Origin: Tetramitus jugosus
Lineage: Eukaryota; Protista; Heterolobosea
Length of the DNA: 64,000 bases
Reading direction: 5' to 3'
Assembly (NCBI GenBank): GCA_937625935.1
Contig: OW569361.1
Span: forward strand, 461,390-525,389
The translations under genes were made by a program, and so were the position numbers. Shown one piece after another: positions 1-64,000 of the stretch. Position 1 is the stretch's first letter. Each line of letters opens with the position of its first letter. Below the pieces are notes generated by a model. That model was not told the origin of the DNA and did not search any database. It saw only the letters and a program-made list of their open reading frames with translations.

Positions 1-439
1 CTCGATTGGCAAGATTGCCTATCTGTCAATAGCTTGTCACACTGAAGCTCAATTTCGAACGAAATCTCAAGTATTCTGGTCCACGATTCACGCTCTGAAA
101 AACATTGAAACTCACAATCTAATGAGAGTTGATGGCCTTGTAGGTCTAGAAATCCTCAAGCAAGTGGAACACAGCCAGAAAAACTCTTCACCACAACAAC
201 AAGAGTATTCCATTGCCTTCTCCCGTTTCATTCAGAATTACTTTGTTCTTCCTCGACTTTCTGGCATTGAAATGGACCATCATTGTTCAGAAATATCTAC
301 AAAGGAGCAATTAGAGACCCAGTTGAAGGAGATGAACTTCCCTTGTGATGCATATGGTTTGCTAAGCGCATTTGTGAATGCCAATGAGTTTATTCGATTG
401 TGTTTGCTTTCAAGTACCATATTGCATCACGATAAATAA
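1..439 (+). CDS. 3' end of a hypothetical protein (truncated by window start)
   Basis: Frame of ORF 122..439 is open back to base 2; ends at TAA 437-439. Confidence 0.6.
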   Translation, partial: SIGKIAYLSIACHTEAQFRTKSQVFWSTIHALKNIETHNLMRVDGLVGLEILKQVEHSQKNSSPQQQEYSIAFSRFIQNYFVLPRLSGIEMDHHCSEISTKEQLETQLKEMNFPCDAYGLLSAFVNANEFIRLCLLSSTILHHDK

Positions 440-530
440 CAATGCCAGCATGGTTGAGTCATTGTATTCCGTGCTTCAACCACAATACTATTTCCACGAT
501 CGACTTCTCCGATTCCGGATCAAAAAACGA

Positions 531-1589
531 ATGATCTCTTTTGTCTCTACCAGATCCAAACAACACATTTTTCGCTTTCTCTGTTCGGCCAACAATAAAA
601 ACATATCGACCAAAATGCAACAATCACAACAAGGTACACTGAGTCAATACTATCATACATTTGATCAGGTAACGGATCAAAATTTCGCGCCATTTTCGGC
701 CAAAAAGTTTCAAGCGGAGTGTCTACGAACGGAGCATGTCGGGCGCCATTTTTATCATGTGAACGAAACGAGCAGCACCATGGATTTAATGGATGCACTC
801 TGTCAGCCATCACTTCCCGCCGCACAATCCAATAGTCCGCTCTCCACTACAGGAGCACCCACAGGATTTTTAGTGTTGGCTGATGTACAAACTGCTGGCA
901 AAGGTCGAAAGGGCAGAGTTTGGCAGAGCTCTGCTTCTCAAAATCTTTACTTTTCACTGCTGTTTCGCTTGCAGAGCAGTCAGTTTGAGCAATTGATTAA
1001 ATTGAACCTTGGTCTCTCGTTAGCTACGGTTAAAGCTTGTCATGAGCTTGGTGCAACTGGTGCAAGGATCAAGTGGCCTAATGATATTTGGGTGCCTCTA
1101 TCCAATGAAGCACAACCATCGGCATCACAACCCTATGGCCACTATAGAAAGCTAAGTGGTATGTTGATTAATTCAAGTCAGATGGGTGATGAGATGAGGG
1201 CCAATTGTGGTATTGGTATCAATGTGAATCAACCGATTCAGTCATTGAAAGAACAAGGCAAGGATGTGGACGAGCTCAAGAATACTGGTATTTCACTGAG
1301 TGATATTGTGGGAAAGACCTTATCGCGTGAATTGGTGCTTGCAACCATCTGTAATCAATTGGAAGATGTTTTGAGTCTAAGTCTCGATAATTTATTGGCA
1401 CAATACACAAAGTATGATTTGTTGACTGGAAAGCAGGTGTATGTCCATGAGAGCAGAACTGGTGGAGCTGTCGAGACTCGTGAAGGTCTCGCAGTCGGCT
1501 ACAGCAAATTTGGTAATCTGAGAGTCCAATTCTCGGATGGTTCAGGAACCAAGGAACTACTGTCAGAAGAAGTCAGTATTCGATTGTAA
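531..1589 (+). CDS. Biotin-protein ligase (BirA/BPL family)
   Basis: Motifs SSTMD, ADVQTAGKGRKGRVW, IKWPNDI, RKLSGML and GIGINV, plus a C-terminal SH3-like domain. Candidate ATGs at 531 and 615. Confidence 0.93.
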   Translation: MISFVSTRSKQHIFRFLCSANNKNISTKMQQSQQGTLSQYYHTFDQVTDQNFAPFSAKKFQAECLRTEHVGRHFYHVNETSSTMDLMDALCQPSLPAAQSNSPLSTTGAPTGFLVLADVQTAGKGRKGRVWQSSASQNLYFSLLFRLQSSQFEQLIKLNLGLSLATVKACHELGATGARIKWPNDIWVPLSNEAQPSASQPYGHYRKLSGMLINSSQMGDEMRANCGIGINVNQPIQSLKEQGKDVDELKNTGISLSDIVGKTLSRELVLATICNQLEDVLSLSLDNLLAQYTKYDLLTGKQVYVHESRTGGAVETREGLAVGYSKFGNLRVQFSDGSGTKELLSEEVSIRL

Positions 1590-1850
1590 GCATTAAAAAA
1601 AAGTGAACCAATGAAAGTGATCCTGAAGCTTCGAATCGCTTGGTTGTAGACCATTCACCGCGTCTGTGATGTCTGACGGTCGCTTTTTTGCGCAGCAGCG
1701 GGAACTTCCAATTCCTGTGTGATCTCAACGTGACCCCCCAAAAACATCAATCATCCAGCCACTCTCTTTTTGGCCAAAAGCTTTTTGTTGTGACGTGCAA
1801 ACAGGAATTTGTCATAATTATCCTTCCACACACACAACATAAGAACAAGA

Positions 1851-3533
1851 ATGAGGAGACAACAAATTTCTGTATTTTCAAGATTGCTCATCTTAGCCTT
1901 CCTTGTGCTATCTTTTGCCAGCGTGCTCGTCCACGCTTCCAAGTCAAGATCCCACTCCAAAGCGAGAGCTCATGCAAGATCCAGAGCTCGTGCAGCTACT
2001 GCTACTACTACCAACAACGCTCAGAATTTCATGATCTGGAACAATGAGAATGGAACTCCCATGATTATCCTTCCACAGGGTATTACAAAGCCAATTGAAA
2101 CCATTTGGGCGTGCTATGGTGCATGGGATGATATGAACGGTGTCTCTGCTGCTATTAGAGCCATGATCCAGAGAGGTGTCGTCCCATACATTCAATCCTA
2201 TTGTTTCGGAGACAATGGATTGAGAGGTAACTTTGAAAAGGCGGTTCAATTTGATACTGCGATTGCACGGGCCATTGGTTCCTCTATTGCCTTTGTCAAT
2301 ATTGATACAGAGTGGGATGATGGAGCTGTGTTGGATATCTTGAGCAGTCCTGCTGGTATTCAGAGCTTCAAGAACAGAATTCAAGTCTATCGTCAATTTG
2401 CTCCAATGACCAAATTGTTGTCCAGTCCAGGTCTATGGAAGACAGATGCTCAATATGCTTGGTTCGCTCAGATTGATGCCTTGTTGGATATGAGAAGTAA
2501 CATTTTCTTTGCGACGAGCAATGAACGTAGTTGCTTGTTGAAGCCAGACGGTGTTTCGATTGGTGTGACTGGAAAGTCATTGAACGAAGCGCTTGCCATG
2601 GGAGATAAGATCAATGCTGATCGATTGAGATTCAATCGTCTGTGGGGCTCTTCTGCAACCAAGTACATCATCACTGGTGATGCTGCAGTGACTAGCTGTG
2701 GATGGGGTGAAACCAATCAAGCTGCTATTATTAACAAGTTGGTCGATCGTATGGATTGCTTGTATAGCGATGGATGGAGAGGTGCCAACATCAGAAACGC
2801 TGGTCCTGATAATTTGTGGGAGCGCGCCATGGGTGTTCAAAACGAAGGTCAATTTGTTTATTCCAATGGAGTGAATGCAAGAAATGCCATGAAGCGTGGA
2901 TTGGACAGAGCTATCCATATTATGAAGAATGGTGCAACTTGTGTGCCACCACCTCCAACACCTTTCACTGTTTCTCACATGAAGAGTTCCAGTCAAAATT
3001 GGGCTCAATTGACTGCTGATCCATCATTTGATGTTGCTGGTATTGTGTTGAACTACAATGGTCAAAGCACAAGATTGAGCAAGGCATCTTGGGGAGAAGA
3101 ATGGGTTGGAGCCGCTAACATTGCAAGTGGAACAAGCGTTCAAGTCGTGATTGAAAAAACTTCTGGCGGATCCACCACTGTTCAAATCGCCTGGTTGCAA
3201 TCTGACTCTGCACCAACTCCTTCTCCAACTCCTACACCTGCACCTGCACCTGCACCTACTCCAGCACCAGCACCTGGTCCAGCCCCAGCTGGTTCTTTGA
3301 CTGTAACTAACACTGGTAGCAATGAATGGTGGGCACAAGTTCAATTGAGTCCAAAAACAGGCATCACCAGTGTAACCATTTCTTACTTGGGTGTTATCCA
3401 ACCACTCAAGTTGGAGAGTTATGGTGACTGGACCTCTGGTTTGAGCTCCAGAATCCCATCTGGAACCAGAGTCACTGTCACCTATGTGAAGTCAGGATCT
3501 TCATTTAGCCAGGCCATTATTTGGGCTGTATAA
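1851..3533 (+). CDS. Secreted protein: putative glycoside-hydrolase-like domain, Pro-rich linkers and two expansin/CBM63-like domains
   Basis: Signal peptide, PPPPTP and (PA/PT)n linkers, and a duplicated ~80 aa module (SSQNWAQL...SWGEEW; GSNEWWAQV...SYGDW). Confidence 0.6.
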   Translation: MRRQQISVFSRLLILAFLVLSFASVLVHASKSRSHSKARAHARSRARAATATTTNNAQNFMIWNNENGTPMIILPQGITKPIETIWACYGAWDDMNGVSAAIRAMIQRGVVPYIQSYCFGDNGLRGNFEKAVQFDTAIARAIGSSIAFVNIDTEWDDGAVLDILSSPAGIQSFKNRIQVYRQFAPMTKLLSSPGLWKTDAQYAWFAQIDALLDMRSNIFFATSNERSCLLKPDGVSIGVTGKSLNEALAMGDKINADRLRFNRLWGSSATKYIITGDAAVTSCGWGETNQAAIINKLVDRMDCLYSDGWRGANIRNAGPDNLWERAMGVQNEGQFVYSNGVNARNAMKRGLDRAIHIMKNGATCVPPPPTPFTVSHMKSSSQNWAQLTADPSFDVAGIVLNYNGQSTRLSKASWGEEWVGAANIASGTSVQVVIEKTSGGSTTVQIAWLQSDSAPTPSPTPTPAPAPAPTPAPAPGPAPAGSLTVTNTGSNEWWAQVQLSPKTGITSVTISYLGVIQPLKLESYGDWTSGLSSRIPSGTRVTVTYVKSGSSFSQAIIWAV

Positions 3534-3565
3534 ACGCTGAACATGATTCACTGAGCACCTCAACT

Positions 3566-4804
3566 TTATGATTGTTTTGATTTATTCGGTGTTTTTATCA
3601 CTACACCTTTCATGGGTTTCAACCGATCAATCATTGGTTGGGCTGGTGTTACACTCGTTATGTGTTCCATCATATCCTTTAACTTTAACATCTGCTTCTC
3701 TTCCTGCTTCACTAGTTTCCTCTTATCTTTGCTTGGTAAGATGATGGACCCCTTGGATGTGCTCCTTGTCATCTTCTTATGTAATTGTTCGTCCTCTCCT
3801 GGAGAATCGTCTCCACTACCTGTCGTTCCATTTACTGCATACTTCATTTTGACATGGATTGCTGGTAGTCGATTCGGGTCAACCTTCTTGATTAGTAGAA
3901 TATCTCCATTCTTTGTGTAAGTGTAATCTTTTCCTCTCACCTGAGAGAGAGCTTTCTCCATCTTCCTTTTCTCCTCCTCGTCTTCTCTTCTCTTTAATGT
4001 CTCCCATTGTTTCTCGAGTAAGAGTTTGGCCTGATTTGTATCTGACACCTTCTTTCCGTTCGTTAACCCAGATGATGTCGAGGATACATCTGTACTTGCT
4101 TTTGAAACTCGACCTGATGGTATCGTTTTCGAAAGTGTATTTCCATTGGAATGTTTCGGTTTTAAGGAAGATCTCAAAGAGCTTGAAGAATGACTATTAA
4201 TTGAAAGTTTGTTGCTCGCTGTTCTCGATGGTGTAACCGCTACCCCCGACGTATTTCCTAGTGTTCCTGAGTGATTCTTCGTCTTATCATTTACTTTGAT
4301 GGGAGACGATGTTGACGAGAGCACATTCATTGTGGACGGTCGTTTTTCTCTTCGTCCATGTTCCATCTTTCCAAGTAGAGATGATTGTTTCTCTAGCCTC
4401 TTCTTCACAATTATTGGTACACTACTTCTGGCCCATGAATCCGTTGGTATTCTCTCTGGTTCCTCTTCTATTGACCAACAAGGATCATCTCTCGTCTCTC
4501 CAGTGTCTCGATTTACGAACAACATGTCCAGCATGTGATTCATTTGAGCCATGACTGCATTCACCGCATAGGGAACACTCTTTTCATCATAGAAATTGTC
4601 TTCAATGCACTGTAACGTGTGCCGTAACAGGTCTTGAGTCAAGAAATAGCAATACTGCTCTCCAGATTCGATCACATGAGTCAGATCTTTCAATTCCTTC
4701 TCGAGTCGCTTCTCCTCTAGCGCAGCCACATCAACCACAATTGAAGATGAGGATTCTGTGACAATCTTCACAGGAGGATGAGATGATAGCGTTTGTGAGC
4801 TCAT
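3566..4804 (-). CDS. C2orf81/DUF4639-like protein
   Basis: VPYAV...LFVNRD...WSIEEEPERIPTDSWARSSVP resembles the WxxDEEP...DSWAxGxVP motif of that family. Confidence 0.55.
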   Translation of the reverse strand: MSSQTLSSHPPVKIVTESSSSIVVDVAALEEKRLEKELKDLTHVIESGEQYCYFLTQDLLRHTLQCIEDNFYDEKSVPYAVNAVMAQMNHMLDMLFVNRDTGETRDDPCWSIEEEPERIPTDSWARSSVPIIVKKRLEKQSSLLGKMEHGRREKRPSTMNVLSSTSSPIKVNDKTKNHSGTLGNTSGVAVTPSRTASNKLSINSHSSSSLRSSLKPKHSNGNTLSKTIPSGRVSKASTDVSSTSSGLTNGKKVSDTNQAKLLLEKQWETLKRREDEEEKRKMEKALSQVRGKDYTYTKNGDILLIKKVDPNRLPAIHVKMKYAVNGTTGSGDDSPGEDEQLHKKMTRSTSKGSIILPSKDKRKLVKQEEKQMLKLKDMMEHITSVTPAQPMIDRLKPMKGVVIKTPNKSKQS

Positions 4805-4981
4805 GACATTTAAATTTTCGTTACACCAGAATGCACTCTACACCTGTAAACAATTGACCGACAGAAAATGGCGCGCAAAAATTCGGAAAATCGTCAGGCA
4901 ACAACCAACAAAATGACCCACAATAAAGACAACAATAAAAGCTTTTGCAACACAATGAAAAGAACGAATGGGAACAAAATT

Positions 4982-5539
4982 TTACAACAATTTTCCAGAG
5001 CCTTCTTCTCTCAGATACTCACCCACATCTGCTTGATGGAAACAAACAACATCAGTTGGATGCAATTGTCTGCATTCTTCTGTGCTTCTTGCCACAACAC
5101 CAAATCCAAGTGGTGTGTCATTCATACTCATGACAACAACTCCTTGATATTGTGGTGTGTCTTCTGTCATTCTTCCTAGACCAGTCTTGACAACGTGAGA
5201 ACCATACAAGAAGCTTAGCTCAGCGTTTGGTTTGACCCAGATTTTGTATGGAGCAAATTGCGCCAAATAATCCAAACAAGTGACCTGTAGTTGGAATTTT
5301 CCCGTCTTTGTAAAACTTCCGAAACAAATTCCAGCGGACAATAAACGATCAAATGATATGTTGGAGGCTAGTTTGAGCATGCTTGTAGAGAGATAGTAGA
5401 CTTTGTTCTTGTGCAACCGAAACACATATTCTTCTCCTTCTTTCGTCTTCGATTGGAGCATGAGCTTAATGTTTCTACCCACGTATTTTGCTAATTTTTC
5501 AAAAAAAATTCGTGTTTCTTCTTCGGATAGTGGTCTCAT
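4982..5539 (-). CDS. NIP7: 60S ribosome biogenesis protein NIP7
   Basis: [21 protein letters not shown]...[13 protein letters not shown]; PUA domain. Confidence 0.97.
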
Positions 5540-5745
5540 TTTTTATAATGTGTGTGTGCGTGTGCGTGGAGTTGTTTTGTTGTGGTGTGGAGTGCTGATT
5601 GTCGATTTTGTTGCTAATTTTTTTTTTGTGGGCGTCTGTGGAAAAATTATTGTTTGTTGCAAGTAGTTTGTGCACCATGTGAAATTTGCTTGAACATTCA
5701 ACGAAAGAAAGAAAAATAATTTATTCCGCCTTGATCGGAGCGTAC

Positions 5746-6940
5746 TTACTGAGATCCGATAAAGGGCAATCGATTGAACAAGGAGAGGAATCGAGTGGCA
5801 AGTTTGGAGACTAGCGATTCCTTGGGCCGTATAGATACAATGTATGGTTCATACTGGACATGATTACTCAACCGATTGGTTCGCTTGACCAGCAGAATGC
5901 GCTCTTGTTTCTTTGTCACAAATGATCCTCCAAAAAACTTTCTCGTTTCAAAGAAGTAGTACTTTTGACCAGAGTAATCTTTTCCATTCGCATCAAAATA
6001 ATCACTCTGTGGTGCAATAATGGGTCTCACTGATTGCATCTTTTTTCCAAAGTATCCATGCTTCACATAGGCATTCAAACTCACAACATTATGAGCATTG
6101 AACAATGTTGTCGGCGTGGATGAAAACACCATGGGTATCAGATCAATGGTTTCCTCTTCTTCTTCTTGTTGTGCATTACTGTATGGTATTGGCAATGCAA
6201 ATGTGGTTGCATCAGATTCAATCACGTGTCGATGAACGCGTGTCGTTGGTTGTGGTGGTGTAGACTTGATCCTAATGTCACCACCAGAGTAAGCTTGTGC
6301 CAGAATGGCTGCATTGGAAATGTTTTGTGAAAATGTCATGACAGATATGAAATAAACAGCTGGTTTGAATGGTGGATTCGATGTCGCTGTAATCAATTCA
6401 CCAGGGTAGGATGTGTTCTCTTTCTTGGACCAAGTGGATTGAAATTGCTCCATTTGAACAGGCGTAGTTCTATCATCATTATTATTTTGTCCATTCATCA
6501 TGTAAAATTCAAATTCGCGCCATGATTATACACACACACACACACACACACATATATCCAATGAATTATTCAATCAATTGATTATGTGAGTCACAAAATG
6601 ATAAAAATGAAGCAGAAAAAACAAAAAAAGCTAAAGCTAAAACATACGTAATGTTGATTTGAGTGGTCGTGACGCATCCTGTGGATGAATCTTGATTGCA
6701 CAGCAATGAAACACTGAGTGCATTGTAGTTGACACCAGACACATTGACAAAAAAGTATTGTGGCTTCAGAGGATCAAGTGTCGATTTGAGCGTAAACGGT
6801 GTTTCGAGAGCTAATGGTATAAATTGAATTTTTTGAGCCGTACTTGATTTTGGCGCGAGTTTTGAGCTAGAAAGCGGAGCGGAGAATATAAGGAGAAGCG
6901 AAAGGAGGAGGAGAAGGAAAAAGGGTGAACGTCGACTCAT
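5746..6940 (-). CDS. Secreted/membrane hypothetical protein, 2 exons (6940-6648, 6469-5746)
   Basis: Signal peptide. GTATGT donor at 6647 and AG acceptor at 6470 join in frame (...QINIT-TTPVQME...). Confidence 0.7.
6529..6552. repeat. (AC)n microsatellite in intron
   Basis: acacacacacacacacacacaca. Confidence 0.9.
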
Positions 6941-7460
6941 GATCACTGTAGTGTGGTGGTGATGAGAACCTTTGGTGTGAATTTTGTTGATGTTCTTGTT
7001 GATGTTGTTGTTATCGATGGATATTGTTTTCTCTCTTTTTTTTTATGGTGCCATAAAACACGTTCTGTTTCGTTCATGGAAAGCTTCTTGGGCAGAAAAT
7101 CGCATCAAGATTTTCCGATAAGAGCTTTCGACGACCTATTTTTTTTGAACTTGGGGTTTCGAATGTGGGGTTGGTGGATCCACATCCGATAACTTCTCAC
7201 TGGTTTTAGCTCTAACTTACGGATAAAGAACGTTTTGTTCCGGTTTGATTAATGTGGGGGCATAAAAGAGCGAAAATAAATCATTATTGGCACTGGTACT
7301 TGGCGAGTCGAAAATATCAAAGACCTTTCCGGTCTTGCATACCCGTGTGTAGGGTGGATGATCTGTGATAACAATACTCTGCACAACAACAATCCACAAC
7401 AAAAGTACAGCGAACCGATTTTACTATACACTCATTGTTCAAATAGTATTTCTTCAGAAG

Positions 7461-8796
7461 ATGGCACCGAATAGCATGAATGAGCTGAAACAATCGATTG
7501 TCAACACTCCGCTGAGACAATTGTATTATGAATTGATGAATTATAGTGACTCAAAGAGGGAAGGTGAGAATCGATTCTCGAAGGAAGCCGAGAGAGCAAC
7601 TTCTCAGTTTCTAAAGCAGATGTTGACTATTTGTGACTCGAAATTAGAACAGATAATGTTTGAGTACTCTCCGAGAGCGCTCGATCGGTTCATTATGAGA
7701 AACTATGAAGGAACAATGGACTCCTATCAGAAGAACAAGAAAAATCCTTCTTACAACAAACACAATGCAAGACATTACCTTTTGCAACAAGCACCTGGAA
7801 AGTTAATCGATGGTTTATGGTTACAAAACACTGGTCAGTTGATTCGTGAGCAGTCAATATCGGAGGAAGAGAAACAAATGTGGACAATTTTGAATGAAAT
7901 TTTTGAGGAAGAGATGGGTGAAGGAGATGAGAAAAAGAATCACATTAATATTTATAGAAACTTATTGAATCAAGCTGGCATGAACTTACCTGAAACAAAA
8001 TCCAGGGAATTTGCTTTTCATGATTCATTCCAAACTGAATCGTTCTTATCACCTGTCGTACAGTTAGCACTATCACTGTTTCAGGAAGAGTATACTCCAG
8101 AGTTGATTCACTCTGAACTTTGAAGAAGCAGCGCTGTCAGTTTTGCAAATGGTTGATGCTGTCAAGGAAATTGGGTTGGACAATTATTACTACGTATTGC
8201 ATGTTACAATTGATAATCCTTGTACAGGTCATTCTGCTCAAGCGAAAGAAGCGGTCAACCTTTACATGAAACTTTTCAAGGATGGAAATCGAGGCTTGAT
8301 ATGGAGGAGGATATTGCGAGGTTACTTGTTGGCAACAATGATGGACTTTGAAAGTTTAAGCGAACAGATTCAACGAAAATCCGACCATATGGTAAGAGAA
8401 TTGATGATTGATTTGATTGAGAGGTATAAACCTTATGCTGCATGTCCAGTTCATTCCAGAGTTAGAATGAACGGAACCTCATTAGAGAGTCAGATGAAAA
8501 CCCGAACGGCTGAAGAGTTTCTTCTGGAGCTGCAAGAGTCTGCATGGATTGTTCACGGAGATCCTGACAAGAGCTTACTCTGTAAATCCATGTCGTTTGG
8601 ACATAAAATGTACAAGGTATTCTCTGAAGAAGATGAGACGATCGTTCGAAACTGGATATCGAGTCTAAAGGGAAGAAGAACATATCATGATTTTTCATCT
8701 GTGGAATTGAGATCTAACTATCTGAAGTCTGCGTACACACTGATTGCGTTGGTCAGTTTATTGTTCACATTGATACCTATATGTTTGATGAAGTAG
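7461..8796 (+). pseudogene. Heme-oxygenase-like diiron oxidase (iron-containing redox enzyme family), frameshifted at ~8105
   Basis: Motifs APGKLIDGLWL, EEMGEG...NHINIY and YYYVLHVTIDNPCTGHS. PEL(I) and FTLNFEE lie in different frames. Confidence 0.75.
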
Positions 8797-8997
8797 GATG
8801 GATTTCTGAAAAATCGACCATAGTTTGACTCTGTACAAGTCAAGTTTAAGCTTCTCCGCTACTAATCTTGTATGGCATCGCCCTATAAAATTGTCCCCAA
8901 AAATATTGAGCCCAAAGTAATTTCTTCATTATTCATTACGTGTATCCAAATCATATATCTGGACCAAACTTGAAGGAACGCCACAAAAAATAGAAGA

Positions 8998-9894
8998 ATG
9001 ATAATTAACATGAACCCTGACTTGAACATAGATTTGATTAGAGTAGTTCTAAGCGGGAAAGAAGTACCGAACATTGAGAAAAAGATTAACCAAGACAATG
9101 AAAATCTTGCTACCTGGCGTTCCTATCACTATGGTTTTACAAACCTAAAACGTTCTTCCTTATCAACTGCCGAATTTGAAAAAGTTGGTGAAAGAACTAC
9201 AGAGCAGGCGACCATCTATTTGATTCCTCACAAAATGAACCTAGGTGGTATCTGGCTCAAGAAGACTCAAAATGAAAAAACAACTCAAGTTTCCTATGCC
9301 TTAACATTTGTTTTTGTTGTGAGCAAGGACCATATTGTTATTGGCCAATATTCAAGAAAGAATCCAGGTGAATTAACTCAATATCTAAACAAAATTGGCT
9401 TCGATGATCTCTGTAGTATTGAGGAATTGGAACAACATAGCTACACAACACAAAAGCAAATTTTTAAAAGGAAGGATGGAGTGGAATGCCAGATTTGTGT
9501 TTCAGAGATGGACAAGTATATCTATTATCAACATGCAACCTTGAAGTTTAACTCAACCTGCTTTGATCAACCCTTATCCAGTGTGATGGCTGAGGATCTA
9601 AGACAACAATTTAACTTTCAAAAAGGGAGAAGCAGTGTTCTTGAATGCCTTCGTCTCGATTTTCCAGAAGAGTATAAACTGATCAAGCAAGTGGATTACG
9701 AGGGAGATGTTCTGGATTGTTACTCAGGATTCAATTACTTTGAAGACCATGATGAAGAGGAAGAGGAAGAGGAAGAAGAGATAGAACATGAATTTCCTCC
9801 AAGTAAGATTCCTTGGTCTCTGGAGGTAACCATTAATGAACTAATCAAGAAGATGAACATCCATATGAACAGCAAGAAGAGTGAGAATCAATAA
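8998..9894 (+). CDS. Hypothetical protein, possibly a degenerate CYTH/thiamine-triphosphatase-like fold
   Basis: 298 aa ORF with GIWLKK and RSSVLECLRLDFPEEYKLI, and an acidic tail. Confidence 0.45.
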   Translation: MIINMNPDLNIDLIRVVLSGKEVPNIEKKINQDNENLATWRSYHYGFTNLKRSSLSTAEFEKVGERTTEQATIYLIPHKMNLGGIWLKKTQNEKTTQVSYALTFVFVVSKDHIVIGQYSRKNPGELTQYLNKIGFDDLCSIEELEQHSYTTQKQIFKRKDGVECQICVSEMDKYIYYQHATLKFNSTCFDQPLSSVMAEDLRQQFNFQKGRSSVLECLRLDFPEEYKLIKQVDYEGDVLDCYSGFNYFEDHDEEEEEEEEEIEHEFPPSKIPWSLEVTINELIKKMNIHMNSKKSENQ

Positions 9895-9926
9895 TATTAA
9901 TAAATGTTGTTCTTGTCCTAAGACAA

Positions 9927-10066
9927 TATTAAGAATTTTCTTTGTCTCTTGCTTGGATGAGTGAATAGAGGAGAGGACGATGAGGCGATTTGATTTGATT
10001 TCAACTTATTAGGAATGAATTCAGCTCGGTCATCGATTGATAAACATCAACATAATGTTGAATTCC
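9927..10066. repeat. Internally deleted duplicate of the RWP-RK locus
   Basis: 9927-9966 matches 10668-10713. 9987-10066 matches 11501-11578, with its last ~41 bp inverted. Confidence 0.8.
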
Positions 10067-10572
10067 TCATTGTTGCCATCATTTTCTATTATCACTTTAG
10101 AATCTTCCATTGCTCTCCTTTTCATGATGATGAATGGTGTGAGAATGGGGTTGGTGTTGATAGGAGAGATGGTATTCTTGTTGTTCAACTCTAATTGTTT
10201 TAATAATCCTTGTTCACTCGGTTTCTTGCTAAACAACCAAAATCTCGTAACTATCTTGGTTGTTATTAAAAACAACCAAAAAATTGCTCTGCCTATGTTG
10301 AGAAAAGACAGCTAGGAGTATACGCTGGGGATGCTCGGAATCGAAACACAAGCGATCAAGCAAGTAGCGAAGGGTTTGAAGAAGAGTGGTGTAAATGAGG
10401 AGCTCAACACTAAACGGAGGTGTTTAGAGGTGATACATCATCTCTTCACAAACGCCAAAGAACTTGATGGTTGTTGCGAACATTAACGACCCCGTAGTGA
10501 GCAATTAAGTACCGCAAGTACAATCAACAAAAAACTAAATGCGCAACGTTGGTTGTATTAGAGTTATTGCTT

Positions 10573-11277
10573 CTAACACATTTTTTGATGTTTTCTGTTG
10601 GTTTCTCCCTCCATAGATCCATCACTGGTAGATGTACCACCATCTAGTTGCAAGAATCTTCTCTCTCTATTGAGAATTTTCTTTGTTCCTTGCTTGGACG
10701 AAGATGAGTGAATGGAGCACTGGTTTGGAGATTGCGTTGATGTTCCACCCCTTGGCACATACCTGAAGAATTTAATATTACGAGGTCCTTTTCCATTGAT
10801 CGAGGAATTTCTTTGTGAATCATATTGGATAGCTAACAGCTGTTGTTCTTGGATACTCATGGAAAAGAGACGAGTCAGAGTTTGTACAGTATTAGGGCAG
10901 AGTTCCTTCTCACTCCTTGACTCCTCTTCATTGACCAAATGCCAAACACTTCTTCTCCTTTTATCTTGTGTCAGTTGGTACGGCCATCGACCGATATCCA
11001 ATTGATAAAATCTCCTTTTCAGTGTTGACAAGGAAACACCCAACTTCTGGGCTGCCAGTCGCTGAGGGAAATAGAAGTACTGTTCCATCTCATCTCTCTG
11101 GATTTGAATTTTGTTTCGAAATGAGGTTGGTTTGAATGGGTTCATGACCCTACAGCAAGTGCCTGTTGCATTGTTTCTTTCAGTTTGAGAGGAAGAGAAT
11201 TCTTCAGTGGAATTCATCCTAGACTTGGTTACTCGTTGTTGATGAGCTTCTGTTGCCATATGAAGAGATGAGACCAT
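10573..11277 (-). CDS. RWP-RK domain transcription factor
   Basis: EMEQYFYFPQRLAAQKLGVSLSTLKRRFYQLDIGRWPYQ. Start uncertain (11277 or 11409). Confidence 0.88.
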   Translation of the reverse strand: MVSSLHMATEAHQQRVTKSRMNSTEEFSSSQTERNNATGTCCRVMNPFKPTSFRNKIQIQRDEMEQYFYFPQRLAAQKLGVSLSTLKRRFYQLDIGRWPYQLTQDKRRRSVWHLVNEEESRSEKELCPNTVQTLTRLFSMSIQEQQLLAIQYDSQRNSSINGKGPRNIKFFRYVPRGGTSTQSPNQCSIHSSSSKQGTKKILNRERRFLQLDGGTSTSDGSMEGETNRKHQKMC

Positions 11278-11776
11278 TGTTTTCAAGGTTCGATTAAGAG
11301 AGAGTGTCTGAGTAGTTTTGTTAGTTGCTACATCGATATGAAGGGATGCAGGACTATAAATCTCTGAGCAAAACAACAAGAATTTACTTCGACACATGGA
11401 CTTCATCATAGTCGAAGGAGAAAATGAGGGCTAAGCGAAAGGGGCATTGACAACGAAACGAGAAACATCGAAGGTAATCGATGATGAGCTTTCACGAAGT
11501 GATTTGATTTGATTTCGACTGATTAGGGATGAACTCAACATACGTATGTTGATGTTTGTTTATCGATGACCGATCTGAGGATGCGTTATTCTTCGATACA
11601 ATGCGAGACTGGGAATCGAAGAATGAAATTGCTGATCTTTATTTGAGAATGAAGCGAAAGGATCATATGTATTACACTTTGGGATAACAGATAGCGCCCT
11701 CACTCCTATACTTGACTACATCTAAAACGAGTCAAAGGGTATGAAATAGAGTCGTTCGATTCATTTGGTTACCCCT

Positions 11777-12761
11777 TTAGTTGGACAGGACGATTCTTCC
11801 TACTTGGCTTGTGACTATCTTTTGATAGGTGATACGCATCAGAGTATGAAAGGTTCCAATGTTTGGATACACCCAAGATTGAGAAAACCCTTGAATAGAC
11901 AACAATAATTGTGTAACTATTGCATCTTTCCCCGGATACGTGTTACTATGACTACTTATCCCTGGGATAGTTAGTCCTTGCCACCTTTGGTTTACCCATG
12001 AACACTTAAACTGGGTATCACCAGTTAAAATGGTTCTGCGGAAATATTTTTCCATAGGTGTATGTTCCAGCAAGCATGATTGTTCATTTATTGTCTTTCT
12101 ATGGGAGTGGTCGTCACTCACGCAGCTTCTCTTGTGTCCCGACGGTACAACGTATACTACTTCACGATTATTGAAACAAAGGACGCTTCCCTTCTCCTTC
12201 TGTAGTTCCGCTTCCACATTTAGTCTCCATCGGATCCAATCGACATCTATCTCGTGCAAAATGTTCCGCATTTGTGGCAGTAGCGTTGGTACAGTCCTAT
12301 GTTTAGCCCAGGAGTTGTCTCCATACTAGCAGTGGCTTTGGCAACTTCTTTCTCCGTATGGGAACCTGTTTGTTGTCTACTTGTTAATTTATTGTTGAAT
12401 GCCTTGATGATCATGTGATCTCTCGATGTATCTTGAGAGTGGCCGTGGTCTTTACCTTGTTCTCTCCGCTGAGCACTGCTCGTGCATAGGTTTCATCACC
12501 CATAACCACGAAAGCAGAGTTTCGCTTCTTGAGCTCAGTGGAGACCTTATCAGGTTCCAGCAGCTTATTGATGTCGTCAACTGGCATGTTCTTTATTTCA
12601 TCGGCAATCTCTTTTCTTGTCCAATCAACATGTCGCAGCTGCCTTGCCAAAGATGACAGAGTGGACGCCATCATCGTTGCCAGCAATGACGATCTCTCTG
12701 TCACTTGGGGCTGAGTCTTTCTGTGCAGTGGCAGTGGTCTTCTTAAAGGCAGCTTATACAA
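11777..12761 (-). pseudogene. Fragmented ORFs of unknown origin
   Basis: Two coding-like minus-strand ORFs (12411-12761, 11777-12271) separated by stops; no obvious splice sites. Confidence 0.35.
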
Positions 12762-12873
12762 CCATTGGTTACTTACATCTTTTTCTTGCAGTAAAATTTC
12801 TTTAACTCATTTCCCCGGTTCATTTACAGAAAAATCAACACAGAATTTTTTTGCAGCTTGCCGTCCAACAAAA

Positions 12874-13923
12874 ATGCACAGTCCAAATTCAAGTGGTAGT
12901 TTTTTGGGATCACCAGTGTCCAGTGGTAGTGCTGTGATCCTTCAAAAATTTGACTTGAAAAACAAGGAACTAAAGAGAATAACAGAAGAATTAACAAGTG
13001 AATTACTAGGGTCTCAAAATGTTTGTTTCTTTCACACATGTTGTTGTGTTTAGTTAGAGATGAAGTAGGTGTGAAAGTGTGATACTAACGAGTCTGCTGT
13101 ACAGGAGAATCGATTATTGAAACAAAGGATTGAAGCTCTGCTCAAGGTTCAAGAAGAGAATACGAAGTTTCAGAATCAAGTTAAGATGATGAATGACAAG
13201 AATGATATTCTGTTGAAAGATAAGAAAATTGTGGAGGAAAGAGTGGATTATCTCTTGTCAAGACTGGGACAAACTGATTCTTCTTCAGAGGGTGCAGAGA
13301 GAAACACTTTGGCCAAGTTAGATGAGATATCCAGTTTGATTGATCACCAGGTGGCTCAGAATGGTGATGTAGCTTCATTGTTGAGAAACGCGGAGCACTT
13401 GAATGAAGTTTACAAACAAGATTTAGTGAAGAAGGAAACTGAGATGAAGAAATTGGTGGAGGAACACGATAAACGAGTACACGAGATGCAAGAGAAGTAT
13501 GAAAGGGAAATGGAATCGATTGAGCAGAGAGGAACCGATTTAACGAACCTCTTTGAAGAAGAAAAGGAGAAACTAGCTTCGAGAATGGAGGAATTGAAGG
13601 AGGAGTTTGAGGCTACCGAGTCGAAACTAATGTCAGATATTGAAGCCCTAAAGGCAACTGTCAACGAACAAAGCAGCCTCATCCAGGAGTTTGAAGCCAA
13701 CAACAGTGAACTGAACACTAGATTGATAGAAACAGAGGACAGGGCAAGAGTCAGAGAGGCAGAATTGCTTGCTGATATCGAGTCGATGAATCAGAATACT
13801 GAAAATCTAATGAACGAAATTGTCTTGCTGCAACAAGCAATCGAAGAGCAAACAACTGACGCAGACTCAGAAATCATCAAACTGAAGGACCTCATCGAAA
13901 CGAGAGACGAAAACTCGTTCTAA
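12874..13923 (+). CDS. Coiled-coil protein, 2 exons (12874-13020, 13105-13923)
   Basis: GTTTGT donor at 13021, TACTAAC branch at 13083-13089, CAG acceptor at 13104; frame preserved. Confidence 0.85.
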
Positions 13924-13978
13924 TTGCAAACAACATCGCTTGTCGTTGTATTATGTATAAATATCGTTGTTCCATAGT

Positions 13979-16900
13979 TTATTGCATAATGGCTTGCAAC
14001 TTTTGTTTCTGTTCGTTGGTGAGGGCACTTGTTGCCTGTTGGAAGAACTGTGGCTGTTGGCTCATTTGCTTTAGCAATTGAACAATGACAGTCTGTGTCT
14101 CTGCGCTGACGGCTTGGGTGTTCACGATATCAGCAAACACTTGAAGGATTTTAGGGATGTTGGAGTGATTTTGTCCCAAAATGACAGCATTGTTCTGTTG
14201 GACTTGAGCGACCAAGTGGTTGTGAACAATCTTGGCTTCAATCATGTCACCGCCAACAGGAAGTGCACCTAACCAGGTTTGGGTCACTTGTGGCATGTGT
14301 GCTGATATGTATGGGTTGTTGCTTCTATATAGAATAAACTTGAACAACGCCGACACAGCATTAGCAGTTGCAGCCTTGGCTTCTCTCTTCTTGGCATCAG
14401 CACGCAGAATGACTGATCCTAGAACTTCAACAGCCTTTTGTACAACTTGCTCGAAAGGTTCTCCAGCGAATTGGGCGCAAGCACCAATACCGTAAACAGC
14501 AGCTTGTCTGACTTCGTGGTTGTTATGGACAGCATAAGTTAGCAGAGCAGGAATCATACGATCAAAGAATTGGTGGCTCAAGTTTCCACCATTTTCAACA
14601 AAATCGCAAACGATGCAGAGAGCAACTCTGTGTTCATCGTCACCAAAGTCGTTTCCTAGCAGATTGTTGAACAATGGCCACAAACCATTGATAAAGTATG
14701 GGATAAAGTTCTTGTTGGTCTTCATCAATTGACCAATAGATTCAGCAATAATGGTCAAGAAACGCTCCTCCTCCAATGCGTCGTCATCCAAACGAGCTTG
14801 TTCTTCTTCATCCTCCTCGGTTTGCATGCTCTTGATCACTTCTTGTCTTCTCTCAATACTTGCCAAGATTGAGGTCTTGTAGATCTCAATAATGGTCAAA
14901 ATTTGAGCTTCGGTCAAGCTGTTCTCTCCCATAATCTTCACTGAATCAGTCAATGACTCAATCATGACGAGAGAAGTGTGAACTTCACTCTCCTCCTTCA
15001 ATGCGTCCAATAGGTTTGTCATGATGGAATCATACAAGGCACGCAATTGAGCAGGTTCACACATGTTCTTCTCAATGGCAGCCTTGACAGCAACCAAGAA
15101 TTGTGGAAGAATAGCAGCGGCGTTCTCACGAACGTCTTCCATGTAGGCGAATTCAAGCAATGGAACCATAACCTTGTAGACAGAGTCAATGTATGGAAGG
15201 AAGAGCTCCTTCAAGTCAGTCACATACGAGTGCAACAAGTGGCATGCAAGAGACTTCTCTTCCAGTGTGGAAGTACGGATGCTGATTCTCTTTCCACCCA
15301 ATCCCTTAAGATTGAATGTAATAGACTCCATACCTTCTTGTTCGCCTTCATCTTCCTCATCAACGTCAGTGTAGACAACTTCAGGTTCAACACCAGCAGC
15401 ATTCAACAAGTATGGCATGATAAAGTTCAAGTATGGCACAAAGTCAGCACCCAAGCACTTGGCAATACGAGCATAAGCTTGCAAGATTTGGTATTGTTGT
15501 GGATCGTCATTTTCGAATCCTTGTTGTTGAGTTCTCATCAACAATTCCATCGTATCACGTGCATCATTACCGAAAATTTCCTTTCCGACAGCAACACCAA
15601 TCAAACTGATGGCTTCAATGGCTCTTGCCTTCAATTGTCTGTCTTCCTTTCCGTTGGCTTGCAATAGAATTTGCTTCAACAGAGGAACAAAGTCATTGTA
15701 GTACTTCATGAACAACTTTTCAGCGCAGTCAGCAACAGCAGAGATGGCAGACAAGGATTGTTCTTGGCAGTATCTGTGTCCACTCTTCAACAAGTTCAAC
15801 AATCGGAACAACAACTGATCCATGTATGGTTGAATGAATTGTTTGTCGCACTCTTCAACAAAGTTGACAATGGCAGTAGCTGCGTGAGCCTTCACCTTTG
15901 GCAATGCGTCATCCATTCCCTTCATCAATGCAGGGATAATCAAATGATGATACTTTTCTTGGAAAATGCCTTGGAAATCAGTGGACAATTGAGCAGAACA
16001 GTGAATGGCAGCATATCTGACTCTTGGGTGAGGATCGTTGAACAAACTGACAACCATTTGAATAATTTGATCCAAATGATTCTCATATTGTTCATAGCAG
16101 CCTTCAGCAGTCTGTGAAATGGTCATCAAACCAGTGTGTCTGTGTTTCCATTCAGCATTGCTCAAGAATTGAGGAATGTACTTGAATGCGACAGGTTGAA
16201 CCAAATCACCACCCAGTGCCAATGACATTCTGTCCAAACTCTCCAGACCGACATCATAATTGGTCAAATCCATCTCGTCCTCCACAAAAGTAGATGCCCA
16301 TTCTTCGTCATCGTGCTCCAAATCAAGCATCAGTGTCATGCAGAATGGGAACAAACTGTCGACAAAGCTTGGAATCTTTTGAATCGTCTTTGGAATGCTC
16401 TCAGTGGTCGAGATGATAAACTCGACAGCCAAATGCCGGATTGCATCATCCAAATCAGCAGTCTTTGCAATTTGGAACATGGCAGAGATGACTGGATTAA
16501 TTTGTTTTTGCAAAAAGGATGCCTTGTGAACTGCAATCTCGATAAAGTTTTCAATGGCAGTGGATGCTCCTTCTTCGTCCTTGTTATTCAACAATTGTGC
16601 AATCGTCTGCAACATATGTCCAATCAATTCCTGGAAGGCAGCAAAGTGCTTCTTCTCCAATGACAAAATAACGGAGCAGGTTGCTTCCAAAGCAGCCAAA
16701 CGAACCATTGGGTTCTTGTCGTCTTGCAAATTTGCTGCAAAAATGTCTCTGAATCCAACCATATATGAATCGGAATTGGCGTTTGACAACATGACTGAAG
16801 ACAAATGATTAAAGATACCAAGAGCATTTTCTCTGAGCATTGGAGATGGGCTCTTTGCCCAGTTGAACATGGTTGGAATGAATTCAGGGAATGAATCTGA

Positions 16901-17484
16901 GATAAAGTCAATTAGGAGTAGTAGTGGAAAGAAAGACGTTAGCTCACTGAAAAAAAAAATCACTTCGACCATCACAAAATGGAAAAAAAAAAAGCAAGAG
17001 AGAGAGACACACATACTTTCTTCCAACAAACCAGCAACAAAGTTGGAAACAGTGTAAACCAACTTGGAGCGAATGTGACCAACCTTCTCTTCCTGTAGAG
17101 CACCCAACAAATCAGCCTTCACTGCCTGCTTTGAGTTGTCTGAAAGCTTTGGGAAGATTGAATCCTCAGAAGAGATACATTTACGCAACAAAACAATGGC
17201 CAAACTTCTCAACTAAGAAACATTAGCAAAAAAAATTTCAATTTTTTGTAATGTCGGCGGCGCAAAATAAAATGCCGACAAAAAGAATTTCACACGCAAG
17301 GTGCGATCAAACGTACCTCTTCTTGTGTAGAAAAACGCAAAACTGATATCAAGGCGCTAACACAGTTGTCTGGTTGTTCTTGTTTCAGTTTGTTGAATGT
17401 AGCTTCGGCTTGGTTTCTAATCTCATTGTTGGTGTGGAGAATGGCAACAAGCAAATTTTCAAAGTCTTTGTTTGGGGCTGACAT
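13979..17484 (-). CDS. IPO5: Importin-5 / karyopherin beta-3, 3 exons (17484-17317, 17212-17017, 16896-13979)
   Basis: HEAT repeats; DPHPRVRYAA, AHAATAIVNFVE and ISIRTSTLEEKSLAC. Canonical GTACGT/GTATGT donors with branch sites. Confidence 0.93.
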
Positions 17485-18027
17485 TATTGTTTTGTGTGAA
17501 AAATGTTGTTTTTTGAGTGATGTTTTTTTTTCGTTTTGTTTTGTCGATTTGTCAAGATGAGAATTGAAGGGGAAATAAAAATGTTGTGTGATAAAAGTGA
17601 AAGGCACAAAACTTTTGAGCGACACGACAATAATTCGCCGCATGAAAGTTCAAGGTCAACCATTTTTGTTGAACTCAAAATGTTCGTTGAAGTGAAGAAA
17701 ACTGTAAATGCAGCTGACGAGGAAAATGGAAAATGGAATATGCTATTGCCCACCCTTGGGATTTCCTTGAATGAAAACAATGGAAAGGAGTCGAAGTCGA
17801 ACCTCCTCACCAACAAGCCGTTGTGTCCTATCAACCTCATCTGTCATTCTGATCCGAATGGAGTGACGTGGGAGCGTTCGACGGACTTTTGGTAAATGCG
17901 GCCAAATTGACGACGTCTAACAGGGATTTGGATGCTGGACCGGGCGACGTCTGCAGAAATCTGAAGGTGTGGTGAACTCTTCAGCACGGAACACCCCTCT
18001 CTGCCTTGCTCTACAACTCTCCACTCT

Positions 18028-18034
18028 TTATAAA
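18028..18034 (+). promoter_or_regulatory. TATA-like box upstream of the lectin gene
   Basis: TATAAA about 90 bp before ATG 18118, followed by an AC-rich leader. Confidence 0.45.
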
Positions 18035-18117
18035 GCTGACACCATTTTCCACACAGGGATAAACAACAAAAACCAAAACACATTAGACCTACAATCTACA
18101 CACACATAACATTCAAC

Positions 18118-19077
18118 ATGGGCATCAAATCACAAAGAAGATACATTCTCGTTAACAAGGCCAACGGTAAGGCTCTTGACTGGAACTTTGCAGCAGCAGC
18201 TCAACTCTCCTCCAGCCACCCAAGAATCTTCCTGTACAATGAGTCTCCAAACTCTGCCAACCATCACTGGCACATTGAGAAGCAACCGAACGGCAACTAC
18301 TTGATCAAGACTGGTAATGGTCAATATGCACTCGATGGTAACACTGGTGTTCCTCAAGCTGATCCATCTCATCCAGCTCCATTCCTCTACACTCCTGTTC
18401 CATCCGCTGCCAACCACAGATGGAGATTTGAAAAGGTCGGAAACAAGACTTTTGTCATTGTGAATGAGTCGACTGGACTTGCTTTGGACGGTAATGTCGA
18501 CGCAACTCGTTCCCATGACCACAACTTGAAGACTCCATTCTTCTACACTCCAGTTCACTCTGCACCTAACCATCAATGGGTTCTCAAGAAGGCCAACACC
18601 CCTCACGGCCATCAAGAAAGATATCACATTGTCAATGTTGCCACCCAAAAGGCATTGGATTGGAACACTGGTGCAGCAGCTCAATTGTCTCATGGTCACC
18701 CAAGAGTCTTTGTCTATCACCCATCTCCACAATCTCAGAACCATCATTGGATCATTGAGAAGCAATCCAATGGAAACTACTTGATCAAGACTGGTGACAA
18801 CAGATTGGCACTTGATGGTAACACTGGTGTACCAAACGTTTCACCTTCTCACCCAGCTCCATTCCTGTACACTCCAGTACCTTCTGCTGCCAATCACAGA
18901 TGGAGAATTGAGAAGGTTGCCAAGAAGCGTTACATTATCATCAATGAAGCTAACGGTTTGGCTTTGGACGGTAATGTCGATGGTGCTCCACAACACGATC
19001 ACAACTTGAAGACTCCATTCTTGTGGTCCCCTGTTCCATCTGCACCAAATCACTTGTGGGAATTGAGAGAGTTGTAA
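18118..19077 (+). CDS. Tandem ricin-B (beta-trefoil) lectin-like protein
   Basis: Two near-identical ~155 aa halves, each with three Y-I-N..G.ALD...N-H-x-W subrepeats. Confidence 0.85.
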   Translation: MGIKSQRRYILVNKANGKALDWNFAAAAQLSSSHPRIFLYNESPNSANHHWHIEKQPNGNYLIKTGNGQYALDGNTGVPQADPSHPAPFLYTPVPSAANHRWRFEKVGNKTFVIVNESTGLALDGNVDATRSHDHNLKTPFFYTPVHSAPNHQWVLKKANTPHGHQERYHIVNVATQKALDWNTGAAAQLSHGHPRVFVYHPSPQSQNHHWIIEKQSNGNYLIKTGDNRLALDGNTGVPNVSPSHPAPFLYTPVPSAANHRWRIEKVAKKRYIIINEANGLALDGNVDGAPQHDHNLKTPFLWSPVPSAPNHLWELREL

Positions 19078-19367
19078 GCGATGAAGCGCTTGCCTTTGCT
19101 TTCTTGTTCCATTTTTTTTCTTACAAAAAAGTGCAAAATCTTTTTTGTGTGAAAATGTATTTGCTATATGTATGGTGTAATTCTATGGAAAATGAATAAA
19201 TGAAGATCGATAGAGCTCTTTTGTTCACATAACAAGTTCTTTATTGTTGTATTGTTTCTTCTAGCTTTTTTGTCTTTGGTTCGTTCTGGTGAGTGCACCA
19301 ACCAGGAGTTCACAACAAAGTCGAACACAACCAACCAAAATCTGAAAAACAAACATAAAAAGAAGAA

Positions 19368-21635
19368 ATGAACAACCATACGAATCATATGATAGATGAA
19401 AAAGCTTTGATATCGAAATCTCCTCCTACGTTGGAGGACATCTATGAGCTCGTGATACGAAGCACTTGTGTCACGAGCTCTTCTTCAACTGAGACATGCA
19501 AACTGAATGGCGAGAACGAAGGTGATGGTGGTGCTGTGTTGATGGAACAAGATGATACATATTCAATGGATTTAGGACCAGATGTAGTTTCCCAGATTTT
19601 GAATGTCTATTTGTTTGGATCTCGTTTGTATCAATGTCACAGCGAAGACAGTGACTATGATTTCATTTGTATTGTCGGAGGCAAGTACTTTGATGGGAGC
19701 AAGTTGATTGACAATGGGATTTTCAATGTGAATGTGTACCACTGGGATTATTGGCTGCACTTGATGCATGAGAATATGATTTGGGCAGTGATGGTTCTGT
19801 TTATGCCATCGGATATGATCTGGAAACAGACGAGAGACCTGAAATTGCACTTCTCGTTGGATGGTTATCGACTCAGGAATGCTTGTTTACAAGATGCGTC
19901 GCATAATTGGGCAAAAGCAAAGAGACTTTGTACGCATGCATCATTGAGGAGTGAAAAGGTGGCAAAGAAGAATATTGTCCATGGATTCAGATATTTGAAT
20001 TTGACGCTCCAAGTACTGCAGACTGGAGAAATCTATGATTTTACTCAAGGGAATGACATATGGGAGGAATTATTTGTAGCTGATGCGAATACACAGTATT
20101 CTACGTTTATAGAACAGTGGCAGTGTTATGAATCAAGATACAAAGTCAAATTTCAAGACTTAATGTCCACAGTGAAGCACTTTGCTCATGTGCAGGAGTC
20201 ACTTGAAACAGAGGAGATTTCCACTTCAAAGAATGCCAAAAAGAGAAAGGCAATGAGTCCCTACATGTCCAGTCCGACCAAAAAGTTGCATGTGATGGAT
20301 TACATTTCAAAGCATACACTGAACAGTTTGAAGAGAGATTTTTCAATCGAAGTAACTCGTCCCTATTCAACTATCGGATATCCTGAATTGGTTGTATGTA
20401 CTCTGAGTAATGAATTTACTCCACGATGGACATGTCCCTCACCAGTTTCGAGAGAATGCACCACTATCGTTTTAGTTGAGAAGGGCGAAGGGTATTCAGT
20501 GCTTGCTTCATCCAGTTTGCCAATTTTTGATAAGTTTGATGAGGATACTGGTATCGATAGCGACTTCATGAGTGATCTAGTGAACATCGATTGGGATCAT
20601 ATCGCCTTATCTGAGAGAATAGATGGAATCCCATTCTTATTATTTTGGTACATGGATAGATGGCTAGTTTATACTCCTACGATCAACAGCTCAAAGTACA
20701 AGCAATACACTCACGTGCACATTGTGCAGTACAAGCGGATATTTCAAGGAACTGAAGAGGATGCATTGAATCAGCTGACTAAGGCTTTCTGGGAAACATG
20801 GAATCAGAGCAATTATGTGTTACCAGAGGTGGGTCTTGAGCAAATCTCATACACATTTCAATTATGCCTCTCTTTGGAGCATGACTTGGATTGTTATGGT
20901 GGTAGAGCTTTCATCTCTGATGGACATACCGTACAGCATTCCCAAAACAAGCTAATATGCTTCAGCATGATTCAGGTAGACTCTATCAATCAACTCGTAA
21001 CAGAACTACCTATCGAAAACATAACTGAAAGATACAATTGGGAAACGCCTCAGCGGTTAGACCATATTTTGGAAGGGTATTCAATCGGAGCAGATGTCTT
21101 GGGAGCAGAGCGAATTCTTCGATCATATGTCAGAAAATTGAATCCTATGTATTCGATAGGAGTGGTTGTGACAGATCAATTCATGAATAGGGTGCAGTAC
21201 GTTACACCACAGTATTATGCTTTGGATCAGTTGCAGATAGCAGATCTTGTCGAACCGAACACCAACAACAGAAACGTGGAGATTATCGCTCGAACAAACG
21301 ATTACTGTTCCTTCCTAGAATATTATCCATGGAACAATCAAGAAGTATTGAAGGAGCTTTACAACAAGTATCATGCCACAGTTGTTACGTTTTGTTCATT
21401 TATTCAGGATCTGTTTGACGAGAATAGAAAAAAGTATGAGTATGACGTGAAGAATTGGATATCATTTGGACGACAATTTACATTCTATTATGTGCTATTC
21501 GATATGCAGAAACTAGGAATCACTGCCAGAGAATTTTATTCTTCGATCAATCCCAGAAAGGTGTCAAAGGCAGTGAGAGACGTGCAAGACTACTTAGAGT
21601 CAGTCAAGAGCAAGGATGACAATAGTGAAAAGTAA
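19368..21635 (+). CDS. Pol-beta-type nucleotidyltransferase fused to a T4 Rnl1-like RNA ligase domain (degenerate)
   Basis: YLFGSRLYQCHSEDSDYDF (GS...DxD). Later SRECTTIVL, ERIDG...LFWY..RW, YTFQL and GVVVTDQFMNRV. Confidence 0.65.
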   Translation: MNNHTNHMIDEKALISKSPPTLEDIYELVIRSTCVTSSSSTETCKLNGENEGDGGAVLMEQDDTYSMDLGPDVVSQILNVYLFGSRLYQCHSEDSDYDFICIVGGKYFDGSKLIDNGIFNVNVYHWDYWLHLMHENMIWAVMVLFMPSDMIWKQTRDLKLHFSLDGYRLRNACLQDASHNWAKAKRLCTHASLRSEKVAKKNIVHGFRYLNLTLQVLQTGEIYDFTQGNDIWEELFVADANTQYSTFIEQWQCYESRYKVKFQDLMSTVKHFAHVQESLETEEISTSKNAKKRKAMSPYMSSPTKKLHVMDYISKHTLNSLKRDFSIEVTRPYSTIGYPELVVCTLSNEFTPRWTCPSPVSRECTTIVLVEKGEGYSVLASSSLPIFDKFDEDTGIDSDFMSDLVNIDWDHIALSERIDGIPFLLFWYMDRWLVYTPTINSSKYKQYTHVHIVQYKRIFQGTEEDALNQLTKAFWETWNQSNYVLPEVGLEQISYTFQLCLSLEHDLDCYGGRAFISDGHTVQHSQNKLICFSMIQVDSINQLVTELPIENITERYNWETPQRLDHILEGYSIGADVLGAERILRSYVRKLNPMYSIGVVVTDQFMNRVQYVTPQYYALDQLQIADLVEPNTNNRNVEIIARTNDYCSFLEYYPWNNQEVLKELYNKYHATVVTFCSFIQDLFDENRKKYEYDVKNWISFGRQFTFYYVLFDMQKLGITAREFYSSINPRKVSKAVRDVQDYLESVKSKDDNSEK

Positions 21636-21664
21636 TGATATTTTACACAGTGATTGAATTGTAT

Positions 21665-22474
21665 TTACAGTTTTCTTACAGTGTGAGCATTTGTATCAAT
21701 CACTGCATCGACATGAGGATAGGGTTCATTTTCTGCCTTTTCAATGATTACATTTTGAATTTGTGGTACAACGGTTTGCACATAAACGGTAGCAGGGGCT
21801 AGAGGCGGTGCTGGAGCAACACGAACAGTGTCAGACGCCACGATGCGTTCAGTTACAGGAGCTTCTCTTACGACGGAGACTCGAGGGGATTCATAGATTG
21901 TCTTATTAATCAATTGTTCATGAACTTCAGTGATTGGTTGATGGTGAACTTCAGTTACAATCGGTTTCTCAATCACTTCTCTTGTCACTTCCTTCTGCCA
22001 GTAGACGGAAGGTTGCATTTGGGTGACATTGACATCTTGTCTCTCTGCTACGGTGATATTATGTCTCCTATTGCTCTCTTCCAATTCTCTCAAAACTCTT
22101 TGTCTCTCTGCGTCGGCTTGCTCTCTGCCTTGCTCTTGATACAGTGTTTGTTCCTGGACAAACATTTGTTGAGGTGCGTGCTGGACGACTCTCTCGATAG
22201 GCCTCTCATGAACTTCAATCATATCCTGAATATGTCTCTCGCGAATATTCTGCTCTTGAATCACATCGATATGTTCCAACTTTTCAACACGATCCAGAAT
22301 TGGTTGTTCCTGGATGAATCTCGTGGTTCCTTGCTGGTTGTACACGGGAGATGTTGCAGTTTGGAATCCTTGGTTGATTACTGGAGCAGGAGGAAGAACA
22401 GTCTGTTTAGGTGCCACAGACTGAGCAGGGAGGGGTGCTGTTGTAATAGTTGTCGTTCTCTTGGCTTCTACCAT
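21665..22474 (-). CDS. V/E/Q/P-rich repetitive protein (articulin/alveolin-like composition)
   Basis: EVHERPIERVV and EVIEKPIVTEVHHQPITEVHEQ repeats; ATG at 22474. Confidence 0.65.
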   Translation of the reverse strand: MVEAKRTTTITTAPLPAQSVAPKQTVLPPAPVINQGFQTATSPVYNQQGTTRFIQEQPILDRVEKLEHIDVIQEQNIRERHIQDMIEVHERPIERVVQHAPQQMFVQEQTLYQEQGREQADAERQRVLRELEESNRRHNITVAERQDVNVTQMQPSVYWQKEVTREVIEKPIVTEVHHQPITEVHEQLINKTIYESPRVSVVREAPVTERIVASDTVRVAPAPPLAPATVYVQTVVPQIQNVIIEKAENEPYPHVDAVIDTNAHTVRKL

Positions 22475-22747
22475 CTTGTATGCTGTAGTTGTTGTTGAGC
22501 AGTTACTGTTGTGTGTTGTGTGGTTCCAAAGGAACACTGATCCGTTAAAAAGGTGTGACCATATTGATGGTTGACTTGATGTTCTCTATTTTTGCGCGGA
22601 TTTAACCATTTTGTATTCCAGGTGATCAACTCAACCTTTACAAAAACTCAATTCGAATCATCAAACTCGAGAGTCGGCCAAATAAACATCAAAGAGCCAA
22701 AAACAATTTTTCATCAAACAACAACAAAAAACAATCAGTCAAATCAC

Positions 22748-25363
22748 ATGTGGAACAAAATTTCATCTCTTGGTAACGTGGTTGCTGATTTCACCAAGGA
22801 AGTCATCACGGCCAACTCTGACAACGAGGAAGAAGATGAAGAGTTCTACGACGGAGAATCTGTTACTCCGAGAACACCCCGAAAAACACCGAATCATGTC
22901 CATGAAGAGCACAATCGCAACAACAATTCATTGTTTCAAACCGAGCCGATCTCCCATACTTCATCTTCCTCGGATAATATTGATCCGTTTTTCTCTGATG
23001 ATTTTGATCAAATCTCCTCCAATCATCATGATCATCTGAAGAACAATGAATCATCATCTTTGATGAGCCATCATCAAGTAGGATCCATCCTCTCTTCAGC
23101 AGAAACGGAAACTGAAGAAGCTTTTTGGAAACAAATGGAAAAAAAATATGCGGAGGAACATCGCGAAAACGAACAAAAAGTTTTACAGCTCGAAAATCGA
23201 GTGCGCGAAAAGGAATTTTTAATTTCGCGGTTAGAGCGACAATTACTGGAGCGAAATAAGTCAAGTACAGTAACATCTCCACTTGTTGAAGTTGATATCA
23301 ACAGTGATCACTCGTCTGAAAAAATTCAAGAGTGTACTCAAGTGGTATATGATCAACTTCAACAACAACTTTTTTCATTGTTAAAGTTGGATGATCAAAT
23401 AGAGAAGGAAAATGATGTAAGTGTGTTGTTGATGGACCAGTCAGAGTTGATGATCAAGTGGTGTGAGTTGTTTGATGACTCTGTAAGTCAATTGAATGAA
23501 AAATTGTCTCATTCATTGTTGGTGGATGGTTCAAGTGACAGTGAGAGGAAGAAGAATGGTGAAAATGGTGATGAAAATGGCATGTTTGTTTCTAATAAGA
23601 ATGAAACTTCATTTGCAAGTGATTTGTTGAATGGTAATGAGAGTCAGGAATTGAATCAATTGTGTAATGATTTTCGGATCATGTTATCTAATTATAATAA
23701 TCATGCTGTGCCATCATCACCATTGTCCACAAGTGTAGGTAACGGTGGTGATGATGATGTCAAGAATCAATTGATTGAAATTATGATGTCGAGTAAGACG
23801 TTGTTATCAGAGCAACAACAGAGGCTATTAGAGCACGAGTCTTCTCAGAGAAAGATGCAAAGAGTTACAAAGGACTCTGTTGAAAAATTCCGTCTCCTGT
23901 ACAATTCCATTGTTCAATTATGCAAGTCCAATCACATTGGAAATCATGAAACATTTGTGACACTTGGTGATGTTGATACCAAGGACCAGCAACATCATTT
24001 AGACTCGGTTAAACTAAAGGACATTATGCAAATGAGTAAATCATTGGAAGCACATGTGAAAGCAAGTGGATCATCGCTCGATGCATGCTCCCAGGCATCA
24101 GCATCACTCCATCAATTGCTTGTGAATGGAAAGGAGAAGCTTCCAAGAGTTTCATCAGACATGAGTGCTCCACAGAGTTTGCTCATCTATGTTTCTGCAG
24201 TTGAACACTACACAAAGAAGCTGTTCGATACAAATAATCAAGTCATTTCTCGGTTACAGCATTTGCAACAGAAACAGATGGAAGACATGGACAAGAGCGC
24301 TGCAAAGGACAGTGATCTCAAGAAAAAGTTGAACCAAATGACGCAGCAACACGAGCAACAAATGAGAAAGAGCACTGAAAAAATTGATAGTTTGAATCGT
24401 GAAATGCTACAATTGGATCGAGAGAACAAACGATTGAAGAGTGAGCTTCACTCATTGAGCTCCAATGCTAAAATGTCAACAGAAGAGTTGGAATATCACA
24501 AAGAGGAGCATGATTATGAGAAGAAGGAGTTGGAGAGTAGAATCGCAGAGTTGGAGAACGAACTTTATTTGATACGAGAGAGGGACAATGAGCATGAAGC
24601 GAAACAGAAACAACTCACGAACGAAATATCGATCTTAAACAGCAAATCGAGCAGTTATCTTGAGGAGTTGCGACAAAAAGAAGAAGCGCTATCAAATTTG
24701 GAGTTGGCACTCGAGTCTTTACAGTCTGAATCGACGCGCAATGTTCGAAAGCTGAAAGTGAAACTCTCCGAGGCTGAAACGGCCACGAAGAAGGCTGAAG
24801 AACAAGCAATCAAAGCATTAGCAGAAAAAGAGGAAATACAGAAACTGAAAGATCAGAGCGATGCAATGATTGCAGAAATGAAACAAGATAATACGCGGTC
24901 TGACACATTGCGAACTCAGTATGATGCTATGCGGACAATGCTCGAAGACGCCATTGGCAGGGCAAACGATGAAAATTTAGTTGATCGAAGAGTAATCAAT
25001 CGTTTGTTGATGACACTGTTTGATCCTTCACCCTCCGAGTCCAACCACGCTAATTCATTACTCGGATCTGAGCCAATATCAGACAAACGAGACAACAAGG
25101 TTATTGCATTGCTGTGCAGCACGCTAAGAATGGATGCAGAGCAGCAACGAATCACAACGACGACATTACGAAGCATGGTCCGAGGTCATCATGAAACACC
25201 AATCGCAAACACCAACTCTGGATTGGGTGGCTGGTTCCGTAGTAGGAGTCCGAACACCCACCTGTCAGAGAGCAGCTACGAGAACAAAGGAGCTGAAAAG
25301 TCATTATCCAAACTCTGGGTTCAATTTTTGATCGAGGAATCGAGTAAGCAACCAAATGTATAA
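22748..25363 (+). CDS. GRAB-domain golgin (GMAP-210/Rud3-like)
   Basis: Long coiled coil. C-terminal ENLVDRRVINRLL (GRAB) and SLSKLWVQFLIEES (GA1). Confidence 0.8.
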   Translation: MWNKISSLGNVVADFTKEVITANSDNEEEDEEFYDGESVTPRTPRKTPNHVHEEHNRNNNSLFQTEPISHTSSSSDNIDPFFSDDFDQISSNHHDHLKNNESSSLMSHHQVGSILSSAETETEEAFWKQMEKKYAEEHRENEQKVLQLENRVREKEFLISRLERQLLERNKSSTVTSPLVEVDINSDHSSEKIQECTQVVYDQLQQQLFSLLKLDDQIEKENDVSVLLMDQSELMIKWCELFDDSVSQLNEKLSHSLLVDGSSDSERKKNGENGDENGMFVSNKNETSFASDLLNGNESQELNQLCNDFRIMLSNYNNHAVPSSPLSTSVGNGGDDDVKNQLIEIMMSSKTLLSEQQQRLLEHESSQRKMQRVTKDSVEKFRLLYNSIVQLCKSNHIGNHETFVTLGDVDTKDQQHHLDSVKLKDIMQMSKSLEAHVKASGSSLDACSQASASLHQLLVNGKEKLPRVSSDMSAPQSLLIYVSAVEHYTKKLFDTNNQVISRLQHLQQKQMEDMDKSAAKDSDLKKKLNQMTQQHEQQMRKSTEKIDSLNREMLQLDRENKRLKSELHSLSSNAKMSTEELEYHKEEHDYEKKELESRIAELENELYLIRERDNEHEAKQKQLTNEISILNSKSSSYLEELRQKEEALSNLELALESLQSESTRNVRKLKVKLSEAETATKKAEEQAIKALAEKEEIQKLKDQSDAMIAEMKQDNTRSDTLRTQYDAMRTMLEDAIGRANDENLVDRRVINRLLMTLFDPSPSESNHANSLLGSEPISDKRDNKVIALLCSTLRMDAEQQRITTTTLRSMVRGHHETPIANTNSGLGGWFRSRSPNTHLSESSYENKGAEKSLSKLWVQFLIEESSKQPNV

Positions 25364-25417
25364 AGAAAAGTGGTTGTTGCACATTGTAAAATAATAGTGT
25401 ATGGAACTGCAGTAGTT

Positions 25418-26797
25418 TTATGTTTCCTCTTTTGATTGATTTGCCTCCAACAGTTGCATCATGAATTCCCTGAGATAATCTCCATCACCAGCGAGGAACG
25501 AATCAGGATTAGAGCATTCGCTGTTCGTTCTCAGATCTTTGACCAGTTTGTACGGATGGAAAACATAGGATCGAATTTGGCTGCCAAATGCCACATCGTC
25601 CAAACTATCCAACCGATCCTTCTTAATCTGTTGTCTCTTATTCAACTCGAGTGCATACAGCTTCGACTCCAAAGTCTTTAGTGCCTTCTTCTTATTCTGA
25701 TGCTGTTCGCGATTCTCTTGGCAACTCACAACAATTCCCGTCGGTTCATGCGTGATGCGCACAGCAGAATCCGTCTTATTCACATGTTGTCCACCAGCTC
25801 CTGAAGCCCTCATTGTTTCAATCTTCAAATCCTTTGGATTCACTTCCACAGTGCCAATCGAATCATCCACTTCAGGGTACACATTGACACCCACAAACGA
25901 CGTGTGTCGCTTATTGTTATCATACGGAGAGCATCGAACGAACCGATGAACACCATGTTCATTCTTCAACCAACCATATGCTCTCTGACCACTCACACTC
26001 AACAGAGCATGCTTAATTCCAACTTGTTTCGCACTTGTCACATCTTGAACCTTTGCAACGAGTCCATTATTGCTGCACCAATTGACATACATGTTCATGA
26101 CACTCTCTGCCCAATCATTCGTGTCCATTCCACCTGCACCTGCATAAATTTCAATAAAACAATTAAAATTGTCTTCTCGCTCACAAAACAATGTTTCCAA
26201 ATCTTTTTCATCCAACGAGTGACTCATTTTTCGCAACTGAACTCGTAATTCATTCAAAATTTGCTTATTTTCTTCTAGTTCTTCTTCTTGTTGAAGCATC
26301 AACAACAATTCTTGATGATTTTGCAATTGTAGCAATGCACTCTCCAAGAATTGAATTTGATTTTGAAGAAAACTTTGTCGTTTGATGGTCAGTTGAGCTC
26401 CCTTTGTATCATCCCAAAAATCTTCCATGTTGATTTTTGATTGAATGACTTGTAGCTCTTGCTTGAGTAGAGGTAGGTGAATGCGATGAGAGATGATTGA
26501 GATGCGAGATTTCAAGTTTTGAATCATAGAGTCAATCTCATGAATGTGTTCATGGTTGTATGAGTGGTTATTGTTGTTGTTGTTATTGTTGAAGGAGGAG
26601 TAGTGGTGGTGGTAGAGACGAAAATTGTAATGTTGTTGAGTGATAATGGAGGAGTGGTGGTGAATGGATATTGTTGTTGTTGATGCTCCATTGGAGGAAA
26701 AGCAAAGTGGAAAATTGTGGTGGTGGTGAAGAGAGCGAGGGAGAGCTTGGCCACCGTAGACAAAATGGCGCAATTTTGAGATGGCGGGTTTTCTCAT
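25418..26797 (-). CDS. prfB: Organellar (mitochondrial) peptide chain release factor 2
   Basis: AGAGG..DWA, EHGVHRFVRCSPY (SPF-like), RASGAGGQHVNKTDSAVR and FGSQIRSYV; N-terminal transit-like extension. Confidence 0.9.
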   Translation of the reverse strand: MRKPAISKLRHFVYGGQALPRSLHHHHNFPLCFSSNGASTTTISIHHHSSIITQQHYNFRLYHHHYSSFNNNNNNNNHSYNHEHIHEIDSMIQNLKSRISIISHRIHLPLLKQELQVIQSKINMEDFWDDTKGAQLTIKRQSFLQNQIQFLESALLQLQNHQELLLMLQQEEELEENKQILNELRVQLRKMSHSLDEKDLETLFCEREDNFNCFIEIYAGAGGMDTNDWAESVMNMYVNWCSNNGLVAKVQDVTSAKQVGIKHALLSVSGQRAYGWLKNEHGVHRFVRCSPYDNNKRHTSFVGVNVYPEVDDSIGTVEVNPKDLKIETMRASGAGGQHVNKTDSAVRITHEPTGIVVSCQENREQHQNKKKALKTLESKLYALELNKRQQIKKDRLDSLDDVAFGSQIRSYVFHPYKLVKDLRTNSECSNPDSFLAGDGDYLREFMMQLLEANQSKEET

Positions 26798-26848
26798 TGT
26801 TTTTCACATGCGTTTTTTGCTTTTTCCTTCAAGCGGAAAAACTCTTGC

Positions 26849-28864
26849 ATGAAAAAAATATCAAACAATTCAAAAATGATTTTCCCTCGCAAAGGATCAT
26901 CTACTGTATTGCCATGCATGCTCCGAAAACTTTCCCACCAACACCATCATCATCATCACCAATGCATCAATCATTTTTTCACCCAAAGCTTTTCACATCT
27001 CACCTCTAACCACAAAGCTAACAACAACAACAATGCTCATCAAACAAAAACTCAAATTATCACAACACCAATCTTCTACGTCAATGGACCACCACACATT
27101 GGTCACTTGTACACTACTCTATTGGCTGATACCATGAAACATTGGTACACTATCCAATCAAAACAACAACAACAAGTTCAAAAATCAAGTTGGCTCATTA
27201 CAGGCACTGATGAACATGGTAGTAAAGTTCAAAAATCAGTCATGAGTGTTAACGCCTCAACAACAACAACCTCATCATCACTGACTTCTGCAGAAGAAAT
27301 AATGTATGACTATTGTACGAACATTAGTCTACAATTTCAAAAATTGTGTTCTGATTTTCAAATAGAGTATGATAGCTATGTGAGAACTACACATGATTTT
27401 CATAAACGAGTGGTTTGTTGTTTGTGGAATCGTCTCATGAAGAATGATGCCATCTATATGGGAGAGTACAATGGATGGTACTGCATGAGTGATGAGTGTT
27501 TTCAAACAGATGTCATTTCAGTGGTTGATCCAGTGACTGGTGAAGAAAAAATGGTGTCAAAATTGAGTGGACACACGTGTGAATGGCTCACTGAAAAGAA
27601 TTACAAGTTTCGATTGTCAAAATATAGACCATTGGTGTTGCAATGGCTCCATGACAATGCAAATCATCATTTGGTGACACCTGTGGAGAGATTTAGAGAA
27701 GTGGTGAGTGCGCTCAGTCGACACGAAGAAGATCAAGATTTGTCTGTGAGTAGAACACGTGAACGAGTGCAATGGGGCATTCCTGTGCCTGGTGATTCTT
27801 CTCAGACAATTTATGTGTGGTTGGATGCGTTGGCCAACTATATTACTGGATCGTTGAAAGAGTCGGATTTTCCAGTTCGAAAAGATGGGAGCAGAGACAT
27901 TGATTTTGATGATTTGAAGAACAAGTTGTTGGAGGGTGGAATGTGGCCACCAAGAGTGCAGATTCTGGGCAAGGACATTATCAAGTTTCATGCGTTTTAT
28001 TGGCCTGCATTCTTGATGGCTCTCGATTTGCCATTGCCTCAACAATTCATTGTTCATCCCTATTGGACAGTGGATCGAGTCAAGATGAGTAAATCGTTGG
28101 GTAATGTGTTGAATCCGAGTCAATTGGTGGCTGACATTATTCAACAACAAGAGCAGCAACAGTTGCTGAGACAACAAGGAAACAAGTCTGCTAGCTCGAA
28201 CAAGATCGCGAAACCTACTCTTTCAGTAGAGGATGCTCGAGACTATGTGCGATACTACTTGTTGAGAGAGGGCAATTTGAAAGATGATTCCAATTTCAGT
28301 ACAGCCGAGTTCGCGGACCGTGTCAACGAATTGGCCAACGCATTTGGTAACTTGTGGAATCGAATGTTTAACAAGAGATTTGTGCCCGGCCCACGCACCA
28401 TCACCTATCATCAATCTCATGTTGGTGCAGCAGGTGAGTTGATTGAACGAATTAATAAGCTACAAACCACACTGAGAGAGTGTTATCAATCAGGTGATGT
28501 GAAACCAAGCATCGTTCATACTTTTGTCGTCTTGCACAGATGCAATGAACTGTTTGATGAGTTGAAGCCATGGTTATGGCTGAAGGAGGCGACTAATCCT
28601 GAGCGATCAGAGAGTGAAAGGGCGGAGATTGAGAAACAAATTGAATCTCTCATGTTCGTTGTTGCAGAAACGCTTCGATGCTGTGCCATTGCGCTCTATC
28701 CTATCATGCCTCGCCGAATGTCCAAACTCCTGCAATACTTTAACGTCGAGCGAGTAGACATTGCTGATCTACAGTTTGCTGTGAGAGGAGAACAACTTCA
28801 TTTGAAGGGGCATGCATCTGATATTCTTTTCCCAAAGTTATTTGGATCTATCAACAACAAGTAA
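26849..28864 (+). CDS. Methionyl-tRNA synthetase, mitochondrial type
   Basis: ITTPIFYVNGPPHIGH, TGTDEHG, YVWLDAL, GKDIIKFH and KMSKSLGN. Confidence 0.95.
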   Translation: MKKISNNSKMIFPRKGSSTVLPCMLRKLSHQHHHHHHQCINHFFTQSFSHLTSNHKANNNNNAHQTKTQIITTPIFYVNGPPHIGHLYTTLLADTMKHWYTIQSKQQQQVQKSSWLITGTDEHGSKVQKSVMSVNASTTTTSSSLTSAEEIMYDYCTNISLQFQKLCSDFQIEYDSYVRTTHDFHKRVVCCLWNRLMKNDAIYMGEYNGWYCMSDECFQTDVISVVDPVTGEEKMVSKLSGHTCEWLTEKNYKFRLSKYRPLVLQWLHDNANHHLVTPVERFREVVSALSRHEEDQDLSVSRTRERVQWGIPVPGDSSQTIYVWLDALANYITGSLKESDFPVRKDGSRDIDFDDLKNKLLEGGMWPPRVQILGKDIIKFHAFYWPAFLMALDLPLPQQFIVHPYWTVDRVKMSKSLGNVLNPSQLVADIIQQQEQQQLLRQQGNKSASSNKIAKPTLSVEDARDYVRYYLLREGNLKDDSNFSTAEFADRVNELANAFGNLWNRMFNKRFVPGPRTITYHQSHVGAAGELIERINKLQTTLRECYQSGDVKPSIVHTFVVLHRCNELFDELKPWLWLKEATNPERSESERAEIEKQIESLMFVVAETLRCCAIALYPIMPRRMSKLLQYFNVERVDIADLQFAVRGEQLHLKGHASDILFPKLFGSINNK

Positions 28865-29080
28865 AGTTTCATGTTTTGTCTTGTCACCCCAACAAAGTAA
28901 TTGAACAAAGCGAGTCCAGAAGCTCACTCAACCAACCACCATCAGATATGGAGAACAAAATTTAAACAACACTGAGATGCTAATAATTATACTGTACATT
29001 TATTGTGTTGGTTCTTGCTCATCTTACGCAGAAAAGGAATGTGAATTTCCTCTTGTCGTTGATTGCAACGTGATGGCTGT

Positions 29081-31156
29081 TTATGCAGCTGAGTGTAACT
29101 CTGTGTTCAGCTGATCTGCCACTTCCTCTTTCATAAAACCATACTGTGGATGCTTCTTGAACCTCATCAACGTATCCAACAGGCATGTCTTGCACTCGGA
29201 CAGCAAACTATTGAAGAATGACTGTTCTTTCTGCACCAAACGCTCATACTGATCCGGATCTTCCTTGCATTTCAGAAGCAATTGACGATCTCTCAGTAAA
29301 TCTGACTTGTACAAGCTTTCAATGTCGTGTCTCGCGTTCGATGCCAAATTCAACTCAAACTGACTCCCGTTCGCCACAAATGTCTCCATGACAAAATCCT
29401 TCTTGGCCAGTAGAACATCTAGATTCTTCTCAGTCTTGTATTGCGTCGTGATATAAATGTAGAACTTGCAGCTCTCTTCAGCTCTCTCAGAGTACGAATA
29501 CAGGATAAAGTGCTTGAATGGGAGTGGCAGTGATAGGACATCGTCCAAATCTACACCGTCCTTGTCTAATACGATGCGATGCAACGTTTTTTGTTCAGGT
29601 GTCATGCGATTCCGCAAACTATCATCCACAACGAGCTTTGTCGTTGTATTGGAGGTCATGCCTCCAACGCGAGACATTTGATTCATGTTCAACAATGAAC
29701 AATGAGTGATACATTCGGACAAGTAGTCCATGGCTTCCGTTTGGTGCGACGTAGTCGCAATCATTTTCATATTTTGTGCTTCCATTTTGGCAATCTTGTG
29801 CATCAAGTGTTCTGTTTTGGTCTTGAATGGATCCAAAAAGGAGCTCGTGATATCGGAGAGCACACACTCTAGCTTTTGCAAGTTTGATTGCAAGTTGTTC
29901 AGTGAGCTCTGGTGCTCCGACTCATCTTCACCACTAGTCGTAGACCATTTGCTTGGAGAGGCATCAGAGTGCAGTGAAGCAACGTCATGTTCACTGGCCG
30001 TATCCATACTGTCAACATCGCTCGTTGCACTAGACAAGAACGAGTTTTGATGTTGAGGGTAGCTACCGCCGTGTGGGGAGATTGCGGATGGATTGTGAGG
30101 TGCCTCTAGTTGAGTCTTGACTGATTTCATGACAGCCAAGAACCGATTCTTGTCCGAGTTGGTGCTTCCGGGTATCTCACCCAGTGAGAGCACGACGTAT
30201 TGAGTCTTGCCACCGCGGACAATAATAGGAAGCGTCCGAGGGAGACCAATAAGCTTCTTCTCACCAGATTTTCGGAAACGGTCCATGTATGCATCGTGCT
30301 TTTCAGCAATGTACGAAGGTATGAGATCCTTGACGTTCATTCGCAGCATTTCACCGTGCATGTAACCAAAGAGTTGAGTCAATGAAGAGTTGACACATTG
30401 TATATCACCAAATGCATCTGTAATCACAGCTGCATCAATCATTGCCTCTACAGCGGAGTGAATATTGAGCGAACCGCCATTCACGTTTCGGTCGACATCA
30501 GAGCTGCTGTCACCTTCCATTAGTCCGCAATTGGCTTGATTCCTAGAGATGGTCCCAGAAAGCACCCGTATCCAATCTTCCTGCGTTTCCGAGTCATTTG
30601 CTCTGAGCACCAACGGAGCTCTCTTGTCAAAGAAGAGACCAATCGTGCATTTTTTTCCGGTAATGGGCTCCCCATCCACTGCCTTTACAATAATTGCGCG
30701 CTCTTGTCGGTTCGGAGAGGTTTGTTCCGATGCCGCGGCGCCCACCCAAAATTTTTCCGTGACCTGGTAATGCTTCTGTTGACTTTTGAGCGGGTTTTCA
30801 AGTTGGCTTGCTGTAGCTCTTGTTGCCGTTGATGTAATCTGAGGAGAGCTTGACGAGGCAATACCACCACGATGCACGGGTGATAATGATGATCCGAGAG
30901 GTGATGAAACAGGTGAAACAGGAGATGAAGAGACTTGAGTAGGTGGTTTCACTCTCATCAAGCATGAGCCATCCATGACAAAATATCCAACTTTCCACGA
31001 AGAAAACACGAGTCTTTGTTTCACTTGGAGAGAACCTTCCTTGACGACCATGTCTTCATGGATGGAAAGAGAATCTTCAGTTTCGATTCTACGTGACATG
31101 CTGCCGCCGCTCTTGTGATGATGATGACTGGTGGAGAATGGTGATGATGAGCTCAT
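29081..31156 (-). CDS. PH + PAS + RGS domain signalling protein
   Basis: KEGSL...WK..YF...EDWIRVL (PH); DAAVITD..G.I..VN...FGY...NVKDLIP (PAS); FKHF...EESCKFY...ELNL (RGS). Confidence 0.85.
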   Translation of the reverse strand: MSSSSPFSTSHHHHKSGGSMSRRIETEDSLSIHEDMVVKEGSLQVKQRLVFSSWKVGYFVMDGSCLMRVKPPTQVSSSPVSPVSSPLGSSLSPVHRGGIASSSSPQITSTATRATASQLENPLKSQQKHYQVTEKFWVGAAASEQTSPNRQERAIIVKAVDGEPITGKKCTIGLFFDKRAPLVLRANDSETQEDWIRVLSGTISRNQANCGLMEGDSSSDVDRNVNGGSLNIHSAVEAMIDAAVITDAFGDIQCVNSSLTQLFGYMHGEMLRMNVKDLIPSYIAEKHDAYMDRFRKSGEKKLIGLPRTLPIIVRGGKTQYVVLSLGEIPGSTNSDKNRFLAVMKSVKTQLEAPHNPSAISPHGGSYPQHQNSFLSSATSDVDSMDTASEHDVASLHSDASPSKWSTTSGEDESEHQSSLNNLQSNLQKLECVLSDITSSFLDPFKTKTEHLMHKIAKMEAQNMKMIATTSHQTEAMDYLSECITHCSLLNMNQMSRVGGMTSNTTTKLVVDDSLRNRMTPEQKTLHRIVLDKDGVDLDDVLSLPLPFKHFILYSYSERAEESCKFYIYITTQYKTEKNLDVLLAKKDFVMETFVANGSQFELNLASNARHDIESLYKSDLLRDRQLLLKCKEDPDQYERLVQKEQSFFNSLLSECKTCLLDTLMRFKKHPQYGFMKEEVADQLNTELHSAA

Positions 31157-31779
31157 ATAAATAATATAATTGTTTGTGTTGGTGTTTTGTTGTTTTGTTG
31201 TGTGTGATTGTTGATGGCACTGGTTATTTGTTTTTGGTAAAATAAATAATGGGGAGAAGTTAGCTCTATCCGGAGAAATAATTCAGTGACTTGCTGATGG
31301 ACTTGTGTGCTGATGGATTTTGGCTGTTGTTGGGGTTGTTGTTTCGAATTCCTTCGAGCAACTATAAGAGAAAACAAAAAGCGATGGGATTCCAGAGGAG
31401 GAATATTTTTTGGGCTGCACGTTCAAGTTTTACGTGAATCATGAATTCGGTGAAGAGAAACGTGATTGCCTAAGACGGGACGAGTGACCCCAGAAGAGTT
31501 CGCTAATCACATTGTTCGGGGCGAACATGTCATTGCTGATCGGAGCTGGATTGATCCAATCGGATTTGCCTTCAAAAGTGATACAGTTCCGATCAACAAA
31601 AACAGTTTTGGAGTTGCAACTCTTTTCTTTAACGTTCATATTCCAAATTGAGGAACCCTGTAGAATACGCATTAAGGAGGACGAGAATTACCTGGGTTGG
31701 TAGGTGTCTTCTACAATTTAACGTTTCAAGAAATATTGTTGTAGTGGTTGATTTCTCAAAATCAAGTTGCAACAAATTC

Positions 31780-32541
31780 ATGAAGACCACTCGACACCAC
31801 GTAGCAATGGGGCTTCCTGTGGGACAACCAACAAAGAATTTTCAACACAATTCGCCGAATGAATTACGATATCGAATCGGTCTCCATGATAGTGGGATTG
31901 AGATGCTGTGCCAATCTCCTCTGATCTCTCGCCAGGAGCGTTCAAAACACAAGGAACAATATTGGAACACTGATGACAGTTCGTTGGTAATGTCTAACAA
32001 ATGGTGCAAGTTAATTGTTGATAGAAACGATAGAACTGAGGTCAGGTACAAGGAAGTGACGAACTGCCCACAAACTATTGAATACAACTTGACCGTCGCT
32101 TCTCACTTCTCAGATGTTGAGGAGTTGATAGATTTACGATTGAAACCTTTAACGATTATGGACGTGGAAAGCGTTATCCTCGATTCACAGTTGGGCTTTT
32201 CTGTGCGCATTGACTATGCAACATTTGAAGATGGAGATCCGCATTGCATTTGTAGCTTGGAGGGTATTGAGAATATACCAAGTGATCTGTATCAAGAGTT
32301 GCAAGCTCATTGCATTTCCCCAATAAGAAATAAGATTTGTGAGTACCTTTTTCGTTACAAGCCAGAATTGTACCAAATCTTGGTAGATAGACAGTATGTG
32401 GAAGAGATCTATGAGACCAGTGTTTTAGATTCTCAGTGGAACGACCTCCAATCCCACCCAGAGCTTGATTTAATTATTGCGAGGATAGAAGGAAGAAATC
32501 CTGAAGGAATTGACCCGTGGGAGGAACATTTTGAGCTCTAA
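31780..32541 (+). CDS. Divergent CYTH/thiamine-triphosphatase-like protein
   Basis: EQYWNT...L...NKW, YKEV, FSVRIDYATF and NKICEYLFRYKPELYQIL resemble THTPA. Start uncertain. Confidence 0.5.
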   Translation: MKTTRHHVAMGLPVGQPTKNFQHNSPNELRYRIGLHDSGIEMLCQSPLISRQERSKHKEQYWNTDDSSLVMSNKWCKLIVDRNDRTEVRYKEVTNCPQTIEYNLTVASHFSDVEELIDLRLKPLTIMDVESVILDSQLGFSVRIDYATFEDGDPHCICSLEGIENIPSDLYQELQAHCISPIRNKICEYLFRYKPELYQILVDRQYVEEIYETSVLDSQWNDLQSHPELDLIIARIEGRNPEGIDPWEEHFEL

Positions 32542-32702
32542 TCTCCTTTTTGTTATCTAATATCCCCGCATCAACGAAAAGACACAGAAAAAATCCCTCC
32601 AACTAAGATTGAAGTTTCGTTTTCACACCGGCGGACAAAATCACACGGACGAATTACCCACACAAACAAAAAAACATTTGTGCGAAAAAAAAGCGACTAA
32701 AA

Positions 32703-35426
32703 ATGACGTCAACAACATGTTGTGTTGATGTTGCTTCTTCTCACTCACCCTACAAAACAATGATGATCAAAAGAACGCCCAAATGGCACCTCATCAAATC
32801 CCTCGTCGTTCTCATTGTGATTGCTTTTGCTGTTCTTTCACTGTACTTGAGACAATCAACAACAACAACAATGACATCCAAATCGAAATTTTTCAAAAAA
32901 GCAATCATTAGCTCCAGAGGGTCCACTAGCTTGAACAATCATCATTCACTCTACTTGTTCATCAATAGCACAAAAAATCAACAAAGAGGATTCATGACAA
33001 CATCATCTACATTAATAACAGCAAGTGAAAATGTGCTAGGTGATGGTGGTGATGGTGATGATGAAGATGATGGAAATTCAAACATTTGCCACAAGGTGGC
33101 TCGTTTCAGAGAATCAAAGTGTGAATTTGTCAAAAAGAATTGTCCAGAGCCATTGGCTGGTGGATTGATCAATTATTTGCGAATTCGTTATTGTGGATTT
33201 GAAAAAGTTCCTTTTCTCTTCTTTGTTTGTGGTGTATGTGTTGTCAAGATCTTGTTTTTTTTGTATTCGCTTTTTGTTTTTTGTGTTTTTGTTGTTTGTT
33301 TTTATTGTAAAAAAAATTGCATTTTTGTAATTTTTTTTGAATTGGTTATGGTGTTTGATCGTGTGAAACTGACAAGAGCTTTTTGATGTGTCATTGGATG
33401 TGTATGTGTGTGCACGCGAATTCATACTGATACTATACTGTAGTTCCTCTGGATTCTACTCCTGTTTTATTTATTGTCCGACACGGCAGAAACATACTTT
33501 TGTCCGTCGTTGACTGAAATTTCTAGCTACTTGAAATTGTCGCCGAATGTAGCTGGTGTGACTTTTCTGGCACTGGGCAATGGTGCACCTGATATTGCAA
33601 GTATCGTAGCTGGTGTCCTATCAGGTAGTACTGGATTTGGTGTGGGTGAACCAATTGGTGCTGGATTGTTTGTCACGACATGTGTCATGGCAGCTGTCAC
33701 TCTATTCAGTGATGTCAAGGTGGATGGAGTACCTTTTTTGAGAGATATTGGAACCTACTTGTTCAGTGTGGTGTTTGTGTTTATTATCTGCGTATGGCAA
33801 GGTGAGATTCGATTGTGGCACGCACTTGCTTGCTTGTCCATTTACTTTGTCTATGTATCGGTGGTTGTGGTTGGTAGAGCTATTCACGTATGGATCAAAT
33901 CACGTCAATTGGCAAAGGAAAAACTGTTGATTGAAGCACAAAAGGAGAACGCTTTTCCATCTGGACCCAATGTCGGTACGGCATCCGTGATTAATAATGA
34001 TGAATCCGAGTCGACGTCACTGTTGGGCAACAGCGTGTTGCACAAGAAGATTGGAAAGGAAAGTTCTGTTTATTATGAATCGGTGGTGGATGAGAATGAT
34101 GCACAGATTGAAACCAAGTGGATCAAGGAACCTCTTTTGATTCATTATGCCGAACAAAAGGAAAAAACTGCGAACCGAGTATCGAAGAAGCAGAAGAAGA
34201 ACAAGAGCAAGAAGAATGCAAGTTCTTCCAATGCGCGAGAATCTTCCGAAAAGTTGATTGAGGAGTCTACAGTTGTTGAATCTTCATCTGACGATAGTGA
34301 TTTGGAAGAGAACGAGTCTTCTCCTCCACAAATGGCATCGCAGCATCATGATGATGAATTCCAGAAGTGGGGTAATTTGAAGGTGCAAACCATTCACAAT
34401 CGACAAAAGTTCGCTCACAGTTTGAAGCGTCATCACGGCAGTGGATTCTTCTTCCCAAAGGTTGGTCTCGTGTACAATAGTCCCGATTCGCCACAACCAT
34501 CTCCCGAAGATGAGTTAGTACGCGACAAGTCATTCATATTTGAGGATCATTTTGACATGAGCAAGAGCACAATGGATGGAGATGAAGGAAGTGACATTGA
34601 AACGGAAGACGGTTATATTCAACAGTTCTTGCATTGGATTGAATGGGATGAAAAGAGTTGGTTCGATCGACTCTTCTACCTCCTTGTCTCGCCTGCTATT
34701 CTCGCACGTAATTTGACTATTCCACAAGCTGATCCAGTCTGTTGGAGCAAAGTGTTTGCAGTGTTGTGTCCATTGTTCATGGGACCATTTGTATTATTTG
34801 CCACGGGAGGATTGAATGTGAAGCTTGGACCTGCTCAGGTATTTCCTCTGTGGGCTCTCATCCTCATCATCACTGTATTTATCAGTTTATTTATTCTGTT
34901 GACAACTGTTCGATCAAGAGCACCGCTCTATCACTTTGTATTCGTGTTTACTGCATTTGCAAGCAGTGTCATTTGGATTTATTTGGTCGCCAATGAACTG
35001 GTTGCTATTTTGCAGAGTTGTGGTATTATGTGGCAAATCAGTGATGGTATTTTAGCTCTCACTGTTTTGGCTTGGGGTAACTCATTAGGTGATATGGTTG
35101 CGAATGTTGTTGTTGCGAGACAAGGCTATCCAGAAATGGCTATTGGAGCTTGTTACGGAGGTCCATGCATGAACTTGTTGATCGGTTTGGGATTGAGCAT
35201 GACTGCTCATTGTCTCAAATTTGAGTCGTTCCCAGTAGTTTTGGAACCCAATGTGTTCATGTCATTCGTTTTCCTTCTAGCGAGCATTATCTCAGCTGTG
35301 TTAGTCGTGTCTGTGAATGGATTCCGAGCACCAAAGGTATTTGGTGTCTTTTTGCTCAGCATCTACGTTGTATTTATGGTAATGAGTATCATGATTGAAA
35401 GTGGCTTGATATTCAGACAAGTATAA
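32703..35426 (+). CDS. Cation/Ca2+ exchanger (CCX/NCLX family), 2 exons (32703-33233, 33444-35426)
   Basis: Alpha repeats AGVTFLALGNGAPD and LTVLAWGNSLGD. GTATGT...TAG intron joins in frame. Confidence 0.92.
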
Positions 35427-35490
35427 CTTCAAAAATATATCTCCTGATTGCTTTATTTCTTGTTCTAATAAATACTGCCCAGTATATTAT

Positions 35491-36594
35491 TTACAACCGA
35501 TACAGCAGCCATGATAAGTCCAAGTACTTGCAATTTTTGCAAGTCCACACTCCTTTGGCCACAATAGTGTAGAACAAGGCGAAGAAGAGAGCAAAGTAAG
35601 CCAGGAGTGCAAGGAATGAGATGATACGAGATAAGATTACGATCTTCCGGAGAGCACTTTCCCAATTCACCTTTCTCAACGTCTTACTCTCCCCATTTAC
35701 TTGCATCAGGTCTGTCAACGATCCTTGAGGTGGTACATTGTTCTGGAAATCACTCAGGGATAGATTCGTAGGCAAGAGTTGTTCCGTATCTCCAATGTCA
35801 TTGATCTCCTTTGCTGCTTGCGACTTTGCAACGGAATCACGAGGTAGAATAACCAATGCAAGGAGGAAGCCAACAACTAATCCACCTATATGTCCCCAAT
35901 TGTCAATCAAAGGGACAATACCCACAGCTAGGAAGAGTACTAGTTGGATGATGAGAGTCACTGTCGAGAATATTGGATTGGGAATTGTGATTCGATTGTT
36001 CCAGTTGTACATTAAATCAGCAAACATTGCAGAGAAGAGACCACTCAAGCAACTGGACGCTCCCACACTAATCAATCCAGAGTTCATTACACAACTTAGT
36101 AAGTTTCCTCCGACTCCGCTCACTAGATAGATGAGAAACACTCTCCACATTCCCCAATACACTTCACATCGACTTCCTAGAAACAATTGCCACATGACAT
36201 TGACTCCGAGATGTATGAGCCCACTGTGTAGAATGCAAGGGGAAAGGAATCTGTAGACCTGTGTTTCATCATAAATCTTCTGGGTATCCTTGGCGCCCCA
36301 GTCGCGCAGTACCTTAATCGATGGGCCAATCGAAGGATTCACTGCAAGGTTCTCCACTCCATTTATACTCATCATTATTATTAATATTACTACTTGAGAG
36401 AAAGTCATGCAGTAGATGAAGATAGGAAAAGGTATCTTTCTCTTGCTGGATTGAACTGGACCAAAAGCGAGAAATGAAATAATGGTTGTCCAGCAGGAAG
36501 AAGAAGGAGCTTTTTCATTGATGCCCGAAGGTGAACGAGGAGGTGGAGGAGGAGAACGAGGATAACCAATGGAATTTCGAATCTTATACTTCAT
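35491..36594 (-). CDS. Rhomboid intramembrane serine protease
   Basis: YRFLSPCILHSGLIH, SVGASS and DNWGHIGG. Confidence 0.93.
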   Translation of the reverse strand: MKYKIRNSIGYPRSPPPPPRSPSGINEKAPSSSCWTTIISFLAFGPVQSSKRKIPFPIFIYCMTFSQVVILIIMMSINGVENLAVNPSIGPSIKVLRDWGAKDTQKIYDETQVYRFLSPCILHSGLIHLGVNVMWQLFLGSRCEVYWGMWRVFLIYLVSGVGGNLLSCVMNSGLISVGASSCLSGLFSAMFADLMYNWNNRITIPNPIFSTVTLIIQLVLFLAVGIVPLIDNWGHIGGLVVGFLLALVILPRDSVAKSQAAKEINDIGDTEQLLPTNLSLSDFQNNVPPQGSLTDLMQVNGESKTLRKVNWESALRKIVILSRIISFLALLAYFALFFALFYTIVAKGVWTCKNCKYLDLSWLLYRL

Positions 36595-36719
36595 TGTTCA
36601 ATTGTTTTAGTTGATACCTTTACAGTACCAAGAGCTAATTTCCAGTTTGAATGGATTGTTATTCAAGATATTTAAAAAGGAAATTTCTATAACGTGCGTA
36701 ATGTGACAGCTGCCAAAAT

Positions 36720-38832
36720 TTATTTGATATTGAGGAGAATGGTTGTAAATTGGTCATCAATGACGCACAAGACTCTTTCAGCTTGTGACTCATCATCAAC
36801 CAACCATGATATTTGTAAAACTGTATCATTTGATTCTTTCAGTGATATTTCAATACTGTTCGAAATGATCTTGAGCTGTTGTTGATTAAACGTTATGGTT
36901 TCTGATGACTGGAAGGTATTATTCAGGCTATCATACAATGACTTCAGAATACTCAAATTGGACGGCCTATCAATTCGTTGAGGTATATGCCTAGAGGTGC
37001 TCATTCGTAACTTATGCTGTCTAAGTCCGAGTTGTGATGCTGCTTCGTCTGCCTCGACAAGATATGGAGTTAATTCGTTGTCTCTCGAAATGAGAATGCC
37101 CTCTAATTTGGTTCGTTTGAATGGATTTGTGCTGTGATGGACAGTTCCTCTGAGTGGAGCCGGGAGTGGAGCATCAGTATCATCTTGCATCTCCTCATCT
37201 TCATCATCACTAATGTTGTTTGTTGAATCTGCGTCATTATCAGTGGAAGTTGTCAGGGATCTCTTGAGAAGATTCAATGATACATTCACTGCGATATCGC
37301 TGTGAGAAAGGGTATTTGCATTCCCTGTTGGAATCGTCACTGTACATCCATTAGCAGGATCAAAACATTTGATCTTAAAATCCTTTTCAATCTTGTCCTT
37401 AAAGAAACGCATCTTGTCCTTCTCTCCATGCACAAGCATGACATTTCTTGGTTGTGCCTGTCGAATCAACTGCAAAATACCCTTTGCATCTGCATGAGCA
37501 CTAAAAGAGATCAACCTCACTCCGCACTTCATATGAATCGTTGTTTTCTTATCGATTTCAATCTTTCCGGTTTTTGAGTGAAGAACCTTGTTACCCACTG
37601 TTCCTTCCACACAATAACCCGGTATAATAACCATGTTCTGTTCGCTTGGAGCCCACCGTTTAAACACCTCCAACGACATGCCGGCATGCAACATTCCAGG
37701 AGTTGCAAACAGCACCATAGGACCAGGTTTATCAATGTAAGACCGATCAAACGCCTCAATATACTTGAATTGGAACATGTTTCGATTCACAAACACACTC
37801 TTCAATTTTTCATTTGTCCAATTAATAAACAACTGATAATAGAAATTGGCTCTTTCGACGAGACCAGCAGAAAAGTAGATGGGTACGCGACCACCGAGAT
37901 TCATACGATCCCAGTACGTCTCCAACAAGATGCACAACTCTTGAGCTCTACCGAGAGCAAACACTGGAATGAGCACTTTTCCACCCTTTTCAACACACTG
38001 ATGCACCTGTTTCAAAAAATCTCGCTCTCTGGCTGTTTTGGAGTCACGAATCGTTGTGGCATACGTTGTCTCAGTAATCAACAAATCAGGTCTCAAACGT
38101 TCAATCGAAGCTCCTCCTAAATGACGATCAGGTGTCATATTGTAATCTCCAGTGTACACAACACTCCTTCCAGTTTCCAAGTCTTTGACATAGAACATGG
38201 CAGCACCCAGGACGTGACCAGCATAGTAAGCACGAATCTCTAGCTCATCATCCAAAATGATTGTCTGATGCAAGTTTACTGCAGTAACTTTCTTCATACA
38301 GTTTTTGACATCGTCAGCTGAGAAAAAGTTGCTTTCACCTCTGCGCTCCACTGTAATGCGCCTAAAATCTTCCAACAAGATGGGCGAAATAGCTTTTGTT
38401 GGGTAAGTCATGTAAATTGGTCCATCATAACCACAAACTTCTGTAAAATAGGGAAGCGCGCCACAATGATCCAAATGACTGAGAGCAAGAAGTTAAAAGT
38501 TTACAAAAATACAATCAATCAGGCGCCACAATTGTTTGGGCGGGAAAGATCAATTTACAATCAAAAGCTTTTTGTCAGCGAAAAAAATGATTCAAACAAT
38601 GCGCAACAAACAACGATATGACGACATACAAGTGACTAATGATCACGCAGTGAATATTCTGAGTGTACTGTCCTGTTCGCGAAATAAAATTGAAATCTGG
38701 AAATCTTCGTTCATCGTTATAACCCATGTGCATTCCACAATCAAACATGATGTTTTTTCTTCCTAGAGTCACAATGACACAACTTCTGCCCACATCTTGT
38801 CCAGCACCTAACGGCACTGCTTTGATTGACAT
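36720..38832 (-). CDS. INTS11: Integrator subunit 11 / CPSF3L beta-CASP nuclease, 2 exons (38832-38630, 38478-36720)
   Basis: [12 protein letters not shown]. Splicing restores HFHLDH; also [14 protein letters not shown] and FSAHADAKG. Confidence 0.93.
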
Positions 38833-39098
38833 GTTCTGCGCTTTTGTTTCTTTCTGATTGCACTTGTTATGGATTTTTCTTGGTCCCGACACAAGATCTT
38901 TGAGAAATTTGATTCTCACGCCTCCAGTTGTTGCGCAAACTTGGATCTTCACAATTTTTCACCTTTCATGTCACACACAATGAGAACAAGCAGAGCAAGT
39001 TGGTGAGCAGAAGAGAGAAGGTCAATAGAAACACCCGAACGTTATTCCAGAAATTTGCTGAAAAAAACTCAAAAAGCTCACTCTCTCAACCCACACAC

Positions 39099-40415
39099 AT
39101 GTCCTCAGCATACGAACGAGAACGATTGGCCAAAATCGAGAGAAACAAATCCAGATTGGCTGCTCTGGGTCTTCACAATGTGAAAATTGGTGAAAATGAT
39201 TCACAACAAACACCGACCACCAGCAGTGCCAAAAAAGAAAAGAAGCAACAACAGACACCGTCTTCCACGGAGAGAAGAGTCAGCTCTAGACTCAAGCTCA
39301 AACAACCAGCCACATACAATTACAATGAACTCGTCAAGAAGCAAACAAAAATGGAAGAAGAATTTGGTGGTGGTAACAGCACGTCTGCACAAAAGAAGAG
39401 AAAGAAGAAAGTGAAGGAGTCTCCTCGTCCTGTGATGTTGCGGCGAAGGGGTTACTCTGAACGGTTAGCAAACTCACCTTCTGTCTTGACGATTGATGAT
39501 GATGAAGAAGACGACGAAGAGAGGACTTCTACACCTGGACGAAGAACGAGCGAACGATTGAAGAAGAAGAGAAGAACGTTTGCACAGTTTGATCTGTCTG
39601 TAGATGAAAGATTGCTCGATCGGTTAACAAAATCAGATAATCAGAGTCCAGTGATCATGTTTACTCAAGAAGTGTTGACATCGGAAAAGTGTGATCTGTA
39701 TGTGAATGTGATTGAAGCATTGGGTGGAACAGTAGAGTATGAAGATATTACAAAGTGCACACACTTGATCAGTACTCAATTCAGGAGAAGTATAAGACAC
39801 TTGTGTGCCATTGGTCTGGCATTGCGTGTCATGAATGTCAAGTGGTTCTCTGCATCAAACTCGTTTGGTGCCTGGGTAGAAGAATCTCAATTCTTGTTAA
39901 AGGCACCAACGGCAGTTGAGATTGCTCTTGCGAATGCACAATCTAAAAAGATTTTTGAAGGTCACTCCTTTTATGTCACACCTTCTGTCGTTCCTCCCAA
40001 GCAGTACATGGAACAGGTGATTGGTTGCAGTGGAGGTGTCATTCTGACAGATATCACCCATATATTGAATGTTGAGGCATCAGATGTTGATTCTTTGTCG
40101 TCCATCAAACACATTCATATCATCTCTTGTGCACAAGATTTGCCCAATCTGGATATTACTGATCAAATTATGCTGAGGATAAGTGGTGTTCATGAGGCTG
40201 AGTTCGTTTTGTCATCTGTTTATACTCAGACGATCGATCCTGATAATTTAAGCTTGATGGATTTGTCGTCTGCTGGTACTGGACAAGCCTCAGAAAGTGA
40301 GAACAACACCAACGTAGATGACGATACGTCTCAGGTATTAATCATCGATGGAGAACAGGATGGAGAAGTCGCTATGCACGATGAGCATGAGCAGTCATCT
40401 GCTGAAATTGCATAG
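39099..40415 (+). CDS. Tandem BRCT protein (MDC1/PAXIP1/Rtt107-like C-terminus)
   Basis: LGG...CTHLI...RSIRHLCAI...W; FEGHSFYVTPSV.P...I.CSGG. N-terminal AYERERLAKIERN motif. Confidence 0.8.
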   Translation: MSSAYERERLAKIERNKSRLAALGLHNVKIGENDSQQTPTTSSAKKEKKQQQTPSSTERRVSSRLKLKQPATYNYNELVKKQTKMEEEFGGGNSTSAQKKRKKKVKESPRPVMLRRRGYSERLANSPSVLTIDDDEEDDEERTSTPGRRTSERLKKKRRTFAQFDLSVDERLLDRLTKSDNQSPVIMFTQEVLTSEKCDLYVNVIEALGGTVEYEDITKCTHLISTQFRRSIRHLCAIGLALRVMNVKWFSASNSFGAWVEESQFLLKAPTAVEIALANAQSKKIFEGHSFYVTPSVVPPKQYMEQVIGCSGGVILTDITHILNVEASDVDSLSSIKHIHIISCAQDLPNLDITDQIMLRISGVHEAEFVLSSVYTQTIDPDNLSLMDLSSAGTGQASESENNTNVDDDTSQVLIIDGEQDGEVAMHDEHEQSSAEIA

Positions 40416-40744
40416 TGGATGATATCTCAACGTGTTAGATTCGATTTCATTCACGTGATATCGGAAGCTAAAGTTTATGGTATAGTCCAATAAACTTTGG
40501 CGATCAAAAATACATGAATGGAACGCTCCGTGATTTATTTTTACAAGCAAAAAATACTTTGATTGCAGGAGAAAATACACTGACAATCTGGTTCACAATC
40601 AGCTAGGAATACACGTTTTGTGAAGCTTTGTAAAATCACCATCATCAGCGATCTTTGAAATCTCCTCTGTGAGTGCCCACTAATCCCCTAACAAATCGTT
40701 TAGTGCAAATAGATATCAAATAGCTGTGTGCAAAGGAGTCAGCC

Positions 40745-43700
40745 ATGATGAACCCATATGAGCCTCCTTTGGGTTTCAACGGAAGTTCAAGCAACTACAA
40801 CCAAGATTCAAGCTCCTCATCTTCCTCCTCATCGATTACTTCGATTGAGGGTACGGCAAGCACAAGAACACCCTCTCGTGTCTTGGACGAAAACAACCAA
40901 CGTTCTCCACGACCGTCCTACCACAATGATCACCACCAGAATTCCAACGGAAATCTTGTCAATGATAGTGATAATTCAGTCTATAATAAGATGTTTTATC
41001 GCGGCAGTTATGCCAATGTGGAGGACCCCACTCAATATCATCTCTTTGCCACAACTCATGACATTGTACATAGTAATAATAATCACGGTTGTGATTATTC
41101 ACAAGAGGAACCAGTTCACTACCACCACCACACTGAGTTCAATCATCAGAATCGTCAATTTATTGGAGGTAGTGATGACAGTGAAATGATATCGTTGGAC
41201 CTTGATCGTCCACCTTCATCTTCCCAGTTCGGTTATTCGGACAATAATCATCCCATTCAACCATTGTATCATCAGACATCTGATGGTGAATTTGTTCACC
41301 ACAGTGCGACAGTCATGAATCACAATCATAACAGTCATGCGAATCATGCGAATCATGAGGATCGTGAGGAACATGATTTAGATGAAATGTCCATTACTGG
41401 TGTTGAGCCAGACAATGAAGCAACTGCAGGACATGAAGAAGGAGAAGTCACGTACAACACGGCACGTGACGCACCCAGACTCATCACGATTAATGACCAT
41501 GACAAGAACACTTCGCTTCGTATTCCTTCCATTATCAAGATTAAACCGTTGCCAATGCCATCCAATTGGTCATCCAAGTGGCACATGAAACAGCGTAGTG
41601 TACCAGTCAAGTTTTTCAAGCGCAAAATGTTTCCGGACAATCGAATTTCAACCACTCAATATTGGTGGTGGCACTTTGTTCCGGTCAACTTTGTTCCACT
41701 CAATTTGTTTTATCAGTTCAGATTAGTGTACAATTGGTATTTTATTCTGGTGATGGTTTTCTCGTTGATACCAGGAGTGAGTCCCGTTTTCCCCATCACT
41801 GCCATTCTACCCGTCATATTCATCTTTGGTATCAATATGATCAAGGATTTCACGGAGGATCTGAGACGTTATTTGAAGGATCGACAGACGAACAGGAAGA
41901 AGGTGCATGTGTTGCGCGGAACAGCATTGATGGAGATGAGCACAGGAGATATTCAAGTGGGAGATATTGTATCATTGAGTTCTGGTGCGACTATACCGGC
42001 CGATATGGTCATTCTCTCCACGTCGAATCAAGACAACAAGTGTTATGTAGAAACAGCACAGTTGGATGGCGAGACAAACATGAAACCAAAGTTTGGCAAA
42101 CACAAAACACAGCATCTCAATACACTTGACAAGCTTGTGAATATTCAAGGCGAACTCAAGTGCAATCCACCTGTGATCGAGATTCACAAGTTTGATGCCG
42201 TAATGAAGTTACATGACGGAGAAGGACAGATTGAAGAAACACTACACGATCAAAACATTATCTTGAAGGGTTGTACGCTCAAGAACACTGCACAACTCTA
42301 TGGAATTGTAGTGTACACGGGAGAGGACACGAAAATCATGTTGAACACGGCTCATCGAACATGGAAAATGTCGTTTATCGATATCAAGGTGAACATTATT
42401 CTGTTGGCTCTCATTCTGATTCATCAAGTGTTTTGTGTCCTGTTTGTCGTGCTGTCCTGTATCAAACAACACACAACAGTTCTCGACAGTTTTTATATCG
42501 TTCCGTCATCAAGTCATCCTGGTGATGAGAATCTGAATTTTAAGTTTGGAGTCTACAGGTACTTTACATTTTTCATTTTGCTGAATCTGATGATTCCAAT
42601 GTCACTCTTTGTATCACTTCAGTTCATCAAGGTGATTCAAGCGTATTTCATGGAGAGAGACATTAGAATGTATTATGAAGAGGATGATATTCCAATGGAG
42701 GCAACAGCTTCGGATTTGAATGCTGATTTGGCTCGAATTGATATCATTTTCTCAGACAAAACAGGCACACTAACCAACAATACAATGGTGTTTAAGAAGA
42801 TGGGTATTGGAGATCGAATTGTTCACAGTGAAGCAGATGTACCTGGTGCCATTGGAAAACACTTGATTGTTCCCATGCCTGGATATTCAAAGTATGGAAT
42901 GAGCGAACATCTCACAGTTCCGACGCCTCATATTGCCAAGGCTCTTTCTGCCCTCGAAAACTTGTCAGATGAAGAAGAGCTGCGCCAGAGGTATTTTATG
43001 ATGAATTACATGTTGAATATGGTGATTTGTAATGAATTGATTGTTGAGGACGGAGAGTTTAGTGGTGAGAGTCCAGATGAGATCTGCTTGGCGGAAGCAG
43101 CGCTTCAGAATGGGTTTCGATTGATTAACCAGTCTGACAAGGAAACAGAAGTGGAGATATTCGGAAGGGCTCATCTCTTTCCCAAGATTCACACCATCAA
43201 ATTCACATCAGATCGAAAGAAAATGAGTGTCATTTCTCAGTTTCCTCAGAGTTTTCTGGAACAGTTTCCATGGTTTAAGCCTGCAGGATACGATTACCTC
43301 ACATCGCCATCTAGTGTGGCACCAGTCGTGTGCTATACAAAGGGAGCAGACAGTTCTCTGTATCCATTGATAAGGAAAGGATCAACACCACAAGAATCAG
43401 AGATGCTGAATCAGTTGGTAGCCAAGAGCGAAGAATACATTGACCATTTTGGTGTCGAAGGACTTCGAACACTGCTGTTATGTCATAGATTCGTAGATGC
43501 ACGTGATGCTGATGTGTGGAGAAAACGATACATTAAGGCATCAGCAGTCGCCAGGAATCCAAAGGTCAGAGAAGCTCGCATGTCAGCAGTGGAGAAGGAA
43601 ATGGAGAGTGATTTTGACTTGGATGGCGCGACAGCCATCGAAGACAAGTTGCAGGAATATGTGCCAGAGACGATTCGTTTCATTTTGGCTGCAGGAATCC

Positions 43701-45265
43701 AATTCTGGGTGCTCACTGGAGATAAACGAGAAACAGCAAGGAATGTCGCTCAGTTGGCTGGTTTAGTGCACGTGTCTCAGAGTAAAACAGACACCACTCT
43801 GGCTACAGGCGTGTTCGATATCGATCTATCAGCATCACCTGCTCCTACTGAAGAGATATTGCGTCAAAAGATACAAGAGGCCCATCAAGTTGTTCAGAAT
43901 CACAAGGATCAAGTTGGCGACGATATCTGTCTTGTGATTAATGGAGTGGTAGTAGGAGCTTTGGAAACATTTCCCTCTGAACTCAATTCATTCCTAGCCC
44001 TGATAAACATGTGTAAGACAGTGATCGTTTGTCGAGCTATTCCAGCACACAAGGCATCTGTCGTGCGTTTGGTCCAGAAGAATCAGAAGAAGAACGGTCT
44101 GGCAATTGGAGATGGTGCCAACGATGTCAGTATGATTCAATCAGCAACAGTTGGTATTGGCATATCAGGTAAAGAGGGAAGTCAAGCCAGGAACGCTGCA
44201 GATTATGCCTTGCCCAGATTCTTCCACCTGAAACGACTCTTGGCAGTTCACGGTCACTATTCCCTGACGAGATTGGCGCTGTTTGTCCAATATTCCTTCT
44301 ACAAGAATATTGTTCTCACGTTTGCTCAGATATTTTACACATTCTACTGTATCTATTCAGGTCAAACGATTATTGATTCCTGGGTGCTCACATTCTATAA
44401 CATGATATTTACTCTCGCACCTCCGTTTGTCATTGGATTGTTCGACAAGGATGTTGATGAAACCATACTGGAAGACAATCCACAGCTATACAAGAGTCTG
44501 AAAAGAACAAAGACTGGTTTTGATCAAACATTGTCATTTCCCACGTTTACACTCTGGGTGATTCAGGCCATCTACCATGCTGCCATCATTTTCTTTATTG
44601 TTATTTATGCGGCAGAACCTACTTCGACAGAGAGTATGCAGACTGATGGTATCTGGGTCGTTTCGACAATTATATCAGTCACTATTTTCATTGTCGTGAA
44701 TATCAAGGTTTGCATGGAGATGAGATATATTACGATTTTGAACCATTTGAGTGTGTGGCTCAGTGTGATACTATTCTTTAGTTTCATGCTCGGGTACTCT
44801 GGTATTGTCAAAGGAGGTGGAAACATGTTCTTCATCATGTTCTGGCTGATGAGTCACGGCAAATTCTACTTGATTATCCTAGTCTGTGTTGCAGCATGTC
44901 TTGTTCCCGACCTGGCCATCAAAGCAGGCAAGAAGGCCTTCTTCCCTGCAGAATGGGAGGTGCTAAAGGAGAAGCATCACGAGAAGCTGAGAAGACTGTT
45001 AACATTCGGAAAGAAGAGACATGAAGAGAGAGAACAAGAAGCTTTGGAGGGACCTATTCTAGAAGAGTTGCAACACAACATTGAATTGTCTGAGATACAC
45101 GATGCTCATGAAGAAGAAAAGCTGAACAGAAAGAAGAGACAAAAGAGACGGCCTTCCATGAAACAACAACACAGTGAAGATGTAACACCAGCCACTGTTG
45201 TATCCCTTCAACCAAGACAAATTCCTCCACCTCCAGCAGATTTACCTTCAGACATTGAACTCTGA
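40745..45265 (+). CDS. P4-type ATPase (phospholipid flippase)
   Basis: LDGETN, IPMSLFV, FSDKTGTLT, AIEDKLQ, LTGDK and GDGANDVSMI. Confidence 0.97.
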   Translation: MMNPYEPPLGFNGSSSNYNQDSSSSSSSSSITSIEGTASTRTPSRVLDENNQRSPRPSYHNDHHQNSNGNLVNDSDNSVYNKMFYRGSYANVEDPTQYHLFATTHDIVHSNNNHGCDYSQEEPVHYHHHTEFNHQNRQFIGGSDDSEMISLDLDRPPSSSQFGYSDNNHPIQPLYHQTSDGEFVHHSATVMNHNHNSHANHANHEDREEHDLDEMSITGVEPDNEATAGHEEGEVTYNTARDAPRLITINDHDKNTSLRIPSIIKIKPLPMPSNWSSKWHMKQRSVPVKFFKRKMFPDNRISTTQYWWWHFVPVNFVPLNLFYQFRLVYNWYFILVMVFSLIPGVSPVFPITAILPVIFIFGINMIKDFTEDLRRYLKDRQTNRKKVHVLRGTALMEMSTGDIQVGDIVSLSSGATIPADMVILSTSNQDNKCYVETAQLDGETNMKPKFGKHKTQHLNTLDKLVNIQGELKCNPPVIEIHKFDAVMKLHDGEGQIEETLHDQNIILKGCTLKNTAQLYGIVVYTGEDTKIMLNTAHRTWKMSFIDIKVNIILLALILIHQVFCVLFVVLSCIKQHTTVLDSFYIVPSSSHPGDENLNFKFGVYRYFTFFILLNLMIPMSLFVSLQFIKVIQAYFMERDIRMYYEEDDIPMEATASDLNADLARIDIIFSDKTGTLTNNTMVFKKMGIGDRIVHSEADVPGAIGKHLIVPMPGYSKYGMSEHLTVPTPHIAKALSALENLSDEEELRQRYFMMNYMLNMVICNELIVEDGEFSGESPDEICLAEAALQNGFRLINQSDKETEVEIFGRAHLFPKIHTIKFTSDRKKMSVISQFPQSFLEQFPWFKPAGYDYLTSPSSVAPVVCYTKGADSSLYPLIRKGSTPQESEMLNQLVAKSEEYIDHFGVEGLRTLLLCHRFVDARDADVWRKRYIKASAVARNPKVREARMSAVEKEMESDFDLDGATAIEDKLQEYVPETIRFILAAGIQFWVLTGDKRETARNVAQLAGLVHVSQSKTDTTLATGVFDIDLSASPAPTEEILRQKIQEAHQVVQNHKDQVGDDICLVINGVVVGALETFPSELNSFLALINMCKTVIVCRAIPAHKASVVRLVQKNQKKNGLAIGDGANDVSMIQSATVGIGISGKEGSQARNAADYALPRFFHLKRLLAVHGHYSLTRLALFVQYSFYKNIVLTFAQIFYTFYCIYSGQTIIDSWVLTFYNMIFTLAPPFVIGLFDKDVDETILEDNPQLYKSLKRTKTGFDQTLSFPTFTLWVIQAIYHAAIIFFIVIYAAEPTSTESMQTDGIWVVSTIISVTIFIVVNIKVCMEMRYITILNHLSVWLSVILFFSFMLGYSGIVKGGGNMFFIMFWLMSHGKFYLIILVCVAACLVPDLAIKAGKKAFFPAEWEVLKEKHHEKLRRLLTFGKKRHEEREQEALEGPILEELQHNIELSEIHDAHEEEKLNRKKRQKRRPSMKQQHSEDVTPATVVSLQPRQIPPPPADLPSDIEL

Positions 45266-45362
45266 ACAACTTGGCTCATCTTAGCACTCAACAATAAAAT
45301 TCAAGCTTCCCCAGTGGGTATGACCAAAAAAACAACATGATCACATCAAAAACAACAACAAC

Positions 45363-48164
45363 ATGAAGAACAGCAGCAACAAATCTCTCTCCCATCTCAA
45401 TCTCACCCAACTCATTCTCTTTCTCTTACCATTTGCTTGCTTACTCGTCTTTTTTCAATCATTCTTTCACCTCTCCCAGACATCACCACCTTCAACAAAG
45501 ACAACTGATCATCATGCAGCAGCAACTGACTTTATTCAATCACAACCTCCATTTTCCAAAATGGTGTTCATCGTGATTGATGCTCTGAGATTTGACTTGT
45601 TTTTCTCTCCTGCTAGTTGTTGTTCTGCTGCTTCTTCGAGTGTTGGTCATGTGGTTGAAACAGGTAATTGTTATCGAATGCCTTTTACACAAAGTAAAGT
45701 AAAGAATGGTGTGAATGCGTTTATCGCGCATGCACATCCTCCGACTGTGACTCTACCTCGATTGAAGAGTATGATGAGTGGTCAGATGCCTCATTTTTTA
45801 GATGTTGTGTTTAATTTGGTTCCCATGAAGACAAAAACAATAAACAGGAAGAAGAAGAAATCGAGGATTGGTGTTGGTTTGAAGCATGCTACCAGTGAGA
45901 ATGAAGATATGGATGATAATCATGTGGAAGATGATCACACATTGCTATACAAGTTAAAAATGGATAAAAAGTGGAGAATGGTACTGTTGGGGGATGAAAC
46001 GTGGACTCGGGTTTCTCCATTGGCTGCTTCTGGACTGTATTTTGAAACGGAGATGAGTGAAACAACAAATTCGTTGTTTGTGACAGATACGGTGCAAGTG
46101 GATTTGAATGTGACGAGAAATTTACCTCGATTGTTGACTCGATCGGCTGATTGGGATCTTTTGGTCATGCATTATCTAGGATTGGATCACATTGGTCATG
46201 TGTATGGTATATCTGATCTGTCAAGCTCGATTTTGAACGCAAAATTGGAAGAGATGGACAAGGTGGTTCAACAAGTGTATGAATATGTGGAATCGAATGA
46301 TCCTGATACGCTAATCGTTGTTTGTAGTGATCACGGGATGACCAATACGGGGAATCATGGTGGTGCATCACCGGCAGAGACGGATGCCACTCTTTTGTTT
46401 TTGAGTCCTCGCTTTGCTGTCCGGAGTGAATCTGTACATACATCGAACGATCAATTGCCTCCCAAAATTAATCAAGTCGATATGGTACCGACATTGTCTT
46501 CTCTATTGGGAGTGAGTACACCGAGCAAAAGTGTTGGACAGCTGATTACCCCATTGTTGGATACTATCTATGATGAGGAAACAGTTCTTCAAATGCTACG
46601 AAACAACTATAATCAATTATTGGAACTCTCGAACAAACCGATGGACAAAATGCCGAATATATCATCGAGAACCGAATTGTTAAGCGCCATTCAAATCATG
46701 AGTAAATCACTAATCGAGCAAAAATCTTCATCGGACGAAGTTGGAATGATGATTGCTCTTATTGGCTTAGCGATCACGTGTATCGCTCTACTGAGATTCC
46801 GACTTTGGGAGAATGATTTAACTTTCATTCCGAGCTTATCGAGAATATCGATGATTCTATTATCATCACTTATATTGGTTCATGTAGTCGACGTTATAAT
46901 GGAGTTCGATTATGTTAGTATCACTCTCCCTCACTATGTTATCGTATGTTCATTGCTGATACTGTATGAAGCTGTCCGATTTCAACCCAATGAGAAATCA
47001 ACGCATCAAGGAGCAGGAGTGATGAAAGTTTTATGTGTATTAGTGTTCGTGATACATACCTTGAGCCTTTCCTCCAGTAGTTTCATTGAAGAAGAGCATA
47101 ACCTCTGGTATTTCTCATGTACCACCATTTTCGTGATGTTCTTGTTATTATCTGTGATGAATAGGGAAAGAAAGCTAGCTATATGTGTGACTCTAGCACT
47201 CGTTACGCATAGAGTAGCTTGTCATTGGCATCAGAGTGGAATCAAATATCAAGATAATCAAGATACTATCGCAACTAATCTTGCACGACATATATCAAGT
47301 GAAACATCCGTCTCTCTTTATTTATTGGCCTGTTGTTTGTATGTGCCTCTGATTTGCTGTTTGATAGTGCGATTTCAATCGAGACTTTGTGTTGGATCCA
47401 CATTTACACAGTTTTTACTAGTAACGACCGCCACTAGTGTATTCTTATTCAAAACTGCCATTGGAATGGTGCCTTCGATCGAACTGGTATATGGAATGGT
47501 CATTGGAAGCATAGTCCTTCATTTCTTTGAATTGAAGAGGAAACAGACCACATGGGATATAGTTCCGCTTCTCATTTCTATCACTCAACTATGGATCTGT
47601 ATCGAAAAGATTGAGAACTGTATGCTCGTTGTCCTCTTTTCTGTCCAAGTGTTTTGTTTGATCAAGGCATTGGAACATTATTCGAGGAGAATGGAGCCAT
47701 GGGAAGCATGTTTTATTTGCTACATGGTGAGTATGTCTGGATTCTATTATTTCGGGCGAAATATTTCCATTTCCTCTGTTGATTTCAGCACAGCTTATCA
47801 AGGCTTGACCGAGTATCGACCAAACTTGATTGGGGCCATTGTATTTCTGCAAATTTACCTGCCGAGACTACTACCCCTTGTGCTTGTACCACTGGCCGTC
47901 AATAGGAAAAAGTGGAACAGTAGCTTCAACATTGCCGTTGTTTCAACTTTGTTCTTTGTCTTAACTTTCCAATTGCTCATGAACAGTGGTATGCTTTTTG
48001 CCATGAAAGCGCACTTGTTTATTTGGAGTGTGTTCTCTCCAAAATATCTATGGGTCGTTGGTGACTGGTTGTGCATGATCATTCTAACTGCCATACAGTT
48101 GATCGCAATTCGCACGTACAACAACAAAGAAGAGCTCCTCGATCGGAATACAAAGCACGCGTAG
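45363..48164 (+). CDS. PIGG: GPI ethanolamine phosphate transferase 2 (PIG-G/GPI7)
   Basis: IDALRFD, PPTVTLPRLK, HYLGLDHIGH, SDHGM...GNHGG and HLFIWSVFSPKY. Confidence 0.9.
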   Translation: MKNSSNKSLSHLNLTQLILFLLPFACLLVFFQSFFHLSQTSPPSTKTTDHHAAATDFIQSQPPFSKMVFIVIDALRFDLFFSPASCCSAASSSVGHVVETGNCYRMPFTQSKVKNGVNAFIAHAHPPTVTLPRLKSMMSGQMPHFLDVVFNLVPMKTKTINRKKKKSRIGVGLKHATSENEDMDDNHVEDDHTLLYKLKMDKKWRMVLLGDETWTRVSPLAASGLYFETEMSETTNSLFVTDTVQVDLNVTRNLPRLLTRSADWDLLVMHYLGLDHIGHVYGISDLSSSILNAKLEEMDKVVQQVYEYVESNDPDTLIVVCSDHGMTNTGNHGGASPAETDATLLFLSPRFAVRSESVHTSNDQLPPKINQVDMVPTLSSLLGVSTPSKSVGQLITPLLDTIYDEETVLQMLRNNYNQLLELSNKPMDKMPNISSRTELLSAIQIMSKSLIEQKSSSDEVGMMIALIGLAITCIALLRFRLWENDLTFIPSLSRISMILLSSLILVHVVDVIMEFDYVSITLPHYVIVCSLLILYEAVRFQPNEKSTHQGAGVMKVLCVLVFVIHTLSLSSSSFIEEEHNLWYFSCTTIFVMFLLLSVMNRERKLAICVTLALVTHRVACHWHQSGIKYQDNQDTIATNLARHISSETSVSLYLLACCLYVPLICCLIVRFQSRLCVGSTFTQFLLVTTATSVFLFKTAIGMVPSIELVYGMVIGSIVLHFFELKRKQTTWDIVPLLISITQLWICIEKIENCMLVVLFSVQVFCLIKALEHYSRRMEPWEACFICYMVSMSGFYYFGRNISISSVDFSTAYQGLTEYRPNLIGAIVFLQIYLPRLLPLVLVPLAVNRKKWNSSFNIAVVSTLFFVLTFQLLMNSGMLFAMKAHLFIWSVFSPKYLWVVGDWLCMIILTAIQLIAIRTYNNKEELLDRNTKHA

Positions 48165-48332
48165 TTCGGCAAAGGAACAATTCACACGCAGCCGCGCCTT
48201 TGACATCTTCCTGGGCCTCACTCAAAAATCCTGTCGGCAAAACTAGAGAACAAAATTCTGAGCTCCGATCGACTTGCAGTTTCGTGGGAACAACAAAACA
48301 CCAAAACAAACACAACAACAAATTGATCATAA

Positions 48333-49612
48333 ATGGCAATCATACCCACATGGCTCGTGACATCCGTCACAGCCTTAGCTCCCTCACTGTACGTCTCTTC
48401 TTCATTATTGACAATCATCCTTTTCTTGTTGCAACAACTGATTGACTGACTCACACTCCATTCACACTCTATTCACACTCCTTTCACATGTAAAACATTC
48501 ACAAAATCAATAGAGCTTGGCGTGAGATTGGTGGACCTGCTATTGCATTCACCTTTCTTCGAACATTCATCTTTGGTAAACAGTTGCGTTCTGTCGAGTA
48601 TCCCTATGGTGATTTAAAGACGATTAATGTTCGATTGGCCACTGTCAATGCCATCAAGAAACAAATTGCTGAGGCCAATGGTTTCACCGATATTAGAGAC
48701 ATTAAGCAATTGCACAGGTATGAAGACAATTTTTGGACGGAGCAATTGTTGACTCCAAAGGACATTAGAAGCTTGAACGACAACAATTGGATTCTGTGGA
48801 GTCGGAGTTATACGGCCATTCCGACAAAGAATGTCAATATGAAGGAATTGAACAGTTTGGACAATTTGAAGAAGAATATGAGTGGTATTGGTTCCATTCT
48901 TGACGAAGGTGATGAAGATTTTGTGTTGAAGACGGCTGCCGCTGTTGTAAACGAAGGAACTTCTCACATTGTTGACACAATGGTTGACAAGACATCTGTG
49001 GGTGGTGCAGCAATGACAGAAGGTGCAACGACGACAACTTCTGGTGCTCATCCTTCACATGCTCCTAGTAAGGAAAAGGGCAGTGCAGCGGATATCTATA
49101 GTGATCGATACAAGATTTCGTTAAATGCGGTCAAGATTACTGCAATGAATTATGTATCACAGTGCAGACACGACTCATTCTTCCCTGATGGAGTAGAAGG
49201 AGGTCCATTGACTGAACGTGAATATCAAATATTGATTGATCTTTTGCTTGATGAAGATTCCTACTTAATTTCATTGTATCATAACTTTAAGGATGACCCA
49301 AAGTTATTTGTAAAGTATGCCAGGAAAAAGGCACAAGATTTTATCCGAAGAGAAAAGGAGAAGAAGGATTTGAAGGAGGCAATTGCAAGCAAAAAGCCGT
49401 TGGAAGAAGTGTTCGCCGGTCCAGCAATGCAATGGGACTCCATGTCAGAGGAAGCGAGACGCAAAACCAAAATGACCAATCTTATCTCCGAGTACAAGAC
49501 CGGAAAGAGTCTAGTGGAAGACATTATCCATCCAGAGTCAACTCAGAACGACAAGACAAGAGAAAAGGAACAACAATCGACTCAAACTGCTCAAGTCACG
49601 ACCTCAATCTAA
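48333..49612 (+). CDS. Hypothetical protein, 2 exons (48333-48388, 48514-49612)
   Basis: GTACGT donor at 48389 and TAG acceptor at 48513 join in frame. Confidence 0.7.
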
Positions 49613-49695
49613 GCTCAGTAAACGAAACTAATTATTATTACTCCGACTCGCATCTACGGATTATTTTCGCCGACAAGCACAAGAACTCAAGCTTG

Positions 49696-50358
49696 ATGAC
49701 CTCAACTGAACAACAATACGTAACTCTCAGTAGTAATGAAGTGGAACAACTAATTCAAGCAAAGTGTAAGGCAAACAGGATTGCTCGCCTGTTAGAAACC
49801 AGGAAACAAGCCAAGAACCAAGCGGCCAAGCTCAGAGAGGATTACAAACAGAAGAAAAGGGATCAGAAGGAGCAATACTTGAACGAATCCAAATCTCATT
49901 GGGAAGAGGAGCGAAGGAATCACCTGTTAGAGCTAGAAAAGGAGTTGCAAGTGGCAAATCATCAAGTAGGGAATGCCTACGTTGATGCTAGGCAGTGGAA
50001 CGAACAAGCGTACGAATTTGCTCAACAGCAGCAACAATTGCGCAAGGAATGCACGGCGAGAGAGCAAAAACGGTTCCGAAATGCACTACAACAACAAAGA
50101 TATGACCATCACAAGCAGAGTGAGCCCAACGTCGTACAACAGAGCATCAAAAATCAAGTGAGAGCTCATGAGAACAAGATATCGAGGGACGTTGTCGTTC
50201 AGAAACACAAAAGAGAAGCTATGGAATCACACGGCACCAAACCCAATTTTCAGAAGGCAATCCACAAAACAAAATTGAATGATTTTGAAGATTTCATGCA
50301 TATGAAAGCTTCCAGAAGAATTCGTACAGAACAAATGAAGAGTCGCAGGAATATCTAA
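49696..50358 (+). CDS. Short coiled-coil protein resembling the CEP295/Ana1 N-terminal (DDC8-like) domain
   Basis: LSSNE...RIARLLETRKQAK...W...L..VGNAY..A pattern. Confidence 0.45.
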   Translation: MTSTEQQYVTLSSNEVEQLIQAKCKANRIARLLETRKQAKNQAAKLREDYKQKKRDQKEQYLNESKSHWEEERRNHLLELEKELQVANHQVGNAYVDARQWNEQAYEFAQQQQQLRKECTAREQKRFRNALQQQRYDHHKQSEPNVVQQSIKNQVRAHENKISRDVVVQKHKREAMESHGTKPNFQKAIHKTKLNDFEDFMHMKASRRIRTEQMKSRRNI

Positions 50359-50400
50359 TATTGCTATTTACGGTTAATACACTACACAAATCTTGTGTGA

Positions 50401-51420
50401 TTACATGGCTTCCTCATCTACTGGAAACGTTTGTTGACTCTTCATCTCAGTGCTGTTCAAGCTCTTTCCTACATCCTCAAACTTCACCTTGAGAGCACTC
50501 AACGAACCATAGAGTACGAGTACCACCCAAACGAAAATAATCAACGAGATTGTCAATAAAATGGCACTGATCATGTACACGAATAGGCTGCTCGATCCAA
50601 AACCTGGCGCAGCAGCACTCAACAATAATGTCACAAGAGCGACAATCGAAACGAGAATCAACAACACTCCATAGATGACAGCACGGATTGCCTGAGGTCT
50701 CTTCTCACTATCACCTCTCGTTGCTCTAGCCATAATGATTACATACGTAATCATGAGGATCAAACTAACCAAGAAGTATAGTGCGAGAGAGACACAAATA
50801 ATGCCAGTAATCACATAGAGAATCATCATTCCTTGTTCATTGGAGTACGTTTGAACGAGTCCATAAGCAATATTGATGCCAAACAGCAGTGGAAGTTCGA
50901 CAACAGTGAAAATAATACCAATGGTCCACAGGAAGATCGTCAGGCCCTTGATGGTTCTCTCTGACAGAATCTTTGCTGTCTTGCACACCAGATTCATATG
51001 ATAGAGAATAATGAGCAATTGGTATTGGAGCAGGGCATAAAGTAGGATGAGACAAGTGGAGGAAAGACCTTGGAATGTTTCATTCACAGCATTGATAGTC
51101 TTCCTGTTCCTGCCAGCCAATAAAGACAAGTAACTGACGAGAGTCATGACACTGTTCATGATCTGAACAACCGGAGTACACAACAGACAAGCAAACAAGA
51201 TTTTCTTGGTCTTTACAATGTCGAACCGAGTGAGAGCCACTAGAATGATGGGTGGAATACTGAGGATAAAGATGGGAATGAAGAAGCAATGCAGTCCTAC
51301 TACTGCCCACTCTTGAGCAGTGAGTTGATAGTTTGGCAAAGGATTGCTCACTGTCTGATTCTTGCTTGCTGCATTCAACTCTAGCAGAGTCTCAAATCCA
51401 AATGTAATCATATCTTTCAT
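50401..51420 (-). CDS. Multi-pass (~7 TM) membrane protein, GPCR-like topology
   Basis: About seven hydrophobic segments; ATG at 51420. Confidence 0.7.
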   Translation of the reverse strand: MKDMITFGFETLLELNAASKNQTVSNPLPNYQLTAQEWAVVGLHCFFIPIFILSIPPIILVALTRFDIVKTKKILFACLLCTPVVQIMNSVMTLVSYLSLLAGRNRKTINAVNETFQGLSSTCLILLYALLQYQLLIILYHMNLVCKTAKILSERTIKGLTIFLWTIGIIFTVVELPLLFGINIAYGLVQTYSNEQGMMILYVITGIICVSLALYFLVSLILMITYVIIMARATRGDSEKRPQAIRAVIYGVLLILVSIVALVTLLLSAAAPGFGSSSLFVYMISAILLTISLIIFVWVVLVLYGSLSALKVKFEDVGKSLNSTEMKSQQTFPVDEEAM

Positions 51421-51875
51421 CTCTCTAATGGAAAAGCTCTCTCCAAGTTGGTGTTTTGGTGTGTTGGTTTGTTGGTTTTTGTTGTGGGAGAGTGTGGGAA
51501 GTTTTTGAGTTGGTGGTGTTGGTGTTTGTAGTAGCCACTGATGGGTGCCTATTAAGGGACTATAGTCTTGCATGCAAATGAGGTGTAGCTTCACAAACCA
51601 AAGTTGACGGATGTCCAAAGTGGCATAAAAATAGCCTGCTGATCCTTTTTGTCCATTCCCTTTTCAGGAAGTTTTGCATCGTCAATTTCAGCAACCAAGA
51701 CGCTTCCAATAATCAAAAGGTGCATGATACCGCTTATTCTTGGTCGTGTTAGGTATTACTTCAGTTCAATATTCTCCGGAGCATGTCATTCGTGCGAAGG
51801 AAAGTGTCAGTTTTCTAGTACTACGACAGGTAGATGTTCAATTTGTTACAGGTGATGTTTTATTGAAAAAGTATA

Positions 51876-52739
51876 TTAGTTCTTTGTGGCAACAATGACA
51901 TGTGCTTGGACTTGAATTTCAGCCAGTCCTTCCTCATTGGTACGCTCCTTCAGAATATCAATCAAACTCTTCTCCACGAGCTCCATCGATCGAGGGTTTT
52001 CTGTCATGAAGAAGGCACGACTATATTGATACAGTCTCTCGACCAACTGATCCAATGGTTCATAGTAAGAATGCGAAATGGTGTGGATCTCGAAGTCTGG
52101 TAATCCTCCTTCCTCCATAAGGTTCTTGATGACATCCTTGTCCTCCATGGCAACGATCGGACCCAGATTTAGTTTGACCACCCCAGCTACATCGAGTGCC
52201 CTCATGAGCGCCAGATTGGGGTATTGATTGGTCCATGTGGCAATCACAGCCTTTCCATTCTTCTTCAATACTCGATTCATCTGTCGAATACCTTTGGCAA
52301 TATCCTGGAAGAAGATGACACCCATGAGAGAGAATGCATAATCGAATTTTTCATCTTCAAAGGTCAATGCCTGTCCATCCATGACTTCAAAGTGAACCAA
52401 GTCACTCCATTCTTCATCTCGACTATTCTTTTGAGCAGCATCAATCATACCCTGAGAAAAGTCCACTCCATAGATGCTTGCACGTGGTGGAGTTTGAGTT
52501 TTCTTGTCTTCTTCTTTTTCATGTTGGACAAACAACTTTGCAACCTCTCTTGCAACGAGACCTGAGCCCGTCGCAACATCCAACACAGTTACTTCATCCG
52601 ACTGAAGGCTGGTGGTGATGCCGGATAGTTGGATCATCTGTTGCGCATAGAAGCCCAGAAAGTGAATGGCAAAGGAATCATCAATGGCCTTGGCTGACTT
52701 GTCCCAGTGTGCAGGATCATACAAAAAGTTGAAAGACAT
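51876..52739 (-). CDS. Class I SAM-dependent methyltransferase (UbiE-like)
   Basis: VLDVATGSG, GVDFSQGMI, MDGQALTFEDEKFD and RVLKKNG. Confidence 0.92.
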   Translation of the reverse strand: MSFNFLYDPAHWDKSAKAIDDSFAIHFLGFYAQQMIQLSGITTSLQSDEVTVLDVATGSGLVAREVAKLFVQHEKEEDKKTQTPPRASIYGVDFSQGMIDAAQKNSRDEEWSDLVHFEVMDGQALTFEDEKFDYAFSLMGVIFFQDIAKGIRQMNRVLKKNGKAVIATWTNQYPNLALMRALDVAGVVKLNLGPIVAMEDKDVIKNLMEEGGLPDFEIHTISHSYYEPLDQLVERLYQYSRAFFMTENPRSMELVEKSLIDILKERTNEEGLAEIQVQAHVIVATKN

Positions 52740-52800
52740 TATTGTGTTTTGGTTGGTTTTTTGGTTGGTTTTTGTTTGCCTTCGTTGGCTTTTTTAAGGG

Positions 52801-52835
52801 GTGCGGAGTGCGGACATGGTGCGGACATGGTGCGG
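52801..52835. repeat. Short tandem GTGCGGACATG repeat upstream of the methyltransferase
   Basis: gtgcgga gtgcggacatg gtgcggacatg gtgcgg. Confidence 0.7.
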
Positions 52836-53868
52836 GGTGGACAGAACGATCGGAAATTTGAAATATATTGCTGCGTGACTGCAGATTCAAGTGTAATTCA
52901 TATCAACCCACAGGAAGTTAAACTTTGCTTCTCCATCGGCATTCATGGCAAAGTAATCATACTCTGAAGTATCAAGCTTAGCAACAGGATCATATGTTAT
53001 CCGATTCCTAAGTCCAAGTACGTTCTCTGTATTTTGGATTTGATTCTGCATTGACTAATGCAAACAACGGAAATGGTGTGGTGAAGACGTCATGCACATG
53101 TATCGAACGAGCCCAAGTAATTCCAGAGGAATATAACAAAAGCTAAATCTAAATCTAACTGTGGAAGTGCATCAAACCGCCATTTAGTTCATCGACCCCG
53201 AGTTCAACGCTACATATCAGTGGTGAATCGTTTGTAGTACATATTGTGTAACAGAAGAAAAACTGGGAATATTCAATGTAGAATCAATAGAAGCAGGGTG
53301 GTTGTGTCTCGTTGTTAACAACATGTACATGAAAGTGAACGGTTTTGTTGAGGAAACTTCAAGGGATTTCCTGAGAAGTGGGAGATCCGGCGTTCGCAAT
53401 GAGACACTGATAGAGGATCCAAGACTATGGCGCGAGAGGTGAAATTCAGTGACCGCTATATGACTATCTAATGCGAAAGCAGTTGTGATCCAGAGCGTGT
53501 CTGTCAATCAGGGACGAAAGTTAAGGGATAGAAGATATTAGATACCGTCGTAGTAACAAGGTGATACTACCTAAAACAAAAAGGGGAGAAAAAACAAAAG
53601 GAGTATAGGATGGCTATCTCTTCTATCTTCAAGTTTGAACAACGTGTCAATAGCCTGATCCAGAACAACATCCCATTCAGAATTGTTCTCCATGCGATTG
53701 GGTTGAGTCATCTTGATATTGCAGTTGCTTTTGCTGATTCTTCTCAAACCTTGCTTCCATCAATTATTGAAAACGAGAGCAGTTGGGAACTCATTCAAAC
53801 GGACGGTGATCAAACTCTTCCCCTGGAGATGTCCTGCAATTGCACCAATTTCGGTGAGAATACCATTA

Positions 53869-54105
53869 TTACAGCAGTGACGGATGTTCAAGTTTCAAAC
53901 TATCTGGCAAATATTCGAAGTTCCAAGGAGAATCACTTAGAGCAATCAATGCTAGTTCCTTGTCATTTCTCAGATCAGTAGGTAAATGACTGAAATAATG
54001 AGTATCGTGAAGAAAGAAAATGTTCCAAATACTTCCACATTGGATAGCAGTCACAGAAGAACCAACCACTTCTGCTTTGCTATTGTTGGCAGGCATTGAG
54101 TACAT
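53869..54105 (-). pseudogene. DUF4116-like repeat fragment
   Basis: FSHLPTDLRNDKELALIALSDSPWNFEYLPDSLK, flanked by stops. Confidence 0.6.
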
Positions 54106-54367
54106 AAATAATCGTGCAAACTCTATCTCTTAATAACTTCTCTTCAATGCATAACTTCGAGCTACTGCTTTTCAGTTGTCTATTTTGTTTCATTTCGAGC
54201 CACAAAATAGTTCATATATTTCATCATCCCATATAATAATCTTTTATAATAAGTCCGTTGTACATTTCTATTTGGTAAGCACAACCTCCGACTAACAGCA
54301 TGTTTTCATAGCAACACCTCACAGCTATACCCCAGGTTGACCTCCTCCACCTTCAGTCAGGAATTAA

Positions 54368-55955
54368 ATGAACGAAAATGGACCAGTACCCAATTTGTTT
54401 CCAAGGTCATCCTATTCTCCTAGTGGAGGGTATCCTGGAATGCATTACCCCAAGGGCAAGTTTTATATTAGAAGAATGCGTATTGCAACGAACTGTGATC
54501 TCACAGATAGTCCCAGATCGCAGGGCTATCGTGTGGAGCCATTGATTCTAAGTGGACAAGCAGCGAACAACGGAGTTCTGTTGTATGACGATCAACGAAA
54601 GGCTATTATGGTAGATCAGAACATAAGAGAATGTTAGTATGCGGGGATAGCTTAATCTAGCAGCGTTCAACCTGACCTCTCATTGCACAAGGTGTTTGTG
54701 ACTTTTTGTGATGATGGACGAAGACCGGTGGATGATCTAGAAAACTTGTACGGCTTTCATGAAGTGATTGTCAAACAAAGTGACTCCGTGGAGTGTTGTT
54801 TCCTGGAGCTGGTGGATCACGCATTCAAGAGATGCTCCAAGTATACTGTTTATAGAGATGCTCTGTTTGGTTGCTTGTTTGCTGATGGTCTTAATGTTAG
54901 AATTGATGACTCTCTAAGAGATCTGATCAAAAAGAATCAGAAGACTGATGAGGAGACATACAAGGAGTTAGAAGCATTCGCAGAAGGTGCACTTGACTAT
55001 CTGTTATTGTTTGGTATGGTACCCATGTATATTGATGGTAGAGGAAACGTAAGTGTTCCTCCATTAGATTCAGGTATGATGTATATGAAATGGGATGCTA
55101 AGAAGAGAGTGACAGATTACTTCTGGATCTGGAGACAGAAGGGTATCAATCAAACACAAATGATTGAACTGAAGGTAGATAAGAAGGTTGTATTCTATGA
55201 GGCAAACAAGCCTACTTGGGATGGTGGTCTGAGCAGTGCAATGGCCAAGATCTTACCAGAATTCAATGATCTGGAAGAGTATAAGAAACTAGACAAAAGA
55301 AGCAGAACAGAAGAGAACAAAGAGTCAGCACTTCTATCAAGAGAAGTTCCCTCCATTTGGTCAAGATCAGTTCAATAACTTTTCCTTGTATCAACATAGA
55401 GAATTAGAAGAACAGATGGCTAAAGTAACAATGGAGAAGGGACCACAATACAACTCACAGTTCCAGCAGCAGATCGCTTCCTTGTATGCAGCAACGGCTC
55501 CAGCTAGTAACACAGGTGGTATTGGAGCAGCGTTTTCGAGTACTACTGATGCTTTCAACGTGATTGATGCACCTATACTAGACAACGCATCAAAACGATT
55601 TGGTAGCGCTGACAGCGAAAGAGTAGGACCTCTTCTGGAGTTAGTTCAAGTAACAAGACCTCCAGTGAATGCCAGATTGTTGGATATGAAGAGGGACTTT
55701 GATTCTAGATTATCAGAGGCAATTGCATTCTCTTCTCAGTCAGGCGGTAGAGAATCGTCAAGTAATAACATGTTGAAGGAGTCTGTGTCTCTACAGAAGA
55801 CCATAGCTAATAACAAGATCAAGAAAGTACAACAACACATCGAGAGGATCTTAACCATGGCACATGATAGAAGAATGAAAATAGATCAAGAATGTCTATT
55901 ATTGGAAATAAGGATGAAGTTCCAGAAGAAATTAAATCTTCAGAAGAATGGATAA
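54368..55955 (+). pseudogene. Disrupted gene resembling a viral portal protein (possibly mirusvirus-like)
   Basis: Two in-frame stops (54635, 54653) and a frameshift at ~55380. Motifs FAEGALDYLLLFGMVP...VPP and PTWDGGLSSAMAKILPEF. Confidence 0.5.
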
Positions 55956-55977
55956 TAGTGAATGAAGAACTGTCAGT

Positions 55978-56757
55978 TTAATAATCTTCATCGAATTCTT
56001 GATCCTTCTGTTTAGTAATAATTGTATCAGAAGTAAAAAGCCATATTTGATTATTATTCATTTCAAATAGATATTCACTACGTTTGGCAAATGTTCCACT
56101 AGATACTTTTGATTTCAATGAATTAATGGATTGAAGTAATTCACGATATTTAGTTCTTTGTTCCATTGGAAAGTGAACATCTGTGACACTGCATCTACTT
56201 GGATCTAATTCATAGTTATCTTCCATTAAATGATCCGAACACACTTTAATTTCTGGTAGTGAGCTATTGAAATTGACATAATATTCTTCATCTATTGTTG
56301 TCACTTCATCTATATCATTAGTTGTGACAATATCTTCACGATCATCTGAAGAGTGTAACCTCAAGTCAAAACTTTTATCAATCTCAATCTCTAGAGTTAA
56401 ATGGCTCCTTTGTTCAGTGTCACTGTCATCATCACTTCCATATGCTGCATCAACCCAAGCTTCATACGATCCAAACAATGTTTCAGAATATCCCTTACTT
56501 TTGCTAATAAATGAACGATACAGTTCCAGTTGTTCATTGAAAATCATTGGTGTCACAATTGATTTCCAATTAGAACACACTAATAGTATTGCATGTTTCT
56601 TCTTGAATTGCAAGTATTGAAATATCTGTTCTAATAGTTCAGCTGGTACACTTCCAAACAATCTACTGAATTCAGGAGTCGCTGTTGTATTAGCAACAGG
56701 ATTTAACTTTCTCTTCTTATTTGTACTTTGTATGCCTCCGCGTTGTCTTCTCGTCAT
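55978..56757 (-). CDS. F-box protein
   Basis: FGSVPAELLEQIFQYL...LLVCSNWKSIV; N-terminal KKRK. Confidence 0.85.
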   Translation of the reverse strand: MTRRQRGGIQSTNKKRKLNPVANTTATPEFSRLFGSVPAELLEQIFQYLQFKKKHAILLVCSNWKSIVTPMIFNEQLELYRSFISKSKGYSETLFGSYEAWVDAAYGSDDDSDTEQRSHLTLEIEIDKSFDLRLHSSDDREDIVTTNDIDEVTTIDEEYYVNFNSSLPEIKVCSDHLMEDNYELDPSRCSVTDVHFPMEQRTKYRELLQSINSLKSKVSSGTFAKRSEYLFEMNNNQIWLFTSDTIITKQKDQEFDEDY

Positions 56758-56999
56758 TTATTTTGCGTGTGTGACAAGTGATCGATTGGCGCCAAAAAGT
56801 ATCGTTTCAAAAACAACAATGAAAAGAATAGCAAGTGAAATATTTCGAAATCACAGGGGGGTCATGTGACAATAGAGAAGTGAGGAAAGTTGTGCAAATG
56901 ACTTGAAACTGACTGTGTAGCATATGCTACTGTTATTGTTATGATATGTGTGTTGCGAGCGGTTCATGTTGTTGCATGATTCGAATAATCAATACCTTG

Positions 57000-59900
57000 T
57001 TAATCATGCTTCTTAGTTCGTTTCTGTGGAGATGCTTGAGAGCTGTCTAATACATCTGCATCACGTTTCTTACTAGTGGAAACTTTCTTCTTCTTTGTTG
57101 GTTGTTGAGAGTCTTTGTCAGGTGGAGACTTTCTCTTCTTGGAAGAGACAGAAGGTTGTGTGGACAGCTTGCTGCTCTTTGCGTTTCTTTTCTTCCTCCT
57201 AGGCGCAGTCATCACTTCATCTCCTTCTTGATCAAGCTTTGCTGCCTGCAACAGTTTATACATGAGAGCACCAACAGTTGAATGTTTGTTCGCACTAACA
57301 TTATATCTCTTCGAGAGTTGAGTAATCAGTACATCTTTAGACATCTTCAAGACCATCTCTCTGGTCAATTCCTGATCATCTGTAATCACTGGTTGCTTAT
57401 TTCCAAACTTCAGAACTGAGTCACCACTGCCTTTCAAAACAGACAACAATCTAGATTTCAGATCGTCCTTAGTACCACGAATATCGTAATTCCTGTGATG
57501 CAGCATGATCTTCAGCTCATTCTTCTTCATCTTATTGATTGCTGTTTCCGTCAAATCTTCAAACGTCACTAGAAGATCATACGCAGCACGACGTTGAATT
57601 GGGTTAGCACATCCAAAGCAGTAGCAGGCTAACGTACAGCCAGCAGAACCTTCCACAGTACAAGAACATGATACACATCCACCAGTACAGTTACATCCAA
57701 CACCTTTCCTCTGACGAGAAAGTTTAATCACTTCCTCTCTGACCTTCTCTTCAGATCCGTACTTATGTACCAACAGACTGTACATCATATGTGTATCATA
57801 CCTAGCACCATGGATCTTTGACTCATCTATCTGTTCTACCTGCTTTAGTCGGTGATTGAATATATCCGCAAGCTTGCCAACCCTGTCAATGATCCTACCT
57901 TCATCATCACACACAAACTCTTCCCCAATAAGCTTCCTAGCATCCACCCATACAACATCATACTCATCAAACTCTGGTACCAGTTCACTACAACTTGTAA
58001 TCCTGGAATCATCGAATGCTGAGTTGAAAGCAACACAGATGGCTCTACATCTCCTGTCACAAGTGACTAATCTGTAGAAGGCCTGAATACCTTTCTCAAG
58101 CAAAGGCTGCCCAATTACATCTTCCCTAGGTGAGTTTCAAGAGCTGTTGGATAATGATAAGGTCGTCGATTGCACTGTCCACACTGAAACCAGTGCTTCT
58201 TGTGACTGGTTTTCTTGTGACCTGTAGTCTCTCCCTGTGAGGCAAGTTTCAATCTCATGTAGTGTATAATACAAGCGTTGTAGTACTTGGATGGTTGTTG
58301 GACATCTGATGGTAAAGACCATCGACGAATTGTTGGATCTGTACAAATTATACGTTGATCCCACTCTGATCTACCAGATAGTGTACTAAATTCGCAAGCA
58401 GTTACCCCACGAGTGACACAAAATGTCAGCTCAACTGCGAGCGTTGACAATGCCGATCTCTTTAGGTGGTATGATACCTGTCTCTCATTCAGATATTGTA
58501 CAAGCTTGTACAAATTATTGACAGTAGTGGTAACATGGCGACTGGTCTGTGATGCCAGTTTAAACTGAGCAGATTTTTCTGATGCATTCCACCCACATAT
58601 ATAACTCATTAGACTGTCCTCTGTGACTGTCTCACTTGGTTTGGATTTACCATACAATCGTACATCCATAAAGCAATCATACAAGCTTCGGATTTGACCC
58701 AAGTATTGTGATAGCTCGAGCGCTGAGCTGCGTTCTTGCTCAGAGTACATATCTTCTGGTAAGCTCTTGTAAGTGCTGTTTGCACTCTCTCTGATGTGAT
58801 CTCTAAACATGGAAGCATTTTCATGATGTCTGGAGGATTCAACCAACTGTCTTTGATAAAGCTTAAAACTCCATCACTAGGACTCTTATTACACAGATCA
58901 ATCAGTAAATTCATATGTATCTGGTGTCCACCAGGTTCCAGCCCTCTGTTCAGCAGGGCATTTCTCAGAGCCTTCAGTAGATAACTGAAGTCAAACAAGT
59001 GAAACCACGAAGTGCCATACTTGTCTCTCATATACTTCTCCATATAACTCTGCACTGCATCGTTACATAAATCGCCATCAGGGAGCGTCCAGATATTATT
59101 TCTTACGGCCCCCTAGGGAGGGGGTCTGAGAAATTTATTCAAATATTTATTCATAGGGGGTCTCTTGATTCCAATCCTAGTAGGAGAATTAACGTAACGT
59201 TCGAATGTACAGGAAAATGTGTTATTCAAATTTATTCACAACACGGAAAAAAATAAATCATTGCAATCTGATTCTATAGAGCTCACCGTCTACTATTATG
59301 CCATTCTGGTCGATATCAACAGGATTGGTATCAGGCTGTTCAACAGTGACATTAACCAGAAGTGAGTATCCTTGCCTTCATACACTCCAATAATATAGTG
59401 GTTGAGATCAAGCATTAACTTATTCCTTGGCACGTTCTTATCAGACAATGTCACGTGCGTCATGTTCTTCTTGAGATCATTGTTTGCATTCTTATACAGA
59501 AACTTTGCGTCTCCACCAAGAGCATGATCGCCTGTTGGAAGTTTAAGGAATGTAATATCTTTTTCATTCACTCTCGACTCTGATATTACCTGTCTCTCCA
59601 AGCTTGTTCATAATAGGTTGATAGTCCTTCTCGAGCTCAGCAAGTCGTTCTGGAGTGTACTGTATCCAACTGTCCATCTTCATGCTATCTTTTGATAGTC
59701 TGATCATATAGAAGCTATCAATTCGATTACTGATGCTCCTGTTCTTCTATAACCTATGCCATCAACAACATTCGTTGTGAGTTCTCTACAGCGATTTCGT
59801 TGTTGAGGGCTTCTGAATTTCTTTGGTGTTGGTGCTTTTGGTGGTGTATCCACTGTACTAGGTCGAGTTCGCTTGTTCCTACTTCCTGGAGGTCTACCAC

Positions 59901-60057
59901 GACCCTTTTTTGGTGTTGGCTGTGTGTTGCCTTGATCGCTCTCTGGTTGTGTGTTGTCCGGATGTGAACCTCTGTCTGTACACTGTGATCCATCTCGTTG
60001 AGTGTTGTCAGTACTCTGCGTATTGTCTTGTGTTCCAGCCGTTGTCACACCATTCAC
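57000..60057 (-). mobile_element. Frameshifted P-element/THAP9-like DDE transposase with AT-hook, C2H2, DEDDh exonuclease, CXC and SAP domains
   Basis: GRGRPPG; GGDA; DGDLCN; FDFSYLLKALRN; LNPPDIMKM...SERVQTAL; LAVELTF..TR; CGQC...H; VAFNSAFD...HGARYD; CNC...CYC..CANP; MKKNELK..L...GTKDDLKSRL. Confidence 0.75.
59080..59262. mobile_element. ~180 bp non-coding insertion interrupting the transposase (transposon-end-like)
   Basis: Separates YRIRLQ from DGDLCN. Contains four TTATTCA copies, two GGGGGTCT copies and a CCCCCT...AGGGGG palindrome. Confidence 0.5.
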
Positions 60058-60185
60058 TTGAACAGTGTAAATTTCAAATGACGCATCTATAGCAGTGTGT
60101 GCACTACGGTTCTGAGTGAATATGCTTCGTTTCGTTCTTATGAATGTAGGAACAAGGTGATCCCTTACGCCAAATGCCTTTCCAA

Positions 60186-60205
60186 TGGGTTGGGTTTGGG
60201 TTTGG
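60186..60205 (+). repeat. Interstitial telomeric repeat
   Basis: TGGGTTGGGTTTGGGTTTGG, same orientation as the terminal array. Confidence 0.85.
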
Positions 60206-63059
60206 TGTTACATCCGCGTTTTGGTAAACCCATACCCAACCTCTGGTTAACTATCATTGCACTGGCAGCGTTAGCTGACAGTGCTGAACAAAAAAACTGT
60301 ATATTTATCAAAAAAAAAACTGTTTTATTCGGTTTCACTATCCGAGAGGATGATGTCATCCATCTCAAAATATTCTTCCTCTAAATCCTCCCCGACTATA
60401 GCTGAGTTATACTCTTTTTCCAATTCATCTTTCAACTTTTGAAACTTATTCTTCACTTTTTCCAACTCTGCTTCTTCTTTCTTCATTAAGGCTCCCAACT
60501 TTCTCTTGTAGGTACTCTTGCTCAGAACATTGCTCTTATTGGATTTGCCTTTGCCCCTCAACCTTTTCTCAGTCTCCTTTTTGACGAACGCTTGTGCTTT
60601 TGGATCAACTAACCATTTTCTGATGATTGAACTAGCACCATAGGCTCTTTCAATAGCTCTTCTTCTATCTCTATTCTTCTCTCCCTTGTATTGTAGATCA
60701 GTTACCAGGAATTTCTGACATTGTTTATCAGTTGCTGCTTCATTTTCTGATTTTTGTTTCCAAAACGCCAACCAAACAGAATCTTTACTACCCTTCTCCT
60801 CCTTCATAGCTCTATCTAAGCCTTTGTCAATTCCTCTCCAGTAGTCTTTGAAGAACTTTGGAGGTTGTAGCCTTCTTACATGTGGTTTCCATCTCCTTGT
60901 CTTCTTACCAGTGTAATCATGATAGATCAAAGATGTTAGAACAGCTGCATCAGTAATCTGGGCATTTTCATCCACAGTTGCAATTTCAGAATCTTCTTCT
61001 AAGAATCCCATATCGATAGCCCTTTGATTAATTGTTCTCAAATTCTCCACTCTTTCTGAAGGTTCTTGAATGGCATTGATGGAGGAAAAGTATTGAGTAA
61101 TCCATCTATCATAAGGCTTGAGACTCTCTTTGTTCTTCCAGTGAACAAAATCTGCAAGACTCTCAGATACCCTATCATCAACAACACCATTATTCTCAAT
61201 TCTATTTCTCAATAAACAAGTGACAACCAAACCAGATCTCATTGATCTTGTTGAATATTGCTTCCCAATGGTCTTTGACAAGTTTTTCATGGCATTGCTC
61301 ATATCACGATTCTGCCAGGAAGAAATTTTTCCAGAAGGAGTGAAAAGAGGTTCTTTGTCTGCATCAACAATCAGATCGAATTTACCCGCAATCAAACAAT
61401 TAGCAGCTGAGCCCTTTTTGAACACTTTTCTACAATCGGCCAAGTAAATCAACAAAGCAATGTTGGGACACATTGACAAGTTCACCCAACCAAACAAATT
61501 CTGTCTCCAGAGATCTCCTAACAAGACTTTATCCTTCTTGATTTTCATGTTCACACTCAATCTTATCTTATTATCAGCAACCGTCTTTGTCCAAGTTAAG
61601 TGCTTCAACTTGACATATTGGAAACTGTCTGATCTGAGACCTCTTGCTCTTCCTTGAGCTAATAAAGCATCCAATCTAGCTTCACTCTCGATATGTTGAT
61701 CACACATCAATCTGAGCTTGACCAAATCAGGATTCATCAATGGTTCCACCTTGAACTTGTCATTTCCGAACTTTCTCAGTAATGCCTTCAGTGTGTTCTT
61801 TATCTCTAGCCCCAATTCACCACGAATATCTCGATCTCTCTTCGTTTTGAAAGCAAAGGAAAGAAAACCGTAGCAAAAAGTACTCTGGATAGTGGAGAAC
61901 TTATAATCCTTATCAACTCTCAACCAGTAGAGGTACATCATCAACGTCAATTTCTTCATTGGATAAGGGGTTGGTTGATAAATGTGAAAATCACGATACT
62001 TGGAGTTCATGGTCCTTAAAAAGGAAAAGTATCGTCTTTCGGCGAAGCGAAACAAGTCAACAGTTGCTGGAGCATACTGAGTTCTTGCAATGCTTGCAGT
62101 GATTGCAGTGGCTGCATCTTCCAATCTCTCCATCTCACTCAAAGGACCAAAGGGAACATCAGGGACAAGATCTTCATCAGTTACGCTACCTCTGAATGAA
62201 TCATTGATTTCAGTGAACTCCAACTCACTGATTGGTCTTGAACTGTTCTGGGTATCATTCAATAAAACTAAGTCAGACTCAGCAATAGATTTCTCAACGA
62301 CAGCTTCAAGGTTCAGGGCCTCACCAATGTCTTCCAAATCAGCAACATCATAGCTATCATGGTCCTCCATTCTAGCCAAATCTTCATACAATTTGGTGAC
62401 AGATTGCTCAAAGGTAGTATCAACAGTAGGAATAACAGAAGCAGGAACAGCAGTAGAAGCCGACATAGTAGTATAGTTAATTATATTGGGTGTGGTTGTG
62501 TTTTTTGTTTGATTGATCCGTTCTCCTCTGCTTTTATTTGGAGTTCTGGTGGTCAACTTGCTTTTCGGTCAACTCATTGAAATGTTCTCTAACGGTTGTT
62601 TTGACATGTTAGTTGAATCATGTCAACTCATCTGTCAGTCATCCATCATCGGAGGTTCAACTACAACATCTCAATCTCTGTCACTCTTCATCTTCAACCT
62701 CTCTAATTCCAACCGTTCCTTATTTACCCGTTCATCATCGACTAGCGTGAAGCATCTTCAAATCAGCTGAACTCCGTTAGATCTTCTGATACTTTGGTTG
62801 AACTCTCTGTTTATTTTGAGATTTGTATTTTTCTTAGTCCCACAGGCGTTGTTTCTCAATTTTCCGTGCCACGGTCCTGGACCGTGAACCTTGCATTCGT
62901 TGAACCAATTTATTCCGATGAAGAATCGGGACTATAAAGAAGGGGAGAGGAAAGACTCGAACATTTGACCGCCGACACCTTATCCCGACGTCTCAAGCGT
63001 CTACCTTACTGAAGCAGTACTACAAAATAAACAAAAAATTGGCAGTCGAACTTTTTTCC
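60206..63059 (-). mobile_element. Tyrosine-recombinase-only (Crypton-like) element embedded in telomeric repeat
   Basis: Single long YR ORF, bounded by ...TTTGG on the left and GTTTGGG... on the right. No RT, no long terminal repeats. Confidence 0.7.
60325..62466 (-). CDS. Tyrosine recombinase (713 aa from ATG 62466)
   Basis: Core-binding domain (YAPATV...YLYWL...KFSTI); GLRSDS (R); KKDK (K); CPNIALLIYL; YSTRSMRSG (HxxR box); HWKNKESLKPY (W, catalytic Y). Confidence 0.88.
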   Translation of the reverse strand: MSASTAVPASVIPTVDTTFEQSVTKLYEDLARMEDHDSYDVADLEDIGEALNLEAVVEKSIAESDLVLLNDTQNSSRPISELEFTEINDSFRGSVTDEDLVPDVPFGPLSEMERLEDAATAITASIARTQYAPATVDLFRFAERRYFSFLRTMNSKYRDFHIYQPTPYPMKKLTLMMYLYWLRVDKDYKFSTIQSTFCYGFLSFAFKTKRDRDIRGELGLEIKNTLKALLRKFGNDKFKVEPLMNPDLVKLRLMCDQHIESEARLDALLAQGRARGLRSDSFQYVKLKHLTWTKTVADNKIRLSVNMKIKKDKVLLGDLWRQNLFGWVNLSMCPNIALLIYLADCRKVFKKGSAANCLIAGKFDLIVDADKEPLFTPSGKISSWQNRDMSNAMKNLSKTIGKQYSTRSMRSGLVVTCLLRNRIENNGVVDDRVSESLADFVHWKNKESLKPYDRWITQYFSSINAIQEPSERVENLRTINQRAIDMGFLEEDSEIATVDENAQITDAAVLTSLIYHDYTGKKTRRWKPHVRRLQPPKFFKDYWRGIDKGLDRAMKEEKGSKDSVWLAFWKQKSENEAATDKQCQKFLVTDLQYKGEKNRDRRRAIERAYGASSIIRKWLVDPKAQAFVKKETEKRLRGKGKSNKSNVLSKSTYKRKLGALMKKEEAELEKVKNKFQKLKDELEKEYNSAIVGEDLEEEYFEMDDIILSDSETE

Positions 63060-64000
63060 GTTTGGGTTTGGGTTTGGGTTTGGGTTTGGGTTTGGGTTTG
63101 GGTTTGGGTTTGGGTTTGGGTTTGGGTTTGGGTTTGGGTTTGGGTTTGGGTTTGGGTTTGGGTTTGGGTTTGGGTTTGGGTTTGGGTTTGGGTTTGGGTT
63201 TGGGTTTGGGTTTGGGTTTGGGTTTGGGTTTGGGTTTGGGTTTGGGTTTGGGTTTGGGTTTGGGTTTGGGTTTGGGTTTGGGTTTGGGTTTGGGTTTGGG
63301 TTTGGGTTTGGGTTTGGGTTTGGGTTTGGGTTTGGGTTTGGGTTTGGGTTTGGGTTTGGGTTTGGGTTTGGGTTTGGGTTTGGGTTTGGGTTTGGGTTTG
63401 GGTTTGGGTTTGGGTTTGGGTTTGGGTTTGGGTTTGGGTTTGGGTTTGGGTTTGGGTTTGGGTTTGGGTTTGGGTTTGGGTTTGGGTTTGGGTTTGGGTT
63501 TGGGTTTGGGTTTGGGTTTGGGTTTGGGTTTGGGTTTGGGTTTGGGTTTGGGTTTGGGTTTGGGTTTGGGTTTGGGTTTGGGTTTGGGTTTGGGTTTGGG
63601 TTTGGGTTTGGGTTTGGGTTTGGGTTTGGGTTTGGGTTTGGGTTTGGGTTTGGGTTTGGGTTTGGGTTTGGGTTTGGGTTTGGGTTTGGGTTTGGGTTTG
63701 GGTTTGGGTTTGGGTTTGGGTTTGGGTTTGGGTTTGGGTTTGGGTTTGGGTTTGGGTTTGGGTTTGGGTTTGGGTTTGGGTTTGGGTTTGGGTTTGGGTT
63801 TGGGTTTGGGTTTGGGTTTGGGTTTGGGTTTGGGTTTGGGTTTGGGTTTGGGTTTGGGTTTGGGTTTGGGTTTGGGTTTGGGTTTGGGTTTGGGTTTGGG
63901 TTTGGGTTTGGGTTTGGGTTTGGGTTTGGTTTGGGTTTGGGTTTGGGTTTGGGTTTGGGTTTGGGTTTGGGTTTGGGTTTGGGTTTGGGTTTGGGTTTGG
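63060..64000 (+). repeat. Telomere (TTTGGG)n
   Basis: At least 940 bp of hexamer repeat to the window end, G-rich strand running 5'->3' outward. One TTTGG variant near 63925. Confidence 0.97.

What the first reader, a model, noticed from the sequence alone, without database searches (positions are those of the whole stretch)
60186..63100. Candidate telomere-targeting tyrosine-recombinase DNA element
Seen: an intact 713-aa tyrosine recombinase is the only long ORF in a 2,854-bp segment. The left flank is telomeric repeat ending ...GGGTTTGG (60205) and the right flank starts GTTTGGG... (63060). Removing 60206-63059 rejoins a perfectly phased TTTGG^GTTTGGG array with no target duplication. The neighbouring transposase and portal-like genes are decayed, but this ORF is uninterrupted. 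Known: YR-only eukaryotic transposons are Cryptons, and the telomere-repeat-specific elements I know of are retroelements (TRAS/SART, Athena-type Penelopes). Inference: a site-specific YR element that uses the telomeric hexamer as its attachment site and may populate, excise from or reshuffle chromosome ends.
Basis: partly seen in the sequence, partly recalled or inferred. Interest (0 to 1): 0.93.

Follow-up and report, generated by a model that had tools for sequence, protein, structure and literature searches.

The report
Recombinase gene units building amoeba chromosome ends
The last 2.9 kb before this amoeba chromosome's telomere is one member of a large family of units that each encode a Cre-like DNA recombinase, sit at nearly every chromosome end here and in Naegleria and Willaertia, and seem to be stacked onto worn or broken ends, a DNA-recombinase counterpart of yeast Y' elements and telomeric retrotransposons.

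Summary
Window 60328-62466(-) is an intact 713-aa ORF lying between a 19-nt telomere-like tract (60187-60205) and the real 941-nt (TTTGGG)n terminus of contig C18. No Pfam or PDB sequence match exists, but a family-based AlphaFold model hits Cre, XerA, XerH and lambda Int (Z 13-19). R/K/R-x-x-R/W/Y are invariant with Cre-like spacing.

It is not a lone insertion. It belongs to a diverged paralog family (25-62% identity, dN/dS 0.06-0.19). Of 47 genomic matches, 42 lie within about 12 kb of a contig end. The layout short telomeric seed, then recombinase unit, then telomere recurs in Naegleria gruberi, Willaertia magna and uncultured relatives.

Internal tracts are 11-35 nt (one of 87) against telomeres of about 700-950 nt. 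They often abut breakpoints inside genes or truncated units. The 19-mer plus 36-nt terminus recurs at seven ends with different flanks.

The best reading is stepwise terminal addition of units onto short seeds. A role for the recombinase in moving units is inferred, not shown. First readers of this scan noted similar units at other ends of this genome.

The parts
59081..60186 (.). Proximal flank. It is a dispersed repeat (59081-59264 high copy; 59265-60185 in 3 copies) that is cut off where the telomeric seed begins. It is not part of the unit.
   Evidence: Depth is roughly 10-100 times that of neighbouring bins and many loose ends start at 59080/59081. There is a 99% copy at C9:302688-303609 and a partial 100% copy at C35:275068. 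59265-60182 is absent from two groundwater metagenomes that carry the unit.
60187..60205 (+). 19-nt telomeric seed (internal telomere-like tract), GGGTTGGGTTTGGGTTTGG, with the same polarity as the terminal telomere.
   Evidence: The identical or near-identical 19-mer precedes the same terminus at C1L, C4L, C7L, C9L, C30L and C32R.
60206..60241 (+). 36-nt proximal terminal module, TGTTACATCCGCGTTTTGGTAAACCCATACCCAACC. Its C-rich 3' part pairs with the seed (16-bp stem).
   Evidence: 34/34 nt are exact at 7 chromosome ends, with 0 hits in the control. Fold z is -5.3 as DNA and -4.5 as RNA. The junction class GGGTTTGG+KDWTACRT has 42 sites, all within about 5.3 kb of a contig end where this could be judged and all pointing toward the telomere.
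60248..60290 (+). 43-nt conserved block just 3' of the stop codon. It contains the 26-bp palindrome/hairpin GCACTGGCAGC-GTTA-GCTGACAGTGC (60259-60284). It is a candidate recombinase site or a 3'-end hairpin.
   Evidence: It is 98% identical to C25, C28, C49 and C50 copies where the ORF is only 70% identical. The 22-nt core has 12 sites; 10 lie within about 7 kb of a contig end, the other two being C50 at 21.5 kb and the deep C49 copy. All point toward the telomere and the control gives 0. The arms covary (GCAC/GTGC versus GTAC/GTAC) while the central 4 nt vary.
60325..62466 (-). Gene for a 713-aa tyrosine recombinase, stop codon included. It has an acidic N-terminus, a core-binding plus catalytic domain at about aa 125-470, and a helical, lysine-rich C-terminal region. 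It is transcribed from the telomere side toward the centromere.
   Evidence: R278, K311/K313, R410 (R407 near-invariant), W443 and Y452 are invariant in 14 paralogs. dN/dS is 0.18 against C19L and C28R.
62467..63059 (-). Upstream (5') region of the unit, ending at the distal terminus ...AACTTTTTTCC.
   Evidence: Homology to the C19L unit runs to within about 116 nt of this end, where the C19L copy is truncated and re-seeded.
62870..62886 (.). 17-bp palindrome CACGGTCCTGGACCGTG with a conserved flank, about 400 nt upstream of the ATG. It is probably a promoter or factor-binding site.
   Evidence: It has 22 sites in the genome; at least 2 are internal and most of the rest lie near contig ends (not every contig length is known). 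The control gives 1. The module is inverted together with the gene orientation.
63060..64000 (+). Terminal telomere, (GTTTGG)157, running to the contig end.
   Evidence: the window ends at C18:525389, which is the contig length.

Best explanation
This is the outermost unit of the right subtelomere of chromosome/contig C18. It is a telomere-associated DNA unit whose only gene encodes a very divergent Cre/Xer-like tyrosine recombinase.

Shown:
- Such units, in many old lineages and in ORF-less derivatives of about 1 kb, make up the subtelomeres of essentially all sampled chromosome ends.
- They lie head-to-tail, separated by very short G-strand telomeric seeds.
- Older, often truncated layers lie further inside.
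- The recombinase genes are kept intact by purifying selection.
- The same layout exists in Naegleria, Willaertia and uncultured relatives.

Inferred mechanism:
- Chromosome ends erode or break.
- Telomerase lays down about 2-3 repeats, beginning GGGTTGGG.
- A new unit is then joined by its defined proximal terminus (seed + TGTTACAT...RACC). It is copied or recombined from another end or from an extrachromosomal copy, and it carries or regains a full telomere at its distal end.
- The recombinase is proposed to catalyse the transfer, exchange or excision of units between ends, probably at the conserved palindromic block next to its stop codon or at the terminal module.
- Units that keep a working recombinase therefore keep being re-seeded on new ends.

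The unit was not inserted into the middle of a long telomere array.
For: - Recombinase fold: Cre Z 18.7, XerA 15.8, XerH 15.7, lambda Int 13.1 (VIA-align); Foldseek E 1e-6 to Cre.
- Catalytic-type residues are invariant or nearly so in 14 paralogs, with Cre-like spacing.
- End restriction: 42 of 47 matches lie within about 12 kb of contig ends, which make up about 5% of the genome.
- All 21 sampled ends carry at least one short seed of telomere polarity.
- There are 42 seed+TACRT junctions, all near contig ends where this could be judged, with 0 in the control.
- Seeds sit at breakpoints inside truncated recombinase genes, followed by new units (C9R, C51R, C19L). A 5' gene fragment is followed by seed+TGTTACAT at C1L.
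- Contigs of the source organism hold junctions absent from the assembly. One has the unit truncated at 61193 and followed by seed+terminus, at about 30 depth against 38 on the main path. Another is 62951+CA+seed.
- Two groundwater metagenomes carry the unit at 99.6% identity joined to a different proximal sequence.
- dN/dS is 0.06-0.19.
- The proximal 55-160 nt and the 43-nt palindrome block are far better conserved than the unit interiors.
- Three group-B copies with dS 0.3-2.7 share the same distal end, CAATTTTCC(G/T)A|TTTGGG.
- The layout is conserved elsewhere: N. gruberi has (TTTGGG)4, then the gene, then terminal (TTTGGG)61. W. magna and metagenomic contigs with P0015 or P0014 show the same.
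Against: - No recombination product, circle junction or empty site was observed. Only assembled contigs, not raw reads, could be laid.
- Copies are old and nearly single-copy per lineage (dS at least 0.3), with no burst of near-identical copies. The only identical pairs (C25R = C28R; C13L = C13R, a truncated copy) look like whole-end copying by ordinary recombination, which needs no dedicated recombinase.
- No symmetric core site spans the telomeric junction.
- The seed-to-terminus fold-back is strong in only 9 of 32 junctions.
- The histidine of the canonical H-x-x-R is an arginine (R407), so catalysis is unproven.
- Gene orientation relative to the telomere differs between lineages, which no simple model predicts.
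Confidence: 0.55

Rival explanations
1. Passive subtelomeric gene family (yeast Y'-like). The units spread and homogenise only by break-induced replication or homologous recombination started from short telomeric seeds. The recombinase is a host or domesticated gene that merely resides there, or acts elsewhere, and plays no part in unit movement.
For: - Both ends of C13 carry the same truncated gene healed at the same base.
- C25R and C28R units are identical, including the distal junction, while their seeds and flanks differ.
- Paralogs are old (dS 0.3 to saturated).
- Short seeds are what invasion by a critically short telomere would leave.
- The yeast Y' precedent (established knowledge).
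Against: - A gene living in a zone of frequent terminal loss should decay, yet about 12 lineages stay intact with dN/dS 0.06-0.19 and invariant catalytic residues.
- The tie to chromosome ends persists across genera.
- Short terminal modules and a palindrome block are conserved far above their surroundings, which pure recombination does not require.
- An N. gruberi member carries a chromodomain, as many mobile-element integrases do.
Confidence: 0.25
2. A Crypton-like element excises as a circle and integrates site-specifically into (TTTGGG)n, using the telomeric hexamer as crossover site. It can excise precisely, restoring the array.
For: - Units have telomeric sequence on both sides.
- Removing the window unit restores repeat phase.
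- There is no RT and there are no terminal repeats.
- Defined proximal and, in several families, distal termini exist.
- Telomere-repeat-specific recombinases exist in nimaviruses (PMC10871703).
Against: - Proximal tracts are 11-87 nt in 32 of 32 cases, although telomeres are about 700-950 nt.
- Tracts abut non-telomeric breakpoints inside genes.
- The same 19-mer travels with the terminus at 7 flanks.
- Phase is not restored at C19L (...TTTGG / TTTGGG).
- No circle junction appears in contigs (a weak test).
Confidence: 0.1
3. RNA-mediated terminal addition (Athena/Terminon-like) using the reverse transcriptase of Penelope-like elements that sit at other ends. The unit's transcript would end in ...AUGUAACA-CCAAACCCAAACCCAACCC, anneal to a G-rich 3' end and be copied. 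The recombinase gene would be cargo.
For: - In gene sense, the window unit ends with reverse-complement telomeric repeats after a stable 3' hairpin.
- Distally truncated units are capped by short telomeric tracts in head-to-tail arrays, as described for Terminons (PMC6431247).
- Weak RT hits at the ends of C3, C17, C10 and C48 all point inward.
- C3 has seed+TGTTACAT at 5260-5275, downstream of its RT ORF.
Against: - There is no RT in the unit and no hammerhead ribozyme or other Rfam motif in the unit termini searched.
- Most family members (group B here, N. gruberi, P0015, P0014) have the gene pointing toward the telomere, so the templating RNA would be antisense to it.
Confidence: 0.1

Closest known systems
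Cryptons (eukaryotic DNA transposons whose only enzyme is a tyrosine recombinase; Goodwin 2003; Kojima & Jurka 2011, PMC3212892)
   Same: A tyrosine recombinase is the sole enzyme. There is no RT and no LTR or TIR. The unit is small (about 3 kb). Language-model neighbours are fungal NDC10_II/Crypton-like and DUF3435 clusters, and one family member has a sub-threshold NDC10_II hit.
   Different: Cryptons are dispersed and recombine at short arbitrary target identities. These units are confined to chromosome termini, stacked in one polarity and bounded by telomeric seeds. No sequence-level membership could be shown (no Pfam hit). Naegleria is not mentioned in that survey.
Athena / Terminon telomere-attached Penelope-like retroelements (PMC6431247)
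   Same: Head-to-tail arrays at chromosome ends. The proximal end carries reverse-complement telomeric repeats after a terminal fold. Distal truncations are capped by short telomeric stretches. Host gene fragments are trapped between units.
   Different: No reverse transcriptase and no hammerhead ribozyme. The enzyme is a recombinase. Gene orientation is not fixed.
Yeast Y' elements and fungal telomere-linked helicase genes
   Same: An ORF-bearing unit lies between an internal telomeric tract and the terminal telomere, in arrays, with evidence of end-to-end copying (C13, C25/C28).
   Different: They encode a helicase, not a recombinase. Here the internal tracts are much shorter and the termini are sharply defined.
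Telomere-repeat-specific tyrosine recombinases of endogenous nimaviruses (PMC10871703)
   Same: A tyrosine recombinase is associated with integration next to telomeric repeats on both sides.
   Different: Those are 280-400 kb viral genomes inserted within (TAACC)n tracts of crustaceans. Their recombinases carry zinc-binding and arm-binding domains. No relationship was tested here.
Cre, XerA/XerH, lambda Int (bacterial, archaeal and phage tyrosine recombinases)
   Same: The two-domain fold and the active-site layout R...K...x-x-R...W...Y, with W-to-Y spacing of 9 as in Cre.
   Different: Sequence identity is 12-14%. Arginine replaces the first histidine. There are long acidic N-terminal and basic helical C-terminal extensions of unknown fold.

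Membership tests
Tyrosine recombinase superfamily | Two-domain fold: a helical core-binding domain plus the catalytic domain | tested here: met
   Model pLDDT is 81.6. Foldseek gives Cre at E 1e-6, probability 1.0. VIA-align gives Cre Z 18.7 over residues 1-347, XerA 15.8, XerH 15.7, Flp 10.0 and topoisomerase IB 12.4.
Tyrosine recombinase superfamily | Catalytic R-K-H-R-(H/W)-Y residues | tested here: inconclusive
   R278, K311/K313, R410, W443 and Y452 are invariant, and R407 nearly so, in 14 paralogs. Spacing is 33/99/33/9, against 28/91/23/9 in Cre (the Cre numbers are from my own knowledge). The first H is R. Residues were assigned by motif and spacing, not by a residue-level superposition, and no activity assay was done.
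Crypton | The recombinase is the only enzyme; no RT; no LTR or TIR | tested here: met
   It is the only long ORF. There are no other Pfam domains and no terminal repeats.
Crypton | Dispersed copies integrated at short target identities | tested here: not met
   Copies are almost exclusively within about 12 kb of chromosome ends and are bounded by telomeric seeds.
Crypton | Recombinase groups phylogenetically with CryptonF/S/A/I | not tested
   No reference Crypton sequences were on hand. There are only indirect leads.
Athena/Terminon (endonuclease-less Penelope-like elements) | Penelope-type reverse transcriptase | tested here: not met
   No RT domain in the unit. RVT_1 hits lie at other loci.
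Athena/Terminon (endonuclease-less Penelope-like elements) | 3'-terminal hammerhead ribozyme followed by reverse-complement telomeric repeats | tested here: not met
   The reverse-complement repeats are present at the gene-sense 3' end, but there is no hammerhead or any Rfam hit in the window's terminal 5.3 kb (L001) or in six 9.5-9.9-kb chromosome-end loci at E<=1.
Y'-type subtelomeric element | Unit between an internal telomeric tract and the terminal telomere, in arrays, spread by recombination | tested here: met
   Identical ends at C13L/C13R and C25R/C28R.
Y'-type subtelomeric element | Encodes a helicase | tested here: not met
   The ORF is a tyrosine recombinase.
Telomere resolvase (protelomerase) | Closest structural similarity to TelK/TelA/ResT, and a perfect palindromic target at hairpin ends | tested here: not met
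   TelA Z 7.1, TelK 5.9 and ResT 4.9, against Cre 18.7. Chromosomes end in ordinary (TTTGGG)n.

The most novel reading that the evidence does not exclude
Heterolobosean amoebae maintain and rebuild chromosome ends with a recombinase-driven system. Units encoding a Cre-like enzyme would be attached by that enzyme to nascent or critically short telomeres, possibly through folded single-strand hairpin sites as in integron attC or CTX-phage integration. This would be a DNA-level, recombinase-based counterpart of Drosophila HeT-A/TART or rotifer Terminons, and a back-up to telomerase.
Probability: 0.15. Interest if true: 0.9.

Novelty: new variant of a known kind. Interest (0 to 1): 0.68.

Why it matters
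Chromosome ends are known to be built by four means:
- telomerase;
- retrotransposons (Drosophila, rotifers);
- recombination of Y'-type repeats;
- in some bacteria and phages, hairpin-forming recombinases.

A clade-wide family of tyrosine-recombinase units stacked at every telomere of Naegleria-type amoebae would add a DNA-recombinase element to that list.

The finding would be useful in several ways:
- It gives compact, sharply bounded substrates for asking how a Cre-like enzyme can be aimed at chromosome termini: a 55-nt terminal module and a 43-nt palindrome block.
- It explains the structure and rapid turnover of subtelomeres in this group.
- It is practical for assembling and comparing Naegleria and Willaertia genomes. 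The recombinase genes are currently annotated as 'hypothetical'.
- It offers a very divergent eukaryotic recombinase with a presumably short target.

Tried and rejected
- **Sequence searches of the ORF.** Pfam, PDB by sequence as a single protein and as a profile, and Pfam on all paralog cores gave nothing above noise. Only structure revealed the family.
- **C-terminal 224 aa.** Folded with the family alignment (pLDDT 71, helical) and searched with Foldseek against PDB. No match, so a Myb/telobox-like telomere-binding domain is not supported.
- **Hammerhead ribozyme or other RNA families at unit termini.** None found.
- **Seed-plus-terminus fold-back as a general rule.** Rejected. It is strong in only 9 of 32 junctions, mostly one lineage.
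- **The 17-bp palindrome CACGGTCCWGGACCGTG as recombination site.** It travels with gene orientation, about 400 nt upstream of the ATG, and also occurs at two internal loci. It is more likely a promoter element.
- **A symmetric core site across the hypothetical circle joint** (distal end + repeats + proximal end). None seen by eye.
- **Census of all 112 chromosome ends.** Sequence-level statements rest on 21 ends plus genome-wide pattern searches.
- **The same limit** prevented reading the 3' ends of the RT-bearing elements at C3, C17, C10 and C48.
- **Metagenome scan for more relatives.** Gave one short locus only.
- **Reads.** Only Logan contigs were available, with no raw reads and no RNA run. 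Circles, rare junctions, transcript ends and expression could not be tested.
- **Literature.** Searches for a prior description found none in the held library. This is not proof of absence.


Full report
**1. What is in the sequence**

The window is the right end of contig C18 (525,389 bp) of a 26.35-Mb, 56-contig assembly. From 63060 to 64000 it is 157 copies of GTTTGG.

Between 60206 and 63059 the only long ORF is 60328-62466 on the minus strand. It is 713 aa from its ATG.

To the left lies a 19-nt tract, GGGTTGGGTTTGGGTTTGG (60187-60205). Left of that is non-telomeric DNA.

The left 'telomere' is only three repeats long, and its first repeat is irregular. The unit has no terminal direct or inverted repeats.

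Earlier notes of this scan place the organism among heterolobosean amoebae. My own homolog searches agree: named relatives are from Willaertia magna, Naegleria gruberi and N. lovaniensis, and these also have TTTGGG telomeres.

**2. Is it a tyrosine recombinase?**

Sequence methods fail:
- Pfam gives nothing.
- PDB by sequence gives nothing, as a single protein or as a profile.
- A word-indexed search of 5.8 billion proteins finds only four hits.

I therefore aligned 13-14 paralogs from this genome and folded the conserved core, aa 125-500. The model has pLDDT 81.6.
- Foldseek's best 27 PDB hits are all Cre or the Cre-derived Tre, the best at E 1e-6 with probability 1.0.
- An independent all-against-representatives search gives Cre Z 18.7, XerA 15.8, XerH 15.7, Tn1549 Int 13.5, IntI 13.5, lambda Int 13.1, Flp 10.0 and Ndc10 9.2. 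Telomere resolvases score only 4.9-7.1.
- Both the core-binding and the catalytic domain are matched.

Across paralogs that are only 24-62% identical to the window protein, the invariant residues include R278 (in G-x-R), K311/K313, R410, W443 and Y452. R407 is nearly invariant. Their spacing is like Cre's R173/K201/H289/R292/W315/Y324 (Cre numbering from my own knowledge). Arginine takes the place of the first histidine.

The C-terminal 224 aa are helical and match no known fold. There is therefore no evidence for a Myb-type telomere-binding domain.

**3. It is one of a family that lives at chromosome ends**

A six-frame search of the genome gives 47 matches.
- 42 lie within about 12 kb of a contig end.
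- The exceptions are one decayed copy on C49, at least 14 kb from the end, and a 27-aa fragment on C43.
- About a dozen genes are full length, all within 6 kb of an end.

Two broad groups exist.
- Group A includes the window, C19L, C25R, C28R (two copies) and C21R. They are 37-62% identical and transcribed away from the telomere.
- Group B includes C15L, C42R, C41L, C43L and C9R. They are about 25-30% identical to the window protein and transcribed toward the telomere, often after a 320-aa coiled-coil ORF. C24L and C50R form a third lineage at a similar distance, one in each orientation.
- A group-A-like gene on C51R points the other way.

Pairwise dN/dS is 0.06-0.19, so these are working genes, not relics.

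**4. Architecture of the ends**

- In all 20, plus the window, the last few kilobases hold one to three short G-strand tracts. Thirty-one are 11-35 nt and one is 87 nt.
- All have the polarity of the terminal telomere, which is itself about 700-950 nt in these loci.
- The tracts divide the subtelomere into units stacked head to tail.

Many tracts read GGGTTGGGTTTGGGTTTGG(GG). They sit on arbitrary breakpoints:
- inside a recombinase gene eight codons before its stop (C9R);
- mid-gene (C51R);
- 116 nt short of a unit's distal end (C19L);
- after a 5' fragment of a group-B gene (C1L).

On C13 a recombinase gene is cut mid-way and capped directly by the terminal telomere. The identical structure is at both ends of that contig.

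Fragments of older units lie deeper, for example at -7.5 kb on C19L and -7.7 kb on C9R.

The picture is one of repeated loss, healing and outward accretion.

**5. Defined unit termini**

Proximal side:
- The window's seed plus the next 36 nt (TGTTACATCCGCGTTTTGGTAAACCCATACCCAACC) occurs at seven ends next to unrelated unique DNA. The 34-nt core is exact and the reversed-pattern control gives zero.
- Beyond those 55 nt the window unit and the six others diverge abruptly.
- Genome-wide, the junction GGGTTTGG + (K)(D)(W)TACRT occurs 42 times. All hits point toward the telomere and lie within about 5.3 kb of a contig end where this could be judged. The control gives zero.
- Thirty-one of these belong to an ORF-less unit family of about 1 kb. 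It shares its proximal 110 nt, or its distal 330 nt, with recombinase-bearing units. Its members are 74-88% identical inside but 96-98% identical over the first 160 nt.
- Among 26 distinct termini, a TAYRT-type box in the first 16 nt and an RACC word at +7 to +32 are enriched (p about 1e-9 and 4e-8). This pattern was defined after seeing the data, and the termini are related by descent.
- N. gruberi (…TTACATTACCC) and W. magna (GG|TGTATCAATTCACCAGACCC) show the same kind of terminus.

Distal side:
- Several families end at a fixed base before the telomere.
- Examples are …GAAGTTGA|TTTGGG in many ORF-less units and …CAATTTTCC(G/T)A|TTTGGG in three group-B copies whose dS is 0.3-2.7.
- An uncultured relative ends …CAAAGTTGAGA|TTTGGG.

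**6. Candidate cis elements in the window unit**

- The seed and the C-rich part of the 36-nt module form a 16-bp stem.
- A second hairpin is the 26-bp palindrome at 60259-60284.
- The 110-nt region folds far better than shuffles: z -5.3 as DNA and -4.5 as RNA on the gene strand.
- The 43-nt block around the palindrome is 98% identical between units whose ORFs are 70% identical.
- Its 22-nt core has 12 genomic sites. Ten lie within about 7 kb of a contig end, all point toward the telomere, and the control gives zero.
- The arms covary while the central four bases differ between lineages.

This pattern fits two readings: a lox/FRT-like site of two arms plus an 8-bp crossover region, or a 3'-end stem-loop with a variable loop. 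I cannot tell which.

A 17-bp palindrome at 62870-62886 has 22 sites, mostly subtelomeric. It flips together with gene orientation and lies 400 nt upstream of the ATG. I read it as a promoter element.

**7. Evidence from other samples**

Only assembled Logan contigs could be laid, so rare forms are invisible. Three observations still bear on dynamics.
- Two groundwater metagenomes carry the unit at about 99.6% identity (9-11 differences in a 2,379-nt contig). They have no depth over 59265-60182. A contig there joins a different sequence, apparently the end of a dispersed repeat, directly to the seed at 60184.
- In the source organism's own runs there are junctions absent from the assembly. In one, the unit is cut at 61193 inside the ORF and followed by G + GGTTTGGGTTTGG + TGTTACAT…, at depth about 30 against about 38 for the full-length path. 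Another joins 62951 + CA + the seed.
- Depth falls stepwise toward the end (134, 51, 38-60, 36). This suggests that not all chromosome copies carry this exact end.

The proximal flank 59081-60185 is itself a repeat, with a 99% copy at C9:302688. The locus of the metagenomic junction therefore cannot be fixed.

**8. Beyond this genome**

A profile search of 1.8 billion representatives finds 99 proteins. Contexts read:
- N. gruberi XP_002676414 (921 aa, with a chromodomain) lies between (TTTGGG)4 and the terminal (TTTGGG)61 of its scaffold.
- One W. magna gene is 1.4 kb from a contig end that finishes in TTTGGG repeats. Another is 118 nt from a contig end, with a C-strand seed 4.4 kb inside.
- Metagenomic contigs carrying P0015 show seed (14 nt), then a 5.6-kb unit, then a telomere at the contig end.
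- Contigs with P0014 end in the telomere 2 kb after the gene.
- The two N. lovaniensis genes are internal.

The association is old and clade-wide.

**9. Mechanism**

What is shown:
- a recombinase fold;
- conservation under selection;
- restriction to chromosome ends;
- stacked units with short seeds;
- defined termini;
- ongoing truncation followed by re-addition.

What is inferred is how units are joined. Insertion at random into a telomere of about 750-950 nt cannot give 32 of 32 proximal tracts of 87 nt or less, nor seeds sitting on gene-internal breakpoints.

Addition onto a nascent or critically short telomere fits all the anatomy. It could occur in three ways:
- by recombinase-mediated transfer, exchange or excision of units (my preferred reading, because something must keep about a dozen recombinase lineages intact in a zone of constant loss, and because short terminal and palindromic modules are conserved);
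- by plain break-induced replication, as for yeast Y' (clearly operating for whole ends: C13, C25/C28);
- by RNA-templated addition using Penelope-like reverse transcriptases present at other ends.

For the third route, the gene-sense 3' end of the window unit does mimic an Athena/Terminon 3' end (PMC6431247). However, there is no RT or hammerhead in the unit, and most family members face the wrong way.

**10. Comparison and novelty**

The unit works most like a hybrid of three things: a Crypton (recombinase-only DNA element; PMC3212892), a Y' element (position, arrays) and Athena/Terminon (terminal stacking, seeds). It fails at least one defining feature of each; see the membership table.

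A tyrosine recombinase tied to telomeric repeats has a precedent in endogenous nimaviruses (PMC10871703). Those are giant viral genomes inserted within arrays.

I found no description of these heterolobosean units in the held literature. The Naegleria and Willaertia genes are annotated as hypothetical or 'Tyr recombinase domain-containing'.

Other first-stage notes of this scan flagged similar units at other ends of the same genome.

I rate it a new variant of a known kind, interest about 0.68.

Noticed in passing
window 59081-59264 (and 59265-60185): A high-copy dispersed repeat, with word depth roughly 10-100 times that of neighbouring bins and many different left flanks starting at 59080/59081. 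It is probably the end of a transposon with MITE-like short derivatives. The longer part, 59265-60185, has a 99% copy at C9:302688-303609 and a partial 100% copy at C35:275068-275522.
   Followed up: partly
G000 C13, both ends (L037, L038): Both ends of contig C13 carry the same recombinase gene, truncated at the same codon and capped by the telomere. There is also the same seed about 4.1 kb inside. This is either a recent copy of one chromosome end onto the other or an assembly duplication.
   Followed up: partly
G000 C3:2089-2301(+), C17:2337-2549(+), C10:606104-606316(-), C48:379851-380063(-): Weak RVT_1 hits in long open frames (490-1273 aa) near contig ends, all transcribed toward the centromere. 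These are presumably the Penelope-like telomeric retroelements noted by other first readers. On C3 a seed+TGTTACAT junction lies downstream of the RT ORF, so they may share the unit terminus.
   Followed up: partly
window 62870-62886 and 21 other sites: The 17-bp palindrome CACGGTCCWGGACCGTG, with a conserved flank GGTTCAACGAA, is found almost only in subtelomeres. It has two internal sites (C40:154249, C44:79296) and is a possible binding site for a subtelomere-specific factor.
   Followed up: partly
L050 (N. gruberi GG738872.1) 10001-12766; protein P0021: The N. gruberi family member carries a C-terminal chromodomain (PF00385, E 5e-10), as heterochromatin-targeting integrases do.
   Followed up: no
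protein P0099 (913 aa, source not looked up): A distant family member (profile E 8e-4) has a Myb-like DNA-binding domain at 676-715, the domain type used by telomere-repeat-binding proteins.
   Followed up: no
L048 (W. magna JBEGDK010000020.1) 2607-3086: A histone-fold gene and another small gene lie inside the W. magna unit, between the recombinase gene and the proximal C-strand seed. They are possibly cargo.
   Followed up: no
window 58500-63075 in runs X1/X2: Word depth in the source organism's runs drops stepwise toward the telomere (about 134, 51, 38-60, 36), and an alternative continuation starts at 59080. Different chromosome copies or cells seem to carry different ends.
   Followed up: partly
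L041 3236-4189(-), L034, L036 N-terminus: Group-B units carry a coiled-coil ORF of about 320 aa upstream of the recombinase gene. It is fused to the recombinase in the 1107-aa C41L protein, and a 5' fragment of it is trapped in the C1L subtelomere. It has no Pfam family.
   Followed up: partly
L046 2074-4215(-) and L043 7087-8154(-): Host or transposon genes sit just inside the first seed. They include an open frame with faint MULE similarity that runs into the seed (C4L) and a DDE_Tnp_1_7 (PiggyBac-type) transposase fragment (C5L).
   Followed up: no
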